64,000 bases of DNA from Takakia lepidozioides. Its lineage: Eukaryota; Plantae; Bryophyta. Position numbers and translations under genes: made by a program. Below are positions 1-64,000 of the stretch, one piece after another. The notes under the pieces were generated by a model. It ran no database searches, was not told the origin of the DNA, and saw only the letters and a program-made list of their open reading frames with translations. Location of the stretch: assembly GCA_030704615.1 (NCBI GenBank), contig JAKLZA010000023.1, forward strand, positions 1 through 64,000. The letters run 5' to 3'. Position 1 is the stretch's first letter. Each line of letters opens with the position of its first letter.

Positions 1-139
1 TTGATGATACACATAAGTAATGTAAGCCATTTAATGTATTTGCATAAGGTCTTGCAAGATGTGCGCTTTCATTCATTTTGCATCTTCTTCAAACTTTGAG
101 GGCATTGCCAAATGTCTACACCAAAATATGCAAGTGCTT

Positions 140-3100
140 TCATGTCCACCTGATGCAAAAGTGGTTCGTTATCCTTGCAATGAAACAAGTGCATTATCCC
201 AAAACCTTGGTTATGCAATAGATTCAAACTTGTTCCGGGTTCAGTTTTTTTGGAGGATGATGGAGATGATGATGCCTCCACAGTGTTGCTTCCAGTTTTC
301 AATGACGGCCAAAAGCAATGGGGAGTTGTTTCCAGACACTTTCTCCAAGTACCGTGTCACAGGTACGAGCTATACACAGTCACATGATGAGAGGCACACT
401 ACTATTGCAAGAAAGAAAAACGATCAAGCTGCAACAAATGGGAGTTGTAAATTGAAGGAGGAGGTTGCAGATTCGGCGAGCTTGGGGTCTCATAATTCGG
501 ATTGTGTTGAGGTTTCTAAGAGTGTATTTTGTGGATCTCAACCTTCCTCATGTGCTCATACGGTCTTGCTTCACGACATGAAGCCTCGGAAAACTCCATT
601 GGACAACACCACGTCTGATTGTTGCGGAATCTGCGAGGGGTTTATCTTCATCTCCACGACTAGCAGGGGAGGCTACATCTGCATTTCCTTCTGGTGTGTG
701 TGTCCATTTTGAGTATCTTGGCCACTGCTCGGAGGAATGGATCAAAAGGAGAACTTTCTACCTTGGACTATAGTCACATTCCAGTGCATCGTGTTCGGTG
801 TTCCTCGAGCTTTTGATGGAAAAGTGATCCACGAACTCCCCCCCGTGGTCAAACTACGTACGGACCGTGGTTCACAGTCCCTCCAAGGCATGGACCGCAA
901 GTTTGATGGTCATCCTTGGTGCAAGACCAATACTACAATATGTCTGGTGTTCCAGATCATGTGAAATGTAGTAAGGTTCTTTGTGTGTTGGAAAGCTCAT
1001 ATGTCAAAGCAGCACTTGCCCCTTCTTCAAGAAAGAAGGAGAACGGAATGACCGCTATTGGAAGGCAATGCAGACAAGGTGTTCATTGCAGAAGCCCAAG
1101 TTCCATTCAACCAGTTCAAGTGTAGTTTCTGCAAAAGAAAGACCTTTCTATGAGGCGCATTGTGGGGCAAGAATGTACTATGTCACAAGTTCCATTCCAA
1201 CATATCACGTGTTGCAGTTCACGTGGGTTTCATAACCATCCATGTGCCAAGGGCGAGAGAGAGAATAGGGCTGCGGCGGAAAATGCATCAAGCATGATTC
1301 AAGAGCACGTTAAGATGAAGCCATGGTCGACCCCGGGAGCATTTCCTTGTCAATGGCCAAAAGCTCTTGATTGATCGAGTTCTTGTGGCTGATGGCACAT
1401 AGAGACAGTACGTCTTGAGGGAGAGGCTTTGGAAGATATTCTTGAAGAGGTTTGCCCATGTTTGTAGCCCCAATGTGAAAAACAAGGTCGCATCTGCACG
1501 TGTCAATTCCATCATGTCCATATTGGAGTTGAAGCGTCTGAGTACATACCATTTCATTCACAACAATCTCCTTCCAGGCCAGCATACTTCTCATCTCCCC
1601 CATGTTTTCAAGATGTCTGTTGCTGGTCCGGGAGTGGTGTTGATCTTGTGCGTCGCATGAGTGAGGGGGATCTACGCACAAGTGGGGTAGTATTTGACCA
1701 TGTCAAACGCATCAAGGATTGGACAACTCTTGCGTGTCATGTCTATGAACCATATGTCAAGCGAATGATGACCATTGCCATTTGCGATATGAAAACAGAG
1801 GATGCAGATGCTCAGGTGTTATTCTGGGAGATGATCAATGAACAAACAAAAACTTGCTGGCTTGAACAAACCAAATTTGCTGGCTTCATGGCGGATGCAG
1901 CAGGAGCGAATTGGGCTGCTGTTCGAAGGGTTTATGGATCTGATCCCAATGTCCCAATGGAAGGTAAAGAAAGAACATGTTATATATTGGGCTGAAGCCT
2001 CCGAAGACACACCAACGACTATTTATCTTGGAGGACTTCGTGAAAGGCACACTCAGCTCTGTTATGAATGGAAAGATAGTGCTACCTTGGAGGATGCTAC
2101 AACCACATACATTGCAATTCGGGCTGGTGGCTCTCTTCAGGAGCATGCACAGAAAGAGTCTGCCAAAACTGGATTCATGGCTTGCATGGTGGCACTACAG
2201 ATATCGAATGTGGGGCCAATGGATGAGAGAGGACATGGATGGGAGGCTGATGCAGATATGCCTACCACTAATTTGTCTGAGGCAGTCCATTCTGCTTGGT
2301 GGAAGACAGCAGGCAATGGGAAAAAAATGAAGGTGGATCTATATGAGGCCACCATGCATGACTGTCACGAGCTCTTTTGCAGCAGGCAACATTTTACAGG
2401 CACACCACAGGAAAGACATGGGGGATGGGGCCCGACAAAGAGGAGCTCATGTTGGCGTCAGCAGCTAGATCTATAGCCCAGCAAAAATGGGTTTAAGGTG
2501 TACGTGGCATAGTAGCTGGAACACCCATGCACACAAGGGGGGTTCAATTGGAGGGAGACAATTGCATATTCTAGTCAACAAGAAGTTAGGCGATGAGCAT
2601 GGTGGGCCAAAGTGCGAATCTTGGAGGTGTGATATGAATGTAAAGACTGTTCTAGTGCGCGCCACTGGGATGCCCAGTCCACACCAGCCATCTAGGTTTG
2701 TCAGCTCCAAAAAATCAGAGATCATGACATTTCACTGTTGTTTTCTGGTTTCTTCGACTTTCTATGAGACAAATCCACATGTTGCTCTACCTCCTCAGCC
2801 AATGCAATGGGGGAAATCAGTGAGAGAGACACAAACTTTTCCGATGCATTGTTACAGGATTCAGCGGACGGTCCGCTTCCATGGTCGTTGTTCTGCCTTT
2901 TGGTTGGAGTTTCAAGAAATGCAAAGCGCTCATCAGGAAAGGTAAAGGAAGTCCTGCACCTTGCTTCACTGGCAAGTTACTAGCACCGAACTGAAAGAAC
3001 CAAAACTGCAAGTTTTTGGTTTTGCCCCACAGTGTTTTGTCGTGTGTTAGAGGGGACCGTGCATCCTATTGCTTGGGAAAACCGAGGTAACCTAACGTTG

Positions 3101-3690
3101 TGGCCTGTGAAGGTTGGAACCAAACTTACACAAGAAGAGGTGGACAAAAATTTGACTCCTTGCAGGTTTTCGACTAGTACCATCCTCCAAACGTTCCTGA
3201 TCCGAACTTTCCTGGGGGACCACTTCCAGTGGAACAAGTACTTCATCACGGTGTTGTCCTTTCTTGTGGGTAAGTATCCACTACACGACTATGGGTTGCG
3301 CATTCGGCGTCGGGGGGATCCGACTCCGCGACACTTGACTGTCGCCAAGAGTAAGCGGAGACTCTTATTGCGGAGGTTCGTGGGATTCAGAAACGTGCCT
3401 CAGCCAGGGTTAGGTTATGGGAGAATTTACCAGCTACGACAACGAGGGATCTATCAGAGGCAGGATTGGGTTAACAATGTATACATTGGTCAGTTTCCAT
3501 CTTGTGATTGTCCCGACTTTGATGAGCTATCTGTCAAGAAGAAAAAAACAAACATATCTACCTTGTAAGCACATGTACTTCATGTACAACGTGCATCTAG
3601 GATGCGCCGGGCTTATGAGATCCACCAACCTTCCCTTAGCCAGTTAGAGGTTAGGGCTATGCTAAAGAAGGACCCTAGTTCAACTTCTTA
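140..3690 (+). pseudogene. Decayed MULE (Mutator-like) transposase with Cys/His N-terminal DNA-binding region and C-terminal SWIM finger; start approximate
   Basis: Frameshifted pieces on + give GMDRKFDGHPWCKT..CVGKLICQSSTCPF..CGARMYYV..GFHNHP, then a DDE core (TTLACHVYEP..AICDMKTEDADAQ..FAGFMADAAGANWAAVRRVY..ERTC), then SWIM (FPSCDCPDF..LPCKHMYFMY at about 3495-3590). Confidence 0.7.
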
Positions 3691-3780
3691 GTGACACATG
3701 AAATGCACAAAAAAAGAACCTCTAACTTGTGCCGTTCATTTTCATGCATGTGACATGTAATTATCTGTTACTACTTTATT

Positions 3781-3975
3781 CCAAACATGACACATAGCAT
3801 TTGTTAGTACAGAAGTTCCTATTTTGGTTAAAATGGAACTTGTGTACCTGTCATACAAGTTTTCAAATTATACGAACTGCTTGGCATTACAAACAGACAA
3901 TGTGTGGTTCCAAACATGACACATATGCATTTGTTAGTACAAAAAGTCCATATTTTGGTTAATATGAAACTGTTT
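3781..3975. repeat. Two copies of a direct repeat about 128 bp apart in the AT-rich spacer after the MULE transposase
   Basis: CCAAACATGACACATA(T)GCATTTGTTAGTACA..TATTTTGGTTAA occurs at about 3781 and about 3910. Confidence 0.8.
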
Positions 3976-6101
3976 TCCTTGAATACAAGTTTGCAAACTA
4001 TTACTTTGCCAGGGATCTTGTATTCTCTTCAGTTTAAGGTGGTGCATTAGTTGGAGTTAGTGGTCACATGCATCTTTGACCATTGACTACTGATTTTGTT
4101 AGCTAAGATTTTTATTTTATTTTTTTCTATATACATATGATGTAACATTTGCATATGCAATAAATACGTCATATTCTATGCTATATAACTCCACTGCATA
4201 CAATCTATAATGTGTGCATACAAATTTGTCACAGCATATATATAATAAGAGATTTTGTGCATGCATGTACGCAACCTGTGCATATGAAATAGCAACCCCC
4301 GTCACCCGAAAGTATCTTGACCGAATCCATGTCCGAAAGAAAACACAAGTCCCAGCGTTTTTACCCTACAGCTGTAGAGCACTCCGTCTTTTTGTTGTCT
4401 CCGTCCTCGGTGGCACCTTCAGTGTGCTCAGTGACTTCGACTGTGCACAGCTCCTTAAGCTCCCTTCGAGGCCTAGTCCATCGCCTTCTTGTACCATCTT
4501 GCAGCAGATCTTGCCTGCTGCTTCTGTTTTTCAACGTGCAGCTTGGAAGTCCATAACTATACGCGCATTGCTCTTCTAGGAATTGTGAGGTCTTCTTGGC
4601 ATTGTTCTCTTGCCCGAGTTTCACCTTCACCCATCTTGAAACGTGATTGATGACGATCATTGCATGTGTATTGTCCGTTTTGTTGCATAGCAATGGTGAT
4701 GTTTTGTTCAGGGCTACTTGGCATAGACACAACCCGCGTACTGGTGCTTTGTTTAGACAGGTTCCTCTCCACCCAATGGCCCTGCGATTTTGGCTGGTTG
4801 AGCATATTTCTCGATTCGTTGGTAAGTCGAGCTTTCTTCCTTCCATTTGCTTTCATGCGTTTTTGTGTGCGCCCGACACTTTTCCTCCCATGTGCACTGG
4901 CCACAGATAAACGCAGATGGTAGTTCCTCCGCTCCTCTACATTCTTCTGTCACAGAGCACACAATCGCATTTGTAATCCAACTGTCACAGCTGCGCCCCG
5001 GACGTTCTTCTCTTCATCCCGTGTGCTGCTTGATCTTGACGCTTCTTGGTTTTGGCCTTCAGTGCTTGTCGACCCTTTTTTGCTTCCACTTGTAGTTGCA
5101 TTTCCGCTTGCGAGATTTTGCCCTGGCTGCTTGCCTTCCTGCTCTCCTTGTATAATCATCCTCTTCACTAGTTGTGAATCATACCCAAGTGCCTTTGAAT
5201 GCACCTTTCCTTTACGTCTTTCATCGTGTTGGAACCATGTTGATTCCGGGCAGGTCTCTCTCCTCATTCATCACATGTCGCTGCTCCTTGTCAGCCAGCA
5301 TACATCGGCAAATATTCCATGCTTCCATCATGTTGCTCCACTTACTCATATCTTCAATTGCAGTGGTAGCTGCTTCGCTTGCCCCTTGTATGATCTAGTA
5401 AGAAGATGATAATTTCCAGGGATGTTGTAATATTTGAGGAGAATTGGAAGAATCCCCGTCAACTACCAGGGAAGACTCCAGCGATTGCAGTGCACCTATT
5501 ATTTTGGAGGATTATGAGATTGAAGAGTTGCCACTGAGACCGAGGAAACTCAAACACAGTTGGAAGAACCAACGGAAGTCAATGAAGAGCCAGAACAGCT
5601 GTTAGGTGAAATGAGATCTACACGGATCAAGAAGCACCAACAGATTGCTCTCTGATGAATATTTTGCATGTTCAGCTAGTGTTCTTGAGAAGCCAACGAG
5701 CATGGAGGAAGCAATGGCCGGACCACATGCAAAACATCGAGAGAAAGCTGCGCAGGAAGAACTAGAGTCTATTCAGAAGAATCAGACTTGGAAATTGGTG
5801 AAGTTGCCAACAGGGAGGAAAGCCATTGGATCAAAAGTATTTTGAATCAAAGAAAATCTAATGGAGAGGTTGATAGATTCAAAGCCAGATTGGTGGCCAA
5901 GGGTTACGCTCAAACACTAGGGATCGATTACCGGAGACTTACACTCTAGTGATAAAATTGGAATCTATGAGGACTTTGTTGGCAGTGGGAGCTATTCTTG
6001 ACTTTGAGATCCACCATATGGATGTGAAATCACCATTCTTGAACGGCGAGTTAGAAGAAGAAGTGTACATGGAACAACCATCAGGATTTGAAGCACTAGA
6101 G

Positions 6102-6786
6102 GGGTGATTGCAACCTATAGTGTCCATTTTTTGCTGTCACATCACTGTTTTTTCCAGACATAGAATAGTGGTAAATTATCATACTCCTACATGACAATGC
6201 CATCAATAAAAAGGGACTAATATATAGAGGCTCATCTACATATACTTTCACACTTTTAATTCTCATTATCAAAAACCAGAATCTCTAGATGCTATGGACT
6301 TTTAAAAAGTCCATAAGGAATTGTCACAGTCCATAAAAAAATACGTTATGGACTTTTTTAATATAGGAGTTAGAACAAAGTCAAGAAAAAAGACTCTCTC
6401 AACTTTGCTTTGGAAAATGAGGAATCTGGAATGAAAACTATCATTCAAAAATATGAAGTTAAAAAAACATTATTATATTGAGCTTCAAAAATAGCTATTT
6501 TCATAAAGTCATTTATGACTAAATTCTTTTGAAATAACAATTTTTTTTTCATTAGACGCATTCATTCACCATAAATGCAGAGTTGATTATGATCAAATTT
6601 CAAAAACATATTTGTGAATTGATGTTATCCCAATTTGAAAATCTTGGTTTTAACAGTCAATAATAGACGGTCAAGATTGTCAGTTGAAGCAAATCCGATG
6701 GTTGAGGATTCACCACATCCTCTTTTATGTACTCTTTATGTATTCATGATCTGCCCTTTTTGGTCCACTCTAGTTTGCAATCACCC
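6102..6786. mobile_element. Non-autonomous TIR element, GGG..CCC termini, 4-bp TSD AGAG (Sola2-like signature)
   Basis: Left end GGGTGATTGCAACCTATAGTGTCCA; right end reverse-complemented GGGTGATTGCAAACTAGAGTGGACCA. AGAG lies at 6098-6101 and 6787-6790. Removing the element and one TSD restores RT in frame (PSGFEALEGKHLVCKLLKSLYGLKQAPR). Confidence 0.88.
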
Positions 6787-7799
6787 AGAGGGTAAGCATC
6801 TCGTGTGTAAGCTTCTTAAATCGTTATATGGGTTGAAACAAGCTCCTAGGGTGGCATCGAAAAATCAATGATTTTCTCAAAAGACTAGGGTTTTGAGCAG
6901 TCACAAATGGACAACGGTGTGTATGTTTTCGAGAAAAAAGAGAAGACACTCCTCGTGGGGTTACATGTAGATGACATGATGATTTTGGGAAACAATGCAA
7001 AAATGATGATGGTATTCAAAAGATTGATGTGTGAGGGATTCGAAATGATTGATGTTGGTGAAATTGAGTACTATCTCGGAATTCAGGTTATCAGAAATAG
7101 GGGGAAGAAATCAATACATCTCAATCAGGAGAAGTATATGAAGGAGCTATCCAAAAAGTTTGGAATGGCTGATTGTAAGCCAATTGGTACTCCAATGGAC
7201 CTTGGACTGACATTTGTCAAAGGAGTCGAAGTGAAATCTGACGAAGAAGAGGAGAGTTTCTGGGAATGCCATACAGAGAAGTAATAGGCAGTTTGATGTA
7301 TCCAATGATAGGCACTCGACCAGATATTGCTGCAGTAATCAGTATCTTGAGCAGGTACTGTGATGAGCATTGGGTAGCTGTGAAACATGTTATGAGGTAT
7401 TTACAGGCAACACAACTACTATTACATGGGAAGTAAAGATGAGGGTGTTATTCTGTCCGGATTCTATGACGCTGATTGGGCTGGGGATGTTGAAACAAGA
7501 AGATCAACAACAGATTATTCTTACCTTCTTGGTGGAGGAGCTATTGCTTAGAATAACAAACAACAAGCTACAGTGGCTCTATTAAGCACGGAAGCAGAGT
7601 ACATGTCGGCTACACATGCGTCAAATGAAGCTATTTGGCTGAGACAGTTGTTGGAGGATGTCGGTTCTTTACAACAAGAAGTAACACAGATTCAAACGAC
7701 AATCAGGAAGTTTGGCTTTGATGACGAATCTAGTTCACCATAGCCAAACTAAACACATAGATGTGTAGTACCATTTTATTCGAGAAGTCATTAGTTCTG

Positions 7800-9460
7800 G
7801 GGTAAGTGCAGACTACACTAGCTCAAAAGCGGCAGATGTGCCCTCCACTAAAAGTCCATAAGAAAAAATTAATTATATTTTAATTAAGGATATTGTTCAA
7901 ATATATTTTTATCTTCATAGGTAATTGTATACTAATCATATTTAGTAAATGGTCTCACCCCAAATATTTGAGATATTTTTATTATAATATTTTAAAAATA
8001 CTAATAGCTATTTATTATTATCTGTAGTTTATGAAAATTTTCCATATAACAATAAGCTCCTAGAGACAATAACAATATATATATTCTTAGCAAAGATCTC
8101 CACCCAAATATGAAATTTTCAAAATGCTATGGATAAATCGTCATTTTGGGGGTTTTTTGGATTAAAACGTCCATAGTGTCTTGATAGATGGATGGAATTG
8201 TTCACAAATTTGTGTCTATTCCAGTGTTGGGCGGTTCTTGCATTTGTGAAGGAACCTTCGGTTCCGGTTCCAAAATTATTTCAAGAGTTCCGGATCCGGT
8301 TCCGGTTTTTTTTTTATTGAGCCGGTTCCGGTCCGGTTCCGGATCCAACTTTTTAAACATGGGGGCGGTTCCGGTTACCGGTTAGTTGCTGATAAAAACC
8401 ATCGGTTCCGGTTAGGTTCCGGTTCTATTTTAAAAATATATTTGTTTAATTTAATTAGATTTAAAATATTTTATCAGTCCGGTAGATTAAATAGCAGTGT
8501 ATTCACATATTTGAACTAAAATCCAACGATTTTGTTAGTTTTCACTAACACAAAAAAAAAAAACAAACAAAAATACTCTAAATAAACTGGTAGAAGAAAA
8601 TGGGTAAAATTTTATGGGTTGAAAGTACTATTCAACTACCTGGCAAGTATTGGCATCTTCAAACATTTTATTAATGAACTTAGCCAGGATATCATGGAGC
8701 TGGAGATTGAACCCAAGATCTCATGGCGCTGAAGCATTGAACATAGAATCTCATGGCCTTCAAGCATTGAACCCAGGATCTCAGGAGCTTAAGAGCATTA
8801 AATAAGTTTTTCCCTGGGCCCACCAGCCCCACCAAGAGGTCAAGAACCAAGAACCGGACTTAGAAGCGCTTTGGTAGGTACTGGAGACATTTAGGGCTAC
8901 AGCCCACGGGTGACCGGAACCGGAACCGGAACCGCTTTGGAGCTAGAACCGCCGGTTCCCACACAAGCTGGAACCGCCGGTTCCAGTTCCCACACAATCC
9001 CCAATGAGCGGTTCCGGTTCCGGTTCTGCACAGGCGGGTCCGGTTCCGGTCCGGTTCCACATAACTGGAACCGGAACCGGCGGTTACCCGGGGCCCAGGC
9101 GGGTAACCGCCCAACACTGGTCCCTATTCAAACATTGTGTATCTAGTTGTAAAGTCCATATATGAATTGGTTGTGCAACAAATAGGGTTTTCAGATGGAA
9201 TTTGGGACAATAGATGGACTGTGACATTCCATTGGAATTCCCTACAAAAGTCCATAGCTTCATGAGATTTCATCCAAATTCCAAAATAATTGTACCCACA
9301 TGTATATATGGTAAGTGGCTATCCCATTCTAAGTCCATTTGCTATGAATATATAACTTATGTGTATAGGGTGAAGAATAATATAACAAGCAGTCAGTCAA
9401 AAACTGCAAATTGTCCTCAAATTGTAGTCCAAACTGAGCCACTCTAGTCTGCATCTACCC
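7800..9460. mobile_element. Second related TIR element, GGG..CCC termini, 4-bp TSD TCTG
   Basis: Left end GGGTAAGTGCAGACTACACTAGCTC; right end reverse-complemented GGGTAGATGCAGACTAGAGTGGCTC. TCTG lies at 7796-7799 and 9461-9464. Removal restores RNase H (REVISSGKIIFCYCRTDDMAADILTKPL). Confidence 0.88.
8222..9119. mobile_element. hAT-type MITE nested in the second 4-bp-TSD element
   Basis: 15-bp TIR CAGTGTTGGGCGGTT/AACCGCCCAACACTG. Flanks are GTCTATTC and GTCCCTATTC (an 8-bp TSD with a homopolymer indel). Dense subterminal GGTTCC/GGAACC repeats at both ends. Confidence 0.85.
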
Positions 9461-9594
9461 TCTGGCAAAATCATTTTTTGCTACTGTAGAACTGATGATA
9501 TGGCAGCTGATATTTTGACAAAGCCCCTTCCGAAACCCAAGCATTACAAACGCATGGACATGTTGGGAGTTCATAGTCTTTCGGCTGCCTGAGT

Positions 9595-12500
9595 AGGACT
9601 TCTTCTACACTCCCACTTAGTTAGGTCTTAATCAGTTTGTAAAGCCTCTTTGTATGTTCTTGAACTACTGTAGACTCAAGCTAAGGCCAAGCTGAGTAGT
9701 ACACTTCGAATGTTTGAGCTTTGGTAAACTCTTCGTCATGATATATACAACCATGTCGTCTGTAGCACAGTAAACTACGTTTACTTCTCCTTTGGCCATT
9801 ATCTCTCTTATGTAATGATGTTGCACTTGTATGTGCTTAGTCCTAGAATGATACTTAGGGTTTTGACTTAGTGCTATTGCACTCTGATTATCACAATACA
9901 TAGTTGTTGCTCCTGATTGCTTATGACCCAAGTCTCCTAATAACTTTCTTAACTACACAGCCTCTTTGGCCGCTTGAGTGGCTGCCATGTATTCCGCTTC
10001 CGTTGATGAAAGCACTATTGCAGTCTGTCTCTTGCTTGACCACGACACAACTCCACCTGCAAGAGTAAAACAATGTCCCGAGGTCAATCTCATGTTGTCG
10101 AAATCCCCTCCCCAATCAGCATCTGTATAGCCTTGCAGACTTGTTCTCCCATTTCCTTTGTAGAGTATCCCATCGTCGATGTTCCTTTGAGGTATCTGAA
10201 AATCCTCTTGACTGCTCTCCAATGGGTCTCACCAGGATTTGAAAGAAACTGTGACACTACTCCCACTGAGTATGCAATATCAGGTCTAGTGCAAGTCATG
10301 CAATACATTAAGCTACCCACGACACTCTGATATGGAACAAGCTTTATCATATCTTCTGTGTCTTTTTGAGTTTGAGGACACATCTGTATTGTGAGTTTTA
10401 GGCCTGCTTCTAGTGGAGTTGAGACTGCCTTACTCATTTCTAACTTATATTGCAGTAATTTAGTTTCAATGTACTTAGCTTGATGCATAAAAACAGTATG
10501 ATTTACTCTATCTCTACTGCTTTGTACGCCTTGAACCCATATCAGTCATGGAAAACTCCTTGGACAGTTTATCCTTAAACTACAGTAGTAATCATTGACC
10601 CATTGCTGACAGCACAACGTCATCCACATACAAGCCAATATTACCAATCGACTTCCTTGCGTAAGAATGTAGACGTTTGTATCTGCAACACTCTTCTTAA
10701 ATCCAGATATCAGAAGAAAAGTATCGATCTTTTCGTACCATGCTCTCGGAGACTGTTTGAGCCCGTAGATCCATTGAAATCTCATAAGATGTCTTGTCAG
10801 TAGATTGGAAGCTTGTCTGATGACTGGGTTCTTCTCCTACTCTTGGAAAAGCTGTACTTACTTCATCAAAGACTACATCCCTACTATGAAAGACAGTCTT
10901 TGTTTTCTCCTTAAGCAGTTTATAACCCTTAACTCCTTCAGTGTAACCTACGAAAAATGCACGCTTCACTTTTTGAATCCAATTTCTGTCTCTTCTCTTC
11001 TGGGATATGAGCATAGGCTCGATACCCAAACACCTTACAGTGCGATACACTTGGCTTCACACCTGTCCACATTTCTTCTGGAATCATTCCCGAGACTACT
11101 CTTGTAGGCGTTCTATTTTGAAGGTAGGTTGCAGTTCCCACTACTTTTGCCCAAAAAATAATTAGGCAAGTTAGCCTGCTTGAGCATGCTCCTAGCACAC
11201 TCTTGTAGAGACATGTTCTTCCGCTTCGCAACACCGTTTTGTTCAGGTGTGTAGGGAACCGTTAAATTTTGTCTCACTATCCTGATTTCTTTACAGAATT
11301 GGTTGAAGGCATTAGAAATGTATTCCCCTCCATTATCTGACCTCAGAGTTTTGAGGGTTTCCCTTGTTTGTTTCTCTGTAAGAACTTTGTATTCTTTAAA
11401 TTTATATCTAGAACTTGGTGTTTTTCTGCTTTAGAAAATTGACTGTTGTTCCTCTTGAAACAAGTAGTGGCTCCACCGAGCGACTTTGTCTGCATAGGGC
11501 CGCATAGGGCCGCACACATTGAGTGCACAACCTCCAACAGACTATTTGCACGTTGACCTCCATCTTTGGGAATTTTTGTCGGTGTTGTTTACCTTCTATA
11601 CAACCCTTAGACTCGTCTGCTCTACTTCCTTTAATGAGAGCCCTTCCACTAGCTTGCTGAAGTTCAGTGAGTTTCGGATTGAGAGATTCTCTATACGACC
11701 GAGGGAAGAATCTGTCGATGCCCATCACAAGATCGTTGCCACAGTTTCCAATACACGCGTGCAGAATTGAGTAACGTCTACCTACAGACAGACGTAATGT
11801 ACCTCGGCAGATCAAAAGGTATATTCCCTGGAACTCAGGCATCAAGGAAACATTGTAAAAATCACTACTGCGATAGGGAAAACGAAGGAGGGAAAGGGCT
11901 GGCCAAGAGCAGAAGATCCCTGCCACCCAGGTCCACGCCCATTGAGAGACAATGTGTGCGAGAGATCCTACCGAACATTGTGTCGATGGAGGCGAAGAAG
12001 AAAAAAAATTCCCCCACGCATGAGTAGTTCCTGCTTCCCTACTTCGACTTCTCAATTACCCTCAAATATTGGGACGGGCATTCAAAATAGTGCATGTGTC
12101 ATCCTCTGGAGGATCATGCAATGAGCCTGAATAAATTTGGACTGCCGCCATCACAGTCTTTGGAAAGTCGCGGACCTGCAAGACCTGTGTCTCTTCTCTT
12201 CTCTGCACTTTATCTCGCTGGTGTGCTCTCAGGTTGATCACTCTCTTGCGGCTGCGGCGCGGGGACACCCTTCTCCATCTCGTTTTTCTGTAATCCGGTA
12301 TTCTGCTCCCTCACTAGACTCATGTAGTCTCCACCTTCCACTGTCCCTGCTCGCCTCCCCGACATCTGCCACTTATTTTGTCACCATGGCTGGAGAGCTG
12401 AGGCTACCTCCTCCTCTGTCTTGCACAGCACATCCGGTCCACCAGCCACCGCACCACCAAATCACGTAATCAGATCCTATGCACATATCCCTCGTCCACT

Positions 12501-12960
12501 GTTCCCCTGAGGCTCCCCTCCTGCCATCGTTGTGTGTAGCTCCTCCCCGTGGGCGATCTTCGTCTTGCCTCCCTTCACAGACAGGTGACCTCCCCTCTAA
12601 CCGCTACTTCAATCTGTCGCCGAGTCCTCAGGCATCACATGGCAATCACCCCACTGTTATTTCCACCCAGAGGAGACCCAGAGCCCTCTACGCTTTACCC
12701 TTGGCACTTTGTCTAGCTCTAGGGGAGGGGGCGCGTGTGCTACCTTCTTTCGTGTCTCCGTCGTTTTGCGTTCAGTAGCCACCTCCCTCATTGAGTCTAC
12801 AGTTGGCAGCTCCAGCTGTGCTACTTCTTTAATTTGTCTGTGTTGTAGAACTCATGCAAGATCCCTACTGAAGTATCTTAGCATCAAAAATCTTGACATT
12901 GTACTTGCGTGTCGCGGTAATTCATCTGTATATTGTGCTGTGGTTCTTCTGCGATAGAGT
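9595..12960 (-). mobile_element. Second Ty1/Copia remnant (degenerate gag, integrase, internally deleted RT, RNase H, PPT)
   Basis: Minus strand: LRSDNGGEYIS and VPYTPEQNGVA (integrase); FVGYTEGVKGYKL..HSRDVVFDE fused at about 10800 directly to YGLKQSPRAWYEKID; GYTDADWGGD; STEAEYMAA; RTKHIQVQHHYIRE. PPT AAGTGGGAG followed by TGTAG at about 9605-9618. The 5' boundary is approximate. Confidence 0.88.
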
Positions 12961-13832
12961 GATAGCCAGGTTTCTTGCGAATACGGTGGAATTACTATAT
13001 TCCCTTCGCCGTTGTACTGGAGGAAAAAAAAAACCCTTCTGCAGTCTAGGAAACATAGTTATGTCACTGTGAATATTAGCTTTGCCAGGAGAAAAATTGG
13101 GATCTCAAATCGGCGATGTGAGATCAGGTGGGTCGATTTCATGTTAGGCTGGAGAGACCATCTGATTTTAATGTAGAAAGGCGGACTATATGCAGAAATC
13201 AGAAACCATCTACTCAAGAACGATGCCAGTACTGGTCATGTGGTGAGATCATGAGAAGGCTGGCCTTATGTAAGGAATCTGTTTAGTCTCGACTCTCTAT
13301 AGGGTTATTCGAGATCCTTTGCTACAATTAGATTTCCAGGAGTTGTTTTATGTATATCACTTTTAAATTTATAGCTGGAGATGTGAAACAGAAATCACAA
13401 GGAGAGATTCTAAAGACGAACATACAGAGGGTTTACTCTTGGTTGGAGATGACCACATGTGCTAACGCAATACTAACCCTCTGAGTGTGCATAGCTGATG
13501 GACATGTAATCAAGCAAGTGCTAGAAATTGTAGGATAGAAATTTGCTGTTATTTTCCTTTAGCGCAATGCAGACAGAGTACACAGACCAAAGTCTTTGGT
13601 CATTGACTAAATCGATAGTCAAGTAGCATCCTAAAGTAGCAGGAGCACCATACGCACCTAGACTGAAGCCTCAGAGAACTGTCAGAAAACTAACTAGAAA
13701 TTTGCCACAGTATGTCATTCAGAAAGTCTTAATTTCAAACAGTTGCTGCTCAAGTTGGTACAACGCTAGTGTTACTAAGCACACAAAAAGTCCTCAAAGT
13801 GCTGGAATCTTCTTGTAGGGGTGCACCGTATT

Positions 13833-14355
13833 TTAATCGCTGGAGTCTGTATTAGTTCGCGAGTCTTGGGACCTCACACTCGGACCACCGTTAAGTACGC
13901 CTCTCTGCATGTAAGACATTCTAATTTGCCGTGTCAAGAATTGTTCGAAGAGAACAGGGTTGCAAGAGATGCGCACGCCGGGCCCCTCATTCTCGTATCC
14001 ATATTCTTCCTCGGTCTTGGCAAGCAGCTCACCAATTAGTTTATTCCTGAGGAGAACATTGGGATTACAAATCGGCGCCTCTCTGTGCCCACGTAGACAT
14101 CCACGTAGCCCTTTGGCACCCCCGGTGGGTGAGAAGCATCAGATTTTGTCACAAATTTAATGATAGAGCTGACCCCCGGTGGTTTAAAACAGAGGTGAAG
14201 CAGCCTCTTGGTGGGTGTGAGACATGAGAATTTGTCACACATTTGATCAGGCTTTGCTGCTTCATAGAGTTGACCCCCGGTGGATATATTGAACCAGTAC
14301 TGATGAAACAGCCCCTTGGCACCGCCTGTGGGTGTGAGAAACAGGATGCCCACAT
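13833..14355 (-). CDS. SAUR: SAUR (small auxin-up RNA)-like protein with apparent frameshifts
   Basis: VPKGYVDVYVGTERRRFVIP, then in a shifted frame IGELLAKTEEEYGYENEGPGVRISCNPVLFEQFL (SAUR core). ATG at 14355, TAA at 13835-13833. TATA-like sequence near 14600. Confidence 0.8.
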
Positions 14356-14379
14356 CGTGTGGAGCAACTGGTGAAATAA

Positions 14380-14560
14380 ATCAGACAGTCTAGAGCACGA
14401 AAGTGAAGATCAAAAAGTCTATAAGTGACTGTAAGAGTACGCAAGTGAAGATCAGACAGTCTGTACGAGTACGAAAGCGAAGATCAGACAGGCTGTGAGG
14501 GTACCCAAGTGAAGATCAGACAGTCTAGCAAGTGATCAGAGTATGTAAGAGTAGGCAAGT
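14380..14560. repeat. Degenerate tandem repeat (AAGTGAAGATCAGACAGTCT units) in the SAUR 5' region
   Basis: About five copies of AAG(T/C)GAAGATCA(G/A) spaced about 30-40 bp apart. Confidence 0.75.
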
Positions 14561-14619
14561 AACACTTGAAGAACGTTCTTCAAGTGAAGCGCGCTTACTA
14601 TTAAATAGTCCGAGGCTAA

Positions 14620-15000
14620 AAAGTTTTAAATTACTGCAATTGATGGTGTCATCAATTGAATTTTAATTAACTCATTAAAAATAGAAAATATATATGTCAT
14701 TGGATTTCTAGCTTCAATACGCACCCATAGCAACTCTCCAATCATGAATCCGATAAGAAATGACTCTGCTATGGACTTTTGAACACCGTCATTGTGGACT
14801 TTTACCGCAGTGAATGAAATTACAATGGACTCAAATTCTCCTATGTGCCATTGGTGAATTCCATTGAAATTTGGACTTAAGGTGGTCATTTTGGTCCACA
14901 TCATAGGTATAGATTTGAAGTGACAAAATCATTTGTCATTTGACTCATATGGACTAATATATGTAAATAAATATGCGTTTTTGAAAAGTCCATAGCTTGT
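14620..15000. mobile_element. Internal fragment related to the 4-bp-TSD elements
   Basis: AT-rich, with the same GCTATGGACTTTT / AAAAGTCCATA motifs found at 6291-6360 and in 7800-9460. No termini found. Confidence 0.5.
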
Positions 15001-15059
15001 CAAGGACGAGAACACTGAATACAAACAAGAGATCAGGCTAGAGATACAAGACTAAACAG

Positions 15060-15400
15060 ATTGTGTGGAACTTGGCCAAAAGCCTTCAGCATGGGCTGCC
15101 AGTTGGGGCAGCTCCATGGGTTCAAATCCCACCTATGCTTGGCCACTAAGGGTGGGAGATGAAGGTGAGGCTGTTTTGCATCTCTATATTTTGGGAGCTT
15201 GGGCTTGTGTGGAATTTGGCTTCAGCATGGGCTGCCAGCTGGGCAGCTCTGTGGGTTCAAATCCCACCCATGCTCTCCCACTATGGATGAGAGATGAAGT
15301 AGTTGGTTTGTGCTTGATTCTGGCCTTTGTCTTCATGTTGCTAGACTCCATTTTGTGTACCTTAGGCTTGTGTGGAACTTGGGCAAAGAATGAGAGCAGG
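15060..15400 (+). repeat. Tandem ~140-bp repeat containing a tRNA-like fold with a B-box (SINE-like)
   Basis: TGTGTGGAA(C/T)TTGG occurs three times. Two units contain GGGTTCAAATCCCAC. Confidence 0.65.
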
Positions 15401-15589
15401 TGGAAGCTGATGTGCACATGCCAGCTGTCTTTGTGCTTCAGCAAAACTGCTGCTGCCTATGGCATTTTGACCCCCCTTACTTTGACCAGTTGTAAATCAG
15501 AAAATATGAATCCATTTTTTGCATTCTATGGCTCATCAAAATGCCAATGTGCTGGACAACACCTGTAAGCAGGATGAGGTCCTGCAGAT

Positions 15590-15848
15590 TTCATCCTGTC
15601 ATTGAAAATTGCAAATTCCTCCAATTTCCCTTATTGTTTTAGGAGGGGCCCAAAAAATGGGCCCCACATTCAACGTGGCGTTTCTCTGATTTTCGCCTGA
15701 TTGGCCTGGAAATTTACATGTCTGGAAGGGTAGGCATAACGTCCGGTCAATTTTCCAAAAACATTTTTTTCGCTGAGATATTCTCATTTTTCTGAGTTGG
15801 GGTCCACTTTTTTCAAAAAGTCAACATTGGGCACTGGGCGCTTAAGGG
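15590..15848 (-). mobile_element. Solo terminus of a piggyBac-like (TTAA/CCC) element
   Basis: The minus strand reads TTAA|CCCTTAAGCGCCCAGTGCCCAAT, resembling the left end at 41930 (TTAA|CCCTTAAGGGCCCAAGAGACCCAAT). No partner end found; the inner boundary is approximate. Confidence 0.55.
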
Positions 15849-16600
15849 TTAAATAGCGTAAAGAATTTTCAAAAAACCTCCTTTGTATTTGGAGTGGGCT
15901 TATTTCGTGGAATTTTGATCTAAGAATGACCTGGTCAGTCTGACCAACGAATGTAAAAGTGAGAGGATTGATGGACGCCAACAAGAGTGCGTCCAAGAGC
16001 CGTAAAGGATTTTGGGGGCAGATTCTTTGAGGCAAATTAGGATGCAGAAGATCGACGCTCCACGGCGCTGGCGCTTTCTGCGTTCCTAATCGGCTGTTTG
16101 ACTCTCCTAATCGGCAGTTTGACTTTAATTGCCTCATTATGGCCTGCAGCCAATCAGGGCCTCGCAGAATCTGCTCCCAAAAGTCCTTTACGCCAGGGAA
16201 CGCGCCCCCTTCTCTAGTACATTATGGCCCAAAGTTCACCGCGGTCCGAAGGTGGGCCCGCTTGTTGAATGTGGGCGACGGCCAACCAACCGTTGACACT
16301 CTGCCGTACGCAATGTCAACGCGCTTGATTCTCACTGCGTACAAACACGCACTTGTCTGTATGTATTTTCCTTTCAAACGGATCAAGTGCACTCTTGTCT
16401 TGGGCAGAATGACAGCACGCCAAATATACGGTAAATATATGCGATGCCCGGCTGGGCTGCCAGGGGTATGATAGCTTTGATGACCCGGAGAAGAAGAGGG
16501 TGGCGGCCGACGTAGCGAATAATAAGTTGGACGCGCGGGACCAGAGCAGAGGTCGTTGTCAACCTGAGTTGACCAGTGTGCCACTGCGCCCCCCCCTCGA

Positions 16601-16606
16601 TATAAA
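16601..16606 (+). promoter_or_regulatory. TATA box of GPAT gene
   Basis: TATAAA followed by a CT-rich 5'UTR-like tract, about 300 bp upstream of the ATG. Confidence 0.5.
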
Positions 16607-16911
16607 CCGCACACTACGCTCACTCACTCGCACCATCTCTCAGTCTCTCTCATCACCTCCCTTCATCCCCGCCCGCTCTTCTCTCCGACTTGTCTGAGAC
16701 ATACAGTCAGTTTTCTGCCTCTGCACTACACACATCTGCCTCTCTACACTACACGCAAGGTGTGGTCCACCAAGAACGCGATCGACATATTCAGATCGTT
16801 TGAGAAGCAGAACTGGGCAGTGTGAAGACGATCTGTTGATATAGTGCAGCCAGGACGTAGCTTCGAAAGATCGGGTCTTCTTCAACAACATAACATGGGT
16901 CCGAAGGCGAG

Positions 16912-18402
16912 ATGTCTGGGGCGGAGCCCTTCGATTACATTGAGAAATGCAGCTCCGATGGGCGAGAGAAACAGACGGTAATAGATTTGGATGGCACCTG
17001 GTCAGAGGGCGGAGCTCATTTCCCCTACTTCATGCTGGTGGCATTCGAGGCCGGGGGCTTTCTCCGTTCTCTGCTCCTCCTCCTCTTCGCCCCCATTGCT
17101 TGGTTCCTTTATCACTTCGTCTCAGAAGCTGCAGGGATCCAGGTGTTAATCTTTGTCACCTTTTGCTGGTCTTAAAGTGACTCAAATTGAGACTGTAGCC
17201 CGCGCGGTTCTGCCAAAGTTTTACTGCGAGGATCTGCACCCAGAGACATGGCGTGTGTTTTCCTCCTTTGGGAAGCGCTATGTACTGACTGCCAGTCCCC
17301 GCATAATGGTCGAGACCTTTGCAACGGAGTATCTGGGTGCGATGTGGTACTTGGGTCCGAGATCGAGGTGACCAGGAACGGGCGCGCAACAGGTTTCCTC
17401 AAAGCCCCCGGTGTCCTTGTGGGTGTGAAGAAAGAAAATTGTTTGAAGGCAACTTTCGGGGATGAGGCACCTGACGTTGGCCTCGGCGACCGCAAGACTG
17501 ACCACCCCTTCATGGCTCTGTGCAAGGAAGGCTACGTGGTGCCCGCCAACAAGGTACAAGCCGTGCAAAAGGAGAAGCTGCCAAAGCCGATCGTGTTCCA
17601 CGACGGGCGGCTTGTGCAACGCCCTACTCCACTCAACGCTCTTCTCACCCTCGTCTGGATGCCTATCGGTTTCCTTCTTGCTGTGCTTCGGATTGCTGCA
17701 GCGTCCTTGCTCCCCATGTCCTTGACATACTACGCTTTCGTTGCCCTCGGGGTTTCGAAAAGGTCACGGGAACACCCCACCTGCAGTGAAGGATGGGAAA
17801 CAGGGAGTCCTGTTTATCTGCTCCCATCGGACCTTGTTGGACCCCATATTCCTGTCGATAGCCCTTCGGCGGCCTATCACAGCAGTCACATATTCCATTT
17901 CACGTGTCTCCGAGGCCCTTTCCCAATCAAGACGGTTGCTTTGAGTCGCAACAGAGAGCAAGATGCTGCCAACATCAGCAAGCTTTTGAAGAAGGAGACT
18001 TAGCCATCCCAGAGGGAACAACATGCCGGGAGCCATTTCTTCTACGATTCTCAGCGCTTTTTGCCGAGCTGACGGACAAGATCACCCCGTGGCGATGTTC
18101 AACAGAATGTCCATGTTCCACGGCACGACTGCCACAGGGTGGAAGGGCATGGATCCTTTCTTCTTCTTCATGAACCCAAGTCCTGTCTACGAGGTTACAT
18201 TTTTGAACCAACTGCCTATGGAGCTACATGTGCGGGTGGAAAAACATCGGTTGAGGTAGCCAACTACATCCAAAGGGTTATTGCAGGGACACTGAATTTC
18301 CAGTGCACAAACTTCACTCGCAGGGACAAGTACAAGGTTCTCGCTGGGAATGATGGTAGCGTGCCCGGCAAGACCACATTCTACCGACAAGATTACAAGT
18401 AG
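16912..18402 (+). CDS. GPAT: sn-2 glycerol-3-phosphate acyltransferase/phosphatase (GPAT4/6/8 clade, cutin synthesis), intronless, with indel frameshifts
   Basis: HAD motifs DLDGT and GLGDRKTD; [13 protein letters not shown]; ARAVLPKFY; [13 protein letters not shown]; acyltransferase motifs CSHRTLLDP and [15 protein letters not shown]; [14 protein letters not shown]; C-terminal [15 protein letters not shown]. Confidence 0.93.
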
Positions 18403-20730
18403 CTAAAACTCCGTGGGCCAGAACTCGGCCATTACATTCTTCAACCCCACTCTGAGGAGGCTGTTTTTCTTGCACGACTCCAGTGATTGGGTGTAAATCA
18501 GTGCGATCGAGTTGACTCACTCCTAAACTAGACTTTTGGCTGCGAGCTGCCGCCATTCATAGCATCTAAGTTTCTCAATTATTGGGATTTCTCTCAAAAG
18601 AGAGAAGGCCGTAGAGTTACTGCACATTGGCGTAGAGCTACTGCACATTGTTCAAATCTTCACTGTAGAGTTTACCCATCCAAAACAAATGCAGTTTTAG
18701 ACATTTAGAAAGGACAGTTTCCGATTGTACAGACTGTAGCATGGTGAAAATTTGCGTACTGCACAATTTGCAGGTGCCAATCTTCAATTCAAATCGATCC
18801 TGAAGTTCACATGTTAATAGTTTCTTCCGATGGCAGTCCTCGTCCTCACAAAAATTATTGTGCCAACCCACTGACTGAAGTACTCAATGGATCACGTCTT
18901 TGCTAAATGTATGTACATCAATTAAATAGACACAAATACCTGCAATGACAGTTATTTAGCAGTGGTTTACATCATGAATCTTCGTCAGGATTGTTCTGGG
19001 ATAGTCAACATTGTTCACAAGGTCGGTTTCACGCAAGCTCATGTCTCTTTGATGATGAATCCCCAAAAATTTACTTGTCGATGTTTGCGAACTGCGATTA
19101 CTGACTGATACTGCCCTGGTAGCGTTGGTTGCGGTGCGGCACTATTAACAGCAAGATCAAAGGCTTGGTTCTTCCTCCACGTCGTTGAACAACTCACAGC
19201 TCTCATTGAATTCAGGATCAATGGCCGGTTATCGTCACTCATGAATGCACAGTTTGTGTTCTCTTTTAACGCACATATAGGATCATGAATAAACGGATCC
19301 GGACGACTTGCCAAACCATCTCCATGTTCATCTTGAAAGCGGGTTCCCGTACTATTGTCACAGTTAGGCCGGGCTGCAGTTTCAGCTCCAAATTGCCTCA
19401 CCTGGGGAGCTGAAATTCAAGCCTGGAATGTTTGTTGGAAACACAGTATAACTTGTAACAAACTCAGGAGCAGCCTACAGCTCAGATTACATTAAATTGC
19501 ATTCTCCAATTACGAAGCTTCTCCACCACCATCCACGGAGCGGACTCAACTTCAGCCAATTCGTGAAAATGAAATCTTAACTAGGCAATGGGCATGATCC
19601 TGGGCCAAGTTTGTACACCTGGGATTCAAGCATTTAACGCATATCCGGGGTCGCCAAGAGGCGGCCTACTACTCCACACGGGCTCTTCCACATGTGACTG
19701 GAAAGGATGATCTTCTACTGCAGCTTGTGCATCGGAGATATACAGTGAACTCACACATGATGTATTTTTTGCCCATTCCTGGGAAGTCGAAGTTAGAAAC
19801 AGACAACGCTTGACAACTCACAAATTTACTCTCATTAATAAGCTTTCATCGACAATGGGGCGTCCCGCGGCTGGTGCTAGCAGACGTCTGGAGTCTGGAA
19901 ACGCATCTCCCGTCTCCAGCCTCTCGCCAGCTCATTGAGCATTCCCCCTACACCTGTGGCACAATCTTGTCTGCTGTCGAATAAGTCCTAGGGAAGCTCT
20001 TCAAAACAGGACGAGATCTCCCCAGCACTTCTGAATGAGGATGCACCTGCATGATTTCTCCCAGAAGACATGTTGTGTCTCTTCAAGAATTCATGGAACC
20101 CAGTATGACTACAGATCTGTACAGGTTCGATCGCTTCTGGAACCACTGCAAAATCCTCACGTTAAGAATGTACTGCAATTCTCCAACGCCATCGCAAATA
20201 AACACTTGTGAACTCTTCGTCCGGAGCACTTACCCTGATTGCACCAATCTAACAGATTCTACAAGAACTCTGTGAAATTTTCTAAGAAATCAATAAGATC
20301 AAGAATCTCTATTCTGATGTAAACTATGAGAAGTGGTCCGAGAAGACACGCTGTGGGCCCATAACCCACAGTGAATGACTAAACAAAGCTCAGACCAGAC
20401 GTATCAACGTACTTGTTCACTGCAAGCAGCGACAAGGATACCCGATAACACCAAAGTTGCACACACACTGGAGATGTGAGATGTACTCAACAGGAGAGGA
20501 GGTAACTGTATGGCGGGAACACCAGTTCAAACATTCAAACCCTGATGCCAACAAGAAGTAACTAGTAACTAATATGAGGTGGATGCCAACTGGATACGTT
20601 ACTTGATATATTTATAATTTAAGTTGATATGTTATCTTCATCACACATATAATGATTCGATGTGATTGATTTTATTTTGTGATGCAATCTAGGTACACTT
20701 GCTCGTATGGACTGGAAGATTACCACAATG

Positions 20731-21006
20731 CAGTGTTTTTGTTTTGTTTTGTTTTTTTTCATTTTTCCAAAATCGCTACAAGGGCCATGTAATTCGACAG
20801 CGCTCATGTGGCCAGAATAACGAGGTGGCAGGGTTAGAAAAGTGGCTTCATAACAGGTGGCACGTTTAAACATGTCCATGTAGGCAAAATCAGGCTCCTG
20901 ATGGCGCTTTCTGGCGAATTTTCGATTTTTACCCATTTTCAAGGTCTAAATCTGGTGATTTTTCGCCAGAAAAGTTTTTAAGGTAAAAAGAGAACAGAAA
21001 ACACTG
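20731..21006. mobile_element. Old hAT-like MITE
   Basis: CAGTGTTTT...AAAACACTG termini. The 8-bp flanks CCACAATG and CCGCAGCA differ only by transitions. Confidence 0.4.
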
Positions 21007-21905
21007 CCGCAGCATCCTTGTTCCCAAGTTACCTATACATAAATTTCACCAAATGTGATGTCCATATCGATGAATTCAAAGTGAAATGTGTGGTTTACAA
21101 TCCCACTTTGTCAGAAGGCCTTCAACATACTGTAAACATACAAACAGTTTTGAAATCATTGTGGATGACAAAACTTTGTCACTAGATTATCTCACATAAC
21201 TTGAGTTGCTGTGAGACAACTTTCTCGAGTGCGTTTGAGGGTTTGATTACGTAGATGAAAGTAAGAATCACAACAGGAAAAAAATTATTTTATTTTAAAA
21301 TCAACCATAAAAATCTTCTACCTACCTCATGCCAAATCATCATGGGGATTGTATTGTATTTAAAACTGAGAAGGGAAGATTTTTTCTGTACGGGTCGTAT
21401 TTGAATGTCCACCTAAGTCTCAACATATAGACTTTGGAGGGAAACTTCATAAGCGTTTTGGAAGGGAAAGAGACATACAAGGTGTAAGTACGAAGTAGAG
21501 GGAAGCTCAGTGGGAACAAGCTGCAGGCTGCCAAAGATTTCTACACTCAAAGACATTATGTTGCATGAAGACAGCAAATCAATGATGCAAAAGCAGATGA
21601 CTCTGATGCATCAATGAGCTGCAGAGGCAAGGCCATCATGCAAATATGGAGCCTCTAAACGGCTGACAAATGCAACTTCCACAAGCCATAGCAAGTCTAG
21701 CAGGTGGAAATCGTAACCCCAAAAGTGCTTGTCCAACTTTTCAACCATGTGTGCCTTCAGAAAGAGGCAATACTTTGCACTCCTTCAAACAACACCAAAC
21801 GTTCTATTTAGGTCATGAAGATGGTGACTATACATGAAACCACAAGCATCCATCAGTGGATTGTTGTTCAAAGAAGTGCGTGCACGCTTGAGGTTTCTGT
21901 CCTTG

Positions 21906-27462
<5,557 letters not shown>

Positions 27463-28228
27463 GCGTCTCGAACTGCCACCCGCTGCAGGTTAGGCAGCCG
27501 TCCCAGCATACATGAGTACCACGTAAATCCGCCTCTTTCTCTTCTTATCTATACGGCCTTCCAAACAACTTAGATGCCCTTCCTTCCGCACCCTACAACG
27601 TCTAGAAATCAAAGGAAGAATGCGAGCAACGAGGGATCCGGAAAAGAGATGCGAGACACAAGAGACAGTGATCTCATCTGCTAGGGTTTGCCTGGCCTGC
27701 ACGGATGACCCGTCGTCCGCCTGGATGATCACCCGACCGTTATGGATGATTATCTCAACTCCCTGATGATCGTCGGTATGAGTATGCGTAGTGCCCTATT
27801 CCATCCGCGACACATGGAGCCGTCTTACGCGTCGTCACGCGCGATGTTATCTTCGTCTGCGCTGGAGTCCTGCGAGAAGGCAGAACGAAGCATCTCTACA
27901 GTGCTTGCTGTTTTGGGGTTGCAAGCTGCCCTTCATCTCTCCCGTCGTGCAAGATCTTTGCACGGAAATTGTGGTCATCATGCAAGAGTTTCCATTTTGC
28001 TATTGCTTATAAGACAATCTCGAACTATTAGGTTTTTGACGTAACCGTGCTGGATAGCAAGGAAAACGAGAATTTTGTGTGAACAATTTCCCAGTTGGTC
28101 ATATCACACAGGGAAGTATAGAGTCCTCTCTCTTTCACCACTCTCTTTCTGACACAGGAACAACAGGAGAAATTTCTTTTGTACGTTTCAGAACTTAAAA
28201 GGTGGGCAACACATCACATCTATAGCAT

Positions 28229-29684
28229 CTAATTTGAGTCTAATTTCTGGGGTTGCTGGTTGGCTACTCTTGCAATGGGGGCGCTTCTTCTACTGAGTCT
28301 CCAAGTACTGAAAGGTTCTCCGGAGTCCTCCTCGAGGACACCACTTTGTTCTTTCAGGGCCTCTTTGAACACTGCTGTGCTTTTGATGTCAGTTGCCCCT
28401 GAATTGAATGTTCTGACGGCCACCACACAGGCCACCAACTGCCAACCTCCCCCAACATAAGGCTGGGTTAGCAAAGCTGAAAGATGTTGTACATATTACA
28501 TTCTACGGGTATGCAGGCTTGCAGCCAGATTAGGATCGTGCCTTCTGGGAATGTACGAGAGATGTATTCATTAGCATACCCGAAGGCCATAGTCCTCAGG
28601 ATCTATACTAATCTTCCAGGGAGGGGGTTTCAGCCCACAGGAGAATATGAGACTCATTCCTCAATTGCAATAGCCAACGACAAGCTGCTTATGTCAAGGA
28701 ATTGTCGCTGATGATCTATTGCCATCATGCTACAAAACACAATGTTGTGTAGAATATGGCCTCCAGTCAGCACTCCCAGGCACTGCGTGTCTGGGACAAA
28801 GCCTGAGAGAGGAGAGAGAGAGACACATTTCTCAAAGCCCCCCAAAACCCATGCTGTTAGAAAGTTTTTGGTTTGCAGCCAGATGGATTTCTGGGACTAA
28901 ACATGAGTTGATATAGTAGTCTCGAAGAAGGCCCTGTGAGGAAGCAGCAGCCAGTGCTCTGCACAGTAGGGATCAAGTAGAGCGGTGACTGCTGTTGTAT
29001 TGCTGCACATTCTGCTTTTCCCCACCCAGATCACTGCGGCCAACTTCTTCCAGCTGTTCCAGCTGCTATATCTGCTCTATCTGTACGTCTTATGCCCACT
29101 GACATAGCCCATATGTTGTTAGCTGCTACATATAGCTACAACAGTATTTACAATATCCTTGTTTTTTCGTTCTTTTGAAGAATTCTCCATCTTCTACAGG
29201 GTTTCGCAGGATTGTAGTCTTCTACCTATTATTACACTGCCAGTCGCACAGAGAGAGGAGGGAAACGAGCGAGATATGACCCTCTAGATAGTAAGTGACC
29301 GAGAAACAGAGCGCAAAATACATACCGCAACAACGATGCCGAAAGCCCACAAATACTGAACTATCAAGCCCAGAGTATTCCACTGGGGACCCTCCAAAAA
29401 CTAGGCTGTTCGCCGTCGAGTTTTGACATCACCATCTCGTATTTCAGCCAGTCTCTTCCGCAGTCATCTCTGGCTCTGGTGGAGACACGGTGACCCCCCT
29501 TCCCTCTCGAAGACACATTCTTGGCACCTGTAATTTGAAGCCTTCCCCTCGAAAGCGTGTTATGAGTTGAAAGTGAGACGACGGAGAGGAGAGCGATGGT
29601 GGATGCGAAAAAGATCGAGGCTTTGTAGAGATTCTGGACTGATGAATAACGAGCGAGGGAGAGAGCTGCTGTGAGGGACGCCAT
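28229..29684 (-). CDS. Small plastid-targeted single-pass membrane protein of unknown function, two exons
   Basis: Exon 1 (29684-29326): Ser/Ala-rich transit-like MASLTAALSLAR.., then (frameshifted) EGPQWNTLGLIVQYLWAFGIVVA|GTATG. Exon 2 from 28438: CAG|LVACVVAVRTFNSGATDIKSTAVFKEA. It resembles a conserved uncharacterised plant protein (from memory). Stop position is uncertain. Confidence 0.65.
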
Positions 29685-30265
29685 AGCTCCTTGCAAAGAT
29701 AAACAACTGAAGAGAGAGACAGCAGCTGCCCATGCCCGGGAAATAAGAAAAAATTTAAATAATTCTCCAAAACATTATATTTTTACAGCTGCCCATCACA
29801 CACCGCGCGGAGAGACCGCGCGGTCCGCACGCAGGGCGGGCCATCTTCTTTCCTCATCACCAGCTGCGGATCCCTACTTATCCAAGATCCTATCCAACCC
29901 GCACACCGATCTGAGCTCTTGAATAGTTCAAAAGAATCTCAGAGCAACTCATCTAGCGAGCATAAGTTTCTCAGCTCTGTTTCTTTTGGATTTGACCACA
30001 AGTCACACTGCCGCCCTCCTGATTCTGATTCTGGTTCAGATTTGGCAGCTGATTAGTGCATAACCAAGTGTAAAATCTGCTTCTGCTTTCATTTTCTGCT
30101 GGCCCTATTGTCTTTCTTGCGGGATTGTCGCCTTATCTCCTTCCTTTGTCTGGGTCTGGAGGCCTGCTTCAGCCTCACCGTTTAGGGAGTACTGATCTCT
30201 CTTGTCGTCTTGGGATTCTTTTCATGGAGTTTGAGTAGTGAGGGGAAGTGGTGGGAGCTGTTGGC

Positions 30266-33200
30266 ATGCGCAATGTATTGGGTCCCATGCCATGCCGGAC
30301 GGTAAAGGTGGTTTTCGGATTGGACTATGACGCATTGTTGACAATGAACAGCGGAGCACCCCGTGTGTCTAGTGTTGGTCTGAGCTCTGTGGTGCCCTGG
30401 CTGGTGGGTGGATGGTGGAAATCAGGGAAGCTGGGAAACGCTGTTTATGAGGTCCATCTCTTGAGCACTCCATTGGAGAGAAGAATTCAAGATTTCGACA
30501 CAATTGCCGCAGGTTGTCAGGAGGCGGTTGTGTAATCCGACATCCGGCTGGAGGCTGGAGTTGATTTGATATGGGACGAGGGCCCTTCTGGTAGGTGGGG
30601 CGGGCATGACGGGGGAGGTGTGGTAGCGAGAGCAAGATCCGGAGACATGACTAGGTAGGGGGCTAGCTTGCTGCCCCCACGAAGTAGTTGCAAGGGGGTG
30701 TAATTTGGGAAGTGGGCAGAGTTTGTTGCAGGGGATACGCATTGCCGGGCCTGGTCAAGTTCGCAATCTATCTCGACAGGCAAGGGCCATACAGCGGCAT
30801 CAATGGCAGAGCTACGGTATTCCCAAGGTGAACTTGCACGGGGCCTCACTGTCCTACGTCGCAACATTGTGATCAAGTCGTCCTTTGCGGATGCTGAGGG
30901 TGGAGACTTGCAGAGAGAATTCGATGAGGCGTCCGAAATTGACCCCAGCATAGGGCGAACACCAACATTGCTAGTACCTTGAATGAGAAGGTGGTGGAGA
31001 CTCGCAGTGGAATGCAAGGCATGGCAGAAGCTTTTCACATTGCACCTCGGACTGCCGTTGGCATCACAGCAGCTATTGGGTTGGCGGCACTGGTGGTGCC
31101 CCTGTACATGCCATCCCAGCAGGGCTGCCCCTAAAACTTTCGTTCTCTCCTATATGACTCTGCTGTTTGGTTTCTACATGGCCTGGAACATCGGTGCCAA
31201 TGATGTGGCCCAACGCCATGGGTACGTCAGTGGGTTCTGGTGCTCTCTCTCTCCGCCAGGCTGTGTTGACAGCTGCAGTTTTAGAGTTCAGTGGGCCTTC
31301 ATGGTAGGCTCTCATGTGAGCCACACAATGCAATCAGGGATCTTGACAGCTGGTGTGTTCAATGGGAAAGACTCACTGCTGTTTTGTGGAATGATTTCAT
31401 CTCTTGGAGCTGCTGGCACCTGGCTGCAGGTGAGTAAATTGTTGAAAGGTTATGCAATGTAGTTTTTGAGGTTCTAGGTGGGTAGGTTTAAGTTCTCCTA
31501 TTGGCAGGGAGCTGTGTCTTTGGCAAAGTGACTATGGATGACCAAAGCTCAGTGAATGGCCTTCAGGTAATCAGGGTAGGAAGCTGATCGATAGCTGTCA
31601 CAATAGCATTAGCGCAATCAACCGGTCTTGTGTGTGTAACTTGAAATTCCACATAATAGTAGTTTTAGTAGTTCCACAAAGGAACTTGCACAAGACTTTG
31701 TGAAACCATCCCACTAGCTGACATAAGAAAATACATGCCAAGTCGTCCCCTGCAGTAATACTTTTGCAAGTAAGGCCTGTATTGGCAAATTAGGGCAAGT
31801 AACAAGCACACAGGGTGTGGGTGCAGGTGGCATCTTACTATGGATGGCCCGTGTCGACCACACATTGTATTATTGGAGCAATGGTGGGATTTGGCCTTGT
31901 ATATGGTGGGATTGGGGCAGTTTATTGGAAATCTTTGGCTCGTGTTGTCTCATCCTGGGTAGTATCACCCTTAATGGGTGCAGTGGTTTCATTCATTGTA
32001 TACAAATGTATTCGAACTGTAAGTACTATATCTCTGGTCCCCCTCCACAAGTCTTCAGGGCATTAATGCTTGTGATGCCATATTTCAAACCTAATATCAG
32101 CAACAGTGAACTCCTTCAAATATTTTGATAATTTTATGTGGCGACTGACTTAAGTCTGGATATTGTATTATGGTGTTTGCCTACGAGGCATGCTGTTAGC
32201 ATAGTTAAAGGACAACTGATTTGCTTTACGTTGTCCGAAGTGTTTCAAATCCACTTTCATGTTGCTGAAATGCCTATGTTCACTATGCTTTAGAGAATAT
32301 ATAGCTTCCTTTAATGCTGTGCAAGAAGTAGATGATGGCAAGTGAAGGATGAAGGAAGTGGGCTAGCAATGACAGGGGATGGGTGGGGAAGCAGTTTGTG
32401 TACAGTGCATCAAATCCAGGGCAAGCAGCAGCCACAGCAGCCCCAATAGCTGTGTTCATTGGCGTGGCTGCATTGTCATTCACTGCATTTCCTAGCAAGG
32501 CAGGTGTTTTACTGTCGGCAGCACAGGCACTGGGTTTTGGAATGATAGGGGCAATTCTTATTACTGTGGTCATTCGGCGCCAGTTGGGTGGTCTGCTAGG
32601 TGCATATTGCGAACTGCCTGTGGAAACTAGGACAGATGAGAAGGTGGGCAAGCAATCTTTGAGTTTGATGTCAAAGGTGGAAGGGCCCAAAGGCACACAG
32701 CTTCGCATCGTGTACAGCATATTTGGGTATTTGCAGGTGTTGTCAGCATGCTTTATGTCATTTGCACATGGGGCAAACGATGTTGCCAATGCGATTGGAC
32801 CCATATCTGCCGCCTTAGCCATTCTGCATGGCAATGGGTTAAGTACAGGGCCTCAGGCAGGCATGCCCACTGATGTACTGGCCTGGGGCGGATTTGGGAT
32901 AGTAGCTGGGCTGATGGTTTGGGGTTATCGGGTCATAGCCACCATAGGGAAGAAAATTACGGAGTTAACACCGACTCGTGGCTTTGCAGCAGAATTTGCA
33001 GCTGCCACTGTGGTGGTACTTGCCTCACGACTTGGTCTGCCCATCTCTGCCACCCACACTCTGGTTGGGGCAGTCATGGGGTTGGCTTTGCACGTGGCCT
33101 TAACAGTGTGCGGGGTGAAGTCGTTCGTGAGATTGTGGCATCCTGGATGGTTACCATCCCAGTTGGAGCTGTCCTCTCTGTACTTTACACCTTCATTCTT

Positions 33201-33278
33201 ATCAGGCTTGTTCCATCGTTTAGTGTGAATACCAAATTCATTCTTATAAGGCTTGAGCTTGTTCCATCTTTATTGTGA
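30266..33278 (+). CDS. PHT2;1: Plastid PiT-family phosphate transporter PHT2;1, three exons; start uncertain
   Basis: [13 protein letters not shown] (exon 1, to 31429); [22 protein letters not shown] (31827-32018); [25 protein letters not shown] and [15 protein letters not shown] (from 32395). Long N-terminal extension. Confidence 0.95.
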
Positions 33279-34099
33279 ATACTAATTTCCAGTTTTGCAT
33301 AACTCAGAAGCAGCAAGAACCTGGACAGAGTCCCATACTGAAAGCTATGCCTCAGTTACAAAAAATCTGTAGAATTCTTCTGTTCTTTGGTTGTAGGCGA
33401 ATCATTGGTAAAGTGGAAAGAGTCTTTTTTTTATTTGCGATACTTGTATTTGTGGGTGTGCCAGTGTTAGGATTACTTTTACTTTTAGTGCACTTCCACA
33501 CAGAAGTCGGGGTCAGTATGTCTTGCAGGTTGCTCATTGGGTCACTGGCTGTTAGCAAAACTTCCAAGAGTTTCCCAAGATCTGGTCAAATGCAGTGAGG
33601 GTGTCAGTAGACACTGACCAGTACACAGTGGATTGAGGTGTAGCCTTTATGTGGTTCCCATCTTCTATGACCATGGGGTGCTCACAGTACCCCGCAATCT
33701 CAACCTTAAGTTTCTTAAGAGATCAGCAGGGACTTGCATTAAAGACAACCTTATGATATTCCTTGCTAGTTTTCTCCCAACCGATTACTATACTAATGGG
33801 AGTAATTCCAAGAACTGGAAGATCATATGGTACAAATAGTACTGCATTGTTTGATATCAGGCCAGTGCAAGTTCATCTTGTCTGCGAGGCCCTGGTCATC
33901 TGATGACACAAAATCTTCATGCCACTACTGTTGTTAGATGTATACCCTTAGTTTGTCAGCTCAAACCTCAATTTAGACTGCCAAAGGAGAGGAAAGGGGC
34001 AAGTCCACAGATCAAACTTTATGTATGCAGTATGCACCACATCAACAAACTGAGGCCCTACACGAAGCCCAGGAAGGATGCCCTCGAAAACAAGTTAAG

Positions 34100-37000
34100 C
34101 TTCCAAACCAAACTTGAAACATGACCACCTCCACGAGGCACCCACAGCACTGGACTATGCAATATAAGTTTCAGCGCCCAATCTGCATCAGATGCCAACC
34201 CCCATCTCCTTTCATTGTTTTCTTCATTTTCTCCATCTACAAAGTAGCTGTGCTCTCATCATTCATACATATGTACAGTTCCCTTTTGCCGGGTTAACCT
34301 GTCTGTGGCTGCAAGCCAGCAAACAGCCTTTGCAATCTGTTATTGTTGGTGTAAAACTGGTTCAATGCAACCAATGGGGTTGCTGGGAAATTGTTTCTGC
34401 AAATCTACAAGTCTTAATACAACCTTCTGGAGGCTTCTGAGGTATGAACTACCCTGGTGGATCGGTAAGTGGTGTCATCAGCCAGGCCATGCACCCAAGG
34501 CCTCTGGCCGTGTCAGGCAATGAAAAGAATTATTTTACCAGTAGGACTTGGACACCTAAATTGCTGGCTTTTGATGTGAGGCTAGTGTTTGCGATATGAC
34601 TGTCTTCGGCCGAAGAAAACATCGCGGCACTGTTCTAGTATACAACACCATGGCAACAAGCACCACAAATACCGCATTGACATCACGGAGTCCAACCGTT
34701 TTCCCCCAAAGCTTTTGCCAATGTGGGCTTGGAACCTTCAGTTTGAAGATTCCAAGCCCTGCCATCCTCTACATCCCCTCCTGGGAGCAACTCAGAGCCA
34801 GTTGCATCATGCTCCTCTGTATCATAGTAATGCTTCATCTTCTTCAGTAGATCCACCATATCCAGCACCACATCTGTGCCTCCTGTGTGTGCTGGTACTT
34901 GACTACTGTTGGTGACGATGTCAGAGTCCACCTGAGGTGCTCGTGGAGGCAGGAGCAGGTCACCAACTGAAGTCACCTCGCCCTCATTGGCTGGTGAGGG
35001 CAAGTGGACACAAAAATGACCTCCATTGTTTGTGGGACTAAAGCCATCTGTTATATGTGAGTTGCCACATTGCACTGTCTCCGCAGCCAAACTGTTGGGG
35101 CCATCAGAGCATGATGACAAGAGTGGGGGCGGGAAAGGTGGAGCACATTGAGCATGTTGTTGCTGATTAGATATGTGACGCATTGTCAGGAACACCTGTG
35201 CAAATTGTTGGAGCCTTTCCTGATCACGTTTCAGACTCTTCGATTGCTTCTTGGGGCCAGTCTCGTCACCAAAGCACTCCTGCTGAGGGCTGGAATGAGC
35301 TTCCAAGCTAGGTGATCCTCCATCATTACAGGGTTGAGAGATGGTCGCACTGGCATAAACCTCCCCTGCACTGACTTCATAGACATCCCAACAAACATGC
35401 TGTTTCTCTGCTGTCGAGGTACTGCTCAAGTTGAGTTTTACATCGCCTTCATTGTCGACTCCACCAGCCACCTCACGTGCCCTCTGTGAAAAAAAAGGAG
35501 CAGCTGTATCAGCAAAATCAAGGGGCAAAGGCTGCTTGCAAGAACTGGATGAGATGACTGGAGGCAGTGGGTGAAGCACTGCCAAGCATGTGTCTAAAAC
35601 ACTGTCCAGTTTGTCTATGTGCACATTATTCCAATCCTCTGCAGATGTGCTTTCAGCTTCCGCAGACAAGGAGTATCTTTCACCATTGATTTGAGTGCCG
35701 TAACATTATCCTTGGTCTCAATAATGATACCTCGGGAGCTTTCCTTGGCTTCCAGCCGCCCAACAGTACCAGGTGGACCCATATTTTCAGCAACCAACTG
35801 CAACTTCAAGGGACATACATGATCCTGGGGTCCCCAACTATTCTCTGCTTCTCTATCCCTCACATGGGCCTTTTTAAGAGAGTCTGCATATGGACTCAAA
35901 TCAGAAGTTAAAGAGACATATCCCTTCATGTTGTTGTCTATTTGAGTTGGTACAACCTCCTTGGTCTCACAAAATCTGACTTGTAAACTATCTGTGTCTT
36001 CCGTAAGTCCAGCAATACAGAAGAAACCTCCTCTCCAGCACCAACTCCATCACTGAATGTTGCAGGGTTGCACCGCCACTGTCTGCCTCTCTAACACCTG
36101 TATACTTGATTTCCTTGGAAAATCTGCACTTGAAAAGGTACCAGAAGTTGAAGGAACATCTGGAAACTCAGAAATTATTACATCCCTCCAGACAGTGGAG
36201 CCCCCAGCAGATCTGACCACTTTTCCAGTCACCACTTCTAAACCTAAATTTTCCCCTAAAAGCTGCATTCGTTCCTTCTCTCGCCACGATCGCTGAATCA
36301 ACGACCCTTCTTGGCATCTTGCTTGATATTTTTTCCTGCAGGCAAATGCACGATAAGCCGCCTGAATGGTCACAGCTGCCCCTTGCACATGCTGGTGCTG
36401 GTGCCTGTGCAAGTGACTCTGGTCTGTTGAGGCTCCCACATGCAATAGCTGCTTCTGTTGCCTGAAAAAGAAGTACACATGCCAGCCTCTACACCAACAA
36501 CTGCTTGCTCTGGAATCAATCTTTCCACTCTTCCAAGTTGAAATAACCTCCATCGGCGCTGTATTATTACTGCAGCTTCATGCCGAGCCTGAAGTGCCCC
36601 TCTGTGGAGCTGCTGATAATGAAGGCCCCGCCACCAACTTTGAATGAACACAGCTGCATGCTGCTTCACAAACAAACTTGCCCTTGTCCTCAAACAACAC
36701 CTGTACCAGCGCTGGATGGTAACTGCTGCCATCACATTCCGTTTCCTTATAGCCCATGAACGAAAAGTGGCCTGTATCTTCACGGCTGCTTTTGATTGTC
36801 TGTGAACGCCAACTCCACTGGATGGTGAATGCAGCCGCATGCCATCGCCTAAGCATATGCTGTAGTGCATAATCGCACAGATGTGCTTGAATCACAACAG
36901 CTGTCACAACCTGGTGCTTTAGTCTGTGAACCCTGTATCGTTGCTGCTTGTGCCAGGCTTGCTGAATGGTCAGGGCAACAGCCTGGCACGTGTGAAGCCA

Positions 37001-38887
37001 ATACCTGACTGCAACACCCCATGAATGCGCCTGAATCAGCAGTGTCGCACACTCCTCCACATCTTTCTGCTCTTGCAAATGTCGCGCTCGGGCAGCCCTC
37101 CACATCCGCTGCATTGTGAGCACTGCGTTGCAAAGCTGCCTATATTGATCTCTTACTTGCTTCCTGCGAACAGCGGCTTGGAGCTTCACCACACTAACCC
37201 TTTGTATTTGATAGTATTTCCTAGCTTGCAAACCTCGGTAAAAACTCTGGATCTTAATTGCTGCACCCTCCTGCACCTGTCTCTGCAGTTGCAAATGCCG
37301 CCTTCTGGAAGCCCTCCACTTTCTTTGGAGAGTCAGCACTACATTGTACAGCTGTTGATACCGCTTGCTTACTTGTCGTCTCCGAACACTAGCCTGTAGC
37401 AACACTACCCCTGCCCTCCCTAATCTGTAGTTCCTGCTAGCTAGCCAACCTCGGTAAGAACTCTGGATCTTTACCACTGCAGCATGCTCCTGCAACCTCC
37501 TCTGCAGTTGCAAATGCCGCAATCTGCAAGCCCTCCATGTCCTTTGGATTGTCAGCACTGCACTGTAGAGCTGCCCATACTGCTTCCGTACTTGTTGCCT
37601 CCGAACACAAGCCTGCAGCAACACCACCCCTTCCCTCCCTAATCTGTAGGTCTTCCTAGCTAGCCAACCTCGATAGGAACTCTGGATTTTCACTGCTGCA
37701 CGATCTTGCACCTCCCTCTGCAGTTTCAAACGTCGGCTTCTGGAAGCCCTCCATGTCCTTTGGAGAGTGAGCACCGCCATGTAGAGCTCCCAATACTGCT
37801 TCCTTACATGTTGCCTCCGAACACAAGCCTGGAGCAACAGCACCCTATCTCTCACTAATCTGTAGTTCCTTCTAGCTAGCCAACCTCGATAAGAATTCTG
37901 AATCTTCGATGCTGCGTGCTCTAGTACCTCCCTCTGCTGTTGCAAAAGTCGCTTTCTGGCAGCTCTCCACATTCTTTGGAGAGTGAGCACTGCATTGTAC
38001 AGCTGCTGGTACTGCTTCCTTACTTGCCTGCTCCGAACCATTGCCTGAAGTATCACCACTTTCTCCCTCCCTAATTATAGCTCCTTCTAGCTAGCCACCC
38101 GCGGTAACAACACTGCATTCTCATGGCGGCACGCTCCTCTACCTCCCTCTGGAATTGTAGATGCTGCCTCCACATTCTGTAATTTTTTGTGGCAAGCCAA
38201 CCCCTGTAAAAACTCTGGATCCTCACAGCTGCAGCATGCATGGACTTTGATTGCAGCTCGAGTCCTAAACCCCCGGAATGCAGCCTGGATCACACCAGCA
38301 GCACTCAAAGCCTTCTGCTGTTCTTCTATAATTGTCTGAACGTGGGTCAAAGGCTGTTCATTCAGAAACTCGGTAACACCATTTTCCACTGTTGGATTAG
38401 TCACCCCTGGCAGGTCCTCTTCAACTCTAAACAAGTGATTGGAAACAATGGGATTTGGGAGCCTGTTTGCAGGTACTGGCAGTTCATCAATGGGGTGGAA
38501 AAATCCTACAGTCTCCTCACCCCTCCCTACATCCAATAGAGCAGAACGGTTTCCCAAGCTCAAAGAATCTGCAGCTTCCTGTTGTACATAATTATGTGGC
38601 GAAACAGATATCTGTGCCACGTCCAGGTGACTTTGATTTGTCTGATTTAGGGTGTAGGTGTCTACAGAAGCACTCGCTACTGGGGTGCCACCAGATACAA
38701 TGTTTAGGTTCCGTGTCTCTAAATTTTCAATTGCAGTTACCCCCTGCTCGCTAACGTGCCGGGCTACATCTTCAAGTCCTATCAATCCCGGCAAGTCGAA
38801 GGAGCTTAAAGATGCAAATGAAGAGGCGGTGGTGCTGCCGGGATCGGCACAATCCAGAGACATTGAGCTAGCCCCCGGATGAGCCAT
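34100..38887 (-). CDS. Large, apparently single-exon IQ-motif (calmodulin-binding) repeat protein with ASPM-like IQ array; frameshifted; 3' end uncertain
   Basis: Overlapping minus-strand ORFs 38887-38087, 38059-36578, 36870-36370, 36553-36050, 35929-35615 and 35669-34683. About 20 IQxxxRG/LQxxxR motifs. Confidence 0.8.
37090..38130 (-). repeat. Coding tandem repeat, ~219 bp (73 aa, 3 IQ motifs per unit), 4-5 copies
   Basis: KIQSSYRGWLARKxYRLGRxGVVLLQACVRRQQVRKQYxQLYxAVLTLQRxWRA recurs. DNA CTAGCCA(A/C)CC.CG recurs at about 37441, 37660, 37876 and 38091. Confidence 0.92.
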
Positions 38888-40119
38888 GATCGCGAACCTC
38901 TGGTGGCAAACTGCTTCAGCGAAGAGGCGGTGCTAAAAAAGTTACGAGTAGCCCACGAGGTACGGTGAACCACCCCAGCTGCTCCTGCTCCTGCACCAAA
39001 AGCATGCCGCGAGAGCTTGCTAGTCGCTGCTTGAGGCGCTGCCGGGATGAAGCGGGGAGCCCCGCCCCCGCATTCGACGCCATCTGTGCTACAGCTGCCT
39101 TCCACCTCTCCGTTCACTCTTGACCCTTCTCTCTCATTCCAATCTCTGACTGGACCATATCAGTCGTTGCCCGTCGTTGCCCACCAACTTCAAGCTTGAT
39201 GCCGTATGGAGATAGAAGATACAGTGCGACATAACAGCATAAAGGAAACCCCATGATCAGGCGGCAGTACCTGCACACGACCAGGACAATCAACCAATTG
39301 ACTATTAGGTTTCAAGAATGAAATGAACTCCGAGAATTCCATCCCACAAAAATCAAAGTAAGTCCACCTAGAGAACGACAGCACCAAAGACGAATGGGAA
39401 GCAGTTGCCGCCCATCTTTCTACCGCGAGATTGAGCAAAAGGGAGGCACTGGCACTTCGCCACCATGACCTGACCCCTCTCTCTCTTCTCTCTCTCTATC
39501 TCAACAATGTGGCTGCAAGTTGACCACAGATGAGATGATGTACGGAGCAATATAAAGATCAACCTCGCATAAACTCAAGTCTTACCCAAATTTTCGTGAG
39601 CTCTGTGCGGGGAGGCCATGGAAATTTCGGGATTTGTCTGCTGGGCAAGAACCCACAACCGTTTGCATCGACCACCATGTCATGCCGCATGGTACATCAC
39701 AGAGAGCAGACGTGCAAAGGAACTGTCAAGCCAGGGCTGCACCCGCATCAAGAAATCCTTGCTGTGCGCTTTGTCTACTTGCTCTCTCCGGCATTGCCAT
39801 TGGAGGGTACACCCCAGGTTGCACGCCCACACGCAGGTGCTGCTCGTCCCTGCGAGAATGTGAGCCTGCGTGGTGTGCAGTGTGGGGAGCGCTGTGCTGT
39901 ATGCGTGTGAGGCATCTACCGTGAATCTCACGAGCATCAACTCAGTGCACACTTCATCCTCCCACTCCCATCACCCACATACTTACATCCATTTTCTTTC
40001 TGTTTGCTTATCGCCCTCATTTTACATCTTGACTGCGCCAGCGTAGGCGGCGGGGCCACGCACGGCAAAATGGCGCGACGTGTGCACTCACCACTTAGCG
40101 GAGTTCAATTGGAGGTGCA

Positions 40120-40990
40120 CGGTCTTCACGCTATTCCTCCTTCACCTCGATCACGCTCCTCTACTTCTCCTCCTTCTTCACTTCTACTACTTCACACATA
40201 TGCTTCTGCTACTTCCTCTCATATTCCTTCAGTTCTCCTCCTTCACACTCCTTAATATTATTCTCCTGCTTCACTTCTCCTATTTCAGGACTTCACACGT
40301 GCGCTACTCTTATTTCATCCTCTTTCTTCACTTCTCCTTCACACTCCTTATCCTCCTCCTGCTTCACTTCTACTACTTCACACGTGCGTTTCTCCTACTT
40401 CATCCTCACTTCTCCTCCTTCAAGCTCTTTATCCTCCTCATGCTTCAATTCTCCTACTTCATGCTTCACACGTGTGCTTCTCCTCCTTCTTCACTTTCTC
40501 TTCCTTCACTTCTCCTATTTCACGTTCCTCTTTGTTCACACGTGCATTCTCATACTTCATCCTCATCCTTCTCCTATTGGGTCATGTTGGTCATATTTGG
40601 AAGGTCATACCATCAAAAGGCAGTTTTCTCCAAAACTTATGTTTGGGGCATTTGCACTCACCTACCTCGTGCAGCTTAGTTTGAGCTCGATGCACTATCT
40701 CTCTTCAACCCTTCAAGCACGATGTGACAAAAGGAACGAAAATCCATGAACCGACCCCATCGTCTCCACCCCGTAGGAACTACAAGATCGCCCCGACGGT
40801 CGTCACGCTCATTATACTCCTCCTTATTTACCTCTCCTCCTTGACGCTCCTCTTTTTTCACTTCTTCCTGTGAAGCATTGTGTTATTGTTGGTTTTGTGG
40901 ATTTGTGATATCGCTTCGACAAATAGTTTTCTTCCAATTGCTTCGTTTGGGGCACCCGCACTTACCACTCATGTAGTTCACTTCTAGGTC
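40120..40990. repeat. CT-rich degenerate minisatellite with repeated CACACGTG
   Basis: Units such as CTTCACTTCTCCTACTTCACACGTGC. GTTTGGGGCA..GCACT recurs at about 40641 and 40946. Confidence 0.7.
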
Positions 40991-41354
40991 GACGGGTTGC
41001 ATGTGACTCCTTCTTCACGCTCCTCATTCTTCATGAGTGGACGCATCATGCTAGATTCGTGTTGTGGACATGTGAAGAGACACCCTAGAAAAAATAGAGA
41101 TGAGTACAAAAAGTCATCTACAGAAGCAATTGGAGGTTGTTCGTAGAAACGGCACAACCTTCCACAAGATGAACTAATATTATGGTGATGCGTCGACTCA
41201 CATGAAAGTGAAGAAGATGAAAAAAAGAATGAGCATAAAGACAGAGTTGCATGCAAACCATCGAAATCTAGTGAGTGTAGATACCCCAAGAGAAACAATC
41301 GGAAAAAAATTGTTCGTCAATGCGGTATAATCTCTCTCCAAGTCTGCTTTGTAA

Positions 41355-41759
41355 GAGCATCTCCACGGTGCCACGGCACTTGCCCGAAAACGACAATCTA
41401 ATGACGTTGGGACCAGGAAAATAGCACAGCTTGCTCCACGGTTGGCTCAGCCCGATAGAATTGTTGTCGGCCCTGCCTTAAATCTGCCTCCCGCTCGGCA
41501 CTTTTGCGAATCATACCGGGACCCCGCCAACCACGGTACATTAGATTTGTGAGTTATTTGTGAGTTAATGAGATATGATGTCCTCGGTGAACGCGTCAAG
41601 ATTGTGGTCGAGCGGAGGGCCTGCCTCGGGGCTATCTCATTCGGGTCTCCTACCGTCCCAACCGTGGAGTGTCAGCCAACCAGTCCTTGTAAAAATATCG
41701 TCGCCCCTGTAACCAGGGTATATGACGTTTGACGGGTCGTGCTCACCTTGGAGATGCTC
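41355..41759. mobile_element. PIF/Harbinger (Tourist-like) MITE
   Basis: TIR GAGCATCTCCA(C/A)GGTG; TAA TSD at 41352-41354 and 41760-41762. Confidence 0.9.
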
Positions 41760-42931
41760 TAATGTGTTTATTGTATCATTTGTTTCCAATGTTATTATGA
41801 TGTTGTACTTTGTTTACAGTATTCCGAGTCATTAATATCTAGCAACTATAAACATTTACATTAACGTAATACCCAAAATAAGAGGATCAATTGCATTCGC
41901 TTTACATTATACAATATTAGGGTCTTTAACCCTTAAGGGCCCAAGAGACCCAATTCAGGTTTTGAGGAAGTAGATTTTTTCTTTACTTTTCGCATATCTT
42001 AATATTTTTCAATGGTTTCAATTACAATTAATATTCTGGCAACATGGCCCACATTCTCATATTGAAAACAGTACACTCTAATAAATTCTCTGACCTATAG
42101 ATTTTCTAAAAAACGCAGGGTCATAATATTGGAGCATGGGGTGGGGCCACGCAGAGTTGACCATCTGCGTGGCGAGATATAATTGGCACATGTTTAGCCG
42201 TCAAATTGCCATATATGCATGCCGGCGGTGGACTATACATCTATTCACCCGGCATGGAGGTTGAAAGTCTACGTGGCCCTTCCACAGTCAGAAACCTCTA
42301 CTGGAGTAGGTAATTTGCAGGCATGTGGGCAGGAAAGTAACTTGGCCCATTCGGGGGCCCACATTTGTAGATTGTACCATTGGATCTAGTTTTTTTCTCT
42401 AGGCTCACTATTGTATTACATATCACACCTTCACCAGAGTGATTGAGTGAAACATCATTTTATCAAGTAGTGGATTTCTTGTGGCCTCTCATTTTAAGAT
42501 AATAGGGTCTTCAATGGGCACGTGCGATGTGGCCGGTGGGCCCCGCGCACGGACCCAGCCCCGCCCGCCCCGCCCGCGCCCCGTCCGCCGCGCGGCCAGT
42601 CCCCCGCCCATGAGTCCGCTGCCCCCAGTCTGCCAGTCCGCCAGTCTGCCAGTCCGCCAGTCCGCTGCCCAGCAGTCTGCCAGTCCGCCAGTCCGCTGGC
42701 CAGTCCCCTGCCATCCAGTCCGCTGACGGCGCAGGATCGCCACCGTCCATTCCCATAACCCATCCGAGCCCTCCATTTTTAGGGCTGCAATTCAAACCTG
42801 CATCCCTGCCGCCTGCCACTTGCCAGCAGCCGCGAACGTGCGCACTGTTCTCCTGGCACGTTGTCGATCGTGTCCTGTACTGCGGCGCGTTTCTTGCATG
42901 TTCAGAAGCGTGTCTTTGTACTGTATAGGGC

Positions 42932-45900
42932 ATGGACGTGGAAGCAAAACCCGATGATATACTGATCACGGAAAGCCCGCTTATACGGCCTCTTCGACAA
43001 TGTTTGCAAACAGCAAAACCAGGACCCTTCAACAGGAAGGATCTCCATTGGAAGAGTGAGACGCAATATGGGTTTATGGGTGTGCGAGTGAATGTTGAAA
43101 AGGCCTGCATACCTTGGGATAGAGTTGGTGACTTCGTCCTGGGAGAGGAGAGTTTGGAGGACTACCCCACTCAGTTTTGGGTGAATGTCCATTCTAAAGT
43201 GGAACCCGGCTCGCGAAAAGCACCCAGAGCCAACACATTTCTGTCCAGTATTATGTGTGCACCATCCTCAGTCCTTTTGACGTTTCATTGCATGTCTGTT
43301 GCCATTTTTTGTTTCACGAGTTCTCTGATTTTATGCTTCCTCAAGTCGTTGGATATCGATTTTAGAATTTTCTGTCCAGGTATCAATGCTGCTACGGTCC
43401 TGATGACAAGCGCACCAACAAGGCAATAGTGGAGGATCCAAAACAGAAGCGTGGAGGACCTCTTGTGGGTGCTGGAACATCTTGCCCTCATAAAGGCCCA
43501 AGGAGAAAGAAGTCGGAGTATGGAGAGTCTTACAAACGTGGTTGCCAATGCTGTTTCAAGGTCCAGCAATGCTATCTCGCCCCTGACATCTGTGTCCTCA
43601 CGTACTACAACAACATGGAGCATACAGATGCGCAAGGGAAACCCTCGCATGGGAAGTCCGCAGAGTTCAGGAACACCCGCCACGCCTATGCACCACACAT
43701 TAGCGAGGAATTGAAAGCCTGGGTCGTCGAGTGTTTGTGCCGAGGCCTGTCGGTCGCCCAAATCATGATGGAGCATAAAGAGCACGTGATGAACAACACC
43801 GGCTTGGGCGATGCATGGACCCGATGATTTCTTGTTGGAGCAAGATGTTCGCAACCTTGCCGAGAAACGTGCGTGGCAAACCTTCAAAAAGCACGCCGAT
43901 GATGGAGAGTGTGCGCATGTGGAGAGACCAGAATCCTGCGTCCGTTTTTTTCTATCAAGAGGAGAAATTAGAGCCAACATTCGAGCATTTTGATGGAGAT
44001 TTGACATTCACTATTGGCATACAGACTCCGTGGCAGAAACGACGAATGCTGGAACTAGGACATGACCGTATCGTTGCATGTGATGCAACCTTTGGGACAA
44101 ATCATGACAAGGTACTATTCGAACGATTCCATGGACTTGTACGAGCATGATAGCATAGTACCATGCAACATTCACATAAAATTTGGTGTGCTGACCCTTT
44201 CTGTATGTTTTCATGTGTACGTTGCGGAAGACCGAGGGGCAGACCCATTGTGAACCGCTGCAGACCTCATCACTCTTATGAAGTCTTTCTCGTGCAGAAC
44301 TGAGCGGAATTTGCATGCTCTGACCATCTTACATTGTGCATTCCAACAGTTCCCATTGTACACGTTTGGTCTTCGACGAGTGGTTGAACGGTATACCAGT
44401 TGCCTATATCCTATCCGCGAGGAATCGGACAAGAGACCTGGTTCCGTGGATGAGAGCCTTGCGCGATTCACTCCTCGCAGATTTGCCGAGCTGGCGACCC
44501 AATGCCTTCATTGTGGACGATGCCGAAGCAGAAATCAACGCTATTCGGTAAGTCTGTTGGTCCACAGCACCGGTCCATTGTCGAGGTCCACTGCAGCAGT
44601 CCATTGCTACAGTCCACTGGCAGACTCTGTGGCGAAACCCGATGGCAGTTCGCTGGGCAAATCCACTGGTAGTCCGCTGTCAAGTCCGTCATCAGTCCCC
44701 TGGCAAGTCCGCTGGCAGTCCCCGCAAGTCCGCTCGGCAGTCCGCCAAAGCAGCAGTCCCTGGGTCGGCCGTCCGCTGCCAAGTCCACTCGGCAGTCCCG
44801 GCAGTCCCAATGGGGCAGTCCGCTGATGCAGTCCGCTGCCCCAGTCCTAGCTAGGGGAAGTCTGGGTAGTCCAATGGGGGGGTTTATTCCAAGCAGCCAC
44901 ATCAACGTCATGGATTGTACTGTCCACTGGGCGAGTCCAGTGGCTGCCCGCTGATACAGGTCGCTGTTACAGTCACACTCCAGCAAGTCCCCATTGCAGT
45001 CGATCCAAGACTCTAATGTGTACCATGTGTGTTGTGCAGAATTGTTTTTGAAGGAGTACTCATTTTCCTCTGCCTTTGGCATGTCCGCAAGGCATGGGTT
45101 GAAGCAATCATGCAAAAACGAAGGATCGGGACCGCTGTAAACTGTAAAGAAGGATATGGGAGACCTCATGTACTGTAGAGGGGGACCACGCAACGAGAAA
45201 AGAGCGCTTCGGTGGGTTGCAAGGAGAATCCGTCGTATGAGGTCAAAATACCGAAAAGGACATGAATTTTTTTGACTATATCGAACAGTACTGGAAGCCC
45301 AAAATAGCAATGTGGTGTACAGCAGCCCGCCATGTCCCTCATGCGAGCCAAGAACAAACGCAAGCATTGAGGCATACCATGGAAATCTGAAGGCAAGACT
45401 TGCCATAGGAAAGGCAAGATGAGTGGTCGTAGAGTGGACTGGCTTATATGGGAACTCACTGGCCGTGTGCTAACACACTACTGGTACGCAATCCATTTGA
45501 AGACCCACGGGTTCATAAGAAATGACAAACACGAAAAGTACATATCCAGTTCTATACTTGCGGCACGAGACATTCCTGCTGAGAGTGTTACTCTTCCCTT
45601 GGGTCCTGGTGAACCAGCCTACGTTCTCAGCAGCAACCACCCCGGCACACAACATACATTGTTTACAATCCTGATTGCGATTGGGGTTGTTGCACGTGCC
45701 CATGGGCAATGAAGGAAACTTATGCAAGCATCAGGTCCGTGTCCTGAAGATGCTTCACCCTGACCTGCAGGATGGCCTCTTGTGCGCTTGTGGCACGGCG
45801 CTGGAACCATTCATGGAGGATTACCTAACTTGCTCTTGGGCAATGGTGCCGGCGGCAACGACGAATCCAATCAGTTCATGGAAAGACATCCTCCGGATGC

Positions 45901-46333
45901 ACCTCTGGAGGTCTCAGCCTCAATGGAACAAGAATTCGCGGACATACTTCGCATTGTAGGTGATGACAAATACCTGGAGGCACATGCCCGATCTGCTCTT
46001 CATATGTGCAGAGGGCAGCTCGTTGATATCCTGGCGAAAAGTGCGGCTGGAATGTTGCACCCTGCGGCAGCGAAGGCTTTCCGTCCTCTGAACGACAACA
46101 ACAACATGTCTCTGAAAAGGAGACGAGATTTCGTGGAGGCCTGGAAAACCCGGCCTAGGGTTTTGCGGAGAACCAGCAAGAGGGTGTCTGCACCTGCACC
46201 TGCAGCACATATATACTCGAAAATTCGCAAGGTTTCAGGTCGTGTAGATGTCACGAAGAAGACAATAAAGTCTGCAATGCTCGAAAAGAGACAAGGTTTC
46301 ACGTCGTGTAGGTGTCACGAGAAGACAATATAA
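42932..46333 (+). CDS. MULE DDE transposase with SWIM finger, four exons (introns 43255-43379, 44112-44349, 44548-45039)
   Basis: YQCCYGPDD..KRGCQCCF..H; ACDATFGTN (D1); FIVDDAEAE (D2); CLWHVRKAW (CxxH); TNASIEAYHGNLK (E); CTC..LCKH (SWIM). Several indels. Confidence 0.9.
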
Positions 46334-46405
46334 GTCTGCAATTCCAAGAGACAAGGTTTCACGTCGTGTAGGTGTCACGAAGAAGACAATATAAGTCTGC
46401 AATTC
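46229..46405 (+). repeat. Three ~58-bp tandem repeats at the transposase 3' end
   Basis: AAGGTTTCA(G/C)GTCGTGTAG(A/G)TGTCACGA..AAGACAAT..AAGTCTGCAAT occurs three times. Confidence 0.9.
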
Positions 46406-46972
46406 CTCTGGTAGCATTGTCCCTTTCTGAAATACAAGTCCGCAATGGACTAATGCACAGTCTCCCACGGACTCACGCAGTCTCCCAACAGAGTCACAGT
46501 CAACAGACTGCGAGCGCCAGTAAGCCAGTCTGCTGGTCAGTCTGCTGCCCACTCCAAAAGTCTGCTCACCACACTTCCACCTCATCCCTGCAACTCTTCA
46601 GACTAAGTCTCAAGCAGACTCATCCACAACAACAGACTCAAAATGGACAGGCTCCAGTGGACTACCTCCCTAACGACTCATGCCAATCCAGCGTCCCAGC
46701 GGACTCATGGACATGGTGCCTACCAGACTAGGTACCAGACCCACCAGTCCTAGCCTCGGCAGCGTACTGCTCGCACATTCAAGCTCAGCAGACTCGGGTG
46801 CATAGTGCATGGAAAAATTGACACCATTGTGTCCATTGAGTTTAGTGACAACATTACAAAACATGCCAGCACCCACAAGTACACAAAAGTGCTCATCACC
46901 ACTGGAATAGTAAGCGAAAAGACTCGCATTTTTATTTCGGTACATAGACTTCACAGGACAAGTACATCATAC

Positions 46973-49900
46973 TCATGAGAGCAGTTTCTCTACATTGTCC
47001 AACCCCCGCACGATATACTGGGCACACTGCATTCGCTGCCCAAGTGCAAACTTGAAAGTAAACCAGTCCTTCGTGAAAGGTGTTCCTCTCTCTGGCTTTG
47101 CAGTCTTGGAGACATTTGCTCTGACTTTTACCCACTCATAAAACACTTGAATGAATGACATGACGTAAAAGCCACACTCCCAGCTGAATGGTTGCTGGGG
47201 CACATCAGGCGCGTGGAACTGAAATGCTTGGACAATCTCATGCCACTCTGGTGAGTCCATCGAGTACCCTAAGCACTCAGCATGAAGCTTCCGAATCCAC
47301 CCTAGAACAAAGGGACATTTATGCGAGTCCCTGATAGAGTTCAGGTGAGTGTAACAGCCCTTGCGGAGGTCGATGATACAAACACTCCAGTGCCCCCTGC
47401 AATGGTATCAAACAACATGGCGTCATTGCACACAATCATGATGGGCAGACTCAGCAGACTGACACTCAGCAGACCCACTCAGCAGACTCAATCTTCAAAC
47501 CCAGTCCACTGCACAAATACAGAGGTCAACTTAATCGCTCAGAGTCAAGACGACACTGAAACCAGACTATGACTCAGGAGACAGTCTCAGCAGACTCGGA
47601 AGAGTTCTTACTCGTCCCCAATTGGCACCAAAATGAAATCGCACTCTTTCAAGTCCTTGCCCAGTCGTTCAGTGCTGAGGCAACCTTTCAAGACCTCCAG
47701 AAGGCTTTCATGTTGCCCCACCCCCAATGACTTCAACACCGTCCACGTCGACGTTGGAAGAACAACAATAGTGTTGGTGAACGCAGCCTCAACCGACTTC
47801 TCATAGAATCGACACCACAGCTCAGGAGTCTATCTGTGCACTCCGACTCAACCTTCTGGAGCGCCTTTATGTCATCCGGCGACAGTCCGCATTCAAACCG
47901 TGGGTCCCCTTCAAAAAACATCAGCATGGAATTACCCGCCTTCACGTGCAGAGCATGTGCTTTGCCAAACCGAGCACCCATCCTGCACAGAGCAGACCAT
48001 CCTTCGGGAAGCCTCATGTACTGAACAGACTGACGTCAACATGGTACCAAACACTCTACAGGCTGAACAATTCATCAGACTGACAAGACTAACCACAACA
48101 GACAATGATGAAACCAGCAGCAGACTGACCAGCGTGCAGACTGACCACAACAGAGCGCAAAGCACTTAACGACAAAGACAGACGAGGAGACTGAGCACAG
48201 TACTCACCTGTGCTGCTCCAGGAAACGACCCACATCTTTGTCCATGTCCAAGGCCAGCTTGCGGTTCTTGTTCATAAAGACGCCAGACTTTTTCTTCGCC
48301 GGTCTCTTGGTACTCGGACCCTCCTCGACCTCCTCAGCATGGTCCACGACAGTCCGCTTCTTGGCTTTGCCTCTCCCCTGGGAAGCAGGGACAGCTGTAG
48401 GCGGGCTGGATAGAGCAGACAAACGCAGCGCTGCCGCCCTACTTCGCAACAGAGGCTGGTCAGCAGGTTTGTTTACACTTGCTGGACCTGTCTTTGCAGC
48501 TTCGTGGGTCGCATGCGTAGAACTGACCCGCGCATCGGGGGGCGTGCTCACCCCCACACCTTTTCTTGGTTGTCGATCCCACGTTTGCAGCATGGGCGGA
48601 AGATGTCATGTCCTCAGAAGTAGACAGTCTGCCGACGAGGGACGAACATCCTGTGAGGATACCGAGCAAAATGACGAATTAGCCCAATTTCACAATGTGC
48701 TAAAACATAAACAACAGTGCTGAAGAGGAAATGGACACAACCTGCCCAAGGGGTGAGGGAGCAGACTCCATGTAATCCAGCGCTATACCAGACGGTGTCT
48801 GCGCGCATGTGGTTCCTTGTCAGTGTGCCTGCCAGCATGTTCAGTCTGTTGCTCAATGTGGGCAGTCTGCTCGGCCGCCGGTTCTTCGTCAGTCCTTTCG
48901 TCTGTGAACTGTGCAGTCTGCTGGCAACTCTGCGGTTCAGTCTCTTCCTCAATGTGGGCAATGTGCTCGGTGGCAGGTTGGTCGTCAGTCAGTCCCCTCT
49001 GTGAAGTGTGCAGTGTGTGGTCAGGCCGTGCAGTCTGAACTGTGCAGTCAGAGCTGAGCTGTGCAGTCTGCCGCTCCGAGCCATCCTGGTCAGTCTTCCA
49101 TCTGTGACCTGTGCAGTCTGCTGGTTAGTCTGCGGTTCAGTCTGCTCATCAATGAAGACAGTATGCTGCCCCGCCACAGGTTGCTCGGCAGTCCTTCCAT
49201 GTGTCCACTGTTCAGTGTGCTGGTCAGTCTGGTGGACAGCCGGCTGGGTGTTCGGATCTCCATGGACTTGGGAAACATCAAGAACATGTATGGAAGACCC
49301 ACCGGCAATTGCTTCCTCAGACTCTTCTGTAAGATCTATGATACGGTTTTGCGTTCCCAGATTGAGTTCGGTCATCACGTAAGACTCATCTATGGCTTTC
49401 GCCACTGAGCGCACGAAAACGGGACTAAGCTGGAAGGTCATAGAAGGCAGGCCACGGGGAGCTGGATAAGAATGCTTTACCGGTGACCTGATGACGTCGT
49501 CAGTGAATGTGCCTGGGGGAAAAGTGGACTCGGTCAAAACACTCATACTGGCAGATCCAAAAACATGTTGTTGGGAACTCAGCAGAAATTCGTCCACAGG
49601 GTCCCGGTGAGGCCAGTGCATCCGAGTCTGTTGCACAATCAGGGAACAGACTGGCTGTTAGTCTCCTGGATAGTCTGCTCGGCCATCTGCTGAGTGGGTT
49701 CGCAGCACAGTCTGCTGAGGGGCGCTGGCAGTCTGCTGATGAGGGGCAATCTGCTGGCTGGATTCGTCGGCTGTACAGTTGCTGAGGGGCAGTCTGGTGG
49801 CCATGTTCGCTGGTCTGCTGCACAGTCGGCTGAGGGGCAGTCTGTTGGCCGGTCTCTGTCTCCGGTCTGCTGCAAAGTCTGCAAAGTTCGCTCCGCTCAG

Positions 49901-52684
49901 TACTGTTTACATACTGAGTATGTGTGTGCGGGGCAGTCTGCTGGGAGTGATCCGGCCTATTACCCGGGACGGTCTGGTGCACATGCTCGGTCTCCAGCAC
50001 TTGGGCAGTCTGCCCACATGTGTCGTGGGGAATATGTTGTTCGACATTCTTGTGGCCAGTCTGCTGGACAGTCTCCCGAACTCCTTGTAAAGCCAGGACA
50101 AGGTCCCTTGCACCTCTGGCAAAAGAGTCGAAAGCAGCCTGCACTTGCTTGTCTCCCAGATCAACTCGCCCTGCAACACATGTTTATGCAAATGTGAACT
50201 TGTAAAAAAGTTGGCAAAAGAAATTGAGCTGAAACACGAAAGTTGCCCATAACATTTTACCTTCCAAGAGATTTCCGACGAGGCCAATGTCCTTGATTTG
50301 CCGGCACAGGCATGCTCCATCGAGATGAGCAATGGCGCCGATGCGGTCTTCAGTTGGGATCCCACACCACAGGACTTTGAAGACATTGGGATTCTGCAAA
50401 ACAATGTCGAATACTGCTCGCTCCATCACCAATGCAAACCAGTGCAATGCGTCATCCACCACAAACTTCTGTGAATGGTCTGTTCCATGGAGTAAGTCCA
50501 TCCTCAAACTATGCAGATCCTTCATCAACTTGTTGTATGAGCGGAAATTGCCAAATTGCATCCATCTGTGTTGTAGGAAGGAAGCTGCCATGCGCTCAAA
50601 GTCCTCCTCAGTCAATCCGAACAAGTGCTTTCTTCGCACCCCAAAGGTTGGATGTGCCATAGGCATATGTCTGAGGTTCAGGGTCATCCATGAGAATCAG
50701 CTGCACAAGTAGAGGCGGCGCATTTTGGTCGCTTGTGGCTTCAATGGCAACAGCAGAGGCGGCTTCTAGAACATGGTTGGCTTCCTCAATAGAAAACTCC
50801 ATGGAATAATAAAAAGGGTACAAATGACCACCGGCGGTCCGCAACAATCCGGTGGAGCTCATTATGCCAATCCAAATGGGGATTAATTTCTCCACCCTAA
50901 GCCGGGGAAGTGTGAGGTCTTCAGCTCCGGGTCGAATTACCGGTGATGGCGATCGCCAAACTGCAAAAAAGCGTCGTGCTATGTGAGAGAAAGGCAGTCT
51001 GCTGGTCAGTCTGCTGGTCCGCAGTCTGTTGGATGACAGGACTTCCCATTGGCATGGGCTGCATGATGGGCTCCTGGAGAGGAGTCTGCAGGATGACAGG
51101 CTGCTCGTTGGGACTGCTCGTTGGAGTCTGCTGGATGACAGGCTGCTGAACGGGAGTCTGCTGGATGACGGCCTGCTGAATGGGAGTCTGCTGGATGGCA
51201 GACTCGGCTGTCCCAGACGCATCCCCCCCCCGACGCGTCTTGAATATGTAATGCCGCTATAGCAGCAGATGACCCAGGATACTTCAAATATGTACTCTCG
51301 CACGCGGTCCACTTCCGCACGCACTGCAGTCGCTTGTAAAGGAGCATCATTGCTAGGTATCCGCCAAGCCTGAATGGCCCTACGAATAGAAACACGTTCA
51401 TCCTGGTACACGGCAGAGAACTTGGACGTCAGGACATGGACGTGGACTCTATATTCACCTCATGCAGCGGACTGGACTCACAGACCAGCAGACTGTAACG
51501 TGCGTACGTAGGGTGGAGGCAACTAGTAGACTATACCAGTGGACTGGACAGCGGACTGACAAACGGACTCAGTAAGTAATGCAGCGATATAAAACAGACT
51601 AACTGACGAGCGGAGTGAGCCAGCGGACTGAGGAGAGAACGCAGCGGACTGACCAGACTGAATAGGCAACGTGACCCCGATGATGGACTCAAAAGCACAG
51701 AGAACAGACTGGGCGGTCAGACTGACCATTACCTCCTCTACTTCATCATCGTCATCTTCATCTTCAAAGCTGTTCAACCAGTTCTGTTCCGCCTGTCGGA
51801 ATGAATGTGCGTAGCAGACCTGACTGGGCAACTCTGTAGAAATAACGGAAGAAGTCTGGATCCCCAATTGGGGGCACTCTGGTGGGAAAAGCCCAAAGTC
51901 AACGAGGCGCAATGTGCCAGGGCAGACTGGCCCTTCAGTGCTCTGTTGAGTTTTTGGTTTTGACCCTAAACCGATGGCATGGGTCGCGATATTTGTGTGA
52001 GTCTGCTGCCGAGTCTGGTCAGGCAAGTCAATGTCCACTGGACTTGTCACCCCTTCCAGGCCCTGAGCAGATTCACTTTCAGTATCAGTACTGATGGGTG
52101 GGTCTGCGCCCAGGACGGGGTTCAGTCTGTTGCGTGGATTTTGCCCTTGCCTCGCGAGCAGACCTTGCAGCTTCTCCTTTTTTTGCCTCTCCTTTTTGGG
52201 CCCCATCACTCAGTTTACGTTTTCTGGGAGCGTCCGGCGTTCCCTGCACTTGCAAATCCTCCATTGACGGGCCACCACAATGGACGCCATACCGTGCGCG
52301 CACTTCGTCTAATTCCAAAGTGCGGGGTCAAGCACTGATCCGCGCAAGCGCATTGTGGCCTCTTTGACAATCGACATTTCTTTCAGTATCGGCCAAGGCT
52401 TGAAATCCCGTGGAATCATTGCAACAGTCTCCTTGCAACCCGTGTCAACACAATGCCGATTTAGTTGGATTTTGTCCTTGATAACCTCTTCACAGAAGGG
52501 ACAGAAGAGCTTGTCCTTCTGCCAATTCGAGTTTTTGGGCTTCCGGGCGCGGAGGTCTACAAATGCTTCCACTATTTATGATCAAACTCGTCTGGTGAGT
52601 ACCAGTACCTTCGCTCCTTCTTCAGTCTGGTTTGGTGCACAAAATCCACCAGTCCGCTCCACCCTTTTCACAAGCATCCTCCAT
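46973..52684 (-). CDS. MULE-borne multi-exon gene: N-terminal C2H2-like Zn finger, acidic tract, helical (DUF1985/PMD-like) region, low-complexity linker and C-terminal Ulp1/C48 peptidase
   Basis: LFCPFCEEVIKDKIQLNRHC; EDEDDDDEVEE; GKMLWATFVF. Splicing 47612 to about 47396 gives DFILVPIGDE|GHWSVCIIDLRKGCYTHLNS...VPQQPFSWECGFYVMSFI. Start is uncertain. Confidence 0.78.
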
Positions 52685-55218
52685 CGCTGCAGAATGAAAC
52701 GAAGGTGCAAGGACAATGAGAGCGACAGATAGAAGTCCTATGAAAAGACTCACCCTAAGCAAGAAGAGGACACAGAATGGAATGGAAACACCGCAGCAAG
52801 TGAGAACCTCACCGAGCGATGAACTTCGAGTTGTTACGAAGGCGAGTGTTTGCGACGCTTCGCGGCTCACCGCGACTCTCTCCACACCTGGGGAAGAACG
52901 GTCGTCTTTCGTTACGGTGATGGAAACGCAAAGAGGAAAACAAAACAGTGCAAAACAGTGCGAAGAAACAGGCGCGAAGAGAATGGAGTCGATCGCACAG
53001 GGAACATGAGAAGAAAGTAGAAGTAGAAGGGGGAAAGCGGGCATGGCACTGCCAACGTGCGCGATTTCACAGGCGCCAACTATCCGCCGTCATCGCATTG
53101 AATACGTCCACCGAACGAACGCATCGTACTAAATTCATCCACGGTCCTCGCAAGTGCAGCAGACTCATTTCCCATCGGGCCGAGAGTCCACCGGACCGCC
53201 AGTCCCGGACTATTCGCTTTGCTGAGGCGAAGCGGCTTCATATTGGAGGCACTTCCCTGCCAGCGGAATGAAGACAAAAGAGAGTAAGGGGAGAAAGGAA
53301 AGTCGAACACACCCATTGCGAACAGACTCGCGGCACAACAGACTGATGCATGCACAGTCCAACAGACTGATATCCATAGAGGAGAACTGTCCAGCAGACG
53401 GACGTTTCGGCAGACTGGCGGGAGAACAAGCCAAAAGACTGACCGGAGGGAAAATAAGAAGTCAAACAGACTTAGTGCAACAGACTTCCGACACAACAGA
53501 CTGACAAATTCACAAGTGCGACAGACTGATATCCAACAGACGGACTTCCAGCAGACCGCCTCCAAACTGACTGTTATGCACGCGATAAGGGAATATCCGG
53601 AGCACTGACGGGCCAGCGGACCCACTGTGAACAGACTCGCGACACAACGGACCTCAAACATCCACGCGCATTTGCAGATGCAATTGTCTCAGCCTGGTCC
53701 GTCTCCTGGCAAATGCGACAATGTACGATTCTGCACCTACTCCCGTCGTGGCTCAGACATCTGCATTCAGCAGGTGCGTGTGGATGTTTGAGGACCTTAC
53801 GACTGGATGGTGTTCCTTGACGACTCGAATTGCTTTTTTGTGCTGCCATCCCTTATATAATACCATGTGGATCCATCACAAAGCTGGGTTTCTTCAGATT
53901 CTCCACCCTTTTCCACAACTTATGCACGACGGATGCAAGCCGCTATACTTGGTCACATAAACAGTCCCATCGTCCGATACGAAATCTGCAATACACGCCC
54001 CCATGTGCATACGCTTCCACCATTTTCGCGCCCATGTTACCCATGGGTTCCTTTAACGAACTAAACTTGTGAAGGCTCTCATGAGGGATGCAGTATGAAG
54101 GGGCTAAACGTATCATGACGGATCACAAGCAGAGGACGTTATCGACGACAGATGTCCGCATTTTCCATATTTATGACATAGAACCAAACCATAAAACGAA
54201 GGTTCCCGAAAGCACAACAAGAAGGCAAAAATAGTGGAAGCATATGCACGATGGTGGCTGTAGTGCCAGACAGTCTTCTCATGTTCAAGCACACGCTTCA
54301 TCATCATCATGAACATCGCGCGCAAAAGAGGAACAGTCGCGTGTGGAAACGCCTACCGCAACATCGGACAACAAACAGCCGTCAAAAGAGAGCGCCATTT
54401 GGTGGGAAGATCATTGCCATTTTCGCAGCCCTAAAAATGGAGGGCTCGGATGGGTTATGGGAATGGACGGTGGCGATCCTGCGGACTGGATGGCGACTGG
54501 CTGACTGGACTACCGGACTGGCTGGCAGCTGCTAGGCAGCGGACTGGCCAGCAATGGACTGGCAGACTGGAGGGCCGCGGACTCATGGGCGGGGGAATTG
54601 GCCGCGCGGCGGCGGGGGCGCGGGCGCGATTGCTGCAGCCGCGCCGCGGCGCGGCTAGGCGATCGCGCGAAGCGGAGGGCGGGGTGCTGGGGAGCCGGGC
54701 GTCCGTGCGCGGGGCCCACCGGCCACATCGCACGTGCCCATTGAAGACCCTATTATCTTAAAATGAGAGGCTTTCTTGTGAGGGCTGACTTTGAATTAAT
54801 AAGCTATGGAGGACATTTTGCCCTCACCTCAAACACATACAAAAGACCCTAATAAAAGAAAAAGTTGTTTGATTTGAAACTTCCACAGTAGTTGGCTATG
54901 ACAACATACCACATTTCTATATGTGGGAGACAGGAGCAGGAAAAATCCACCCATTACCTAAATAGTTTGGTCAAAGTTCAAATTCTATACTTTACAAAAT
55001 CCCAAAAAACAAAACCCTCTCACTAAAACACTAAAATCTCTCATGATTTATAGTGAATGTTTCCACAATTTGATGAGTAGATGTATATGGTAGACAAGAT
55101 AAACTTGGTAAGGTTCATTTTTTTATGTATCAGGGTAGGTGTGTAGCCTCAGTTAACTAACTAGAGGTTACTTTTTTTAGGGATGAAATTTGGCCAATGG
55201 CGGGCCCTTAAGGGTTAA

Positions 55219-55660
55219 GGGCGGGTGGACACCTTGGCTTGTCATTTGTAGACTAGATCCTGCAGAGTACCCTGTAGAGATGATCCTCCAAAGTGGATCC
55301 TCCATAGTGGATCCACAAAGTGGACCCGGCAGAGTGGAGGTCCAACGGGTGGACCCTCTAGAGTGGACCAGGTGGGCGGAGGCAGCCTGTGACTGCGGAT
55401 GACCCCGTGGGTCCGTAATGGCCGGGCCATAGGCAATAATAATATACAACCAATATATTAGGGTCTTTAAGGGTTGACACCTTGGCTTGTTACTTGTAAA
55501 GTGGACCCTGCAGAGTACCCTCTAAAGATGATTCTGCAGAGTGGACCCTCAAGAGAGGACCCGATGAGTGGGTGCCTCGACTTGTGACCTACAGAATGGA
55601 CCCTCTAGAGTGGACCTATAAAGTGGACCCGATGAGTGACCCTCCATATTGGACTATGTG
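55219..55660. repeat. Tandem duplication (~250-bp unit) built of GTGGACCC/GTGGATCC motifs; first copy split by the piggyBac-like insertion
   Basis: GACACCTTGGCTTGT..CCTGCAGAGTACCCT occurs at about 55228 and 55476. ATATTAGGGTCTTTAA occurs at about 41914 and 55455. Confidence 0.85.
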
Positions 55661-55889
55661 AGTATATTCAATGTCATTTTTAATTAATAAATTTATCAAT
55701 TATCAGGTATCTAGCAGGCAAAAACCTTGTAAAGTCCGTATGTAGAATACACATATATAATTATATAGAATATTTATACAATACTAATATCACAAATAGA
55801 ATACTCATACCAGAGCAAATGAGGAAGATGGTGGGGGAGTATTGCTACCTAGGACATGCTCTGTAGTTAAGAGATTCTTTATATCCCCT

Positions 55890-56480
55890 CAATCTATAAA
55901 AAGTTGAGGCCTTTGTCCCTCTTCTTATATATATATATATATATATTGGTATGGCGGTTGGTATATAAAAGTCAATACCAGCCTTGTCTCGTATCAATAT
56001 ATGAATCGAGAGAGTTGTTTGTTTGTTTGTTTTGTAGCATTGTTGAGATCTCCCAAACTGCGGGGCCCCAACGTTGGTGCTTGGTGCTGTTGGAAAGCCT
56101 TCGATGAGGGGTGCACAGGCTTGGTCTCATGATTTTTGGACCTGCGGTGTGGGAGATGTTGAATTTCAAGTACTTCTGGTCGCTGGAAATTCGCAAAAAA
56201 TAGCAAAGTGGGTTTTTCTTGGAGCAATGATTGGCCCTTCACGTGGCAGATTTGGAATTTCAAGTGTTTTGGTCGCTGGAATTCGCGAAAAATAGCCAAA
56301 GTGGATAGGAGAAGCTTGCCTGCACTTGGTGAGAGCGAGAGTAGTAGACCGTGCGGAGGGCACCCTGGCTTGGGACCCGGCCTTGGGGCACCCCACTGCC
56401 CCGGGGGGGGGGGGGGGGGTCGGCGTTGCCGAGTCCACGGGGCACCCGGCCGCGTAGGGGGTTGGTCATTGCGCGACAGG
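55890..56480 (+). mobile_element. Possible Helitron-like non-autonomous element remnant
   Basis: A|TC starts followed by TA-rich sequence and (GTTT)n, an internal ~95-bp duplication (56161/56255) and a GC-rich stretch. No CTAG 3' end found. Confidence 0.3.
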
Positions 56481-58079
56481 CCAGCGATGCATTTATTTAT
56501 CTCTCGGACTTTGAAGATAAGCTGGAATATGTCGCAAGTTTGGAGGAGACTTTTGAAAGTGCGCACATATATGGTGAGCCTCTTTCACCTCCTCTTTTTG
56601 AGAAAGCATATTTTTAGCTTTCGGATGTTAAAGTTGGATATTGATGGTGGATTGGAGACAACACACGAATCCAAATTTGACGAGCACGAAGAGGCATATG
56701 GATCTTTCCATATTGACAATGATGTGGAACTATGTGCAATCGGTAACGATCCTTCTCTATGTACTTTCGGGAATATGGAGATAGAACGTTCTCCAAAATT
56801 CATTCAATTTGCATTTGGAAGTATGAGCCTCATGATTGAATGTTTAGAGGCAAATGTTTTGCCAACATTTGCATGTATTCGTGAAGTTGATCCCAATTTT
56901 CGACCATCTACTCATAGTCATGGACGTCCTATAGATGCCAATGACCCCATAGCTACCCTTGAAAGATGGAAAAATCTTCAATGCAACTACAAGGTGCATT
57001 ATTTTGAAGGAGGTAAGAGTTTAATTCCGGGAATTGATGCGAAAAATAGGCAAGTCCCTTGCTTGGAAAATTGTTCCGAAGCTCACAATCAAAATGGTGA
57101 CAACCACTTTCCATTGTACCAAGTGTTACACTTGATTGTAAAGAATAATCTAAAATGAGGGCCCCCATAATCAGCTCACTAATTAAGAAAAAAATATAAT
57201 ATTAGTCACACACTCCGAGGACCGATACTAAATCAGCACAACATGGCTCACAATTGAGGTATAAAGGTATCCATGAGATTGCAGGAAAAGCTTGTATCTT
57301 TGGAAGTTGATGTACAGATACTGCAAGAACCGAGAGCCTCTTCTGTGGAGCTTCAGCATGTGTCACAAGAAGGCTGGCAGGCTGAGAACCGAGCCGAAGC
57401 ATAATGCATGTATGTACAGTCCATTGCACGCACAATGCAAAGACAAGTTTCATCAGAGTCTTCCCTTCTAAGAACTTGCAGAAAGAATGCCTGTTTGTTT
57501 CGACGTGTCCTTAGTTGAATATATCAAGCACCTGGCGTTGCAAGGCCTGAGAGGTCCAAAAAATACATGTTACTAAATCTTTTTCAGTCATTCGAGGGGT
57601 TTGTTTTGATCGTGATTGACCAAGACTTAATCCTGCCTACAGGAGCTGAAATTCACCCATCACATTCTCCTCATAGGAAACTTTGAAAACTTTCTGAGCA
57701 CGGGAGAATGTGACACTAATCAGACAATTATACCATTGTGTGGTCTCTCTCCTGCAGTGGCCTCTAAAAAGCATGGGCATGTTTGCATATTGCATGGTGA
57801 ACAACCATAATGTGGATCCAAGCTGGATGATTGCATCCATCAACCTTTCGCACTTCTTACAGTATGTGACCTCATGGAATCCTGGTGGGATCGCCCAAGT
57901 GCATTATTGCATGCTGATGCTGCACAACGCTCAATGCAGCGGCACATAGTGAGGTCCTTTCTCCAATTTCTCCAATGATGTGGAATTGTTGTTCCACCAT
58001 GAATCCTTAATTGAAGTGGGGACAGGGGCTTGTGGCGCAAATCATCAGCAACCAGTATTTACCACATTTTGCTTTGGGT

Positions 58080-61000
58080 CTATACAGAACGCTTGAAACT
58101 GCGACCTTGTGCAGTTTTTTTCTTCTTCTCAACTTCAGGTTTGCTCTATTCAGTGCCTGCATAACACCCAACATTGACTTCATATTGCTTTCCATACAAA
58201 CACAGTCACGATGCCCATTTGAAATCAGCAACACACTCTGCGAGAAGGAAGCTTCATTGTACTGTATTAATGTTTCCACTCGTCTTCGCATTCGAGTGTG
58301 CATGAAAGCCTTAGAGCACTGAAAACACAAGAGGGATGCCAAACAGATGTTAGACACATTTTCTACAGCCATTGAGAAAAACAAGAGGTAGTCAAACTTC
58401 CAACAATCCGTACAGTATTCAGGTCAGACAGGCACAGGATGCATCACTTTTCACGGAAACCACAATTTTGACTGTTTTTTGATCTATACTACCACACATG
58501 TTTCTCCATGCGCTTGATTCTCCAGGACTTCAAACCACTAGTTTAGAATGTGTCACTGAAACTGGCAATATGTGTGACATGCCAGGAGCATAACTTACGA
58601 CCTAATAAGGTAACAAAGAATGGAGGATGGAGGAAGACACTCGCATTGTGACGGACGATATAGAGTCTTCCGATCTCTTCTCGCCTCTGAGAGGCCTGGC
58701 AACAGTGGTGGGGTTAAATGCCCCAACGCATCTCAATTTCATTACCAAGAGCGGGTCAGTGACTTGGTGTACCTTTATATGGTAACTGACATAAGCATAA
58801 AACGTCGAAAGGTTCCAAACTATCTTATCCAGCTTGTCACCCTCAACATGGCGGGGGAAGATTACTACAGGCACCATCACAAAGTACATGATCAACAGAG
58901 CATGTGTTTTATTGCATGAACCAGCAGAGTCAGGCAACGACCACATTTTGCATACATATAATTAAGACTCTCAAGATACAATTGGGCCTAAAGAATGCAT
59001 AGGAGAGACTAACCAGCCAAGATAACATAAATGGCTGTGATATCTGTAACATTGGCAGAATGAGATTGAACTATCATCTCCAGATCAAAAACAACTCGTC
59101 ATTGCCTGAACTTTAAAGTCCCGAGGGAAGTACCAAAAGAAACAAAACCAGAGTTGGCATCCAATGCATGGGCTGGTGCTCCTTTCAGTTCAAGAGGTGG
59201 AATTGGCGACCATAAGCAAGGAGGTGCTGTACTCAGTCCTGCTGACCGCCTAGCCTCCATGAACTCCTGCCTCCCACCACCCACCCTCCTATGCAGTGTG
59301 AACATACTAAACCTCCCACAACACTGTCAACTGTCTCACGCTCCAAGTTGCCACCATGGTGAGATGGCAGCAATAAAAAGGTCTCTAACTTCCACCCTTG
59401 AGCCAAGAATCTACTGGCCACCCAAGATAGGATCATGATGAGATGCATTACGTACGGATGCTCACAAGTAAACACAAGGCCAATGTAGTAGTCATTCTAG
59501 TACACACGACCTGATTGTTAAAGAATGTCCATTGTCCTTGATCTCATCTAACACATAATACCGTGGATTCTGGTCCACCGCGACTTATAGATTGTAGCAT
59601 GTCATAGACCCCAGTGGCAGAAAAATGTGTTCTCCAGAAGCTGACTTTCACCTGCAGAAATGAAGTTGCAAGAATGATATCATTGCTGTCCTTGTATCGC
59701 ATTGGAAACACAACTGTCACTTTTCAGCCTGCCACCAATTTGCATCGTGTCACTTGCAATGCAAAGATAGATTAAGTCTGCCATTCCACAACCTCCAATA
59801 GGTGGAAGGTGGGGTTAAAGCTAAACAGACACCAACTGACAACTGAATAGAGAAAACACTTGTGGACGAGTGAAACCCGTAACTTATTCCAAACCCATGA
59901 ATGAAATGTGAAAGATCCTTTGGCACAGTAAATTGTTACAGGTTGTTTCCACATTCATGAGCTTTGTACCTATTGAAAATTAGTAAACAGGATCATGCAA
60001 AGGACGTGCCAAGGCTTCATACACATCTACATACAAAATGAGCAAGAAGGAAAATGAGGGTAAGAACACCTGTGGAATGAGGAAATAAGATTGTTTTGGA
60101 CGGTGCATAAGGGCAATGAGGCGGTCAGCATCAGGTGCAACATTCCTGGAAGCCAGATGCTTCAATATCTCTCGTAGTGGTGCTCCTAGCACTGTGGTCC
60201 GCAGCGCAGCCACTCTCGTCATCTGCTGCACCTGCTCCACTGCCCAAAACCCCTTGACTGTAAGCTGCGACATCCCCACCTGTCTACTGCATTGGAGAGC
60301 ACCTTAAATCTTTAGTGCACTCTTATTCACTGTCTAGAACAACAAAGAAATTTTGATAAGATGGCCAAGCCAACCTAAATTTTCAAAGATCTCTCAAAAC
60401 AGAATCCCACGATACACAAGTGGGCCATCCTAGTGTACATCTTAGTACCAAGTCACTTTGCAGCTAAACATGAGAAGCATCGCCACCATTTGAGCTACAC
60501 CCCAAATCCCAGATTTACAGACTCTGAGTTTTTGTGCCTTTGCTACTCAGGCCTCTAGACATTTCTTGCTACTTCACATTGCTCCTATTCCTGCATCCTT
60601 GATCCAGCAATATCGGCAAAATAAGTCTGCTCTCTAATAGTCAATTCTTAGTACAAATGCCCTTCTCTTAACAAAGGAATGAGCAGTGTACAGTGGATGG
60701 TGGAAAAGGACAGGCAACAAGAAGCTCCAATTCCAGATGAACACAATTACCCTGCCTGCATACAGTATGCTCAATACACCTAGGCCTGAAGCTCCATCCA
60801 CAGTCTGCTCAACCTTCAGAATCAAGATTCACTTACACAAGAGGTATCCCTATATCTAGTTGGCACAGAGCATTTGAGGCTTGGCCCACATGGACTTCCT
60901 TTGGCTTCTTTTGGCAAGGAAAATGTGTTTCTTTCCTTCCAGAAAAATAAGAAATAAAACCATGAGGTTTAAAATCTTACTTTCAGTCCTAGCACAGAGA

Positions 61001-62193
61001 AACACAGTCGCTACAACTTCTGGCATAGTTCTAATGTATACATGCTCAAGCATGGCCCTAGGAGCGGCCTTAGCAAAGCCAGACACCAACTAGGAAGAAC
61101 GAAGAGCAGAACAATGAGGCCCCACAGATCTCACAATCGTACCCTCACTTGCTGCAATTTTGCTTAGATCCAACTGAATTGTGAGATGGAAGCCAGATTC
61201 CGCAGGTTCCACCACTTGAATAAGTGCTCCATATGCAACTCGAACGGCCTCCATGGCACCAAATGGAAGGCCACCAGACAAAACAGTCTCTGGAGGCGGT
61301 GGTGGCAGAGCTATTGACAGTAGCATGTGTTGTGAATCCTTTACTGAAGCCTGCAGTGCATGGAGGTCACTCAATCAGCCCCCACACATGGTAGCACCAT
61401 TGGAAGCCAGGGTAAAATAAAAACTGATTCCTTCTTTTAGGAACATGTGAAAACATAGAAACAGTCATGAGCATTGTAAACCAAACCTAAGATTTATACA
61501 ACAGCATAGAGAGTAATTGAGTGGCTTCATTGCAACTTTTGATGCCCCACACAAAGTAGACAAATGCCTCATGAGCTTGGCGACTCTTGGAGCACCTGAC
61601 GATTGAAAGAGTTCAACACTCTACCGTTTTGAGGACAGAATAAGGAGCAGGAACACCACCTGGATATGATACCGCACATCATCAAACTCCACTAGATGGA
61701 AGTCCACTTCCGCAGGCTTGTCCAGACTACAACATCGCCAGAGTCATTCTTATGTAAGATTTAGGGATACTGCAAGTTTCCAAAAGATTCTGTGCTTGAC
61801 CTACTCCAATTCCTCCCACCGTACATTCACTACAGAAAAGCTCATAAGATATAATACTGTGAGAAATCACCGATGAGCATATACTGCCACGAGTATGAGA
61901 TTGAGTCATCCAAAAGCCAATATAACCCCAGACCCAGCTGATCCCACAATGGGTTCGAAACAATCACCAACGACTCGATGTTCACACCTGCCCGGCTAAT
62001 TACAGCTGAGAAAACGGTAACATCTGCACTACACTTCACTGCATGCAAACTTCTGGGGTTGGTAGTTAGTGACCTCGAAGACAACCCCATGCTAAACAAA
62101 ATGTGAAAAGCCTAAATCGATGGGTGCATACTTGCGGAGGCGTGTAAGCAGAATTTGCAGCAGCACTCGTGATTGCCCCTCCATGAGTATCAT
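58080..62193 (-). CDS. ARPC2: ARP2/3 complex subunit 2 (p34-Arc), nine exons
   Basis: MILMEGQSRVLLQILLTR (62193-62132); EFDDVRYHIQ (61726-61660); LPPPPPE..GLPFGA (61350-61143); LGAPLREILKHL (60239-60070); VTVVFPMRYKD (59728-59652); EFMEARR; VIFPRHVEG; CSKAFMHTRMRRRVE; ALNRA..GRSFKR* (one indel). Confidence 0.95.
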
Positions 62194-63468
62194 CGCTGCC
62201 TCCTCCTCCCCTTTCTCCCGGATGCTTCGTGCTCAGATCTCACTGCACTAACCTACGTATCAGAAATCCACCCGCCCTGCGAGCTTCAATACACCAGATA
62301 CAAACATGCACACATCCAGATGCTTGAAATCCTAAACCACCTCAGCAACTCCTGGCGGCCTGAAATTCTCAGCACTGCAGACGGATGTAAGCACTGAAGA
62401 CGGATGAAAAGTTCTTCTTCCACACCACAGCCCTCTTCTGGGAATCCTGGAAGTCTTCTGAAGTCTCCAGGACTCTCATATGCTTTCAGATCCAGACCTC
62501 TCTTCCCTACTCTGACAACATGGGAAGCCCTGCTATATACATCATTGCAATCTACAGCGTTAGGTCTTGAAGCAGTGATGATGTCATGCAAGGTACTGTG
62601 GTGGAGACGAGCTGCATGGAGAGGCACATGTTCAGCTCTGTAATTGGTAAGGTGATGAATGAATAAACAGAACTATCTTGTGAAATCAGTGCGAATGGAT
62701 CTCAGAGAACTGCATTTGAAAGAAAGCTGTTTGTACCAGACTCCAACAGCTGTGAATGACTGTCACATGTTTCAATATGATTTTACAAGCACTTGGACTG
62801 TTGGATGTGGGCCAAATCCACAATTCCAACTTAGTCATACAGCAATCTCTCACTAAGCCTATGAAGATAGAACACTGCAATATTCAGGTAGCACATGAAC
62901 CGGGCAGACATTTTATTATCTCAGGAACAAGAGAAACTTGAATTTGTGGTCGTCTGCTAAGGCTAGTGTTCGCAGACACAAAAGATTTTACTTCTACAAG
63001 ATGGACCTGCAGAGGCAGAGGTCATCCTGCTCCTCGTACGCCTGCAAAGAGGCTGAGATGCATAGATTGATATGTATCTCATGCCCAAAGGCATCTCATG
63101 TCAAGATCAGATGTCTTTTTGCAGGCGGAGATCCTCTGGGTCCTGATTTTTGGGCCCATGTTGGACCCAAGAGCCTGAAAATCACGTTGGAACTCGCTAT
63201 TGCGTGGTCACCAGGGCTGACCATTGAATCCTGCAGACCTAGCCAATCTGACTTGCAGTAACTACAAGTACATGCTTGCTGATGGTAGTAAAATGAATAC
63301 ATTTGCAACATCAATTTCTAACTAAATGTTTAGACACCAGCTAGCCATCTGTAGACCACCGGTTGCAGGTAGTGCACAACTATTGAGTGGCTGGCAGTCA
63401 CACTCTCAATTGATATACAGAGTAGCAAAATGTTTGGATCTTGAAGCTGTCCAAAGTCAACCACCAAG

Positions 63469-63955
63469 TCAAGACTGTTGGGAACTTTCGCCCGTATTCT
63501 CCTCATACACCTCGACAACATCGTCATCTTCCATGTCCAAGTCCTTGGGTGTGGCATTAGGAGCAATCCGGTCCCCATCAAACCGAAAAACATAATTTGC
63601 ACTTGAACCCCCAACCTCTTTTGCATATACCGTGGAAAGCTTCTCAAACGGGTCACTCTGTCCAATAACACCCGCGACCATAATATCACACAGCAGTGTT
63701 CAGTGTATTCAGGCAGACATATTCTCATTTTGAGACACTAGCCAAGTCTACAAAGATATACGAACAAATAATACACCTTTTTTCATTCTTGTGTGAGTGG
63801 AAAGTAACCATGCTTATGAGACTAAATGTGTGTGGAAGCTCTTGAATCAAAGCTCAGAGTTAGCTCAAAGACAAGAATTTTGTCACCTTCATACAAATTA
63901 AGTTGATTTTAATTGACTGATCTGCGCTGCTGGACTCCTCTCTTTCAGGATCCAT
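63469..63955 (-). CDS. SUMO-like domain protein (SUMO-v/Rad60-Esc2-NIP45 type) without C-terminal di-Gly; 5' structure uncertain
   Basis: Last exon from 63657: SDPFEKLSTVYAKEVGGSSANYVFRFDGDRIAPNATPKDLDMEDDDVVEVYEENTGESSQQS*. Upstream piece MDPEREESSSADQSIKINLICMK|GT. Confidence 0.75.
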
Positions 63956-64000
63956 CCAACACAATGGTTATGAAGGAAAACCCTTAAAGCTATGCACAGT

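Follow-up and report, generated by a model that had tools for sequence, protein, structure and literature searches.

We describe a two-gene Mutator-type element (MULE) of about 12.3 kb that occupies positions 42484-54771 of the stretch of bryophyte DNA analyzed here (the window: 64,000 nt of Takakia lepidozioides, assembly GCA_030704615.1, contig JAKLZA010000023.1, positions 1-64,000 of the forward strand) and is packed with arrays of a single 10-bp word, [C/G]AGTC[T/C]G[C/T]TG, with the core AGTCYG. As judged by comparison, its layout is like that of the VANDAL self-protection system of Arabidopsis, apparently built from an unrelated protein, and by analogy with that system we infer a role in anti-silencing. 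The explanation we favor, tentatively, is that a sequence-specific DNA-binding protein encoded by the element's family recognizes the word and that the word's arrays keep the family's own copies transcriptionally open.

The element is a real Mutator-type jumping gene, structurally complete, MuDR-like, and with two genes. The target-site duplication (TSD), read directly from the sequence, is 9 bp long, within the 9-11 bp of the Mutator superfamily. The terminal inverted repeats (TIRs) are long, as in that superfamily, with the terminal 71 nt matched at 100%, a second perfect block of 59 nt, and arms that are alike over about 300 bp.

42475-42483: left TSD, TTTCTTGTG, 9 bp, identical to 54772-54780
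42484-42788, + strand: left TIR, about 300 bp, with perfect terminal 71 nt (42484-42554) and perfect inner 59-nt block (42730-42788)
54425-54771, - strand: right TIR, with perfect inner 59 nt (54425-54483) and perfect terminal 71 nt (54701-54771)
54772-54780: right TSD, TTTCTTGTG

Between its perfect blocks, the left TIR is variable and G+C-rich and carries a word array (42613-42722). Both gene types announced in a preliminary description of this DNA, a transposase and a zinc-finger/Ulp1 gene, were recovered within these bounds; they are convergent, the former on the + strand and the latter on the - strand, and the layout is best explained by transcription of both genes inward from the approximately 300-bp TIRs.

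42932-46333, + strand: MULE/SWIM-type transposase gene, with stop codon TAA at 46331-46333
43028-43255, 43375-43824, 43823-43900, 43905-44120, and 44327-44548, + strand: transposase homology blocks (tblastn map)
Within 43375-43824, + strand: GCM/WRKY-like finger (KRGCQCCFKV at 43534)
Within 43905-44120, + strand: first catalytic D (VACDATFGTN at 44073)
Within 44327-44548, + strand: second catalytic D (FIVDDAEAE at 44507)
44549-45243, + strand: intron, predicted from homology, holding a word array
45244-45369, 45354-45410, 45416-45667, 45655-45752, and about 45860-46330, + strand: later homology blocks (tblastn map)
Within 45354-45410, + strand: catalytic E (NASIEAYH at 45357)
45685-45752, + strand: SWIM finger (GCCTCPWA ... 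NLCKHQV), aligned to relatives and split by a frame change

A representative search with the N-terminal exon of the transposase yielded 158 hits (best, 6.7e-17). The D, D, and E blocks are present, relatives can be aligned over the entire gene, and those of full length carry the Pfam MULE domain (PF10551, down to 6e-16); Pfam searches with the transposase exon by exon gave no hit. The gene thus combines a MuDR/MULE-type DDE transposase with a SWIM-type CxCxnCxH finger located after the catalytic domain, both of which are marks of the Mutator superfamily. Four loci with transposase relatives (L001-L004; 33-37% identity), which served as negative controls only, had no TIRs around the gene, no Ulp1 gene, and neither this word nor any dominant word.

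The accessory gene is transcribed. Contigs from public runs cover 46949-52685 and join its exons across GT..AG introns on the - strand, which most simply represents spliced mRNA; reads were placed on 46900-52899 only, and the evidence of transcription concerns this half of the element.

46973-52685, - strand: accessory gene (zinc finger plus Ulp1 protease), transcribed, with GT..AG joints in public-run contigs and a provisional 5' end
52312-52572, - strand: zinc-finger exon, in which C-x2-C-x12-H-x5-C (FCPFCEEVIKDKIQLNRHCVDTGC) comes after a basic stretch, RARKPKNSNWQKDK
51403-51732, - strand: GT..AG intron with contig joint; 10 cores in one orientation, 5 each of C-type and T-type
50611-51402, - strand: open-frame segment of 264 codons, beginning at the acceptor at 51402 and belonging to the frame 50611-51459 (283 codons)
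50996-51204, - strand: array in this open frame; 8 T-type cores, periods 12, 15, and 30, read S-R-L
50262-50696, - strand: exon of no recognized fold
50139-50260, - strand: GT..AG intron with contig joint; zero cores
48742-50138, - strand: transcribed low-complexity linker; 22 irregularly spaced T-type cores, mostly read Q-Q-T
48207-48605, - strand: basic-stretch exon (GKAKKRT ... KRPAKKK), from reading of the sequence only
47612-48035, - strand: N-terminal half of the Ulp1 domain, recognized by eye (LSPDDIKALQ ..., CDFILVPIG); frame change near 47830
47397-47611, - strand: GT..AG intron with contig joint; 5 cores in one orientation
46976-47396, - strand: last exon, C-terminal half of the Ulp1 domain (Peptidase_C48)

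The last exon matches Pfam PF02902 at 3.2e-12 and retrieves SENP2 and Ulp1 structures at 3e-4 to 7e-4 (SENP2 1tgz at 3e-4, with alignment); hence, as in Kaonashi-type elements, a Peptidase_C48 domain is encoded between the TIRs. The His (47390-47392), Gln, and Cys (47174-47176) of the Ulp1 domain are present, and the position of the triad Asp is occupied by Asn (AAC, 47339-47341; aligned to the SENP2 Asp, His+17 in our numbering). No exon-level Pfam hit was obtained for the preceding exon (47612-48035). Further upstream, the basic stretch in the exon at 48207-48605 looks like a nuclear localization signal, and the donor at 48742 is also used in an alternative joint to 47396. The finger exon has C2H2-type look-alikes in the Atlas and subthreshold Pfam matches to zf-Di19 and zf-C2H2; its single-sequence model, of low confidence (pLDDT 43), is beta-beta-alpha, with ZFP57 and the GAGA factor as weak PDB neighbors. 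For the middle exon (50262-50696), a marginal model (pLDDT 62) suggests a helical bundle with beta strands; it matched nothing in Pfam, PDB, or Atlas, with nothing usable among the Atlas look-alikes and no match at E <= 0.001 in a PDB fold search. These protein searches ran exon by exon. Neither the finger exon nor the last Ulp1 exon retrieved a homologue in word searches, in which a length filter restricts queries of exon size, and none of ten ORF products was present on exact look-up in the protein collection.

The preliminary description had called the element intact, a term that does not fit its reading frames as assembled. The transposase contains at least six frame changes, without room for introns, and so lacks the uninterrupted frame of an autonomous copy; the accessory frame has at least three interruptions and an in-frame stop (48989-48991). 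Neither gene having a continuous frame in the assembly, this copy may make no protein. The indel contexts at the breaks, considered with homopolymer consensus errors in mind, are mixed, and the frame changes could reflect either real decay or assembly error.

The word itself stands out at every level of counting. As previously claimed, CAGTCYG is dense in the element and scarce in the flanks and conserved exons: 63 of its 71 matches in the window lie within 42484-54771 (shuffles, 18 +/- 4). The core occurs 114 times in the element, for which dinucleotide shuffles of its own sequence give 14.2 +/- 3.6; its density is 9.3/kb, compared with 0.64/kb elsewhere in the window, and within the element it ranges from 2.4/kb in conserved coding blocks to 18-23/kb in TIRs, introns, and linker. 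An unbiased k-mer count along the element, run within the window and with no prior word, likewise puts AGTCTG at the top, with 82 occurrences inside the element and 24 beyond it; on the same basis, AGTCTGCTG is counted 21 to 0 and CAGTCTGCTG 13 to 0. No word dominates any other 12-kb block of the window to a comparable degree; the privacy of the word was assessed against the rest of the window and the four distant loci. Word-rich arrays are also a feature of other elements in the window, composed of GGAACC at 8251-9073 and of AGTGGAYCC at 55230-55700.

Besides those in the accessory gene, the principal arrays are as follows.

42613-42722: left-TIR array; 10 cores, all in + orientation, 7 C-type, 8-bp period
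44551-44864: transposase-intron array; 10 cores, 9 in + orientation, 7 C-type, periods 13, 23, and 26
46269-46794: array between the convergent 3' ends; 15 cores in both orientations
53160-53637: array upstream of the accessory gene; 12 cores, 10 of them T-type and every one in - orientation
54482-54583: right-TIR array; 5 cores, 4 C-type

All of the places for which arrays had been reported, namely, both TIRs, the transposase intron, the spacer, the accessory introns and linker, and 53160-53637, do hold them. The arrays thus occupy the two TIRs upstream of the genes, introns with contig-joint support (two arrays of the accessory gene), and the intergenic spacer, where the array adjoins a 64-bp tandem repeat of 2.9 copies (46228-46406) and overlaps the 3' end of the transposase at its low end. 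The arrays mostly form single-orientation blocks. Their description as noncoding stands for the majority, found in TIRs, introns, and intergenic DNA, and fails for about a quarter of the cores (30/114), which fall in transcribed, probably exonic low-complexity sequence. The length of the arrays also varies between copies, as seen in a contig joint that goes back from 49770 to 49736, a 99-nt skip, and a 30-nt register shift.

Variation within the word is confined to positions 1 (C/G), 6 (T/C), and 8 (C/T), with 8-10 instances each, the remaining seven positions being nearly invariant (0-3 variants each). Positions 1 and 5 show no C-to-T change, which argues against plain deamination as the source of this variation. 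The CTG extension of the core, which was not a criterion for selecting sites, recurs in 8 of 10 arrays. These ten arrays have periods of 8 to 31 bp and differing spacers, and the word is their sole common part, consensus identity among them being 0.81 in the 10-mer versus 0.29 in the flanks. On the evidence of these patterns, the positional constraint looks like that of a binding site.

A binding site need not serve anti-silencing. Subterminal transposase-binding sites occur in Ac/Ds and En/Spm, and the word might be such a site, acting in transposition through synapsis of the ends, with the internal arrays as by-products of slippage or duplication and no part in silencing. The two TIRs indeed have the densest and most C-type-rich arrays, at 130-240 bp from the ends; an inverted likeness of the left-TIR array is seen in the array at 53387-53421, and the transposase has an N-terminal GCM/WRKY-like finger. 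Nevertheless, we consider this reading unlikely: 99 of the 114 cores lie outside the TIRs, reaching 6 kb from either end, and the internal arrays have spacers and periods of their own, with the word still constrained within them. The flank identity of 0.29 rules out the internal arrays as copies of TIR sequence.

We regard as equally improbable the possibility that the arrays are neutral micro- or minisatellites, spread in a young element from a slippage-prone, CAG/CTG-rich seed without any protein reader. Many of the cores do lie within TRF-detected tandem repeats, copies differ in array length, and the GGAACC and AGTGGAYCC arrays show that other elements in the window carry arrays too. Against this, neutral decay should blur all positions, whereas seven of ten are near-invariant and the same positions vary in every array; moreover, one and the same 10-mer recurs in at least ten separate arrays whose spacers are unrelated, and the 22 cores of the 1.3-kb linker are irregularly spaced and form no simple tandem array.

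It is also conceivable, with rather lower probability, that the arrays serve the host, their CHG-dense repeats feeding small RNAs and RNA-directed or CMT-type methylation that mark the family for silencing. Each T-type word comprises two CHG sites per strand, CWG has an observed/expected ratio of 1.63 within the element as against 1.31 beyond it, and C>T plus G>A account for 60 of 91 changes in other copies (run X1), a signature of methylated cytosine. Further, tandem repeats are known targets of RNA-directed DNA methylation (RdDM), with which VANC target regions overlap (PMC10398659). A purely harmful feature, however, should not stay constrained in a recent insertion with perfect TIRs. Host silencing is, in any case, compatible with a protein reader, since VANDAL repeats undergo both. 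Finally, it is scarcely credible that the repeats encode a Q/T-rich peptide linker of the accessory protein, with the noncoding copies incidental: the periods of 12, 15, and 30 in transcribed open frames are all multiples of three, and most cores in 49120-50063 read QQT, but those at 50996-51204 read S-R-L, and TIRs, introns, and intergenic DNA hold the majority of all cores. This difference in codon phase rules out the peptide repeat, and it is therefore the DNA word, not a peptide, that is the repeated unit.

We return to the proposal that the word is read by a protein encoded by the family, whose binding opposes silencing. Word arrays would grow and shrink by replication slippage and would be retained, we propose, because many close sites load the reader protein. 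Such clusters may load it over the promoter regions next to both TIRs, over the introns, and over the 3' region, and this loading would keep copies of the element's family alone transcriptionally open, by either anti-silencing or trans-activation; a tethered Ulp1 domain might then remove SUMO from silencing factors. Two candidate readers seem about equally plausible, the GCM/WRKY-type finger of the transposase and the basic region plus C2HC finger of the Ulp1 protein. The enrichment, positional constraint, and placement of the word, the copy-to-copy variation of its arrays, the spliced accessory gene, and the domain content all support this explanation, for which VANC21, the Ulp1-fused VANC genes, and the AtMu1c transposase offer possible precedents. 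Several points count against it. The triad Asp of Ulp1 is replaced by Asn, neither frame is continuous in the assembly, and its richness in CAG/CTG makes the word slippage-prone in itself. In addition, a single C2HC finger normally reads about 3 bp, not 10, and Mutator transposases usually bind the terminal part of the TIR, of which the last 71 nt here contain zero copies of the word.

The closest parallel is VANDAL21 (Hiun) of Arabidopsis and its VANC21 protein, of which Fu 2013 is reportedly among the studies. The targets of VANC21 consist of a private short word, YAGTATTAY, in single-orientation tandem arrays in upstream regions and introns, with C-type and T-type variants, varying tandem units, and differences in array length between copies (Hosaka 2017, PMC5735166; see also Sasaki 2023, PMC10398659). 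The present element displays all of these sequence-level properties: it, too, is a member of the Mutator superfamily with an accessory gene, a private word in single-orientation arrays, C/T-type variants, and copy-variable arrays. It differs in its perfect long TIRs, VANDALs being described as non-TIR MULEs (PMC13317346), in a word that is G+C-rich, built of CHG sites, and found also within coding sequence, and in its host, which is not a dicot, VANC having been described as dicot-specific (PMC13547354). Across all accessory exons, Pfam detected no DUF1985 or DUF287 at E <= 1, and a PDB sequence search detected no VANC-type hit at E <= 10; a VANC21 structure has been reported as 9LNK, and the fold search drew on a copy of the PDB that reaches April 2026 and may include it. 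The suggestion of a VANC-like system is thus borne out for the cis properties and not for the protein, since no accessory exon resembles VANC. As the accessory protein lacks detectable VANC similarity, we consider the element an analogue, and not a member, of the VANC system.

Ulp1-carrying MULEs of the Kaonashi/KIU type are said, in a review summary, to be the subject of Hoen 2006, van Leeuwen 2007, and Sasaki 2022. Arabidopsis KIU-type VANC genes carry an Ulp1 domain, and the VANC-Ulp1 fusion is stated to act on its own family (PMC13317346). These elements and ours share an Ulp1 (C48) protease domain in a MULE accessory gene; here, it is preceded by the basic region plus C2HC finger and unassigned domains instead of a VANC module, and the triad Asp position is Asn in our copy. 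The capture of Ulp1 has been dated to about the monocot/eudicot split (PMC13317346). An Ulp1 MULE in a bryophyte would mean an independent or a much older capture.

In maize MuDR, the genes mudrA (transposase) and mudrB (accessory) are convergent, each starting beside a long TIR, and the TSD is 9 bp; the present element is alike in its two convergent genes starting beside long TIRs and its 9-bp TSD. By contrast, mudrB is not known to have an Ulp1 domain or a zinc finger, nor MuDR to be packed with one short word. Parallels for the transposase as reader come from the AtMu1c transposase, which alone binds and hypomethylates its own family, and from Spm TnpA; these element-encoded proteins, a transposase itself or one derived from a transposase, bind motifs of their own family, lower methylation, and activate transcription (Sasaki et al. 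2026, bioRxiv 10.64898/2026.08.24.746577). Because the AtMu1c transposase acts alone in this manner, the transposase could be the reader here as well. AtMu1c binding, however, peaks at the TIRs only, whereas the word here is element-wide and absent from the terminal 71 nt.

We know of sequence-specific transposon anti-silencing documented only for Arabidopsis VANDAL/VANC and, lately, Spm TnpA and the AtMu1c transposase. If our reading is correct, a Mutator element outside the seed plants with a VANC-like cis layout and an unrelated protein would point to a convergent general strategy, a private word with an encoded reader, and the long-unexplained Ulp1 domains of MULEs would gain a testable role as tethered deSUMOylases. 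More speculatively, and in our opinion with a low probability, bryophyte Mutator elements might have evolved their own sequence-specific self-recognition, separately from the VANC proteins of dicots. In it, an Ulp1 deSUMOylase, tethered by the basic region plus C2HC finger to arrays of a private 10-bp word, would free silencing factors of SUMO and so maintain activity in that family alone, the MULE families of the genome having diverged to different words. The seven invariant and three tolerant positions of the word provide ready probes and mutant controls for binding assays.

The core AGTCYG (Y being C or T) is concentrated in the two-gene Mutator-type element (MULE) at 42484-54771, which holds 114 copies (9.3 per kb) versus 33 in the other 51.7 kb of the window (0.64 per kb); dinucleotide shuffles of the element alone yield 14.2 ± 3.6. 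The preliminary description had reported a motif dense in the element and scarce in its flanks, and this is borne out, with 63 of the 71 matches to CAGTCYG in the window falling within the element (window shuffles, 18 ± 4). The k-mer count along the element that it had proposed, run here without bias for 6- to 9-mers against the rest of the window, agrees: AGTCTG ranks first (82 versus 24), and AGTCTGCTG and AGTCCGCTG occur 21 and 14 times, respectively, in the element and 0 times in the remaining window. In other 12-kb blocks of the window, the commonest 6-mer reaches at most 32 copies and is always a generic A/T-rich word. The word enrichment in the element is real and large.

Alignment of all 114 cores lengthens the word to C-AGTC-Y-G-C-T-G, and the exact 10-mer CAGTCTGCTG is found 13 times in the element and nowhere else in the window. 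Its single-change neighbours vary as follows.

Letters by word position among single-change neighbours of the 10-mer
Position 1: C 13, G 8
Position 6: T 13, C 10
Position 8: C 13, T 8
Remaining seven positions: 0-3 variants each

No C-to-T change was seen among these neighbours at positions 1 and 5, and this absence, together with the position-bound variants, indicates that variation in the word is position-specific rather than a general deamination blur. Further, consensus identity between ten arrays is 0.81 over the 10-mer versus 0.29 in the 15 nt on each side, and the CTG extension, which formed no part of site selection, returns in eight of the ten.

The cores form 18 clusters, mostly single-orientation blocks. 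The C-type core (AGTCCG), which contains a CpG, prevails in arrays in and near the terminal inverted repeats (TIRs), and the T-type (AGTCTG) in internal arrays; TRF gives periods of 8, 13, 16, 23, and 31 for the arrays in TIRs and introns; for those within open frames the periods are 12, 15, and 30. Array length varies among copies, as seen in public-run contigs with a go-back joint (49770→49736), a 99-nt skip (48638-48736), and a loose end that aligns with a 30-nt register shift within the 30-bp array.

Ends of the element
42484-42554 and 54701-54771: terminal TIR arms, 71 nt, 100% complementary
42730-42788 and 54425-54483: second perfect inverted pair, 59 nt

A variable G+C-rich segment and word arrays occupy the space between these two blocks. 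The 9-bp target-site duplication TTTCTTGTG is present on both flanks, and no second copy of the element was found within the window. The MULE is nested in a TTAA-flanked element of about 1 kb (ends CCCTTAAGGGCCC and GGGCCCTTAAGGG; its two parts at 41926-42483 and 54781-55215), itself inside a further repeat. The host sequence (attagggtctttaa, then gggttgacacc...) recurs without interruption 250 bp downstream at a second site, 55445-55490, so the insertion is nested and has an empty-site-like sequence nearby. Contigs of one public run (46900-52899) depart from the window strongly in one direction, with 28 C>T and 32 G>A changes versus 2 T>C and 3 A>G, so the window copy retains the C/G state and other copies look deaminated. 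The element is also less CpG-depleted than the surrounding 51.7 kb (observed/expected, 0.72 versus 0.51). Both observations are consistent with a young copy whose family undergoes methylation-driven decay.

Protein queries for both genes were single exons, not joined spliced proteins. Pfam scans of the transposase exons (+ strand) returned no matches; exon 43366-43824 matches 158 proteins in a representative library (best, 6.7e-17, 40% identity), and relatives, which at full length bear the Pfam MULE domain (6e-16, 1e-6) and the ZSWIM1-3 RNaseH-like domain, align across 43028-46306.

Transposase blocks, + strand, from alignment to relatives
KRGCQCCFKV: GCM/WRKY-like finger
VACDATFGTN: first D block
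FIVDDAEAE: second D block
NASIEAYH: E block
GCCTCPWA…NLCKHQV: SWIM finger

A homology gap at 44549-45243 matches the transposase intron described earlier, with its word array inside. The alignment switches frame near 43820, 43902, 45353, 45412, 45660, and 45708 without a gap in the query, implying at least six frameshifts as assembled; no nonsense codon was seen within the conserved blocks.

The convergent accessory gene (− strand) encodes a Peptidase_C48 domain at 46976-47407 (Pfam, 3.2e-12), an Ulp1 domain matching the structures of SENP2 (3e-4) and yeast Ulp1 (7e-4). Alignment to SENP2 indicates that His, the oxyanion Gln, and Cys are retained, with the triad Asp position being Asn (codon AAC, 47339-47341), one G-to-A step from GAC.

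Order upstream of the Peptidase_C48 match, − strand
1: protease domain, N-terminal half, as judged by eye alone
2: basic exon resembling a nuclear localisation signal
3: Q/T-rich linker, 1.4 kb
4: exon, fold not assigned
5: 283-codon frame with a further word array
6: acidic exon
7: finger exon, a basic stretch then C-x2-C-x12-H-x5-C

A weak case can be made for a C2H2-type finger: its Atlas look-alikes are C2H2-type, zf-Di19 and zf-C2H2 match below the Pfam threshold, a low-confidence structure model has a β-β-α segment, and the PDB neighbours (ZFP57, GAGA factor, and CTCF) are all non-significant.

Contigs from three public runs, all on a single organism, were placed on 46900-52899 only (6,000 letters, the accessory half). 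Joints with CT..AC ends correspond to GT..AG introns on the − strand.

Introns from contig joints, − strand
47397-47611: intron
50139-50260: intron
51403-51732: intron
47397-48741: alternative intron

Arrays 47446-47596 and 51468-51723 fall within two of these introns, and contigs cover the linker and the 50996-51204 array without joints. Most simply, these contigs represent spliced mRNA of the element's family; intron-less DNA copies would give identical joints. One 1,079-nt contig, from the run with the one-directional differences, fits 52109-52685, and about 480 nt beyond that match have no counterpart anywhere in the window; upstream of the finger exon, the expressed copy is either of different sequence or spliced to an exon missing here.

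The element had been described as intact, which does not hold as assembled: besides the transposase frameshifts, the accessory gene switches frame near 47830, between 50696 and 50611, and within the linker, and has an in-frame stop at 48989-48991. The copy may truly have decayed, or the assembly consensus may contain errors. In favor of the latter, substitutions and gaps relative to the window stand at 1:4, 1:2, 1:1, and 5:5 in the nearest short-read contigs, and gaps as numerous as substitutions are unusual for real divergence. The listed indels lie in mixed contexts, only some within homopolymer runs.

Protein collections yielded no close relative: the best match is at 40% identity, and neither word searches nor exact look-ups returned anything. 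Four loci of distant transposase relatives (33-37% identity), used as negative controls only, lack an Ulp1 gene and any dominant word and have AGTCYG at background level. Two are full-length relatives of 825 and 874 aa in A/T-rich genomes (GCA_046195345.1 CM100794.1 and GCA_016081115.2 CM071927.1, respectively); flanking TIRs were not found at the former, the sole locus searched for them. These loci resemble domesticated or decayed genes, and the two full-length relatives look like domesticated host genes of SWIM/MULE origin.

Several parallels are suggested by known systems. YAGTATTAY, the word bound by VANC21, is private to VANDAL21, non-coding, and arranged in dense single-orientation tandem arrays of C and T types, with copy number shifting between VANDAL21 copies (PMC5735166); the element matches this cis side feature by feature. 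Some Arabidopsis VANC genes (KIU) are fused to Ulp1, a capture dated near the monocot/eudicot split (PMC13317346), and the element fits the idea of a DNA-binding module plus Ulp1. VANC is described as dicot-specific and MAIN-like in structure (VANC21 reportedly solved as 9LNK; PMC13547354). No accessory exon has VANC similarity in single-exon Pfam and PDB searches (9LNK perhaps not being among the PDB entries searched). The VANC-like anti-silencing system first envisaged is partly supported: at the level visible in sequence, the element appears to work like a VANC system without being a member of the VANC family.

Taking these findings together, we tentatively propose that the element encodes a protein that binds this word, which would be private to the family; the candidate readers are the transposase, through its finger, and the finger-Ulp1 protein, and binding would act on transcription or silencing of the element's family. 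In the case of AtMu1c, the transposase alone binds its own TIRs and hypomethylates and activates its own family (bioRxiv 10.64898/2026.08.24.746577). That the word is a site for transposition only seems unlikely, and we regard neutral satellites as an equally doubtful account of the arrays. VANC targets double as RdDM targets (PMC10398659); arrays serving as host silencing targets here are improbable. A peptide repeat is very hard to credit, since the cores read mostly QQT in the linker and S-R-L in the 283-codon frame, making the repeated unit a DNA word.

Other words also cluster in the window. The repeat hosting the nested elements has about 10 copies of AGTGGA(C/T)CC in 500 bp (55230-55700), and a dense GGAACC/GGTTCC array (8251-9073; about 20 copies in 0.8 kb) is the sole other strongly clustered 6-mer. 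Beyond the window, other MULE families of this genome may be filled with other words (TGTAACCC, YAGACC).
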